From positions 3,807,668 through 3,871,667 of the forward strand of contig MU057887.1 of NCBI GenBank assembly GCA_013265495.1: a stretch of 64,000 bases of DNA, written 5' to 3'. The notes beneath the pieces were generated by a model. The model made no database searches. It was not told the origin of the DNA and saw nothing but the letters and a program-made list of their open reading frames with translations. This DNA comes from Vicugna vicugna. Lineage: Eukaryota. Below, in pieces: positions 1 through 64,000 of the stretch (position 1 is its first letter; each line of letters opens with the position of its first letter). Position numbers and translations under genes: made by a program.

Positions 1-216
1 AGGTGGAGAGAAGGAACGGCGTGGCCTGCGTTTTTGCCCTTAGAAAGTGGACTTTCCGGACTCTGCAGGATGAGGCCGAGACGGTGTGAGGGGCCTGCCT
101 CACGGTGGTCAGAGCTACATACACGCGCACCCACACGCACCCGTCCATCCCCGCCCCTGGGCGGTGCAGCTGCGTGTCCTGTGACTGGCCCTGACGCTGT
201 CTGTGCTTTGATGCAG

Positions 217-3200
217 TTGGCAAGACCCCAAAAGCCAGAGAGAAGGAGTTTTTCAATTTGATGCTCAACGAAAACCAGAAGTTAGCAGTGAGGAGGATTC
301 TGAGTGGTGACTGCCGCCCACTCCCTTACGTTCTCTTTGGGCCTCCTGGAACCGGGAAGACAGTGACAATAATAGAGGCTGTTTTACAGGTGAGATGGGA
401 GTGAGGGAGGACAGGGAGGGAGCCGGGAAGAGCAGGGGGTGCCGGTGGGGTGCTGCGGTGGCTGAAGCTATGCCGTGGGCCACCGTCTCCTGCGGGGTCG
501 GAACGTGGGAAGAGCTCAAGGAGCCCCAGTTACTTCATACCTGGAGAAGTTTGTTTTGTCCTGCGGCTGCTTAGGGTTTGAGAGCTGGTGTCAAAGGTTA
601 GAAGGGAACCCCCTTGGTGCTCAGGGTGGCGGACTGCAGCGGGGGTTCCGTGCCCCCATCAGGGTTTACGCAGAGTCTGGCGGTGGCATGTGTCCATTGT
701 TTGCATGGTTTGGGATTTGGGTCCGCACGCCTGCACTGCCACCAGCTGGCAGGTGTTGGGGCACAAGCCTGGGGCCCCCCCTGGACTACTCAGGTCTGGA
801 GAGCCAGGGCCTCTGCCTTCCCCCACGGCGGGCTGGCCCGGGCCGCTTGACCCTCCTGCCTGTCTCCTGCGTGTCTGCACAAAGGTGTTCTACGCTCTGC
901 CGGACAGTCGGACCCTGGTGTGCGCGCCCTCCAACAGCGCTGCTGACCTCGTGTGTCTGCGTCTGCACAAGAGCCAGGCGCTGCGGCCTGGAGCCATGGT
1001 CCGCATGAACGCCACCTGCCGGTTCGAGGAGGTAAGCAAGCAGCCCGCGCCCTCCCTGACACTGACGCTCCGCTTTCACTGGACCCCCAAACAGTATTGT
1101 TTGTTTTTGGTTCTGTTTCGCTGGTTTGCTATAAAAGGTCCTGGTTTGGTTAAGAAGGGAAATTGAACCTTGAAAATGTATAAAGTTGTTTTGGGGAAGG
1201 ATCTACAGGGTTTTGTGTTATATTCACAGCTCTAGGGTTGGTAACACACAGACTAAATTGATAGGGAAATGTAAACTATTTTGATTTGAGAAGACAGTCT
1301 TACGTTGTCCTTGGTGGTGACTAAGATGTGCAGCGGGACGGGACGCCGTTTCAGGAGCCCTCCCAGCCTTGCAATCGGGCCCAGTTTAAAAAGACTTAAT
1401 GACCTGCTGGTGACCTGCTCCCCAGACCATCACAGAGGCCATCAAGCCTTACTGCCGCGATGGGGAGGACGTCTGGAGGGCCTCGCGCTTCAGGGTCGTC
1501 ATCACCACGTGCAGCAGCGCGGGGCTCTTCTACCAGATAGGGCTGAGGTGGGCGCTCGCCAGCGTTGGGAGGGGCCCACCGGGGGAGGGGGTGCCCTGCA
1601 GGGGGGACAGGGGCAGAGGTGGTGGGCGCCTGTCCAGGACCCTTGGACGGGAGCGACCACTAGGAAGGCGTCTGCTCTAGGGTCGGACATTTCACACACG
1701 TATTCGTGGACGAAGCGGGGCAGGCGAGCGAGCCGGAGTGTCTGATCCCCCTGGGGCTGGTCTCGGACGTCACTGGCCAGGTACAGCCCGCGTGCTGCGC
1801 GTCATCTTCCCTCCCTCGGCGGTGGAGCCCTGCACCCCCAACCCCATCCACTGCACAGGACACACAGGCTGACCAAGGGCCTGGGGCACGAGAAGCCTCC
1901 TGTCACACACCAGCCTCCCCACCTCCTCCGCTGTGACCACAGAGCCTGCACACAGGGCAGGAGCCAGGAGCAGGCCAGCGAGCTGCCAGGGTGGGCGGGG
2001 CCAGGGCAGCATCGAGAGGAGGGCGCAGCAGAGAATTCCAGAAGAAGGGAAGGGAACGGAGGCTGCCAAGTGGGGGGTCAGGGTGGGGTCTGCCCCCCGG
2101 GAGCTCAGGGCTCCAGTCCACTGATGTTTTCCACTGGGCTGTCCCTGTCCCAGCTGCGTTCCTGTCCTCTGCAGCCCGAGTGACTGTGCAGCTGCACTCC
2201 TGCCTCCCAGCTGCCCTGGTTTGGGCAGTCAGGGCGGGAGGCCAGCCCATCACACTCCGTGTCCTGCCCACCCAGCCCCCTTCACCCACCTGACCGTGGT
2301 GGGGTCTCCCTGCACCAATGTGGGCCCCGTTTCTGTGCCACAGATCGTCCTTGCCGGAGACCCCATGCAGCTCGGGCCAGTCATCAAGTCCAGGCTGGCC
2401 ATGGCCTACGGGCTGAGTGTCTCCATGCTGGAGAGACTGATGTCCCGACCGGCCTATATGCGAGACGAAGACGCTTTTGGGGCCTGTGGTGCCTACAACC
2501 CCTTGTTGGTGAGCTCGGCCCCCTGCTGTAAGGTCAGACTTGAGCCGAGGGGCCCACCACGGAGCTCACGCCGTGTCCACCAAGACACGCATGGGGCCAG
2601 AGGCCCAAGCAGCCCCTGGTCCTCTCTGCCACCACCCCCAGGGTGGGTCGGGCTCTTTCCCCGCTCCTCTGTCCCAGGACACGGAGACACAGCCTGTGGC
2701 GGAGGCAGGCGGGCAGACTAGCACTGCAGGGCCTGGCTCAGCCAAGGGAGAAGCTGTGATGCTGGATCGGGTTTGGGGTTTGATGAACGTCTTAGAGACT
2801 GGATGTGTTAAAATTACTGAGTTGAAGTTTATCACCCTGAGTCAGCAGGAGAGCCCTGGATCTCGGGCTCTAGAGGGAAACTAGAATGAGCTTCCGGTCA
2901 GCTGGAGGCAGAAAACAAAGTTGCTCTCGCTCCGTGTCCTGGTAACTTCATCCCCAGCCCCTCCGAAGGTCCCACCCAGCCCACAGGGTCAGGGCTGGGG
3001 CCGTGCCTCTGGCCACCCGGGCTGAGGCCCGAGCCCGCACCTGCTGCCGCAGAGCCTGTGAACCAGAGCGCAGCTTGCAGCCAGACACGCAGCCCCCCAG
3101 GAGACTCCCTCCTTTTCTGTTGAAGTGAAGTTGCACGTCCTCGCCAGGTGGAGGTGACAGGCGGGAGATGGGGCCGCAGGGGCCTCCCGGCTGTGACTGA

Positions 3201-6200
3201 GGGGGACGGGGCACTCTCCATGCGGCCGCAGCAGGCCGGCTTTGGCCCTGGACCTGCCGCTTCCGCCCTGCAGGTGACGAAGCTCGTGAAGAACTATCGG
3301 TCCCACTCGGTGCTGCTGGCCCTGCCGTCCAGGCTCTTCTACCACCGGGAGCTTGAAGTCTGCGCGGACCCCACAGTGGTGACGTCCTTGCTGGGCTGGG
3401 AGAAGTTACCGCGGAAGGGCTTCCCCCTTGTCTTCCACGGAGTGAGGGTGAGCAGTGGACCTGGAGGGCAGGCCAGGGGAAGCGCTCAGCCCTGAGCGGC
3501 CCCTCAGTGCTGCTCACAAGTTTACGTGTGTTCAGTGCGTGGGTTCCATTTAATCTGGTCATTAACCAAGCATTTGCTGGGTGCCTCTGGTGCGGTGACT
3601 GTGCCCATGAGGGGTCCGGACAGGTCCGGAGGGGTTCCTGAGGGAGCTCTCGGGGCTGGTCGGGACCTGGGCCAAGGAAGCCCCTGCCATCCCACCCCAT
3701 GCACCAGTGTCCAGGGGATGGACCCGCACTGGGGCAGAGCCTGTCCTCCCGCCAGGCCTCACAGGGTGGGGTTCCCCACAGGGAGGGGTTAGATGCCCGG
3801 TAGCCAAAAAATGACAAATATTCCCTAAAATCAGAGTTTGTGTTGGAATTTGGTTGTTAGAACCAGAAGTCAAGTTTGCAAGTTCTCATGCAGAATTGGG
3901 GCTGCATCCAGACTCCAGAACAATGGACACTGGTGCCAGGGTGCCCTGGAGTGGGGTCTGCCCCTCTCCTCTCTGCAGCCTGCTTCCTGGGGACAGTTTC
4001 TGGACTTACCTGGGGTTGTGTGTAAGGTGCGGCCATGGGGTGCCCACCATCTGGATGGGAGAGACTTTGAGGGAAGGGATTCTGTGGTGAGACTGGACGT
4101 GGTCCACTCGGCATGAGGCCCCCGCTGGCTGGTTCTTCCTCCCTCCGGGAACCCTCTCTTTCAGCTTCTGCTCAGGGCTTCCGTCTATCTCAGAAAAAAA
4201 CAACCAGAAAGCATAGTGGGGGCATCAGAGATCCCCCTAGCAGCAGAAAGTCGAAGGCCTCTCCTGAGAGCAGGAGCTCAGATGCGCACGGGCGCTCCTG
4301 GATGCGGGGCCCGTGTGGTGAAGAGGTCACTTCTGCCCAAATCAGTCCGTGTGTTTCATGCAGACTACACAGAAGTCTCAGTAGGCTGATTGCTGAGAAA
4401 GTGGAGTTGTAGATGTGCAAAAGGTTTTGTAGAAGGGAATGGAGACTCAAAGCTGCGGGAGATGGAGGTGCTCAGTGTGAAAAGAATGAAGTCCAGAAAT
4501 ACTATTTTATTTAGAATTTCTCGAGGGCCGGACTGTACCCAGCTCCGTTCTAGGCCCTGAGGACAAAGTGAGGGTTAGGCCTCTAGGGCTAGTTGCAGAG
4601 AACAGGATCCACTCCCACATTTGACCGAAAAGGGCTTTGTCGTGGGTTGTTAGCTGGCTCTGAGTTAACCCCCGGCCCTTGCTGGCCCTGGATCCTGCGG
4701 GCGCCCTGCCCAGGAGGCAACATCAGACAGGCAGAAACCCTCCCATCCAGGCGTTCCCTCCCCCAGAGTTCCAGAAGGACCCCTGTCTGACTCACTGCTC
4801 TGTCTCCAGCCCAGTGTGTCTGGGCAGAGGGTGCCCAGTAGAAGGAGCGGCTGAGCCCAGGATCACCCAAGGAGGGTCCAGGTAGCTGTGGTCTTGTCCT
4901 AAGGGGAGCGTGATCGGAGCAGAGCTGAGACACTGGCCGCCTGGCCCTTCCCAGGACAGAGGCCCCGCCTCTGGCCTAATTGGAAAGCTAGCTGTGGACT
5001 TCCGGATGTTTCCTGTTGGCCCTCTGCCTCATTAGTCTCAGCTTCGTCTTTCATCCTTCTGCTCCCTGACTTGCTTGTCTTCACTGAGTTTATTGTGGTT
5101 CCCCTGAGATATGGATGCCTTGTCCCCCTACAGGAGCGCCTGGGGCCCATGCCCTCTGGACACCTGTGACTTTATTTTCTTTTTTTTGAGCCAAGGGTTC
5201 TAGAGAAGCATTTTTTCACTTTCCATGTGGCCAAGAATATTTTGGTCACCGTGTTACCAAACTCAGATTTGGCAGCTGGCCACTCACAATTCAGTACCCG
5301 AGAGGCAAATGTCAGTAGAAACAGAAAACATTGCTTTTAATCAGAAAGCCAGCAATCTGGGGAGAAGGCAGACTCATGTCCCCGAAAACCAACTGCTAGG
5401 ATTCTGCTCGGCCATGAGCATTAAAGGGAGAAGGAGAAGTGACCTCAGCGAGTCACTGAGGTAGGGGCAGACCCGCAGCCACTCCCACGGTGCCGGCACA
5501 TCGATGTCTCACGGTCTTCTCTCTGGACACGGTCTCGGTCACACATTCTGGTCGTGGGATCACAGAAGGCGCAGCCGGGGAGATCTGGTCATCTGTTAAT
5601 GACTTATTCTCCATTTCTACTTCTTTGATCTGGGAGAGAACCGATAAGTTAGGCCAGGTGTTGTGTGAGCAAAACATTTGACCCATTAGGGGTGTTTGGG
5701 CCGGAGGTGAGTAGAGCGTGGGACGCCTGGGTTAAGGTTAGTGACAGTGCAGCTCAAGTGACAGAACGAAGGGGCCTCCTGCTGAGATCTCTGTCCTGCC
5801 GAAAGCTGCTTGCAAATCCCTGCTTGTGTGACATCATTCCACTTCTGCGGGACTAGGGCGGGGTCGTCTTCTGTGACTTCCCCCTGCTGACCCCGGGCGG
5901 GCGCCGTGCTCCCAGAGAGGAGGATGTCCGCCTGGGCCTGCAGCCTCTCTCTGTGGCAGTTGTAGTTGGCCGCCTACGTGTACGAGCTGTACGAACGGAC
6001 CGAGCTGCAGTTCCTCTGGCGCCCGTGCAGACGTGGGCGCTCGTGAGCAGCAGCGGGGACCCCGCGCTCTCGGGGCACTGCCTGGACCTGTGCTGCCGTA
6101 GAGTCGGTCCCACTGCAGCGGGGCAGCTGCTGTCCTGGCTGGAGTCTGGTCGTCATGCAGGCAGCTCTCCTCTCTGGTGGCAGCTGCAGTGCCTGTAAAA

Positions 6201-9177
6201 CGACTCAGAACGTGCGCCGGACCCTGTGTCTGTGACTCTTGTCCAGTCTTGACCTGCTCGAGCCTGCCCTCCTGTGGCTCAGGGAGGCCTGGGGGGCTTC
6301 AGCTTTTCCACAAACAAGAGGCAGGGGCCACAGAGGGGCCTTTATACTTGAGGCGCCCCTCTGTGAGAGGCTGCTGCTCGGTTCCAGTCTCTTTCATTTC
6401 TAATTTCATCAGGCTCTGATCAAGAGTGATGGCCTGTAAATTTTGCTTTTGAACACTTGCGGCCCAGTAGGTGTCAGCTGGCCTGCCGCCACCCAGGCCG
6501 CTCTGGTCTGGCCGGGCCTCCCGCCCGCAGCGTCTCCGCAGCCTGAGGCTGTGAGAGTTGGCCTGGGAGCAGGGCTCTCCTGTCTCTGCCAGCTGCTCCT
6601 TGTCCACAGACCCTGGGCGAGCTTCTGTGGAGGGCAGCCCTCTGTGACACGCCTCTTGTCCCCGATGCCCAGGGCAGCGAAGCTCGGGAAGGGAGGAGCC
6701 CGTCCTGGTTCAACCCTGCCGAGGCCGTGCAGGCCATGCGCTACTGCTGCCTGCTGGCCCGCAGTGTCTCCAGCCAAGTGTCCGCCAGCGACATTGGGGT
6801 CATCACGCCCTACCGGAAGCAGGTGCGGCCCCCGCGACTCCTCTCATGTGTGCTTGTCCGTGGGGTCCAGGAAGGAGAGGGACATGGCTCTTTGAGGTGG
6901 CGCCCAGTCCCCTCCTGTTGCTCCCTCCCCTGCGTCTGCACAGCCGCTCCTCCTGTGCTGGGGGCCGGGCCCGGGGCATGGAGGGTGACCTCTGCCTTTG
7001 TTCCCGGTCACTGGGCATGAGAAGGCCCATCCCCACGGTGGTGAGGGCAGCACCGCTGGTGCCTTCCCTCCGCACGGCTCCCGACCCCCAGCCCATTCTC
7101 CTGGGAGAACTGAGCCTCCCTCCATGCTGAGTGTTCAGCCAAGTACATGCTCCTTTTCAGTTTCAAAGTGGTTCTTTACCGGCAACCCCTGGAGATCCTA
7201 ACACACCCTCTCCCAGCCCCAAGTCCTGCTCAGCTCGTCAGCTACCCCGCCTTCAGGACCTCTCCCCTAGTCTTCCTCCTCCTGGCTTTCCTGCTGTAGT
7301 CACCACACAGCCTGACTCCCATCTTAACTGCTCAGGACCCCAGGGCAGGACCCTGGGAGGGGCTCTCTGTTCCTCACCCCAGGAGGCAGTCCGGGACCCA
7401 GCACCATCCCCAGGGGACGTCTCCCCACTCACAGCACAGGGTGTCTGCACTTCTCTACAAAGCACCCCCCCCACTACTGTGCACCCATCCCGTGGAGAGG
7501 GGGGCATCTCCACGGAGGTGTTGCCCCGCCCCAGGCACTCCTTCCGAAATGGGGCTTTGCTTTGGTCCACTTAGAGCTGATGAAACATGACTTGGAATTG
7601 ACAGGCCGTGCACTCAGCCTGTGCTGTGATGTGTAAAGAACCGGTCAGATTTGTAAAGTTTTGTCTTCGCTCTCTTTATTGCCTTCAAAGGTGGAGAAAA
7701 TCAAAGTTCTTTTGCGAAATGTTGATCTGACAGATATAAAGGTTGGATCTGTGGAGGAGTTTCAGGGGCAAGAATATCTGGTCATCATCATCTCAACTGT
7801 AGGTATTCCTGCCCCGTGGGGCACTGTCTGCGCCAGGCTGCCTGGCGTGCTGGGCCCTCTGTTGCCCTCGGTGACACAGAGCAGGGGAGACCTAGGCGGC
7901 GCCTCAAGCAGCTAACTGTCAGGTGTTCTTAAAAAAAAAAAAAAAAGATCAGACAAAAAAGTAAAGAAACCCATGAGGCAGTAGTGAATCATGGGAGGAG
8001 GGAGGGGACCTTGCAGTGGGGTGTGGCTGGGAGAGGGGCAGACTCTCAAAAGTCCATTCTTCTTTTATAAATGACTTTTATCAAAAGGTACACATTAACC
8101 GCAGACAGGTTAGGAAATTGAGATGGGAAAGAACACAGCGTGGCTAAGACCCCAACGCCCAGGTCAGCTCCCAGTGCTGGAGGCTCTGCTTGAGTGTAGT
8201 GAGGCCCACACCCTGCCCCCGCTGCTTTTTTCTCTTTTTAGCCAAAATGGGGTCACATGTCACATTTCTAAATGTTTGTATATATCGAGTTTCTTTCCTT
8301 GCCAAAAAATTTAAAACACTGTTTTTATGAATCTTTGTGTGTTTCAGGTACGGTCAAATGAAGATAGCTTTGAAGATGATAGATATTTTTTGGGATTCTT
8401 GTCCAACTCAAAAAGATTTAATGTTGCAATCACCAGACCCAAAGCCTTGCTGATTGTGCTGGGAAACCCTCACGTTCTTGTCAGAGTGAGCTGCGGCCAG
8501 TGGGCCCAGGGGCGGGGGTCCCAGCGGGGCACTGCTGGGTGCAAGGCCAGGTCCTCTGTTTGCACAGGATCCCTGTTTCGGCGCCCTGCTGGAATACAGC
8601 ATCACAAATGGTGTCTACACGGGGTGCAACCTGCCGCCGGAGCTGCAGTCCCTGCAGAAGTGAGCCCTTCCGTCTCCCTAAAGGGTGAACGCTGGTCCTG
8701 CTCCCCAGGCCCACCCTCGGCCTTGCAGGGCGGAGCAGGGTCTGGCCTCATGGGCTGCGGCGGCCACTCTCCATCCAGATGACATCTGGGGTCAGCGTCT
8801 CCCCTGCCCACACAGCTTCACAAATAACTCTGGTGCCCCTCGGACCACGTTGGGGAGGGGGGCCGGCCCCAGCCCCACTGCGGTGCTCGCCATGGGGAGC
8901 CCTATTCACCAGCCCCTGGCCTTCCTGTGTCTGCAGCCGTGTGAGGCCCCCCTCCAACCAGAGCCAGTCCCTGAGGGGCCGGACAGGACTGCCTGTAAAG
9001 GAGGGCCAGGGGCTGTGCCCCTCCCCCCAGGGACCGCCATCTGTGCTGCAGCCCCTGCTGCGCGCCTTATCCCACAGCCTTGGCCACGAGGAGGCCCCAA
9101 GCCTGCCGCCTGCTCATGCTGCTGTCAGCCCTGCGTGCCAGCCGGCGCCTGCCCCTAGGCAGCTACTCCATCACTGA
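217..9177 (+). CDS. MOV10L1: RNA helicase MOV10L1, 3' coding exons (5'-partial gene)
   Basis: Exons with AG/GT boundaries and consistent phase: 217-389 (GPPGTGKT Walker A), 885-1031 (CAPSNSAAD), 1426-1547, 1681-1780 (DEAGQ), 2344-2508 (GDPMQLGP), 3274-3447 (KNYRSH), 6673-6822 (ITPYRKQ), 7691-7798 (SVEEFQGQE), 8348-8485 (RFNVAITR), 8568-8659, probable last exon 8937-9177. These are UPF1-like SF1 helicase motifs. The terminal exon and stop are less certain (see findings). Confidence 0.97.
5252..5814. mobile_element. Probable solo ERV-class LTR in a MOV10L1 intron
   Basis: TG...CA termini (TGTTACC at 5252, GCTGCTTGCA ending 5814). Internal sequence resembles cetartiodactyl ERV LTRs as recalled. 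No clear TSD; subfamily not determined. Confidence 0.55.
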
Positions 9178-9183
9178 AATAAA
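9178..9183 (+). terminator. MOV10L1 polyadenylation signal AATAAA
   Basis: AATAAA directly after TGA 9175-9177, followed by GT-rich sequence (ctgtgtgg). Confidence 0.8.
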
Positions 9184-12100
9184 CCCTCGAGTGGCTCACT
9201 GTGTGGCCTCCACCTCAGACGCGTCCGTGCCAGAGGCTGATTATGGTTCCCCGTGACCTCTGGTCCCTGCTGGCACTGGAGCCAGCCTTCCGTTAACGTG
9301 CTAGCCACGCGAAGCCTGGGGCCCTGGAGGCTGCCCAGGGAGGGGTCAGCACCCTGCCCACCTGGCCCGGTGTCCCGCACAGGTGGAGGGCGCGGCGGGA
9401 GGGACAAGGCAGAGGGTGTCACATGGGGTCCTGAGGCCCCTTCAGGACCCCACGGCCTGTCCCTTTGTTGGTAGCCATAACACTGGAAATGCCATCTGCT
9501 GGCCCACAGGTGGGAAGCTGAGGCCCCGGTGGCCCAGCCCGGCCACACTGGCTCCCACGTAGGGTGAGGGTTGCTGCTCTCCCACCTGCAGGCCCGCCAC
9601 AAATGGCTGTTGTCGGTCAGTTAGCCAGGGAGGGGCTGGACCCGGAAACAGAGCTGGTGGCTGGTCTGAACGTGTGGAGACTCTGGTCTTGGTGCTTCGG
9701 GAAATGCTCGCCCTTGGCCGCAAGCGTGGCAGTCCCAGGATGGTGGCCAGGTTGCCCTGAGCAGCCTCTTGCCCCCGGCGGAGTCTCTGGAAGTCAGGGT
9801 GCCGCCCTCCCCCTCAGTCTGAACCCCACGGCCCGCTCCGTGCATGGCCCCCCTGGTCTCCCCGTGGCTGTGGCCCAGCCCAGCCCCCTCCACCGTCCCA
9901 TGCCTCCTTCCCTGAGCAGTCTCGGGGAGCAGACCTCTGATATCAACTGGTGACCAGTGGAGCCCCGAAGAGCCCTAGGGGAGGGAACCAGTGCTGGCTG
10001 AGCACATGGCCAGGTCCCCCTCCACCCTCGGTGGTTTGTGACAGGATTTGTCTCAACTTCCACCAGCCCTGAGACTGCAGGTCCAGTGCTGGGGGTCACA
10101 GGGCTCTGCCCGCACGTCCCTCAAGACTATGACCGCACCGCAGCCCTGTACACAGCTTGTTGGCCTGGCTCTGGCCTTGGTGACTGGATGTCCCAGCGCC
10201 CGGGAGAGGTGGCAGGTGTGGGGCACACCTTGGGGAGGTAGGCAGTGCCACATACCAGGGAGGAACAGCCGGGTCCTGTGGGCAGTGGGTGCTGAGCTGG
10301 CACCCAGGCCAGAGGACACCGAAGCAGTGACCCAAAGGTGTGTCCAGGGTGACAAGAGGCCCGGCAGCGGGGTTCTGTGCAGAACTTGGGCTGCCCCCTG
10401 CACTGGGGCAGGAGGGTGCCATGCATCTGGGCAAGGCACAGAACAGGCAGGGGCCGCTGTGTGACCTTTGGAGGAGGGGAGAGAGAGGCCAGTGACCAAG
10501 CCAAGTGCTGCTGACCATGGGCCAGAGTGCATGGGGCTTGCCCTCAGAGGTCAGAGTCTGTGGAGTCCAAGCCACCCAGACCAGCATGGACACCTGGGGA
10601 GCAGAGGGAAGAGGCTCCTGCAGGCAGCTGAGGCCCCACTTGGGTTGGTTCACTTTTGTGTTTGGAGATCCCCCAAAGGAACTTGAGAACTTTATCCCAT
10701 CACTTGTTTTTAAGTTTCCAAAATTTTTCTCAATTTTTTAAAGCTGTGCATCCCCAACATGTTCTAAATGCTGCATCGTAAAGCACAGCAGTATGGCAGC
10801 CTTTTTGGTGTGTCTGGGGCAACCAGAATGCCGTTGTGACTGGCACTCACCCTCGTCCACTTAAAAAGGACTTAAAAGGCAAGCTGTCCCCTCATGGCTG
10901 GGCGCTGTGCGGACTCTTCCTGCCTGCAGAGCCTCGCCCACAGGGCTGCCCCTGGTGTAGAACACACTGGGTTGAAGTTTGAGGGCAGCACAGTGTGTTC
11001 CCCTCCTGGGCACATGGCCCTGCCGGGCGAGAGACGCGCCCGCAGGAGTGACAAAGGGGACAAGCAGACCAGCTTGCCGGCTCCAGGTCCTCCACCAGGT
11101 GCCTGGCCACCCGGGGGTGGTGGCTGCCCGTCCCCAGAGAGGACTGGAACAGAGCTCCCAGCCCACCTGCCATCCAGGTGTGGGATGAAATGATCCTGTG
11201 CTGTTTCATGCCATTGAGAAGCGGGGCTGCAGGTCCTGCAGCGCCACCTGGCCTGGCCTGTCGCCACCTCGGCTGCTTCTCCCAGAGGAGCACACACAGC
11301 ACCTCCAGGGGGTCCTTGGCCTTAATCTGAGGGGCCCTGAACCTGGTAACAAGAACTTGGTCTGGGTGGTTCTTACCGAGTCGTTAAGTACGTACTTAAT
11401 CAGTGATGCACAGATTTGCAAATTTTCATGGAGAACTAAACATGGAAGTAAAACTGAAAATGCATCAGTTAATGAGCTGTCCGTCTTGGTGGGAGAATAT
11501 CACTTAGGGCTGAAATGGGATAGGACTCAACATGACGTGTTTTTTTTTCTATTTTTCACTTTCATTGATATGAGAGCTGATAAAACTTCACGTAAGTAGA
11601 GACGAGAATAAAAGCTTTGCTATAGCAGAGTCACTCAACCTTTTGCAATCCATGTGTCAAAAGGCACGTGTGAGTGTGTTGCCGCGGGAGAGGACAAGCT
11701 GCTCTCCCAATGCTGTCCTTCCCCGGAGGCGGATTTGGGAGTGTATCCCTCCAGACTGTGGCGTGGCCCCCGCGCTCCACCCCTGCCCCAGCACTCTCTG
11801 GGTGAGGGCGAGGGCGAGGGAAGGGGCTGGGGTCCAGGGTGGCACCGAGGACGTCGGCTTCAGCCCTCCCCATCCAGGCCCCTCTGGGTCGAGGACAGCG
11901 TCGAGGGGGCTGCTGCAGTGTCGGTGCAGGGGTGGCCTTCGATGAGAGGGCAGCTGCTGGCGGCTTCCCGGAGCGTGCTGGACCACATGCGCACACTCCA
12001 CCAGCGTTCATCGTGCACCCACAGTGCTCCAGTGGCCATGCTGCCATGCCACATCACACTCCAACTCTGAGATCACATCAAGACCAGCAGTGTTCCTCTG

Positions 12101-13279
12101 TACCAGACTGACCAACTGAAAAACAGAAAGCAGGGTTCCGCTTACAGAGGAGCATCAACCATGACGTGAGCAGGAAATGACAGCAAAGCGGTGCCACCAG
12201 GCTTCATGGAGAAGTCACTGCGATTCCACAGCAGGAGACAAAGGGGTGCATGAGTGCAGGATATGCTGCGTTCAAGGAGGGGTGACTCAACACAGCATGG
12301 ACCCTGTTTTCCCCAGTCCTCCAAGATGTCCACGGACAAGTGCAGGCCATGAACTCTTAAGTCATTATTGAAAAGGATGGTGGGGGACCCTGCAAAGCCA
12401 TAGGAAGGAAGGCGTGCTGCGGTGGGGGAAAGGGCAGACCCGTGACTCGAGGTGCCTGGGGGGCTAGCTGGGTTGTCTGGAGGTGTCTTGGTGGGTATCT
12501 GGGTTTTCGAGGGTGGGGGTCGGGGTTATTTGAGGTGGGAAACTGGAGGCAGCCCAGCTCCCTCAGCAAGTAGGAGACAAGTCAAATGGACTGGAAGCTA
12601 GGGATGGGCAGCATTCAGAAACATGCATGAACCTTTTAAAGAAACTTTTTTTTTTAAAGTCTGAAGCTCAGGCTTGGTATAGGACATCCTCCTTTCTGAG
12701 CGCCCCCGCCCCCCACACACACACAGAGAGGGGGAATTAGCTCACAACTGCCACCAGAGGTTCTGCAGATACGGATGCTCGATGCTCGAGACAGACTTGT
12801 TGGATGAATTACTGAATTAAGTTGAAACTCCAACTATGCTAAATATTCCACAAAGACGGCACGTGTATGTTCTGCTACAGGGGGACAGGGACCTGCCGGG
12901 AAAATAAAAAGTGGAAAACCGCAGCGAGTCTTGCAGGCAATTGGCATGAAGGTAGCAGCTGTGCTCTTCGCTTGAGACCAAGCCCAGTCCTGCGCCGTCG
13001 TGCCTGGGGGAGGGGGTGACAGCTGGGACCGTTGGGCACTGGGGGTCGGAATGCAGGAGGTAAAGGTCAGGAAGGTGGCAGGGAGCCAGGCCAGAAGCAC
13101 GGGACCCCAGAGATTGCCCCCGGAGCTGGCACGGGCCTCCGGAGAAGGCTGTTGACCGAGGCAAAGCAATGGGGTGATGGGGAGGAGGTGCAGGGCTGGA
13201 GAGGAAGAGGGCCGCGTGGAGGTGATGCGGGGGCCCCGGCGGTGGGTCAGGGGGCTAGACTCCAGGGCCCCATGGCCGC

Positions 13280-14400
13280 CCTGGAGGGGCGCTGAGGAGA
13301 CGCCCCGCAGTGTCCGCCTGCCCGCTGCCCCAGGGAGGGGTGCCAGTCCGCGACACCGGGCGGGCGGGGGCCTCGGCGCCCACAGTGGCGGCCAGGCTTT
13401 GGTAGGGAGCAGAGAGCGACTGCGGGAAGCGGGCGAGGAAACCCCTCTCCCGGGGCGGCTCTGGGACCACGCGCCTGGAAGAGGGGGGCCCGGGACGCCG
13501 CAGGTCCCAGGCGGTCTCCACCGCGCGCGGCCGCCCCCGCGCCCAGGGCGAGGGTAGCCCCCGGCTCAGCCACCCCCGCCTCCCCACCCTGAGGACGTGG
13601 AGGGACCAGTCATTGTTCATTCATTTTATTTAATTTAAATATTTTTTGCAAAGTCATCGTCGGCGCCGCATCTGCGTGCGGGGAGAGGGGGGGCGGAGCC
13701 ACGGCGCGAGTTGCCGCAGGTAAACAGCCCCCTCCCCGCGGCGGGACAGCAGCCGCCGCCCGCCGCTCGGGGCGGGGGTCCCGCCGCCGCCCCCGCCGGA
13801 AGGACACGCCACGCNNNNNNNNNNNNNNNNNNNNNNNNNNNNNNNNNNNNNNNNNNNNNNNNNNNNNNNGGCGGCCCGACCCCTGCCCGCGGGGCGGCGG
13901 CGGAGCGCCCCCCCACCGCCGCCGCGGGCCCCGCGCCCCCCGCGCCCCCCATGCACCACCTCCTGGAGCAGTCCGCGGACATGGCGACGGCGCTGCTGGC
14001 CGGCGAGAAGCTGCGCGAGCTGATCCTGCCGGGCGCGCAGGACGACAAGGCGGGCGCGCTGGCCGCGCTGCTGTTGCAGCTCAAGCTGGAGCTGCCGTTC
14101 GACCGCGTGGTCACCATCGGCACCGTGCTCGTCCCCATCCTGCTGGTCACCCTGGTCTTCACCAAGAACTTCGCAGGTGAGGCCGGGGGCACGGCGGGAG
14201 GGGCGCGTGCTCTCTCCAACACCCTCGCAGCTGCAGCCGGCCGCGGGCCACCCCGCTGGAGCCTGCGAGTGAGGGCGGTGCCCGGGTCTCCCCGCAGACC
14301 CTCCGCACTCCACCTGCCCCCACCCCGTCCCTGCATGGGTCGCCGCGGCTGCCTCCCAGACGCCTCTCCTCCGATTTACTGATTTCACCTTCCATTCGCT
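13280..14400. promoter_or_regulatory. PANX2 promoter / exon 1 CpG island
   Basis: Dense CpG and GC boxes around ATG 13951; contains a 55-N gap (13815-13869). Confidence 0.85.
13815..13869. other. Assembly gap (55 N)
   Basis: Run of N in the PANX2 promoter/5' UTR. Confidence 1.
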
Positions 14401-17400
14401 CACCGTGAGCAGGGGGCTGGGGGGACTGACTTGGACCTGGTGGTCCCAGGAGAAAATGAGACTTTGGCTAGGGAAGAAGAGGGGACCAGGAGGGGGAGTG
14501 AGCAGGGTCTGAGGGAAGGAGTGGCCAGTGGGGACCAGGAGAGGACGTTACAGAGGATGAGGACACCCATGCTGCTGGGCCACGTCCTGGGGCTGGACAT
14601 GGGGTGAAGACCCCTGAGAAAGAAGTGGTCAGATTCTGGTCGGCTACTGGGGTTGCCAGGGAGCCTGGGAACGTGGTGGGCAGATGCCTGTGAGGCCAGG
14701 CAGGGCCTGGAGGAGCATCAGGCAGTGGTGGGCTGAGCAGGAGGCCCGGAGCCTGTGAGGGCTTATGCAGGTAGAAGAGGGAACTGGACAAGGGCAGTGA
14801 CCAGAACAGAGTGGACGTTATGCGACATGGAAGCCTTACGTCAACATACACGGTCCTGATTAGATTTTGTGCATCGTGGGGGCACCTGGAGGGCCTCCTA
14901 ACGAGGAGTGACCCCAGGTGAGGCAGGAAGGTGGACAGAAGGTGGTGAGCCAGCCAATGATTCCTGGGGACATGGAGGAAAGGGAGGGCACTCCCGGGTG
15001 CCACCGCACTCCCCACGGGTCGGGGCGTGGGGACAGGAAACCCCCCCACCCAAGGGGTCTCAGAGCCCAGGTGTCTAGGGAGGTCCCTCCACAGCCGTGC
15101 TTGAGGCCAGGGGCGCCAGCCAGGGGCAGAGAGAGCCCCTCAAGGAGGGAGAGGTGCGGACAGATGGACAATCGGGCAGACGTTCTCGCATCCTGCACTG
15201 AGTCTTTCACAAAGGACTCACATTTTAGGGTCCCTATGACCTGGGGATGCCAGACCTGGGGTGGACAGGCTCCTTGTCCCTTTGCTGGGGCCAGGACCAC
15301 GCCGGGTAGCACACTCCACGGGGGCCCGGGTGTAAGTCCAGGTGTGCACAGATGTCGCCGTTTCCTGGGGCGAGGAAATCTTGTTCCAGGTCACAGAGCA
15401 AAGAGGGGGAGCAGCAGCTTCACGAGTCCTTAACTTGCTGATGTCCTGCAACTGCACTCACTCCTGATTCCCGCAGTTTGTGGGAGTGCCTCTTGCTCTC
15501 CTGAAGCCGAGTCCCTCTACCTGGCACTCCTTAGCCTCAAATGCCTCTCACAGAACTCGGAAGTCCCAGGGTCTCCTCTCCAGACACGAGGGCAGTGGGG
15601 GACTTGCAGATGGGAGCCACATGTCCACAGGGTGGACTTCCGGGGTGGCCCAGCCTACAGGTGGGGATCCCTAAGAGGTGGCAGAGCTGCAAGGGGGCAG
15701 CAAGGTCAGAAGCTCTGCCCCTCAAGGGGCACGGGAGGGCCTCAACCTGCCTCCCCTCCAACAGGGGCACACCGGCCCTGGCCCCTAGGCCCGGTGTCAG
15801 CAGCTGCCTTCGAGGGTCAGAGCCCAAGAATGGGGTCCCGCGTGTGTTCTGCCCCTGCCGGAAGGGTCCATGCCCATCCCCTGGGAGCCCAGCTTGGATG
15901 GAGGGGTCCCAGCACTCACCCCCAGTGCGCAGGACAAGGTCCACCCCTTCTGCCCGTTGGAGACCTGGGCTCGCAGCAGCTGGCTGGCCAGGTTGTGGTG
16001 AGGGGCCAGCCAGGTGGCACTGGCGTTCTAGCCTGGGTCCTCCCTGAACACCAGGGCCTGGGCATGGCCCCAGGCTGGATGGTGGCCAATGGCGGGAAGA
16101 CCCTGGTGGCTCCTGGCCAGTAACAGGGGACAGAGGAGAGCTGAAGGATGACCGGGTTCTGTGGACAGTGTGTGGGCCCTGGGCCGAGAGGACCAACAGT
16201 TGCTTTTTCCTAAGATGGCCGAGTACAGGCAGACCTCGTTTTACCGCGCTTCAGGCCCTGCGTTTCTCACAAATGGGAGGTCTGTGACCGCCCGGCATTG
16301 AACTAGTCTACTGGTGCCATCTTTCCAACAGCGTTTGCTCAGTTCTCACAATATTCTCACAATATTTCAAACTTTTTCATTATTACTGCACTTGTTACAG
16401 TGAGCTGTGATCAGTGATCTCTGACCTGACTATTGCAAAAAGATTACTACTTGCTGAAGGCTCAGAGAATGGTTGGTATCTTTTAGCAATAAAATATCTT
16501 TTAATCAAATTATGCATTGGTTTTTAAGGCTTGCACACAGTATGTAGACGTGGTCTAGTGTAAGAGTAATTTCTGTTTGCACTGGGAAACCGAGTTTGTG
16601 TGACTCGCTTTATTGTGCTACTTGCTTCTTTGTGGCGGTCTGGACCAGCCCTGCAGTGTCTCGGAGGCCTGCCTGCAGTGGGTGCCCTACGGTCATGAAG
16701 GGTCCCCGAGGTGTGCTCACCCCAGCTCGGGAGAGGCAGCGAGCACTTTGCCCGCTGAGGACTGGTGAGCTGCGGGTCCCTGTGCCAGTGGGTTCCTGGG
16801 GACCCAGTCTCCAGGGTGGGTCTTTGAGAAGTGAGCCCCCTCCCCACCTAGCCAGCTCAGGAAGAGCTGAGACGGCCCCCCGACCTTGGGGCAGCCCAGG
16901 ACCCCCCCCTTTGGTGGCCTCTGAGGGTCTCCTCTCCCTTCTAACTCTAACTTCTAACTCGCTCTAACAAATGACCACAAACTTAGTGGCTCAAAGTAGC
17001 AGGAATTTATCATTTACGGCCAAGCAGCTCAGAAGTCTGAAGCGAGTCAAGGTGTGGGTGTAGCTGGCTGTGGAGGCTCCAGTGAGAAGCCAGCTCCTTG
17101 CCTGTCCCAGCTTTGAGAGCTGCCCCTTCCCCAGCCCCTCCTCCACCTCCAGGGCCACTGAGCACATCTTCTCTTCTCTCTGTCCCCTGTTCCATCCTCA
17201 CGCTCACTCTCATTCTCACCTTCCTGCCTCCCTCTTAGAAGAACCCCTGTGCTCACATCAGGCCCACCCAGATAATCTAGAACCATCATCTACCAGCAAG
17301 AACCCTAAGCTAACCCCAGTCTCTGTGGAGAGCTACCTAGTTGCAGGGTTGGGAAGCTGGCCAAAGCAGCCTTGTGGCGTCTGGGAAGGGTCTGGACCTC

Positions 17401-20400
17401 GCCCGGGGCGGGGGGCTGGGAGGAGAAGAGGGGGGGCAGGAGCCAACTCTAGGGGTGCCTGAGGCAGGGTTCTGCCAGCCCGAGGAGCAGCCTCGGCTGA
17501 GCAGGGGGCCTAAGAGGCGGCTGCCCCCACCACGTGGAACAGGGGCTGGTGTGGGCAGGATGGCGCAGGCAGCTCCACGTCTGGAAGGGTCCTCGGGATG
17601 TGCGGGTCGGGGAGCCAACTCAGAGGGGGTGGGGCCGCTGCTGTGGAGGGCCGGGCCAGGCCTGATGGGAGTAGCGCAGACTGGTCCTTCCTGAGGCTGC
17701 CCTGGCCCGGCTCTTCCCGCTTTCCCCGCGATGCCGTCGTTGGCCCTGTGCACTCAGTGGTGGGGTTTCCAGGGGCCCCAGGTCTGGAGCCCCACAGTGC
17801 CAGCCTCTCAGGAGAGGTGCCCTCGGCAAGTTGGCCAGGTCTGCATGTCCCCATCAGACATCTGTGCTGTCACCACTGTGTTGGAGCACCCTGCACTGGG
17901 GTCCCCTTGGCTCAGCGGTTGGCCCCACCCAGAGCCAGGCCCAGCGCGCAGGCCCCTGAAGCGTGAGCCAGGACACGCAGCCACAGCTTCTCCTGCCGTG
18001 TGCACCCTGAGCGCCTGCAGGCAGGACGGGTGCCGGCTCTGCTGGGCTGTCGGGGTGCCGTCTGCTTTGCAGGTGTAGGCAGATGGAGGAAGGACAGAGC
18101 CCCCAGAGATGTGCCCACGGGGTCCCAGGGCTGGGCCTCTCCTGAGCCAGGGCTCGTCCCTCCTCCCCTGCCAGCAGACACAGAGGCGGCAGACGTGAGA
18201 GGATACGGGGAGCCCGTGGGGGCCCTGCTCCTCTGTGCCTGCAGCATGGGGTACAGGCCCCCCACGCCCCAGAGCTGGGGCCTGCGCTCGTGGTCCAGTG
18301 GTCCTCCAGGGCGGGCCTCCCACCGCCCTGTCCTTTTCCCCTAGTGGAGAGCGTCTGCCCTGGGGTCGGCTGTGGGGACAAAAGTAAGTGAATAAAATGC
18401 CATCTTCTCAACCACAAGGGTTCAGTCATGTCCCTCTTCCATGTTTCTCTGAGCCCAGCTCACCACTCGGTCCCAAGTCTGTGTCCTCGTCAGGGACCTT
18501 GAGCTGTGGGTACCGGCTCTTCGTGACCTGCCCATCCGTGGCCAAGCCCCCATCTCTGTGCCCATGGCAGCAGCTTCCTCATAGATCCCCTTGACCACCT
18601 CCAACTGTGTCTGAACCAAGCTACCCTGCCCACCCACTTCTGCCCCTAAGCCCTCCGGGACTCCCCAGTGCCCTCTAGGTGGAGTCCGAGGGCCAGCTGC
18701 CATAGCTGTGGGACCATGCCACCTGGAACGCCCAGGTGTGGGGCTGTTGTGCTGGTGGCAGTGCTGTGGGGTCTGCACAGGTAAGAGGCCAGGCGACCTC
18801 CCAATGCCAGGGCCGCAGGCACTTGTGAGGTCTCTGGCCAGATATGTAGCCAGCCGCCGTCCCTAGCCCCCTCGGCCCCTGCGAGGTACAGCAGTGACCG
18901 TCTGCCTCTCCCAGCCTCAAAGGCCAGGCTCAGAGTGGAGCAGGCCTTGTGGTGGGGGTGGGGCCTGCACAGACAGGCATGGGAGTCCCTGCTGCTTCCT
19001 CGTGTCAAGCCTTGGATGTGAGAGGCTTAAGCTGGGGCCGAGGGAGACTGAGCAGACCTGGGGGCCTTCTTTGGGATGAGACAGAGTCCAGGCTAGGGCC
19101 ACAGCATGTGGGTGGGGCGGGGGGGGATGACCTCTTGTCAGTGGGACGGTGTCGTTGGGCTGGGGGCCCAGGGCTCTTGGCTGCCAGGAGGTCACGTGCC
19201 CCCTGTCCATAGTGAGAGGGGCTGGAGTCTGGCCAGACAGCGGCGTGGCCCAGCCTTGAGGGGCCGTGAACATCCTGCACTAAGGATGGCTGGAGCCTGT
19301 GAAGCTCTCCCCCCCGGAAGTGTTCAAACATGAGACCCATCGTGGGGCCCGGTGCCTCACATGTCCTCATCTGGGAGGGAAAGCAGTTCCGTGATGACCG
19401 TCTTTCCTGCAGTTGGAGAGAGCATGCCCCCAGCACTGTCTCAGTGGCAGACACTGCAGTCCCACCGGTAAAGGCTTCCTGTTGGAGCCCAGGGCCCCCA
19501 GGCCTGCCCTTCCTAGGACAGTGCGGGTCCTGGGGAGACTCGCCTCCCCTCTCAAGGTCCGCCAGGGCCACGTTTGTTTTCCTTTGGTTATTTTCACCAG
19601 AACTGTCTCTGGCCAGGTAGGACCTGTCTAGGACACCTGCACTCCTAAGGATGGAGCCCGGGGCAGTGCCAGGCCAGGGGCTAGTCCAGCTGTGTTGATG
19701 GAGGAGGGACCCTGGATGAGTGGTGTGGCTTGTCCTGTCCGCTTTGGGACTCAGTTTCGCGGTGTGTACCCGGAGACTTTACGGCATTTGGAGAGGGGCC
19801 TGAGGCTCCAAGGGCAGGTTGGTCCCCAGGGCTGGGGTAGGCATGACTGCACCCTCCACCCTCAACCCACCTCTGCCTGTGCCATAGCTGATAACGGCAT
19901 GTACGGGGCGAGAGGGGAGCCAGGGTGAGATCTCTCATGTCTCCTTGGCTGAGACAGTGAAGGAAAGCCACCTGGAGCTGGAGGGTTTGTTACCCGGACA
20001 GCAGACCCTGTGCAGGCTGCTGTGCTGGAGGGGGCTCAGGGCGGGGCAGAAGGGAGGGGCCTGATGCCCCAGCCCCAGCCCCCTCTCCTCTCTGCCCCTA
20101 GAGGAGCCCATTTACTGCTACACACCGCACAACTTCACCCGGGACCAGGCGCTGTACGCCCGCGGCTACTGCTGGACGGAGCTGCGGGACGCGCTGCCGG
20201 GTGTGGACGCCAGCCTGTGGCCGTCGCTGTTTGAGCACAAGCTGCTGCCCTACTCGCTGCTGGCCTTCGCGGCCATCATGTACGTGCCCGCGCTGGGCTG
20301 GGAGTTCCTGGCATCCACGCGCCTCACCTCAGAGCTCAACTTCCTGCTTCAGGAGATCGACAACTGCTACCATCGGGCGGCCGAGGGCCGCGCGCCCAAG

Positions 20401-22313
20401 ATCGAGAAGCAGATCCAGTCCAAGGGGCCCGGCATCACGGAGCGCGAGCGGCGCGAGATCATCGAGAACGCAGAGAAGGAGAAGAGCCCTGAGCAGAACC
20501 TGTTCGAGAAGTACCTGGAGCGCCGCGGCCGCAGCAACTTTCTAGCCAAGCTCTACCTAGCGCGGCACCTGCTCATCCTGCTGCTCAGCGTGGCGCCCAT
20601 CTCTTACCTGTGCACCTACTACGCCACCCAGAAGCAGAACGAGTTCACCTGCGCGCTGGGCGCAGCCCCGGGAGGCGGGGGCCCGGCGGTGCGCGTCAGC
20701 TGCAAGCTGCCGTCCGTGCAGCTGCAGCGCATCGTGGCGGGCGTGGACATCGTGCNNNNNNNNNNNNNNNNNNNNNNNNNNNNNNNNNNNNNNNNNNNNN
20801 NNNNNNNNNNNNNNNNNNNNNNNNNNNNNNNNNNNNNNNNNNNNNNNNNNNNNNNNNNNNNNNNNNNNNNNNNNNNNNNNNNNNNNNNNNNNNNNNNNNN
20901 NNNNNNNNNNNNNNNNNNNNNNNNNNNNNNNNNNNNNNNNNNNNNNNNNNNNNNNNNNNNNNNNNNNNNNNNNNNNNNNNNNNNNNNNNNNGACAACGTG
21001 GTGCGGCAGCTGCTGGCCGCTCTCGCCCAGTCCAACCACGACGCCACGCCCACCGTGCGCGACGCGGGCGTGCAGACCGTGGACCCCAGTGCCAACCCCG
21101 CCGAGCCCGACGGCGCCGCCGAGCCGCCGGTGGTCAAGCGGCCCCGCAAGAAGATGAAGTGGATCCCCTCCGGCAACCCGCTGCCCCAGCCCTTCAAGGA
21201 GCCGCTGGCCATCATGCGCGTGGAGAACAGCAAGGCGGAGAAGCCCAAGCCCGTACGCCGCAAGACGGCCACGGACACGCTGATCGCGCCGCTGCTGGAC
21301 GCGGGCGCGCGCGCCGCGCACCACTACAAGGGCGGCGGGGGCGACGCGGGGCCCGCCCCAGACAAGAAGCACGCCCGCCACTTCTCCCTGGACGTGCACC
21401 CTTACGTCCTGGGCACCAAGAAGGCGAAGCCCGAGGCCGTGCCCGCCGCGCTGCCCGCCTCCCGGAGCCAGGACGGCGGCTTCCTGTCCCAGGCGGAGGA
21501 GTGCGCGCTGGGCCTGACCGCAGCACCCACCGCAGGTAAGGGCGGGCCGAGGGCGGGGCGGAGCCGGGCGGGCGGGGCTGGAGCGGAGGGCGGCCCCTGG
21601 AGGCCGCAGGGAAGGGAGGACGACCCCAGCAATGCTCCCCAGACGGCTTGCACCTGGGAGCTGTTTGAAAGAGGTTAAGGACTGAGCCAGCTGGATGGAA
21701 GCAGGGACGGGCAGGCGGGACCCTGGAGGGCCCTGTGAAACAGACGGGATGAAGGCTGGGCCGCGGGCTGGCGGGGACACAGTAAGGTGGTAACGTTGAG
21801 AAGGTTCTGGAAATGGGCGCTGCTGCTCCTGGGCGAGTCCACCCAGCCAGGCCGCTGTGTGCCAGAGCTGCAGAACCCCGAGTCCCAGCCGCCCAGGTGA
21901 GGGGAGGGGACCGGAAGGCGGGGTAGAGAGGGAGGCCTGCACAGGCTCTGTGCTCTGGGCTGTTTGCAGACGCGCCCTTGCCGGAGAAGGAAATCCTGTT
22001 CCCAGCAGAGCCAGCCCTGGCCGCACTTCCCTCGGGGGGCCCTTTTCACGTCTGCTCGCCCCCTGCAGCCCCCGCCACGGCCCCGCTGTCCCCAGCCAGC
22101 CTGAGTAAGGCTGATCCTCTGGCCATTCTGAGCCGCAACGCCACCCACCCGCTGCTGCACATCAGCACCCTATACGAGGCCCGGGAGGAGGAGGACGGGG
22201 CCCCACGAGCACCTCCGGACGTGGGCGGCCTCATCACCATCCCTCCCCCACAGCAGATCCTCATCGCCACATTCGACGAGCCAAGGACAGTAGTGAGTAC
22301 CGTGGAGTTCTGA
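13951..22313 (+). CDS. PANX2: Pannexin-2 (3 coding exons, about 667 aa)
   Basis: Exon 1 13951-14176 (MHHLLEQSADMATALL...TKNFA|gtgagg); exon 2 20102-21535 (EEPIYCYTPHNFTRDQ..., with 236 N); exon 3 21970-22313 (...EPRTVVSTVEF TGA). 226+1434+344=2004 nt, in frame. Confidence 0.98.
16226..16675 (+). mobile_element. Tigger1-derived non-autonomous DNA transposon (TcMar-Tigger)
   Basis: TIRs CAGGCAGACCTC / GAGGCCTGCCTG, preceded by TA. Internal CAATATTTCAAACTTTTTCATTATT and GACTCGCTTTATTG match recalled Tigger1 ends. Confidence 0.85.
16950..17370 (-). mobile_element. MLT1-family MaLR LTR remnant
   Basis: AACAAATGACCACAAACTTAGTGGCT...GGAATTTATC and GGCCCACCCAGATAATC match recalled MLT1 consensus. 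Ends approximate. Confidence 0.75.
20756..20991. other. Assembly gap (236 N) inside PANX2 exon 2
   Basis: Run of N between ...VDIV and DNVV...; frame is preserved across it. Confidence 1.
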
Positions 22314-22890
22314 GGGGACGGGGCTGCCCAGGCCTTCCATGCCCCTCTGCATGATCGCGGAGTGCCACTGACCCCAGCTGGCCCCGCACATACACGGCCT
22401 CAGCTTCACCCAGCACTGCCCACACCCCCCGACCTCCTGTCCGCATGCCACGGGGCTCAGCACCTCTCCCACCCGGCCCCCTAGATGGCATCGTTGGGGC
22501 GCTGGCTGGGCCAGGGGCTGGCCGTGACCCCAGTGGAGCCCCCAGCCAGAAAGGCCTGGAGCCACCCTCTCCCTTGCATCAGGCGCTCGGCTGCAAGATG
22601 AAGAATTTATTTTTTTAGTTGATTTTGTCTTGCCTGGGGTGGGCATGCTGGCCCGCGAGGGGCAGGGCGGTGGCAGGATGACTCAGGAGGGGCTGGGGCT
22701 GGCGGCACCTCTGGGGCTTGCCCTCTGCAGACACCAGGACCCCTTCATGGGAGGGGCTGGGGTCCGCCATCCAGTCAGAGATCAACATGCACTTTCTCCT
22801 TGTTCCCGACACCCCTGTACTTCACTACGATTACTGTAACTAGTGAGTGTGCTTACTATCAGGAGGCTCAGGATGCATCCCAAAGGATGG

Positions 22891-22980
22891 CCTGTGTGAG
22901 TGTGCGTGAGTGCGAGCGCGCGGGCGTGCCAGCGGCCGTGTGCGTGACTGGGTAAGCGTGCGAGTGTGTGTGCGAGTGGG
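22891..22980 (+). repeat. Degenerate (TG/CG)n purine-pyrimidine repeat in PANX2 3' UTR
   Basis: gtgtgagtgtgcgtgagtgcgagcgcgcgggcgtg...gtgtgtgcgagtg. Confidence 0.7.
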
Positions 22981-23188
22981 CACAGGGTTGAGGCCGGGAG
23001 TGGGCGCCAGCGTGCCCATGAGGGAAGGAATCCAATGCAATAACTACGTCCCCTCCAAGCCACCAGCCCCCAGCCCGAGGGTCCACGGCGCTCTGTGGGA
23101 GCCCAGGGCCGGCGCTGGGCGGGTCTATCCCTATTACCTCAGCCACGCGACAACGTGACAGTATTAACAAGGTAGCACCGAGCATATC

Positions 23189-23194
23189 AATAAA
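23189..23194 (+). terminator. PANX2 polyadenylation signal AATAAA
   Basis: First AATAAA after the PANX2 stop (about 875 nt of UTR), in an AT-rich block. Confidence 0.8.
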
Positions 23195-25879
23195 TACTAT
23201 TCTGATACCCCTGAGTCCTGAGTGGTCCATCCTGCTGGAGCCTCCTGCATCCAGGGCCCCGCCCAAGCTGCACATCTGGGGAGGGCTGCATCCACGGCAG
23301 AACAAGGGCACACGGCTGCCACTTGCAGCTGACGTTGTGGCCTCCTGGGCCCCAGGGGAATGGACACAGCCTCAGTGGAGAGGAATGCATCCCCTCCCCG
23401 GGAAGCCGACATCTCCATCAGATGTGGTGGGACGGGGCTGCCAGGTGCCCTTGGGGGAACAGCAAGAGCTAGCAGGACTCAGGAAGGCTCTCCGAAGAGA
23501 CGCCCTGAATGTGGTCTGATGGTGCTCACGTCACCAGGGTCGAGAGTAGGGGGGGCCTTCCTTACCAGGTCAGGATGCAGGTGGAGATGAGGCTGGTCCG
23601 TGGATGCACCAAGGAGTCACACACCCCGCAGGCCATGGAAGGAGACCCCAAGGGTCTGAAGAGAGGCTCCTGGGGACGGGGACCTGGGGCAGCTAGGCCA
23701 GAAACCCTTGGGGGCTAGAGCAGGTGGGGTGCAGGCCCAGATCAGTGCGGGACCACCTGCTGCACCACGTGGAGGCCTGACTGGCTTGGCCTCCTTGAGG
23801 CCCCACTGCAGGCCCCGCCTGGGGCAGCCGCAAGCTGGGCAGGTAGGGCTTCCCAGCAAGGGGGACGGCCTGCACCCTAACTTGTGCTTTAAAAGTTGGT
23901 CTTTTATCATCACTCAAGTACGGTGAGGCCAAGAGATAAGGAGATGACAGCCATTATAAAGATAGTTTATCAACGGCTCCCGAGAGGCGAGGCTGCCACA
24001 CCACGGGGGCCATGCAGGGAGGCACCAGGGTGGTCGGGAGGAAGGGAGAAGGGACACGTGGGCAGGAGCCTTTCCTGTGGTTTCTCAGGAAGAAATGCAA
24101 GGCTGGGTGTGCAGGCTTGGGCCCGGCTAGCCAGAATAATCTCGGTGGGCTGCACCTAGCTGTGGGGTGCCTGGCCTGGGCGATTAGGGCCCGTGGAGGG
24201 TAGCCCCAACGACATACAGTACCCTGTGGAGGCGGGGCAGGCTGGGGTCTGGATGGCTGGTTGGTGTGTGAAGTTACTTGTTGTCTCTAGGAATTGGCTG
24301 GCTTTGGGAGGGGCGGTCTTTCCAGGGTCAGCACAGACCCAGACGGCAAAATGGGACGATTAGTACACCTGGTCCCCAGGAAGAACCCATCCTCAGCAGA
24401 GTCAGGACACTCTCCTGGGACCAGCATCTCAGGTCACGTGGCCACTGCCCCTTGGGCTGGCGCTCCCCATTTCCACGTGCACGGGGAAGGGACCCCACAG
24501 GCCCCAAGGGAGCTGACCGGGGCTTGCAGCGCTCCTCTCGGTCCCTCGCAACCAGCCCTGCTGTGATGGTGAGCCAGGCACGGGGCCAAGGGGACCCTGT
24601 GGGCAGGGTGGCCGTGCCCACCCGGGGACCCCAAGTTGTGCTGACCTCAGGCATTTCCACGGCCCCTCTGCCACTCCGAGCGGAGCTGGAGTCCAGCCCG
24701 GCCTTCCCTCCTCTGCTCATGCTGGCACGGTGGCTCTGCTCAGAGTGGAGACAGTCCCAGAGCCCTGCAGAGGGGTGTGTGCTGCCCGGCACTGTGGTGA
24801 CTCCCGAGTGCTGCTGGCCACAGAACTTCCAAACTTCCAAACGCACAGAGGTCCAGGTGGGGCTGGGCCGCGCCAGCCCCTGAACCCCGGGCTGTGTCTT
24901 TGGCAGGATGGCTCTGCCCAGGCCTGTCCCCTGAGCCAAGGCCTGGCAGGACATTTCAGACCTGGTCTCATGCAGAGGCCTGTTCCTTGCAGTAAGCATC
25001 TAGCCCTTGGTTTGTAAACTGACTCCTCGCCCTTGTTTGCTGGAGAACAGAAGGCCGCAGGTCCAGGTTCCACAGAAGCAGGCTTCTTTCTGCAGGCACC
25101 AGGGGACGCCGCCTGCCCAGTGAGTGCAGGGGCCACACCATGTGCTCAGTGTTCTTTTGATACACCGTCCAGCCCTGGACAGGGCCAGGGGGTTGCTGCC
25201 CCTCTCCCACAAGGAGGGGCTCTGGGAGAACCTGGCACCCTACCCCAGACAGCCAGGTCGGGCACCCAGGCCTCTCTCCGTGCCCACACCAGCTCAGCGT
25301 GGGCGTCTCAACCAGACTGGCTCTAGCCCAGGGCAAGAGCCTAGAGTGGACGACAGCTCTCCTGTGTGAACCGCCAAGAGGTCAGGAGGGCAGAAGTGAT
25401 CTGCGCTGGCACTAAGGAAATGAATAACGGGAACTGGACAGAGAGGGCTAGACCCGGCCGTGGACCAGAAGCGACGCACATAAGCGTCAGCCTTGAGCCC
25501 AGCCGGCTGGCCAGGTGCCTTCCCCGCACGAGGGCCACTCCCGGACTCAGAACTTGGGGGAGTCTGGGACCTGCACGGATCACCAGGGCTGAGCCAGGCA
25601 CCCCCTTCCTGGAACCCGAGGGGAGGCCCGGCACCGAGATCTGACCGCTAGTGGGCTGGCCCCGCGGGCCCAGACTAGGCAAGGGCCGGACATCCCCCGG
25701 GGCTTGGCCGCCCCATCGCCCCCGCGAACTCCAGCCGCTAGACCAACGGGTGGTCGGAGCGCCCGCACTGGTGCAATCTGCGACCCAAATTCTGCTCCCC
25801 GCCTTGCACTATCGCTGTCCCTTTCGGGCAGGATTGACAGTTTTGTATCATAGTACGTAAAGCCATCCCGCAGATGCTG

Positions 25880-25995
25880 TATGAACGGCAACCCCCTTTT
25901 ACAGACTGAGAGCTGCGGCCAGAGAATTTTAGTGCGTTTCGCAACCACCCTCCACTTGGTTGGCAGGCCTGGGACTCGAACCCGCGTCCCATAGC
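25880..25995 (-). mobile_element. MIR SINE fragment
   Basis: CCCCCTTTTACAGACTGAGAGCTGCGGCCAGAGA...GGCAGGCCTGGGACTCGAACCC resembles the MIR core/3' region. Confidence 0.55.
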
Positions 25996-26700
25996 TACCG
26001 CCTGAGTCCTCGGATCGAGGCGCTGGATACTAGGCGGGGCGGGGCTTCTCACGCGCGGCCTCCTGGGAAGTGGAGTCCGCGGCCGCTCGCGCGCATCCCC
26101 CTGGGAACTGTAGTCCTTGGGCGCGTACTGGGCGCACTTCAAGAGAAGGCAGACGGCGCGCTGAACTACGCTTCCCGGCATGCCGCGCGCCGCCCGGCCT
26201 CCCAGCCCCGGCCCGTCCGGCCGCCCCGCCCCGCAGCCCCGGTCCGCCCCGTCCGGTGGGGCGACGAGCCGCATGGAGGCCGGCTGAGGAACGCCGCCCA
26301 GCCTCGGTACGCCGCGCGGCACGGGCTTGGGGCGGGGGGGCGGCGCGCGGGGTCTCCAGCGGGTCAGGGTCAGATCGAGGTCGGGGGCCACCGCTCTCCG
26401 GGCCGGGCCCAACCAGCCCCCAGCGTGGGGTCGCGGGCCGGAAGGGGAAGCCCCGGCCTCCGAGGAGCGCGCGCTGGGTCGGGGTCGACGGCGAGGGTCG
26501 CAAGGGCTGGAGCTCTCGGTGGTGCAGCCCGGGGGCGGGGCCTTGGAGGCAGGGACTAGAGGCCGAAGTCGGGGGCCGGGGGCCAGGAGTTGGGGTCGGG
26601 GGTGAGGCGCGGGGTCCCCACCTCCCCAGGCGGCGGCCGCAGGAGACCCTGGGCTCTTCCGCGTGCTGGAGGCCTCCGCCCTTCAGGCCGAGCGAGTGAG
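25960..26700. promoter_or_regulatory. TRABD promoter CpG island with ZNF143/THAP11-type motifs and non-coding exon 1
   Basis: High CpG density. SBS-like motifs at 26063-26078, 26101-26116 (rc GGACTACAGTTCCCAG) and 26165-26183 (ACTACGCTTCCCGGCATGC). Candidate exon 1 donor gtacgc at 26307. Confidence 0.8.
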
Positions 26701-27709
26701 GCTGCCATATGGGCAGAGTAGACGGAACTTCGAGGCTCTGTTGGCCCCTTGTTTGTGCGAACAGCTTTATTGAGACATACCTTGCATGCCACAAAGTACC
26801 ACAAAGTTCACGTATGTGCCTTGGTGAAAACTGTCCCGGGAGGGGAAGCCAAGGCACATGGGAGACAATGGGAACTCCTCAGAAGTCCTGGGCTGGCTTG
26901 GGACATCAGGACACCTTTATCAGGAAATTGGGGGTTTCCAGGTGGACTTCTGCCTTTCCGGGAGCCCCTGGAGAAGGATATATACAGGCCACCAGCTCAC
27001 TGTGCTCCGGTCTAGGCTCCGCTCTCCTTGGGCCTCTGTCCCTTTTGCCGCTGCTGCCCCCCTTGTTGTGTGACTGGGAGGGAGCCCTGACCTTGGGGCC
27101 CCGGTCAGCCTTGCAGGATGGCCGTGATGCTGTGGTGTCTGAGGCTGCCCGGCAAAGCTGCCAGGAGACAGCCCAGCATGGTGGGCAGGGAGGCCCCTCC
27201 ACTGTGCCCTGCAGTGGTGGTCAGTGTGGGGACCCGGCACCAGGCAGTGCCCAGGTTCCAGGAGGGTCGGCCAGGTGTGCTGGACAGGAGTCATGTGGAC
27301 CTCCAGCTCAGGTGTGAGTTGGCATGTGCCCTCTACCCCAGTTCTGACCTTTGCCCCACCTCCATAGAACAGCGCCCATCAGACCCAGGAGGTTCTCCTG
27401 TTTCAGGGTCGGGCCGGGAGCCGGGAGCGCTCAGACCCCAGGCTTCAGAAGTGGGGGTGGGGTGGGAGTCAGGGCTTTGGGCTACACTCTGCTGCCTCTC
27501 AGTTAGTCATTTCCTTCTGCAGCCTGTGGTCCAGTTTAGGACCCTTGGATTTCTGAGCAGACCTAGTGGGTTAGTTGGGAAATGGGGGTTTTCTGGAAAC
27601 TCCATCTGGTGCTGGTCAGCTCTTGGCCAGCAGTGGAGAGCCACGGTGGGGTCTTGAAGGCAGTTTCTGGCTTCCTAATTTTTAAGAGGGGTGAGGGGAA
27701 GAAAACGGC

Positions 27710-28060
27710 TGTCTCAGTCTGCTCTGGGGCCGTGACAAAATACCATCGACGGGCGCTTAAACATTAACAGACTGCTTTCTCAGTCTGGAGGTGGGGAGTT
27801 CGAGATCACGGTGCTGGCTGCTGTGGTTGCTGGGAAGGGGTCTTTCTTCCTGGGTTGCAGACAGCTGGCTCCTTGCTGTGTCCTCACATAGCCACTTCTC
27901 CTGTGTCTCTTCCCACTGGGGCTCCAGTCCCACTGTGGGGCCCTCTCAGGACCTCATCTACCCTTAATCAAATCCCAGAGACCCCACCTCTTAAGTTCAT
28001 TGCGCTGGGGCCAGAACTCCAGAAAGTGAATTGAGTGGAGTCACAATTCAGACCACAGCA
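27710..28060 (-). mobile_element. MLT1A-type MaLR LTR
   Basis: Starts TGTCTCAGTCTGCTCTGGGGCCGTGACAAAATACC and ends CACAATTCAGACCACAGCA, typical MLT1A termini. Confidence 0.8.
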
Positions 28061-31000
28061 GTGGGACCAGGAGAGGGGACAGCTGCCTGGGCTGGGCGGG
28101 CGGGAGCCTCTGGCCACTCGCACTGTGACTGTCTGGTGTGCTCAGGTCTGCCCTGTGCCGGGCCCCCAGCAAATCGTGTTCTGTGCTAATTCCTCACCCA
28201 GTGAGGAATGTGTTCCTGGGGGATCCCTAGCGCCAGTGGGGCTCCCCCTGCCCCGTGAGCAGGTGCATTCTCTGCTGAACCTGCTGAGGTGGGTCCTCTC
28301 AGGGATGTCGGGGAGTCCCTCAGATTTGGTGTCTGTTTTCCTGGGAGCATGTGGGCACCACTTCTGTCATCTGCGGGGCCACATCATAGCAGCGTCCCTC
28401 CACACAGAGTCCTGGGACCAGGCTGCCGGTTCTTACCATGCCCTGTGGGCCCACCACCCTGGAAATGGGAAGCCCAAAGAGGTCTAGAGGCCTTGGGCTG
28501 GAGTGACCCCGGAGTGTGGCGTGCTGTGGGCCTGCTGGGCGGCTGCTCTCACCCCTCGGCCCTGGAGGCAGGAGCTGAGAGCCCCAGCAGGTTACAGCAG
28601 CCTGCCCAGGGCCACGCAGCACTCAGTGGTGGACTGAGATCTGGCCAAGCCTGTGGCCGTACCCGCAGCACGGTTGATGGCAGCTGGCCAACCAGCTGGC
28701 CTCTTGGCCAGAAGAACTGGGCTCCGGCAGCCACACTCAGGAGGCAGCTCCCACCGGTGTGCCCAATGCTCCTAAGGTCATGCTCTGAGGACAGTTTGGC
28801 TCAGTGGTGACAGCTGGTTGAGGAGAGGGAGGGGCCCCTGGGCCTGGCAGGACCGTCGTCCTGTTTTGTGCTGCGCTCCACAGGGTCTGAGCGTTGGTGG
28901 CCGCAGCATGGCCTGGCGCCTGGCTCCCTGGAGCTGTGCTGCTGGTGGGGCTGGATGTAGGAGGGGGCGTTGCTGCAGGGTGTTAGCCTGGGGTCTGTGC
29001 TCCCTGCAGCATGTGTCGGTGTGGTGAGCTGCTGGGACCATCGTCCAGAGATTTTGTGGCCAGAAAGCGGACCTGCGGGCACTGGGTCCCGGGTGCTGTC
29101 GGGGTGGGGCCTTTGGTCCCTTCCAGGCATCTGAGAGAGGCTCGGATCCCCGCTGTAAATATTTGCAGATGCTTCAAGGTGAGCAGGGTGCAGGGAGGAG
29201 GGATTGAGAACCCACTGAAATTACATCCTGCAAGGGTATGGCGGGGCCAGGCTGAGGTTGAGGGGACCAGAACAGGGGGTGTACATGGCTGTGACAATGT
29301 CAGAAAGAGACGCTGCTCAGAATCATGGATTCTTGGCATGGAAGGGGCCTCGGTGGCCTTCCTGCCTGCCCCTTCCCAGGCCACGTGCCCTCACTGGGGC
29401 TCCTAGGGGACCTGGGTCCTTGTGCCACAGTTGGTGGCCCAGCCATCTCGGGGCTCAAGGCTTGTCTGCCCCCTCTCCGTGGGCACAGGCTTCCTCCTGG
29501 CTGGTAGCGGGGCGTCTAGCCAGGCAGTGCCCAGAGGGTGGGGGACTGGCCCAGAACTGGGGACACCACACTGGTGGGAGGGAGACGGAGGCCACGGTGG
29601 CCTCACTCTTGCTGACTGTCACACAAGGCTCCCAAGACAGCATGGATGTTTCCTGGGGCAGTTTTCTAGCACCTGGGCAGCCTTGTGCGAGGCGGCTGAG
29701 GTGGTCCGTCTGGGCCAGTGCGGGGCCTGAGGCGGGCAGCCCAGCCCGCCTGCAGACGCGGCTTCCTGTTTCTGTGTCGGGTGTGCCCTGTGTCACTGCA
29801 TGCTTCCATTTGTGCAGAGGGAAGGAGGAGGCCCTGGTGAGGCCAGGTGAGCTGCCACCCACTGGGTCAGCCAGAGGCCTGTTTCAGGCTCGGGCCCGGG
29901 AGCCAGGAGTGCTCAGACCCCAGGGCCGCTCCCCTGCCCCCTGCAGAGGCCCGTGGGCTCTGAGTGCCACCCTTCTGGGCCAGCTGGAACCCCCCCCCCA
30001 TGGGGCCCCGTTACTTCCTTTGGCCTTAAGCCAGTTTCTCTTCCTGACCCTTCCCTGACCTCCTTTCTTCCAGAGGCCCAGCCATCCTTGGGATGGGCTG
30101 CCCCCTTCTAGGTCAGCTCCCGGGCACGTTGGTGTGTCTGGGCATTTGGTTATGTGGCAGGGAGCTGCCCCTGCTCTGAGCCACCTGCCCGACAGGTCCT
30201 CCCAGCTGTAGACAGGAAACGGGAGCTCAGAGAGGAGCAGTGGGTACTGGGCATCAGTTGGGAACAGAGCCCAGATTGGGGTAAGGCTTAGGGTCACAGG
30301 GTACAAAGCAGGGAGGAACCTGACGTAGCTTTTTGCTTATTTTATTATTTGCTTTTCCTCTTTGTAACGGAAGTTGCGAAAGCGTGCAGCCCAGCGAGAC
30401 TGATGCGAGCCCTGGGCGTGCTCTGTGGCCTGTGTGGGGCCGGCAGGGCCGGCGGGGCTCTTAGGGCCCCAGCTGCTGCCCACGGAGCACAGACTCTGAA
30501 GCAAAACCACAATGCCCCGCCGCAACTCAAAACAAACTAGAATCGCTCCCTGTTGCAATGTCCGAGTGAGCTCGTCGTTTTAAGCAGCTCCTTGGCCGCT
30601 GTGGCTGAGCCTCTCCTGGTGCCCACGTGTGCCAGGCACCCTGTCCTTTGGTGGCAGGACCCCGGCTCGACACTCGTAGGTGGCCCCAGAGGTGGAAGCA
30701 GAGGCCCTGTCAGACTCTGGCTTGAACTTCCCACGGCATCTGGGGATCTAGTGACGTCCAGAGCCCAGTGTCCTAACATGGCCCCAGCCGAACCCCAGGC
30801 CCCAGTAGCTCTGGAAGTCTCGATGGCCCATCTTGGGCGGTTTTCTCTCTCTGACGAGGACAGCCTGGGGGCTCCAGGCCCCAGCCCACACCCTGGCCCC
30901 GCCCCCGCTCCGCTCCAGGCTTTTCTCCAAGGTGGCACCTGCCCAGACAGTCTCAGTTTCTAACTCAGCTTCTTCCAGTTGGCATCTTTTTTCTCAAACC

Positions 31001-31586
31001 AGGAGTCTCAGCCCCCAAGGTGCCTCCCCTAGCCCCTCCTCTGCTCCCCGAGTCTGCTGACACGTGTCATCACGGCACGTGACTCCAGAACGCGGGGCAG
31101 AGGCCCCAGCCCAGGACAACGCCCGCCGGGGACTTCCACGCCGGCCCAACGTGCAGATTCCCTTTTCCCACTCGGCTTGCTCTCTTGAGGGAATTCTGTA
31201 AATTGTATTTTGCTCCAAATTCAAAAAGGAGACGTCCAGGTCTGGCTAGCGGCCTGAGGGCTTCTCCGCTGGGCAAGCTGGAGGTCGGGCAGCACATCCT
31301 GCCCTTGGGTGTCTCCATGTCCTGCAGTCAGCCCCCGCTCTGCAGGGCTCGAAGGGCTCGTGGCCGGGGTCTCCCACCTGCTGTGCCCGGGCCTGTGGAG
31401 CCTGCGCTTCAGCGGCCCCAGACTGACCAGGGGCCTGATGGGCCGAAGTCCTGCCCAGGGTTCATTCAGGGCATCCAGCTCCCCATGGCACACTGACCCC
31501 TGTTGTGACCCTGGGCTCCAGGTGAGGACACTGTTCCTGTGTCTCCTCAGGCTTCACTCATTGGTGTCAGGAGCTGCCGCCCAGCT

Positions 31587-34500
31587 ATGGACGAGCAGGA
31601 GGACCAGCCACCCCGCGAGGTCAGGGGCCTGGGCCGGGGCACTGGGTCTGGGGTGGCTGTGGGCTCAGGGCTGCGCCAGCTGCCTGCAAGCATGGGGTTC
31701 CCCCCCACCATGGCCTTCCTGGGGTCACTGGCTTCTGTGCATAGAAGAGCTCCACATTCTTGCCTGCGGTGCTCCTGGGCCAGCCCAGGGGACCAGGCCG
31801 GGCACCTTGAGAGTGGGCCGCATGTCAGGTGGTCGACGTGGGGAGGCCTTTAGTCCCGGGGCACGTGGCAGATGGGTCCCAGGAGTTCCAGGCATTGGAA
31901 GAGCCACCAGGCAAATCCCGGGCTGGCCCCGGAGAGGGCGGTCGTCCCAGCTACAGTGTTCCCCTTCTTTCTGCAGGCTGACCCAGAACCCGTCGTGACA
32001 TCAGGGGGTTCGGAGGTGGTGCCCAGGGTGCTTCCTGGAGAGCCCCAGAACCTGTGTGCGTGCTCCCTGAGGTCACTGTGCTGGGCGGGAGGGGCGGCAG
32101 CTTCCCAGCCAGCTGGGGCTCAGATTGGGTGCCCTCCCGAGTTTGTGGTGAACGAGGGGCCCCTGGCCTGCCCTGGGGTGTAGGGGAGGGGGCTCTTGAG
32201 CACAAGTGGTCCTGAGGCTCAGTCCTTCAGAGCCCCCCAGGGCCCCCAGCAGCCTGGGTGCCTCCTCAGGGGCAGAGCTTGCCAAGGCCCAGGCCCCTTT
32301 CCTCAGGGAGGGGCCAGGAGGGACCCCCTGCGTGTCCAGGTTCCACAGGGCAGCACGGCCCCACCCAGTGCCCAGGGAGCCCCGGCTGCTCGGCGGCGGG
32401 CGTCCCCGAGCTGGGCCTCGCTGTCCCTGCAGCTGACGTGGACGCCTTCAAGCTGCTCCTGGAGATGAAGCTGAAGAGGAGGCGCGCGCGGCCCAGCTTG
32501 CCGCGTACGGTGACCGAGCTGGTGGCCGAGGATGGGAGCAGGGTGTACGTGGTGGGCACGGCCCACTTCAGCGATGACAGCAAGAAGGACGTGGTGAAGG
32601 TGAGGCTGCCATGCCCATCTGACCTCAGGCCAGGCCCTGACAGCCTTGGGTGTTCTCCTCCCTGGGGACGAGCAAACCTGCTTGGTCATTTCCGCTGATA
32701 GTTGCCTGAAGCCCTGAGTTGTTGCAGCAGCAGCTGAGTTGGTGGCAGGGCCGCCCAGGGGGTGGGGGCCTCTGGGTGTGGCGTGGGCCCTGCCCGCAGG
32801 GCCGTGGGGAGCCGGCATGTCCCTCGCAGACCATCCGGGAGGTGCAGCCCGACGTGGTGGTGGTGGAGCTCTGCCAGTACCGTGTGTCCATGCTGAAGAT
32901 GGACGAGCGCACGCTGCTGCGGGAGGCCAAGGAGCTCAGCCTGGAGAAGCTGCAGCAGGCCGTGAGGCAGGTGCGGCCCTCCCAGCCGGCTACGCCAGGC
33001 TGGGCCTGCGGGGGCCTGGGGCGTGCCGGGCTCTGCCCACCTGGCAGCCGCACAGCCCCCTGGGCACAGGGCCTGGGGCAGGCCTCGCCTTCCCAGCGGT
33101 ACAGAGGCATCCCGCTCCCTGGGCTCTGTCTGGTCAAGGGCCGTTCCCCCTGGCTTGTGGGACAGGGGCAGTTTTCAGACCCGGGAGAGAGGATGGATGA
33201 CCCCCTACCCCAAGGCAGGAGCTGACCAGGGGCCCCGAGGACCCCGGGTGTGCTGAACAGGTCACTAGGGGTGGGGGTGGGGGTCTCGGGATCATGTGGC
33301 AAGGCCTCCTGCCCAGAGCTGTCACCCCCACGGCATCTCCCTGGGTACAGGACCCGAGTCCACTCACAGTGACAGGTGCCCTGAGGAGGATGTGGGCAGA
33401 TGGGGTGGGAGTCTGGGCTGGAGGGGTGAGAGGGGAAGGGGCATCCATGGGGCAGAGGCCAGGCAGCTGGTCCAAGATGGTGTGGCCCCAAGGTGGCCCA
33501 GCTCTGGGAAGTTTGTTCAAAAGGCCTCTGCGTATCCACAGTGTGTGGGCGCCCACTGCAAGGCCCTGCTGGACGTCAGCACGGCCCTCACTAGCCCCTG
33601 GCTGTGGGCACTGGGCACCGTGCTGCTGGCTGACTCAGGCCCGCTCTCCCTGCAGAACGGGGTCATGTCTGGACTCATGCAGATGCTTCTGCTGAAGGTG
33701 TCAGCCCACATCACTGAGCAGCTGGGCATGGCCCCTGGCGGCGAGTTCAGGGAGGCTTTCAAGGAGGTGGGCCTGGGCCCGGCCGGGGAGGGGGCTCCAC
33801 CCTCGGGAGCTGCCCCTGGGGCTCAAGGCTCCCCAACCGACACCAGCCTCTGCCCAGGCCAGCAAGGTGCCTTTCTGCAAGTTCCACCTGGGCGATCGGC
33901 CCATCCCTGTCACCTTCAAGAGGGCCATCGCCGCACTCTCCTTCTGGCAGAAGGTCAAGCTGGCCTGGGGCCTGTGTTTCCTGTCGGACCCGATCAGGTA
34001 GGCCCACTCAGCCTCCTGACAGGCGTCCCTCTTTTTCTTGGGCTGAACCTCCCCGCCCCTTCCTTCTGCCCTGATCCCAGATAGAAGGTGCCCCCGCCCC
34101 TGCCTGGGGCCAACAGCACCAGTGTCCTGCTGGCCGCTGCGTCCCCACGGGCTGGCAGTGCCCCTCTGCCCCCAGCAAGGATGATGTGGAGCGGTGTAAG
34201 CAGAAGGACCTGCTGGAGCAGATGATGGCAGAGATGATCGGCGAGTTTCCGGACCTGCACCGCACCATCGTCTCCGAGCGCGACGTCTACCTGACCTACA
34301 TGCTGAGGCAGGCCGCCCGCCGCCTGGAGCTGCCGCGCGCCTCCGATGGTGAGGCCCGGCTGCCGGGCGGGCCTCTGGGGATGGGTGGGACGGGCAGTCA
34401 CTGAAGGGTTGCTCCCCCTACAGCCGAGCCCAGGAAGTGCGTCCCCTCCGTGGTGGTGGGTGTCGTGGGCATGGGCCACGTCCCCGGCATCGAGAAGAAC

Positions 34501-34831
34501 TGGACCACTGACCTCAACATCCAGGAGATCATGACGTGAGTGCCACCCACCCACTCCTCGCGCCCCCACACGCAGAGCTGGCAGCCGTGCCCGGACTGGG
34601 GGCTGGGGATCACTCATCCCCGAACCAGGCCCAGCCCACCCTCCCTCCCCCAGCGTGCCCCCGCCGTCCGTCTCCGGCAGAGCGTCCCGCCTGGCCCTGA
34701 AGGCTGCCTTCTTGGGCCTCCTGGGCTACGGCCTGTACTGGATGGGGCGCCGCGCCACCAGCCTGGTCCTGTCTCTGCCCGCCGCCCAGTACTGCCTGCA
34801 GAAGGCGTCCGAGGTCTGGCCGCGCAAGTAG
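31587..34831 (+). CDS. TRABD: TraB domain-containing protein (9 coding exons, 377 aa)
   Basis: Exons 31587-31619, 31977-32055, 32433-32599 (VYVVGTAHFS), 32830-32970 (VVVELCQYR), 33656-33766, 33858-33997, 34176-34348 (IVSERD), 34424-34535 (VVGMGHVPGI), 34654-34831 (C-terminal TM, TAG). Sum 1134 nt, all GT-AG. Confidence 0.98.
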
Positions 34832-34963
34832 GAAGGACAGAGGGAGCCACCACACCCGAGAGGACCGCCACAGTTGCTCCGGTGTCACAGCCAAGGGGCT
34901 CCTGGGTGCCACCCGCCATGGGGGTCCAGTCCTAGCCTCGCCTGCCCTCCCTCAACCCACCCG

Positions 34964-34969
34964 AATAAA
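34964..34969 (+). terminator. TRABD proximal polyadenylation signal AATAAA
   Basis: AATAAA about 130 nt after the TAG. Confidence 0.7.
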
Positions 34970-35957
34970 GAATTATTTAATCGTCTGAGCGCAGGCTTCC
35001 CAGAGCCCCCACCGCCCCCTCTGCTCAGGGCCCTCAGGAAGGTCACGGCGGCAGGATGACCTGGCGGGAGAGGGGCTGAGGCTCCCCCACACCCTCTGGC
35101 CCCAGGTAGAACGTGTGGGCCACAGCCGGCCATCGCTCACCTCACTGTGCCTTCTCTCCGCCAGTAGGGGCTTCTCATGGTGGGTTCTGGGCCAGCATGT
35201 TGGGAAGGGCAGGGTGGCCCCACGAAGCCTCTGGGTGCGGCTCCTCGGGGCACCCCCCGCAGAGGGTGGTTTGGCCAAGCTTGGCGGCCCTGGATGTGCG
35301 CCAGCAAAGCTCTGTCTGCAGAGATTGTGTTTTTGGCTTTTAAAAATGTCTGAAACTTTTTTACTCAGGTAATTTTAACTTAAAACAAACTGAAGCAAAT
35401 GTCAGGAAATACAAGCCTTAACTCCACTTGGGGCAAAGAGAGCATCTTTGTCTTAGAGTCTCAGCTCCAAGAGGACGAGCGTGTGGAGAGGGTCGGCTTG
35501 GGCCGCAGGGAGCCAGGCCGGCCTCCTGGCAGTGGGGCCGGGGTTGCAGCCCTCTGGGGCATGCGCCCGCCTGGGCCGCGGTGGATCGAACCTGCTCCCG
35601 GTGCGTCTGGTGGAGGCACCTTGGGTCACCCCGCCCTCAGTGGATGGACGGCCAGTGTCCTCCGGGGCCCTCCACCGTGCATGGGAGCCCACCTTGGGCT
35701 GGGACTGGTTGGCCCAGGACCAAGCTGGCCCCACACAGCATTTCCACCCATTCATCACCTGTGTGCGCAGTCTCCTGGTCACCTGTTTACGACGAAGCCT
35801 CTGCACCCTGTCTGGGGCCCAGGGTTCACATTTGATTGTGTTTGTGTTGACTCGGTGTCTGCCTGAACCCGGTGAAGCCCACAGCATGCGCTGGGGGGCC
35901 TCGGGCTGGACCGTGACTGTCGTTCGCACGCTCGTGTGTGCGCCTCTAAGAAGCTGA

Positions 35958-35963
35958 AATAAA
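35958..35963 (+). terminator. TRABD distal polyadenylation signal AATAAA
   Basis: AATAAA followed by T/GT-rich sequence (tactttt...tgtttggtg). Confidence 0.65.
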
Positions 35964-36942
35964 GCCTACTTTTGGAAGCCTGTTTGGTGACGTGTGTAGA
36001 TGGGACTCAGTGGCAAGGGCAGGGCTCCCCAGGCCGTGGGGCCCAGGCTGGGCGCACCCGCGTCCCAGTGTGCACCCGTGCCCTCACCCTCGGTCCCCGC
36101 CCTGCTCAGCCCCCAACCCTGGCATGTGGGAGGGGAGGAGGTGGGCGAGTCCAGCAATCTAAACGAAACTGTGGGGACCAGTGGCTAAGATTTTCCCAGA
36201 AGGACGACAGCGAGCCTGGAGTGGGGCGTGGGCCGTTCCAGGGGCGCAGCAGGAGGCTGGCGGGGCTGGGGGCCCCTTCACCGTCTCTGCCCCAGGAGGC
36301 CCAGCTCTCCCTTCGTGCTGGGTCTTCCGCACTCTCCTGCCTCCTCTGCCCTGGGCCAGCACTGATGGTTCACAATGGGCAGAGGGCTCCTGAGCCTCCC
36401 GAGACTGAGGTCCTCTCCACAGGTCCAGGCAGCGCTGCTGGAACCCTGAGGTCTGGCTACATGCATGGGAGAGGGAGGGCCGGCAGGCACCCACAAGTCT
36501 GCACCCTGCAGGCCTCTCCTGGCGAGGACCCGCCTGGGTCCCTGCCCCCAGTGGTCTAGGGAGGAGGGCAGAGGACAAGTCCCTTCCAGTCGCATGTTAG
36601 GAGAGGCCAGCTGGGCTGGGGAAGAAGGCGGGACAGCCCAGGTAGACCCTCCAAGGGCAGCAGGTGAGATCCACGTTGGACCCATGGGGGAGAGGGGGTA
36701 CCTGGGGGCAGCAGGAGGAGCCAAGGAATCAAAGGCCTGGCAGAGGGCTGGGGGCTGGCACATGCTTGGAGCCCAAGGGACAGCCACTTCCAGAACAGAA
36801 GAAGCCTGAAGTGGGTATGGCCTGAGGTGAGGCGACAGTGGCTGGCCGACAGTTTATCATCTGCTGGACTGTCCACTGGCCCTTCTTGGGCTCTGGTCCC
36901 GGTCACCTGGAGAGCACTGACCTCCTGGGACGTCTCTTACAG

Positions 36943-38531
36943 GGAGGGGCTGCTCTCAGATCTGGGTAGAGAACCAGAGGGGCCCCAGGGGTGTGTCCAC
37001 CGTCCGGCCAAGGGAGCCAGCACCGCTTCCAGGTGAGCAGCCTGCAGCGTGGGGGCTGCAGAGACAGCTGGCATGCCGCTGTGGCAGAAACAAGACACTA
37101 CTGTTCGAGGCTGGCAGGGCAAGGGCCGGGCCGGGCACTTGCCTCCCAGAGGCCATCCTCAGCCCACTCACACCTGGTAGGGACATGTTCTCTGAGGTTG
37201 TCTACAGTCAGGAAGAGCGAGGGGAAACTCAAACGTCCACCTCTAAGGGAACAAACAAAGACGCCCAGGACACAAGTTAGGTACAAAATTATATGCATTG
37301 AATTGTGGGCCACTGGCCTGAGGCCTGGGGAGTTACTTTGATATGCACCCTATTTCTGAGAATTGGAATTTATTACAATGCAAGTTCGTATTATAGTGAC
37401 AAGCAGAAAAACAAAAAGGTTTCATTTTTTCAAATACACAAAGTGCTTAGGGGAGAGTGGACACCTCTCTCCTTCTAGACAGGAGTGGAGGCCTGCATGA
37501 TGTGCCCAGGCACTGCCAGCACAGATGAAGGTGATGTGCCGCCCCTGCCCCCAAGTTTCCTGTGACGTGTATGACAGTGGTTGGACAGTGATTCAGTCGC
37601 GGACAGGGAGAGGCTGCTGGATTTTGAGAGGTGCTGGCAGGAGTACAAATAGCTTCAGAGACTTGGGAGGGAGGAGGGCTGTACTGCCTGAGGGGAACAG
37701 AGAATGAGCGGCCAGGTATCCCAGGCCTTGTCCTAGGGGCCAGAGCTTGAGCCCCACCAAGAACACAGGGCAGGGGTGGCAGGAGGCGGCAAGGGACTGC
37801 CAGCAGGTGCAGACCTGAGCCTGGGTGCCTCTCTCCTGCAGGTGACCACTGGTTAGGGCTGGCGCACATCTCGGGCCTGACCACCCAGCCTGGCCTGCAC
37901 ACCAAGCTGATGGTGGACCTGCGGGACACGGACAACACTGTGGGCCCATTATGACAAATTCTGCGTGGACACGGGAGACCAGTTGTACCGGCTCAGTCTC
38001 AGCCTTTGCTTGGCACCGCAGGTGAGTGCCTGGGGGCTCTCGGGCAACCTCCCCGTCCCGCCCCCAGGCACCCTGCTTTGCTGACGTGTTTTCCAGGCAA
38101 GGGGCTAGAGGGAAGGAGGGGACCCAGAGACTCCAACTTCCCAGCCCACACCTGCCAGCCTTCATTCTCTGGGCAAGGATATTGCACCTCCCTTGGAGGT
38201 CCCTCATGGCTGGGAAACATCATGGGGGCGCAGCGCCAGAGGAGTCTCCGCCCATGCTGCCCCACGCGCAGGGGACGCGGTCCCGGATTTGGGCCGCAGC
38301 GACAAGCAGGAGGGCCGCGGCTTCAGCACGCTGGACCGCGACCTCAACAGCGGCGCCCCTGCGTGGACGGCGCGCACACCTTCGCCAGCTGTAGCCGCGA
38401 TCGCTCGGGCGCTGGCGGGTGGTACAGCGACCTCGGCCAGGCCAACCTCAACGCGCAGGGGCCGACTCAAGCGTGCGCTTTGCCCCAGCCGACCACCCAC
38501 CGGCCCTGCGCTCTGCGCCGGCCTCATTAAA
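36943..38531 (+). pseudogene. Unprocessed pseudogene of a fibrinogen-related domain (FReD; FGL1/angiopoietin-like/ficolin superfamily) protein
   Basis: Exon A 36943-37032 (RGCSQIWVENQRGPRGVSTVRPREPAPLP); exon B 37556-37669 (VSCDVYDSGWTVIQSR/LLDFERCWQEYK/SFRDLG); exon C 37842-38021 (GDHWLGLAHISGLTTQ...LMVDLRDTDNT/WAHYDKFCVDTGDQLYRLSL/GTA); exon D from 38272 (GDAV...GFSTLDRD/PCVDG..SC..GAGGWYSDLGQANLN). All introns phase 1. Five frameshifts, TGA at 37952-37954, exon B donor lost, ATTAAA at 38526. Confidence 0.92.
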
Positions 38532-39089
38532 TGTTAAGCCCGGCTGCCTGGGGGTCGTCTTTGCGGGGAGGGGCCAGGAAACGGCGGAGCTCAGCTGCAG
38601 AGGCACCTGCCCAAGTGGGATGGGCCAAGGGAAGTCTGGGAGGCCGGGTAGCTCAGCAGCTAGGCCACAGGCAAGGCTGCCAGGGCTGGGAGGGTCATCC
38701 CCGCAGTGCTGACCTGCTGGAACCCTTGAAGCCCACCAGGCGTCCCCTCTGGCTGTGAGCTCATTGAGGGCCCTCAAAAACCTAGTCCCACCAGATTCAA
38801 AGTGTGGGTAGGACAGCAGAGTCAGGGGGCAAGGTCAGGAGGGCCTGGGCCTGAGGAAGAGGGAGGGGTGACACCAGGCTCAGGCCTGGTCTCCTAGGCA
38901 GTGAGGAAGGAGGCTGGGAACAGGGTACTCCGCCAGCAGGCCAGGTGGGGAAGACACCGGGTGGGCCCAGGTGGAAGGGAATCCATCAGGCTGCAGGGGG
39001 CATTCCGGAGTGCTGAGTACCTACCAGGACCTCACCACGTTGTCCCCGTTGTCTGTGTCACCCTAACCCCACACAGAAGGTAGTCATCA

Positions 39090-39514
39090 TTTTTTATTTT
39101 GGGGTTTGTTTTTTTTTTTGACTGATAGGACCTCCAGGTGGTCCTCAAAAACCTTTATTGGATGGTTCTTTCCAGAGAGGGAGATGCAAGCCAACGGACG
39201 GGGCTGAGGGCAGGCATGGCTTCCAGGTCCCGACACCAGGGGGGACAAACGGTGGGCAGGACGCTGTCTGCTGTGTCCATGTCACTTCTCCAGGGGCACG
39301 CATTGAGCAGCTTCTCGATCAGGCCCACGTGGGCCAGCAGCATGTGGCAGCAGCAGTAGCGCTTCAGGCCCAGCGCTTCCAGGGCATTCCCCTCGGTGTG
39401 CTCGGCCTGCAGCAGCCCCAGGTAGGCCTCCCACTTGTTGCCACAATCTTGCTACACGTGAAACAGCACACAGGGATGATCAAGGCGGCAGCTGAGCAAT
39501 CAGCTGACCAGCTT
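39090..39514 (-). pseudogene. POLR2L: Processed pseudogene of RNA polymerase subunit RPB10 (POLR2L)
   Basis: Reverse strand reads (TTG)[63 protein letters not shown]. No intron, ATG mutated to TTG (39483-39481), two 1-nt deletions, AATAAA at 39159-39154, decayed poly(A) at about 39090-39119. Confidence 0.95.
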
Positions 39515-40822
39515 GGTAGAGTCATTGTTTATCTCAGCAACGAGGACCCCAAGCTGGAGGCGGCTGAGGGGTTCCCCGAGGTCACACGGCGACAGGGGCA
39601 GAGATGGTTCTCATGAGGTCTGGGAAGCCTCGTTGTGGCCCCAGGAGAAAGTTCAGAGGCGGCCCCTTGAAGGTAGGTGTGGAATCGGGGCTCCTGGAAG
39701 AAAGAGCAGCCCCAGCCAGGAGGGAGCTGGAGAGTTTGTCAAGGGTCTCGGGTTTCAGTCTGAGCCCACATGGGCAGGGGATTGGGAGCCCCTCCAAGAA
39801 CCACTCTTTCCATGCAGGCATCAGCGGGGTCACCTAGTGGGGAGGAGTCTCCACAAGGCTCCTCTGAACTGAATTCGAATCATTTTGCAACACTGACTTG
39901 CCCCACCTCCTCACCTGGGGGGGGCCCTTCAAGGCCAAGCTTGACCATCCCCACCCTGCGCCCACCTCAGCCTCCTGCACATCTCCAAGGAGTTTCTCTG
40001 GGCCAGGAGCTGCTCTGGGGGAACTGGTGCCCAGATCATCAGAGCTCCTGCTCTCGCAAAGTGAGGGTGAGAAAAGACATACAAGAAACAGGAAAATAAG
40101 GGAATGAGCTCATTTCAGAGAGAAGTGCAAGGAAAAACACAGGGTGACAGGAGGCACGGCGGGCAAGGCAGGCAGCAGGGCGGTACGGGATCTAGCATGC
40201 CTGTGCGGAATCGCGCTCCAGGCGGGGATAGCGCAGGCGCAAAGGCCCCGCACTAGGGAGGCGCCCGGCCGGGGGCTGGCAGGCTCCAGGCTTTGGCCTC
40301 CTCCTCGGGCTCTGCCTGGCCCACAGCTGTTCCCATGAATTCTCCCAGATCCAGACAAATGTTGTCCTCTTTCCCTCCTGTCCTGTGCGCGGCTAGCAAA
40401 AACACAATCCAGGTCCAGACCCTCAGCACAGCGTAGCGGTGGGGCTGCCCTTGGCTTCCCCCCCGGAGTTGGGGGCACCCTGGAGGTCCACTGGGGACGT
40501 CATTCGGCACAGTCACCGGCTTGGAGCGCTCAGCCTGGTCTGGCAGGTGCCTCCCAGGGCGGACTTCCAGGGACCTGACGGCTGCGGCGCAGGGCAGTCA
40601 TTCCGGACTGCCCTGTCTCAACTGCCCACTCCAGCCCTCAGCCGCAGCTCCGCGGAACCGGCCCTCGCAGTCCCCCGAGGCGGGACCTGGCGCAGAAGCG
40701 GACAGACGGTGCGACCAATCAGAGCTAGGCTTCCGGGGCGCGGCCCTCGACAACTGGGCGGCGGGGAGCAGGGCGGGGCTTCCTGTCGGGGCAAAGAGGC
40801 TTCCGCCGCAGCGGCGCCTCGG

Positions 40823-53419
<12,597 letters not shown>

Positions 53420-53498
53420 CTGCCGAGGGCCCCAAGGCCCCAGGTCCTGCTGAGTCTGCGAGGGAGCGCCCAGCCCACAGACAGATGCCCATCTCTCC

Positions 53499-53545
53499 AT
53501 GACGGCAGAGATGTCCAGTCAGGACCTGACCCGTCTCTGTCCGAC
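53499..53545 (+). promoter_or_regulatory. SECIS element (form II, CC apical motif) of SELENOO
   Basis: ATGAC 53499-53503 / CGAC 53542-53545 non-Watson-Crick core; 10-bp helix II GGCAGAGATG (53504-53513) with CGTCTCTGTC (53532-53541); unpaired CC 53515-53516; minihelix GTCAG/CTGAC. CC instead of AA is the known SelO/SelM variant. Confidence 0.95.
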
Positions 53546-53555
53546 GCGGACTCAG

Positions 53556-53590
53556 CAGCCCAGCCCAGCCCAGCCCAACCCAGGCCAGCC
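53556..53590 (+). repeat. (CAGCC)n pentamer repeat in SELENOO 3' UTR
   Basis: cagcccagcccagcccagcccaacccaggccagccc directly 3' of the SECIS. Confidence 0.7.
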
Positions 53591-53708
53591 CTGCCCTGCC
53601 GCTCCTGTGACCTGTCGCTTTGCCCGAGGACAGCTCAGCAGAGGGGACCAGCCGGGTTGGCACACGACCCCCCACCCATCCAGCCTAGGCGGGGAGGCAT
53701 GGTCCCCA

Positions 53709-53714
53709 AATAAA
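53709..53714 (+). terminator. SELENOO polyadenylation signal AATAAA
   Basis: AATAAA 3' of the SECIS, followed by GTGTGG. Confidence 0.85.
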
Positions 53715-53806
53715 CCAGCAGCTTCCTCAGTCCCGTGTGGTCATCGTGCCCCGGCCAGGCCCAGGCCCTCCCCGAAGAGAGAGGCGCGGGGTCAGGGCGC
53801 AGCACC

Positions 53807-53812
53807 TTTATT
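53807..53812 (-). terminator. TUBGCP6 polyadenylation signal AATAAA
   Basis: TTTATT on + strand, 5 nt after the TUBGCP6 stop. Confidence 0.85.
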
Positions 53813-53817
53813 CAGCC

Positions 53818-56800
53818 TCAGGCGTCCTGGTAGTAATTGTTGAAGTTGATGCGCAACAGGAAGTCCTCCAGGTGGGGCTGGTAGCCACGGTTCACCAGCT
53901 TGCTCACCACTGGGGGGAGGGCAGTCAGTGAGCAGCGCAGCCGGGCCCCTGGGCGTCCCCAGCCCGCCCAGCCCCGGGAACGGGCACCTTTGAAGAGGAA
54001 GTGGGAGTAGTACTTGAAGGTGCTGTAGGACTGCTGCATGAGGGCGAAGTTAGGGTGCTCGGCTCCCCGGGGGCCACTGGCTGGGCCCCAGGGCTGGGAG
54101 ATGAGCTGACTGCGGAACTTCAGGACCAGGCTGAAGATGCTGTGGATGACGTTCATGACGGGTGCCGCCTTCTCTGTCAGCAGGCCCCTGGGGAGTGAGG
54201 TGGGTGCTGCGGCAGACACGCTGGGCCCCGGGATGCAGCACCGGCACCCATGCCTCGCCCTCACCTCACCTGAAGACAGCTTTGTGCAGGTACTCGGCGT
54301 GGGCGCGCTGGATCTCCTCCAGGTCACCCACCGAGGCCAGCCTTGCCCGGAACTCACGCCAGGTGACGTGCAAGATCTGGTTGGCAATGTAGCCCTGGGT
54401 GACCTTCACGAAGTGCTGCATCTCGTGCTTGAACAGCTGCAGCTGCCGGAACTGCACTGAGCCGGCTGCCTGGCTCACCCGGGCTGCGCAGAGGTCGGGG
54501 GTGAGCCGAGGCCGCGCGCTCAGGGGCCGCTCGGGCTCCCGCCATGCTCACCTGTGCGCTTGAGGTGGCAGCAGATGTCCTTGAGGGTCCACATCATAAG
54601 CTTCAGCTGCAGCAGGAAGGAGAAGATTCCGCTGTACCGGCTCAGGCAGCTCTCGGTGACCACGATGTTGAGGGGCCAGTCGACCTATCAGGGAGGCTGG
54701 CTCAGCTCGCCCTTGTCCAGGACAGCCCCCTGCACCCACTAGGGGGTCCTGCTCACCTTGTACCTGAGCTCCAGGCAGCTCAGCACGTCCGGGGCATTGG
54801 GGGCAAAGGCCTCAGGCAGGAACTTGAGGGCAAAGGAGAGGTTGGCGGCGTGCGGGGTGTGGCCGTGCAGGCTGTACTGCAGGGCCTTGCTCAGCACTGC
54901 GTTGAGCGCCAGTGGGCTGAGAAGCTCCCCGGGCGTCTGCCCCGCCCCGAGCTGCCAAGACAGAGAGCACCAACGTCCCAAGGTGTCTGGACCCCGCCTG
55001 CAGCCCCGGCCCCTGCTGGCTCCCCACCTAGCTACCTTCTCAAAGAGCAGGTCGCTGAGGGATTGGGCAAACTCCCCGTCCTCCATCAGAAGGAAGTGCC
55101 GCAGTGCCTCGAAGTGTGCCCCCAGGCGCAGCTCCACGAAGAAGTAGTCAACGGCTGCTCTGTTGACCAGGGAGACGCTGGCGGGCGGGAGGGGCCCGGA
55201 GTCAGGGCCCGACAGCCAGTCTGGGCCTGGCGGGGGCGGGGGCGGGGGCGGGCAGGCAGGCAGCCAGGCACTCACTGGGCGGCCAGAGGGGCAGTGATGG
55301 AGTGCTTCATGAGCACGGGCAGGGGCAGCAGCTCACTCAGCTGCACCGCGGTCTCGTCCGCGTCCGACTGGACCCGGGCTTCCTCAGGGAGGGTAAAGGC
55401 TCTCGGAAGCCCGTGGTGCAGGAGGCGGGCGATGGGAGGCTCTGCTGCAGGGGTGACACAGACCGCTGTCACATGCCAGGGATAGGCCTGCCAGGCTCCC
55501 ACCCGCCATGGCCAGCCCACTCACACATGGCCTCAAAGCTGTCCGGGTACCGCTCCAGGCAGTACTGCCCCGCCAGGCCTGCCAAGTAGGCCTGCTCCTG
55601 GCCCCAGCGCTGGACTGCCTCCTCGCCAAGGTCTGGGCTGCTCTGGGCAGCCATGCCTTCCTAAAATGACCCGGCCTCAAGGAATCAGCCCCTTCCCCTC
55701 ATGTGAAGAGGAAGGGGATCTCACCGCCCCCCAGGTGTTGTGGGTCTCAGGACAGAGCCCTCATTGCCCACAAAAGGCTGGGGTAGGGGGAACCAGCAGA
55801 ACATGCTCCCCCAAGCTCTGACCACGTCCACCCTGACCTGGGAGCCTGGAGGGCAACTTGGAGAGAGGTCTTCAGTGTCCCTGCTCCTCCCTGGGCCTGA
55901 GTGGAGCAAGCAGGGCAGGAGGGGGCATCAGGGCCAAGTGCCCTGGGGCCCCAGGGCAGCAGACTCCTCATCCCCCTCCCCCCTCACAGCCCCAGACACT
56001 CTCAGTAGCTGAACAGCTCTGGGGACCCCACAGACCTGGCTCCTCAGGCGTGCCATCTCCCAGGGCAGCGGGCGCAGCCCCCTCAGAGAACGAGGACTGG
56101 AGGCCACTCTCCTCCAGGCCAGAGCCGGAGCCAGCCATGTGCACGCAGGACCTGCCTGAGGCTGTTTCTGTGGGCGGCTGGGGCTCATGTTCCTGGGCAG
56201 GGCTCTGGGCCCCCAAGCTAAGATCTGACTGGGACCTATGATCAGGGGGCGTCCAGTGGGGCCTGGGCACATTAGACTCAGCTTCCCCTGGGAGCATCCC
56301 TAGTGTTACATGGGACTGAGACACGTGTCCGTGGACATTCCACCGTGGCCGGGAGGGGGCCACGTCCCACACATTCTCCCCGACCCGGATGCTGGCATCA
56401 GACACATGTCCGTGGACATTCCAACGTGGCCGGGAAGGGGCCACGTCCCATACGTTCTCCCCCACCCTGATGCTGGCATCAGACACGTGTCTGTGGACAT
56501 TCCACTGTGGCCGGGAGGGAGTCATTCCAGAGGCGTAACCCCCTATGGGAACACCACCCTCTGACACCTGCCCAAGGAGCTGCCTTGTGGCCTGGCTGCT
56601 CCCCTCCTGGGGGGAGGTGTGCCTGGGGACCTGCCCATCCGGGACACACATGTCCAGCTGCGTGTGAGTGTCCTCCCACAGCTGCTGCCCCTCACTGCCC
56701 AAGCCACCTCCTACTGTCTGGAGGAACCCTGGGGAAGCTGAGGCGGCCATAGCCGGCCTCAGGATGGTTCTGAAATCGTACTCCTGTGGCCCAGAGGGCC

Positions 56801-59800
56801 CTGAGCCCACCAGTGCAGATGGAGCCACCAGAGGCAGGTCTGAGCCAATGGTCTGCAGTGCGTCCTCCAGGACGGGGGCCGAGCAGGGGAACGCAAGCTG
56901 CTCAGCCCCCGGGGCCATGGGCAGGAAGTCCTGGATGCTGAGGCCCACAGAGAATGGCTCTGGCCCCTCTGCCTGCCCCAACGGCAGGCCCGCTCCAGGC
57001 TGTGAGCCGCAGGCCCCCACTGTTGGAGACTGGAGGGGCTTCGGTGTCAGCACACTCTGGCTATTGGAGCAATCCCAGGCAGCCTCGTGCTGCTCTGCAC
57101 GCCCAGAATCACTGCCGCTGCCTCTGGCTGGGTGCTGGGGGCCCAGGAAGGAGGCCTGAAACACAAGTGCACATTAACCCCTCCAGTCATCTGACTCTAA
57201 CCCCCAGTTCAGTTCTGCAACTGGCACCAAAACCCATGGCAGGATGGACACAGGCCAGGCTGGCACCCACCATGCTCCCAGGGCAGTGCTGGCCTGGGGC
57301 ACCCAGCTGAGATCCCCTCCCTGCCCCCAGCTGCGCACCCTGGATCCTGCCCCAGGACCTCACCTGGGAGTGGGCACCAGAGAGGGCAGCCAGCAGCTCC
57401 AAGGGCTTCCCCTCAGACACATCTTTCAGCATCTCCTGCGGTTCAACCAGCAGGATGTAAGGCAGCAGCTGAGCGGAGAGCAGTCACAGCCCCCGCCCAC
57501 AACTGCCAGCCTAGGACAGGTAAGGTTGTGTGGCACTGTGCTTGCGGGGCAGTCCCATCCGTGCTGTCCGAGGGCAGCACAGCCTCTTCCAGTCACCTCA
57601 CCTCCGAGCCACCAATGAGAGCATTACCCACCCTCCTAGGCAGGAACACAAGTAGCTCTGCATGCTGCTTCAGGAGATCATGAGACCCCGAGAGGCCATG
57701 GAAGAACCCCCATCTAAAACCACAAGATACCTGAATCTGTTTCTGATCATCCAAGAGAAAGCGAAGCCGAGCGCTGGCCAGTCTTCGCCTCTGGACCTTC
57801 CACAGTGCCCTCTGCTCCCGGCGAGCAGCCTCCGCAGACAGCTGGCTGTAATGGTCCACCAGCGCCTGCCTGCAGCCACAGAGGACTGGTCACCACGGTC
57901 AGCGCACTGTCCCACCAGTGCCCGTGGGCTGGATGGCTCTCCGTGGCACAGGACCCTAATGGGCAGTTTGATGGCGGGCAGCTGGCCCCCTGGGCCCCCA
58001 CCACACCTGCGGGGGCCTTGCTGGGCAGGCGCCCATGGTGGAGAAGGCATCGGCTGAGTGAACACCCAGATGTGTTCCCACACAACCGGAAGTGAAGGGA
58101 CTGGCAGGGCCAGGGCTGCCTGGGCCTCGGGGGTAAGGCCTCGTTCCCTGAGCTGCATGAGAGGCATCTTTCCGTTCTGCTGGTGCAAAGCCCACAGAAC
58201 CGAAGATCAACACAAAAAGGTAGACAGTGCACATCAACATTTCATCAGCTTAATTCAGAGCTGGTCTGGTGAGTTACATCCAGTGATTCTGACGTTCTCA
58301 CCAGCAGGAAACTTGTTTCAAACCTGGACTGGCTGTTTTTAATTCAGCTGCCACAGGCCAGGGGCATAGCCTAGACACCTAGTTTTCTGCACGCGTAAAC
58401 AGCCCAGTAACATCCCCCACATGCGCGCGTGCACACACACACACGCGCGCGCACACACGCACACCCCCGACAGCATGGATGCACACGCACAGGCACACAG
58501 GGCCTCTTCACTCGCTGAGCCCGTCACAGCTCCACAAAGTCCCATGGGTCAGAACAACTGGGACCCCGAGATGATAAGCAGGAAGTGACAGCCCCTCCCA
58601 CCAGGGTCCCCCTGGAGACACCAGCTCTGCCACCTCTTTGGGGCAGGACAAGCTGAAGACACAGCAGGAGAGACTCCAGGTCGCTGTGCTGGGTGAATTC
58701 CCGTCTCTCAGGCTAACAGGTTCAGGAATAAACAAATAACTTAAAAGAGACCAAGAGACAGAGAAGGGACAGGAGCAGAGCGTGCAGACCGAGCCCAGAT
58801 CCCAGGCCACACTAACTGGCCGCGAGGAGACATCCTGGCACAGCCGAGGACACTTGGATGTGGCAAGCCTGGTGGTTCTGAGCTGAGAACTCCTCCCACT
58901 GGAACGTACACGTGAAAGGTTTCAAGATAAAAGTAAACGACCATCACAAAGATCCAACAGCTGTGATGCCCACGGCACCCGCCGCTCACCTCGCCTTCCT
59001 CTCCAGCTGCTCCTCCAGGGCTTTCAGCCTCTTCTCCCGGTCCCGGAGCTCGCGAGCGTAGCTGAAGTCATCATCCAGCTCCTCCTGCCTGGCCACCCGG
59101 CGTCGCTGCACAACACCCCCACCGGCAGCCTGGCTGCTGAAGCCGACTCCCCGGCCTGCTCCCCGGCCTCCCCCAGGCCAACCCCACCCACCTCCTGGTC
59201 CTTCTCGAACTGCTCCTTCAGCCTCTGAAACTGCTCTCGCTTCCGGGCATCCAAGGCCATCCGCACAGACATCTGCCGATCTGCAGTGACAGTGGGGTTG
59301 CTGCTGTGAGAGGCCCAGCAGGCAGCCCCCAGACACAGGGCCGGGGGTTGGAGGGACACGAGCCACACGCACCACTGAGCTCACTCAGGACCCTGGACGC
59401 CGCTTCCCGGGCATGGATGATTAATTCTTGTTTTGCAATTTCCATTCGTAATTCCTGAAAAAGACCACCAGTGATCAATGCATTTAATCCTCTGTCCCCT
59501 TCCCTGGAATGACCTGGGAAATGGGGCTGCTCAGACCCCGGGTAGGCTCTCCAGGGACAGTGCCCAGGCTCTGGAGGTGAGGCACCTGTCCTGCAGAGTG
59601 ACAAGGTTGGCTCCCAGGGCAGCAGACACTCTCACAGAGCGACCTGGAGCCACGACCCCAGGCCTGTGTGTGCCCATCCCTGCAGGGATGGAGGGTCAGG
59701 CCCAGGCTACCCAAACAGGCCAGCCCCTCTCCACCTCCAGCCCCCGCCTCTCCACCCCTCCCACTCCCTTCTGTGGGGTCTGCTGCCCACCTGGTGCCAG

Positions 59801-62800
59801 GCCAGGAAGAACCCTCATCAACCCCTCTCCAGTACACAGGATGCTCAGAGCTCAGGCTCTGGTACACCTGCCCCTTCCGAGCAGGAGAGGAGCTCAGAGG
59901 CCACCGAGTGCAGGAACCTCAGGTCCTGCTGCCCTGGGGCTACTGCTCAGGCAGGACCTGGCTGTCCGCCATCCAGCCAGCCCCATAGGAGAGAAGGGAG
60001 GGAAGGGCAAGGAAAGGCCCCGGAGCCCGAGGTGCCCCCACACCTTCTCCTCCTTGCTGATGGAGCTGTGGCGCGCCACCCTCTCCATCCGTCCCACGTA
60101 GATGGCACAGTCCTTCTCTATGTCCTTCAACTCCTCCAGGGAGAAAATCACCGAGATGCGAGGGACAGGAACATCAGAGCAGCAGAGGTAATGCTGCTGA
60201 GCAGGAGAACCTGCAGTGAGCCCAGAGAAACTTGGACCCACATCCTGCTCTGCCTCCGTTTCTGGTGACCTGTGTGTACGCCGGCTTTCTTAGAAAGTGC
60301 ATTCCTCACTGCCATCCTCCACAGCTCTGAGGACACCACAGACAGGCTGTGCAAGGTCTCTGCCCAGCCAAGGCTGCCCTGTGGCAGAGGTCACGTCTGC
60401 CTCCAAGTGACTCTTCAGAACGTGGGACACGCCCACACCCACTCACTGAGGCCCACCCAGATTGGACAGGCCCACCGCCGGCCTCTCCCCATAGCTGAGC
60501 CCCAATATGTAGCCCCACCCTGCCCTGGAGCCCCACTTCCCGACAGCCAACCTCCCAGAGGCTCCTGAAAGCCCACCAGCATCAGGCCCTTCCCTGCACC
60601 TGCTGCTCCCACCTGGCCCTGAGCCTGTCCTGGCTGCTCCAGTCTGTTCTTAGCCCCACACTCGGCCAGCTGCTGCCCCAGATCTGGCCTGTACCTGGGT
60701 ATTCCGCTGCCTAGAACCCGTGTCCACATGCCCCACCCACCTCCTTCTGCTGGGGCATCAGGCAGCACCTCCTCAAAGGGCCAGCCTGTCCACAGCCCAT
60801 CACAGTCACCTGGCCTTCCTCCACCAGGTCTCGGCCACATGGACACCAGTGCAGGCCTCTGTTCCAGAGCACAGCCAAACCCTGTGACCCCTTCACAAGT
60901 GCCCCCCGGACCAGGGGGACATGATTCCCTAAACAGCCACATCCATCTTCCCGCTGACACAGCCCACCCCTGTTGCACTGGGGCATCACCAGGGTGGAGG
61001 AGGTGGGGAGAAGCCCACTGCCCCCTTGGTCTCTGAAATGCCTTCAGCTTCTCTTCTGGTCTTGGAAAGAGCACTCAGAAACTCAACAGAACTACTAGTG
61101 AAACTCCAGGGGAAACTGAGGTCACCACAACCTGGTCCAGCCCAGCTGACCCAGAGCTAAGGACACCCGTCCAGGCTGCAGGGGGTGGGGGGAGGGCACA
61201 CGCAGAGGGGCAAGAGGGGCGGGGGGGATGAGACGGCACACTGGGTGGTGCAGGGCAGCGCCCCCTCACCCGGGGGCAGCAGAGCTTCAGCAGGTTGATG
61301 GTCTTTCCGCAGACATACACGTCATGAGCAACGTGTTTCAAGAACACGGGCACGCAGTCCTCCACCTCTTTGGAAATGAGCACGTAGCCATGGGTCCAGT
61401 AAAACTTGTCTACACGTGGGACCAGAAACATAAGATCTGTGTCCAGCGACAGCCCTGACCCACCCGAAGGCGTGGAGGCCCAGCCTGAACGCCGGCCACC
61501 ACCTACCTCTGAAGCCCAAGTACTCCTGGTTCACCTGGATCATGAACTCTCCATAAACATCTCTGAAGACCCCACTGTACACCCAGTCGTGAATGAACCT
61601 GCGGGGTGGGCGGGCCAGCAGTGAGGTGCTTGGTAGGCAACCCGGGCAGGAGCGTAGGAGCGCGGCAACGAGGACAGAGCGCAGCCCCACCCCTCGCCCG
61701 GCCCCACCCCAGGCCCCACCGCGTGTAGGGCTCGCAGCTGGTCTTCAGCAGAGACAGCAGCACCGGGTAGTGTTCGTTGCTGCAGTTGTCCAGGGCCTCC
61801 TGGTAGAGGTAGGAGAGCAGCTTCACGCCCTGGAGACGACAAGGAGAGGGGCTCAGCACACACAACACTGCAGGATCCAGCCCCCCACCCATCCTCCAAG
61901 CTCAGCCACTGCCCCGCCCCCCAACAGGGGCTGCCTACTCAGGAATCCCGAGCTCACAGTGGGGAAGGCAGCCGCAGCCCTGGGCTCCCCTCCACCAGCG
62001 CCCGGGAGTGCAGTGCCAGTGCCGACACCACAGAGCTCAGCCAGGTACCTAGACACAAAGGCCGGTGAGATCAGGCGAGCAGGACGTGTCCCAGGTCCTC
62101 CTCTGCCTGTCTGCATGGTCCAGCTTTAAAACCACCTGCACCTCAAGGACCTCAGACTGGAGCCTCCTGACAGACTCCTCCCAGGGCGCCCACGCATCGC
62201 CACCTCCTTCCCAAGTTTGGCCAAGACTGCGTCCCGGAGTCCACAACCCTGCCCCAACCCTGCAGCTCTGCCCTGAGACCTCTCCAGCACTTACCACCTC
62301 GCCCAGGTCACCACCTCCTCTGTCCTGGATGGCCCCTAGCCCCCTGCACCCCGCTGCGGCACAGCCCCTGACAGCACCCTCCAGACCTCCCCAGGCTGCC
62401 TACAACAACTCCTCTTGAACTGAACCCACCTCCGCTCAACCCTAGCCCATCATTTTCTGGCTCCAGATGGCACCTGCCAGCAGACACACTGCCTGGTGTT
62501 CACTAACCAGCTTGTGGGTGCCAGGGGCCAGGTCTGTCTACAGGGAGGAACCCTGTGTGCCTTTCAGGCAGGAGCCGCTGACCCAAGGCAGGGCCCGCTT
62601 GGTGGGCTGCCAACAGACAGCACCTAGCCCCTCATGAACTCATCTGGGTCAAAGGCTATCCAGACGCCCAGCAGCAGGGCTGCTTTCATAGGCCCGCCAC
62701 CGCCCAGCAAGCCCCATGCCCGCACCTGTCCAGCCATCACACCGCCATGCTGAGGCTCACCTGAGCTGCCGGCCCAGCTTCTTGAAGAGGAAGCCAATGG

Positions 62801-64000
62801 TGAGGAGGCTCAGGGTGGGCGGCGTGGAGAGGACGCAGGCCCGGTAGTACTGCAGGTACCTCCTCAGGCCACTGGTGAAGGCCTGTGGGGCAGGGGCTAG
62901 GAGGAGGGCGGCCGAGCACGTGGACCCAGCCACTGAGCTCAGACCAGAGAGGAGAAGCCAGTGCCAGGGAGAAGGCTGGGCTTCCACCCCCAACCCTGGG
63001 GCTTCCTTTTCCAAGGAGTGGGCATCTGGGTGTGACACCCAGACACCCCAGCCCAGCTGGAAGTCCAAGGCCCACTGCAATCCTGTCCCTGCAGCCAGGA
63101 CCAGCTACACCAGGACAGCAGACCCTGCAGACCCTGGGTAGCTGGACTCTGTGCACAGACACCAACTCTGAGAGGGTTTGGCCGCTCAGACCACTGGAGA
63201 ACACTCCAGAACCAATACCAGGCACCCACCAGCAAGGAGACAGCTATCCCAGCTCACGTCCCAGACACCCGGCACGACAACCCGGTCTTGGTTTCCTTCT
63301 GCCCTCCCGGCTCCCCTTGGCCCCATTCCAGAACCTGAACCTCATCATGTCACCTCAGCAACCCCACTGCAGTGCCAAAACTTGGGGAACTGACCCGAAC
63401 CCTGCCACTCTTCTCTCTGTCTGGATGCCTGTCCCTCCCAAGCAGCTGCCCCACTGTCCCAGGGGCTGTGCCCCGTGTATGCACCAATTATAAGGCTTTC
63501 AAGAGAGATCTGGTTCAGCCCCGCCTGCACTGGGGACCCAGGGGGAACAGGCAGCATGTACCCACTCCATCCCACACCACTGGCCCTTCCCCTGGGGCCC
63601 CCAGCATTGGCCACACCTGCCTCCTACTATCTCATGGCCCAAATGCCTCTGCCCCAAGTTTCCAGGGAAGTGATGGGTGAGGTAAGACATAATCGCTGGC
63701 CACCATAATCGCTGTTCTGAAGGGTAATTGCTAGACTCTGGGTGTCACCTGGGGCAGGGCCTCTGAGGCTCTTCTGCAGAGCATGTGGACCACGCTCGGA
63801 TCCGCAACAGGCGAGGCGAGGCGAGGCATACCTGGAACACGAAGAACCTGCTGCATGAGGAGTCCAGCACAGGCTGCAGGGAGAAGTGGCTCAGGCGCGC
63901 ATAGTGGGTCCCGCACTCGGCCACCTCTGAGAGGAGGCTGCTCATGCTCTCGGGGGACGCTCCTGACACGTGGACGCCCTGCTTCACCGTGAAGGCCTGA
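53818..64000 (-). CDS. TUBGCP6: Gamma-tubulin complex component 6, 3' 22 exons (5'-partial)
   Basis: Exons (+ coordinates): 63832-64000 (partial), 62761-62882, 61958-62048, 61720-61829, 61507-61598, 61270-61409, 60044-60193, 59373-59454, 59192-59280, 58990-59105, 57731-57869, 57364-57435, 56036-57155, 55838-55896, 55525-55660, 55276-55444, 55036-55177, 54757-54951, 54552-54684, 54270-54483, 53988-54187, 53818-53909 (...LLRINFNNYYQDA TGA). GRIP motifs such as HFLLMEDGEF and VDWPLNIV; phases consistent. Confidence 0.98.
56319..56520 (-). repeat. 81-bp (27-aa) coding tandem repeat in TUBGCP6, about 2.5 copies
   Basis: AGACAC(G/A)TGTC(C/T)GTGGACATTCCA recurs at 56319, 56400 and 56481; encodes PSRPRWNVHGHVSDASIRVGENVWDVA. 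Confidence 0.95.
58421..58465. repeat. Mixed (CG)n/(CA)n microsatellite in a TUBGCP6 intron
   Basis: atgcgcgcgtgcacacacacacacgcgcgcgcacacacgcacac. Confidence 0.8.

What the first reader, a model, noticed from the sequence alone, without database searches (positions are those of the whole stretch)
36943..38531. Hidden four-exon fibrinogen-related-domain gene, decayed in situ, between TRABD and SELENOO
Seen: four spaced + strand segments reassemble into a near-complete fibrinogen C-terminal domain. A: cag|GG-RGCSQIW...GVSTVRP..PLP|gtgagc. B: aag|VSCDVYDSGWTVIQSR..LLDFERCWQEYK..SFRDLG. C: cag|GDHWLGLAHISGLT...LMVDLRD..WAHYDKF...YRLSL..GTA|gtgagt. D: cag|GDAV...GFSTLDRD...SC...GGWYSDLGQANLN, then ATTAAA. 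All junctions are phase 1 and splice into consensus residues (G|TT=V of VxCD, G|GT=G of GxxWLG, G|GG=G of AGD). Established: these are the hallmark FReD motifs of the FGL1/ANGPTL/ficolin families. Lesions: five frameshifts, TGA 37952-37954, exon B donor GT changed to GG, and Leu at the Cys normally found after the GGWW motif. Inference: because it keeps introns it is not a retrocopy. It is most likely a unitary pseudogene of a secreted lectin/angiopoietin-like protein that I do not recall from the standard mammalian gene order here. No single ORF in the track reveals it.
Basis: partly seen in the sequence, partly recalled or inferred. Interest (0 to 1): 0.92.

Follow-up and report, generated by a model that had tools for sequence, protein, structure and literature searches.

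The report
Dead salivary fibrinogen-like gene relic
Between TRABD and SELENOO this camelid-like genome carries the wreck of a six-exon secreted fibrinogen-domain gene that is intact in carnivores, pangolins, tree shrews, a lemur and afrotherians, where it is auto-named 'angiopoietin-related protein 5-like'; a dog protein of that name, most likely the same gene, is abundant in saliva, and the gene was already broken before camelids and whales diverged.

Summary
Four + strand blocks at 36943-38531 encode a fibrinogen-related domain (FReD). Intact orthologues hit them by tblastn at E 1e-4 to 2e-18. An HMM built from non-placental FReDs puts its six best hits among 2309 six-frame pieces exactly here, in profile order.

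The interpretation (unitary pseudogene that keeps its introns) is supported and extended. In the Arctic fox a 273-aa Fibrinogen_C gene is called between TRABD and SELENOO, and the manatee has all six exons open. NCBI auto-names the orthologues 'angiopoietin-related protein 5-like'. A dog protein of that name (LOC607055) is abundant in saliva.

Its copy has:
- lost the ATG;
- gained an in-frame TGA in exon 2;
- about 13 frameshifting indels;
- two broken splice sites;
- no stop codon.

Four frameshifting deletions sit at identical alignment columns in the narwhal relic, so the gene died before camelids and whales split. A flying fox and a hare keep only traces.

This is a new member of a known kind, of moderate interest.

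The parts
34660..34831 (+). Last coding exon of TRABD (stop 34829-34831); upstream neighbour
   Evidence: Translation ..LYWMGRRATSLVLSLPAAQYCLQKASEVWPRK*. The TRABD exon peptides are 98.6-99% identical to Vicugna pacos TRABD.
36301..36383 (+). Relic of exon 1 (start codon and signal peptide). ATG replaced by CCA at 36301-03. Indels: +1 near 36340, -4 near 36347 (shared with narwhal), +1 near 36365.
   Evidence: blastn to fox exon 1, E 1e-4. MAFFT with fox, manatee and narwhal, all of which keep the ATG.
36423..36450 (+). Relic of the 28-nt exon 2 (linker ..ALLEPQ|G). In-frame TGA at 36447-36449 where fox and manatee have CAA and narwhal has CAG. The splice sites look intact.
   Evidence: 84% identity to fox exon 2 and flanks, E 9e-10; alignment and reading.
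36943..37032 (+). Relic of exon A (start of the FReD: GRGCSQIW..). Two 1-nt deletions near 37012 and 37027, both shared with narwhal.
   Evidence: Aligns to manatee 26535-26636 at 79%.
37555..37669 (+). Relic of exon B (VSCDVY.DSGWTVIQ..LDFERCWQEYK..FRDLG). Acceptor AG->AA at 37553-54. Indels: -3 near 37573, -7 near 37598, -2 near 37652. Donor GT->GG at 37670-71.
37842..38021 (+). Relic of exon C (GDHWLGL..LMVDLRD..WAHYDKF..YRLSL). -5 near 37936 and -1 near 38012 (the latter shared with narwhal). Both splice sites kept.
   Evidence: (76% identity to the seal orthologue, E 4e-8).
38272..38526 (+). Relic of exon D (GDAV..GFSTLDRD..SCS..GGWYSDLGQANLN..). Indels: -1 near 38357, -16 near 38457, -10 near 38515. 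Stop codon lost. Trp->Gly (GGG 38417-19), Cys->Leu (CTC 38432-34), first Cys of the family CxPC motif ->Gly.
38527..38532 (+). ATTAAA polyadenylation-signal relic, also present downstream of the stop codon in fox and manatee
41180..41400 (+). SELENOO exon 1; downstream neighbour
   Evidence: Pfam SelO E 7.7e-16 on the ORF 40439-41536, residues 248-320.

Best explanation
This is the non-functional, in-situ remnant (unitary-type pseudogene) of a six-exon gene for a small secreted fibrinogen-related-domain protein. In intact species that protein is about 272 aa: signal peptide, roughly 18-aa linker, then the FReD. In placentals the gene sits between TRABD and SELENOO.

The window's copy cannot make the protein. 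The start codon is gone, exon 2 carries an in-frame TGA, about 13 frameshifting indels are spread over five exons, one acceptor and one donor are mutated, invariant Cys and Trp residues are replaced, and the stop codon region is deleted.

Four frameshifting deletions are shared with the narwhal relic. The gene was therefore already dead in the common ancestor of camelids and cetaceans and has drifted since (inferred).

In lineages that keep the gene, the product is most likely the dog saliva and enamel-pellicle protein reported under the same auto-name (the link rests on the shared name and on canid family members). It is presumably a calcium-dependent carbohydrate or acetyl-group binding lectin of the oral surface. 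That role is inferred from the fold family, not shown.
For: Homology:
- (statistics on the window itself);
- (manatee orthologous exons: Pfam Fibrinogen_C E 2e-25 and 8.5e-9);
- (window piece C1 is 76% identical to seal orthologues, E 4e-8 against 1.8 billion proteins).

Orthology and synteny:
- (fox: a 273-aa PF00147 gene between TRABD and SELENOO);
- (manatee);
- (narwhal);
- (TRABD and the FReD gene lie on a contig of the same length, i.e. chromosome level only, in Echinops, tiger and Manis pentadactyla);
- (placental clade support 100, window plus narwhal 97, inside Laurasiatheria 96).

Lesions.

Not an assembly artefact: six runs labelled with the window's organism hold 81-91% of the sampled words, and four lesions recur in narwhal.

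Relaxed constraint: dN/dS is 0.80 for window-narwhal against 0.53 for fox-manatee (a rough pairwise estimate).

Expression of intact orthologues:
- dog proteomics papers;
- a 273-aa product on a 944-nt Logan contig in a cluster whose named members are felids, which can only be spliced mRNA.

No RNA run holds more than 9% of the exon D words in the window's species.
Against: I could not search the rest of this genome for an intact paralogue.

Low-level transcription of the relic is therefore not excluded.

The link between dog LOC607055 and this locus rests on the shared NCBI name and on canid family members (dingo protein, fox synteny). The dog record itself was not inspected.

The 'shared lesion' calls depend on MAFFT gap placement. 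Only one deep partner lineage (cetaceans) was available.
Confidence: 0.93

Rival explanations
1. It is a duplicated, non-unitary pseudogene. An intact paralogue of the same family still works elsewhere in this genome, and this copy is the redundant one.
For: Nothing positive. The rest of the genome was simply not searchable with these tools.
Against: The relic lies at the position where the single intact gene lies in fox and manatee. The gene tree follows the species tree with one copy per species. No second FReD signal occurs in the 64-kb window.
Confidence: 0.05
2. The coding function is dead, but the relic has been taken over as a non-coding transcript or as a regulatory element upstream of SELENOO. 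That would explain why the exon blocks still align across orders while the introns do not.
For: Against manatee and fox, the exon blocks and only a few other short stretches align. A few RNA or metatranscriptome runs hold 5-9% of the words.
Against: Exon-only conservation is expected when the partner lineage is still under coding constraint. Against narwhal, which is also dead, introns and exons align alike at about 70%. dN/dS between window and narwhal is near neutral at 0.80. The RNA shares are tiny and come mostly from metatranscriptomic libraries.
Confidence: 0.07
3. The gene is still functional, and the lesions are sequencing or assembly errors or are bypassed by alternative splicing.
For: Exon A's net -2 together with an AG shifted by one base at exon B would by accident restore the frame across that junction.
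Against: There are about 13 frameshifts, a lost ATG, an in-frame TGA, two broken splice sites and a lost stop. Four lesions are shared with another order-level lineage. The sequence is reproduced in several DNA runs.
Confidence: 0.01

Closest known systems
Placental 'angiopoietin-related protein 5-like' genes (dog LOC607055 / UniProt F1P931; cat XP_003989466.1; dingo XP_048971015.1; also Suricata, Ailuropoda, Halichoerus, Manis, Tupaia, Microcebus, Echinops, Loxodonta, Dugong)
   Same: Same locus (TRABD-SELENOO), same six-exon structure, 57-64% residual amino-acid identity over the FReD (for the 64%), and the same family signatures: DHWLGL, FRG, CxPC..SCS, CG.ADLNG.W.
   Different: The window's copy is dead. 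It has no ATG, a premature TGA, many frameshifts, broken splice sites and lost invariant Cys and Trp residues. The intact genes encode a roughly 272-aa secreted protein, and a dog protein of this name is found in saliva.
Non-mammalian members of the same FReD lineage (Latimeria, Callorhinchus, caecilian, frogs, some teleosts; auto-named 'fibrinogen-like protein 1' or 'angiopoietin-related protein 5-like')
   Same: They form one clade with the placental genes (support 99), at 35-40% identity over the B+C query region. The FReD exon junctions are the same in the frog Ascaphus, and the four family cysteines are invariant.
   Different: A long stem branch (1.12) separates the placental clade. The placental C-terminal part is shorter and has lost the W..W.TW motif. 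Shared synteny with TRABD/SELENOO could not be shown: no relic was found in the turtle or echidna interval, and the frog locus shows no neighbours within 10 kb.
ANGPTL family proper (ANGPTL2 FReD 6y41; ANGPTL5)
   Same: FReD fold. ANGPTL2 is the best PDB sequence match at 132 bits.
   Different: There is no N-terminal coiled coil: only about 18 residues lie between the signal peptide and the FReD. The score to ANGPTL2 is barely above those to techylectin-5A, angiopoietin-1, FIBCD1 and FGL1 (117-122 bits), so there is no specific affinity. The NCBI name is an automatic label, not orthology to ANGPTL5.
FIBCD1 (4m7f)
   Same: The window's piece C1 finds FIBCD1 as its best PDB match through the shared G(D/E)HWLGL..LT.Q motif. 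Both are FReD proteins of mucosal surfaces (the role of FIBCD1 is from my general knowledge).
   Different: FIBCD1 is a type II membrane protein with a coiled coil (my knowledge). Here the N-terminus is a signal-peptide-like leader and the protein is FReD-only. From my recollection of the FIBCD1 numbering, the His after the conserved Cys is Gly in this family (CG.ADLNG); this was not tested structurally.

Membership tests
Fibrinogen_C domain (Pfam PF00147) | Significant match to the domain profile | tested here: met
   Orthologous manatee exons score E 2e-25 (profile 31-134) and 8.5e-9 (131-186). Window piece C1 alone scores E 0.021, below the curated cut-off because it is only 37 aa. The window versus PF00147-bearing orthologues gives tblastn E down to 2e-18. 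Six colinear hits come from an independent FReD HMM.
Fibrinogen_C domain (Pfam PF00147) | Conserved cysteines and the GGWW..C..NLNG core | tested here: not met
   In the window the first Trp of WW is Gly, the following Cys is Leu, and the first Cys of CxPC is Gly. This fits decay rather than non-membership by descent.
TRABD-SELENOO FReD orthogroup ('angiopoietin-related protein 5-like') | Same genomic position and orientation | tested here: met
   Fox, manatee and narwhal loci and blastn exon-by-exon.
TRABD-SELENOO FReD orthogroup ('angiopoietin-related protein 5-like') | Same exon-intron structure (six exons) | tested here: met
   All six fox exons have a counterpart in the same order in the window.
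TRABD-SELENOO FReD orthogroup ('angiopoietin-related protein 5-like') | Groups with the orthologues in a gene tree | tested here: met
   Placental clade 100; window plus narwhal 97; Laurasiatheria 96 (quick IQ-TREE, SH-aLRT support only).
Unitary pseudogene | Disabling lesions in a gene that is intact in other species at the same locus | tested here: met
Unitary pseudogene | No functional paralogue of the same gene in the same genome | not testable with these tools
   Only this 64-kb window of the genome is available. Earlier scan notes hold nothing under 'fibrinogen'.
Processed pseudogene (retrocopy) | Intronless copy with a poly(A) tail at a non-syntenic site | tested here: not met
   Five introns are retained with recognisable splice sites, and the position is syntenic.
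ANGPTL family (as the NCBI name suggests) | N-terminal coiled-coil region before the FReD | tested here: not met
   Intact orthologues run signal peptide, about 18 aa, then FReD. PDB scores show no special closeness to the ANGPTLs.

The most novel reading that the evidence does not exclude
The TRABD-SELENOO FReD gene is an unnamed, gnathostome-old lineage of secreted fibrinogen-domain lectins, distinct from the ANGPTLs, FGL1, FIBCD1 and the ficolins. It serves as a major salivary or oral-surface protein in some mammals. It has been lost independently several times in placentals: on the stem of Cetartiodactyla, in a fruit bat, in a hare, and probably in anthropoid primates and rodents. That would make it a natural experiment linking an oral innate-immune lectin to diet or oral ecology.
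Probability: 0.5. Interest if true: 0.55.

Novelty: new member of a known kind. Interest (0 to 1): 0.42.

Why it matters
On its own this is an ordinary dead gene. Its value is as a pointer.

It marks a vertebrate-wide FReD gene that has no curated name, no studied function ('not reported' in the dog saliva catalogue) and, as far as I recall, no annotated counterpart in human or mouse. A dog protein with the same auto-name is among the more abundant proteins of saliva and enamel pellicle and was identified in IgE-reactive saliva spots.

The gene is intact in carnivores, pangolins, tree shrew, mouse lemur and afrotherians. It is decayed in camelid and cetaceans and nearly erased in a flying fox and a hare. 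That pattern gives a ready-made loss map for asking what the protein does.

For annotation, the relic should be labelled a pseudogene. The auto-name 'ANGPTL5-like' is misleading.

Tried and rejected
- Pfam on the eight short pieces gave only one sub-threshold hit. PDB phmmer of piece D1 found nothing. The pieces are too short, and I did not type a stitched peptide into the tools. Significance came instead from orthologues fetched by synteny.
- tblastn with the window's own pieces against the turtle and echidna loci gave only noise.
- The look-up of encoding contigs had no record for the Monodelphis, Chelonia and Camelus TRABD isoforms. No marsupial and no second camelid locus was therefore obtained.
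- The frog orthologue's locus shows no neighbours within 10 kb, so synteny outside placentals is undecided.
- The last look-up (P0204) returned only cetacean contigs about 96-97% identical to narwhal. They give no new deep lineage.
- Three literature searches found no paper on the evolution or loss of this gene.
- The AlphaFold2 model of the seal orthologue is confident for residues 38-172 only. The ligand-binding P region has pLDDT below 50. I ran no fold search and make no structural claim about the binding site.
- Chance similarity, a retrocopy and assembly error were each considered and rejected (see the rival explanations).

Full report
**1. What is there**

Four blocks carry, in three shifting frames, these motifs: GRGCSQIW..GVSTVRP; VSCDVYDSGWTVIQSR / LLDFERCWQEYK / FRDLG; GDHWLGLAHISGLTTQ..LMVDLRD / WAHYDKF..YRLSL; and GDAV..GFSTLDRD / SCS..GGWYSDLGQANLN. 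ATTAAA follows at 38527-32.

The neighbours are as stated. TRABD's coding exons lie at about 32.4-34.83 kb on the + strand, with the stop at 34829-31. SELENOO exon 1 lies at about 41.2-41.4 kb on the + strand (Pfam SelO, E 7.7e-16). The TRABD exon peptides are 98.6-99% identical to alpaca TRABD and 97.5% to dromedary. The window is therefore from a camelid, which is an inference.

**2. Is it more than chance?**

Yes.
- Four FReD signature regexes hit only at this locus in the whole window on both strands, and in the right order.
- Single pieces are too short for Pfam. Only the 37-aa piece C1 reaches Fibrinogen_C, at E 0.021. Its best PDB match is FIBCD1, at E 0.005.
- Against 1.8 billion representative proteins, C1 finds 220-312-aa FReD proteins at 70-78% identity, with E from 4e-8 to 1e-5.
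- tblastn of ten intact orthologues against the window gives linked E-values of 2e-18 (exon D), 9e-14 (C), 3e-7 (B) and 1e-4 (A).
- I built an HMM from 46 FReD proteins of fish, amphibians and invertebrates only. Among 2309 six-frame pieces of the window, its six best hits all lie at 37501-38534 on the + strand. They fall in profile order: 72-93, 93-105, 112-142, 143-165, 172-192 and 195-220.

**3. Finding the living gene by synteny**

I used a TRABD exon to fetch TRABD proteins of many vertebrates, then looked up their loci.
- In the Arctic fox a 273-aa gene with PF00147 is called at L005:13903-15796, between TRABD and SELENOO.
- In the Amazonian manatee nothing is called there. Even so, blastn of the window's intergenic region finds the four exon blocks and only a few other short stretches.
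- All manatee exons are open. Pfam gives Fibrinogen_C at E 2e-25 and 8.5e-9 on them.
- The fox gene has six exons: exon 1 (ATG and signal peptide), a 28-nt exon 2, and exons A-D encoding the FReD. The stop is TAG, with ATTAAA downstream.
- Intron phases in the fox are 0, 1, 0, 1, 1.

**4. What the gene is called and where it exists**

A search with the manatee B+C frame returned orthologues of about 271-273 aa. They come from dugong, elephant, tenrec, mouse lemur, tree shrew, meerkat, hyaena, many cats, panda, otter, seals, dingo, raccoon dog, mink and pangolins. Nearly all are auto-named 'angiopoietin-related protein 5-like'. A few are named 'FIBCD1-like', 'angiopoietin-2-like' or 'uncharacterized'.

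TRABD and the FReD gene sit on contigs of the same length (the same chromosome-scale record) in tenrec, tiger and Chinese pangolin.

A 273-aa product on a 944-nt Logan contig, in a cluster whose named members are felids, can only be spliced mRNA.

The architecture is signal peptide, about 18 residues, then the FReD. There is no coiled coil, so this is not an ANGPTL in architecture. Against solved structures the seal protein scores 132 bits to ANGPTL2, 122 to techylectin-5A and angiopoietin-1, 118 to FIBCD1 and 117 to FGL1. In other words, it has no specific affinity to any of them.

Relatives at 35-40% identity exist in coelacanth, elephant shark, a caecilian, frogs and some teleosts.
- They form one clade with the placental genes, with support 99.
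- They share four invariant cysteines (CxPC..SCS..C) and the CG.A.LNG.W motif.
- In the frog Ascaphus they share the FReD exon junctions.

**5. Literature**

A protein of this name, dog 'angiopoietin-related protein 5-like', appears in several reports:
- as gi|73968855 (31.7 kDa), identified in four IgE-reactive 2-D gel spots of dog saliva (PMC3652036);
- as LOC607055, listed among the high-count proteins of the dog salivary proteome with function 'not reported' (PMC5766244);
- as LOC607055 / F1P931, in a table of the dog acquired enamel pellicle proteome, in a column reading 5 (PMC9388946);
- in another saliva data set (PMC7222850).

The link to this locus rests on the shared name, the dingo family member and the fox synteny. 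I did not see the dog record itself. I found no paper on the gene's evolution or loss.

**6. State of the window's copy**

All six exons have counterparts in the window. Alignment to fox, manatee and narwhal shows the following.
- Exon 1 (36301-36383): ATG replaced by CCA; indels +1, -4, +1.
- Exon 2 (36423-36450): CAA changed to TGA at 36447-49, in frame.
- Exon A (36943-37032): two 1-nt deletions, near 37012 and 37027.
- Exon B (37555-37669): acceptor AG changed to AA (37553-54); indels -3, -7, -2; donor GT changed to GG (37670-71).
- Exon C (37842-38021): -5 near 37936 and -1 near 38012.
- Exon D (38272 onward): -1, -16 and about -10; the stop region is lost.
- Residue changes in exon D: Trp to Gly (38417-19), Cys to Leu (38432-34), and the first Cys of CxPC to Gly.

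That makes about 13 frameshifting indels, nine of them in exons A-D.

The net -2 in exon A, plus an AG one base downstream of the dead acceptor, happen to restore the frame.

The sequence is not an assembly error. Six runs labelled with the window's organism hold 81-91% of its sampled words.

**7. When did it die?**

The narwhal interval holds a relic with its own lesions: a TGA in exon B, the exon A donor changed from GT to GA, the exon C acceptor changed from AG to GG, and several indels.

Four frameshifting deletions fall in the same alignment columns in the window and in narwhal: -4 in exon 1, the two -1 in exon A, and -1 in exon C. In the tree the two relics are sisters, with support 97. 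Pairwise dN/dS over exons A-D is 0.80 for window-narwhal against 0.53 for fox-manatee (a rough NG86 estimate).

I infer that inactivation preceded the camelid-cetacean split, that is, it happened on the stem of Cetartiodactyla. More lineages are needed, because the extra contigs I fetched were all cetacean.

Elsewhere:
- The flying-fox interval keeps only traces of exons 2 and A, and it contains a 407-N gap.
- The hare interval (2.3 kb) keeps only a trace around exon 2.
- The loggerhead turtle interval (9.8 kb) and the echidna interval show nothing.

**8. How it works**

In this genome it does not work. No start codon, signal peptide, continuous frame or stop codon survives. No RNA run in the index holds more than 9% of the words of exon D. 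Read-level evidence could not be obtained.

The ancestral product is a secreted FReD protein. By analogy with ficolins, FIBCD1 and techylectins it most likely binds carbohydrate or acetyl groups on microbes or oral surfaces in a calcium-dependent way. The analogy is an inference from established knowledge of the fold; the family does keep the DRD.D motif.

The ligand-binding C-terminal part is divergent and poorly modelled: pLDDT is below 50 for residues 174-253, against above 85 for most of residues 40-160. I therefore make no claim about specificity.

**9. Verdict**

The kind of thing, a unitary pseudogene, is well known. The parent gene is already predicted in many genomes and a protein of that name has been seen in dog saliva. 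The camelid and cetacean pseudogene and the wider loss pattern appear undescribed.

Interest is moderate. The relic itself is ordinary, but it draws attention to an unstudied, misnamed, ancient FReD lineage with a patchy mammalian distribution.

Noticed in passing
L003:25811-27741 (Trichechus inunguis, GCA_046562895.1): All six exons of the FReD gene are open, with ATG, a signal-peptide-like leader, good splice sites and a stop. Yet no gene is called there in the collection's gene table. The dugong and elephant predictions are N-terminally truncated or read through the intron upstream of exon A.
   Followed up: partly
L004:14580-16900 (Monodon monoceros) and L009-L016 (Logan contigs about 96-97% identical to narwhal): The cetacean copies are pseudogenes with their own lesions. 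A 96-aa 'protein' in the database (P0204) is just a translated stretch of the cetacean relic.
   Followed up: partly
L007:15840-16470 (Pteropus vampyrus) and L008:14344-14472 (Lepus europaeus): Only traces of exon 2 and exon A (bat) or of exon 2 (hare) remain between TRABD and SELENOO. These look like independent, near-complete erasures, but the bat interval has a 407-N gap.
   Followed up: partly
L002:32947-37976 (Tachyglossus aculeatus): A called gene with a 961-aa product and no Pfam hit on record starts 5 kb downstream of TRABD, where SELENOO is expected. It may be a mis-merged model. No FReD signal occurs in it.
   Followed up: no
L005:4771-8158 (-) (Vulpes lagopus): A called 610-aa product without any Pfam family lies on the minus strand between PANX2 and TRABD. 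It may be a spurious call in GC-rich DNA.
   Followed up: no
window 13815-13869 and 20756-20991: Two runs of N (55 and 236 bases).
   Followed up: no
window 44001-46000: GC content drops sharply to 0.39 with strong AT skew, inside an otherwise 60-68% GC region downstream of SELENOO exon 1. It is probably an interspersed repeat in the first intron.
   Followed up: no
window 37012-37032 / 37553-37556: The two 1-nt deletions in exon A and an AG shifted by one base at the dead exon B acceptor together sum to -3.
   Followed up: yes
P0136 model, residues 174-253: AlphaFold2 with a 27-sequence alignment models the A/B part of the FReD confidently but not the cysteine-rich insert and the P region. 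This is the part that differs most from canonical FReDs.
   Followed up: no
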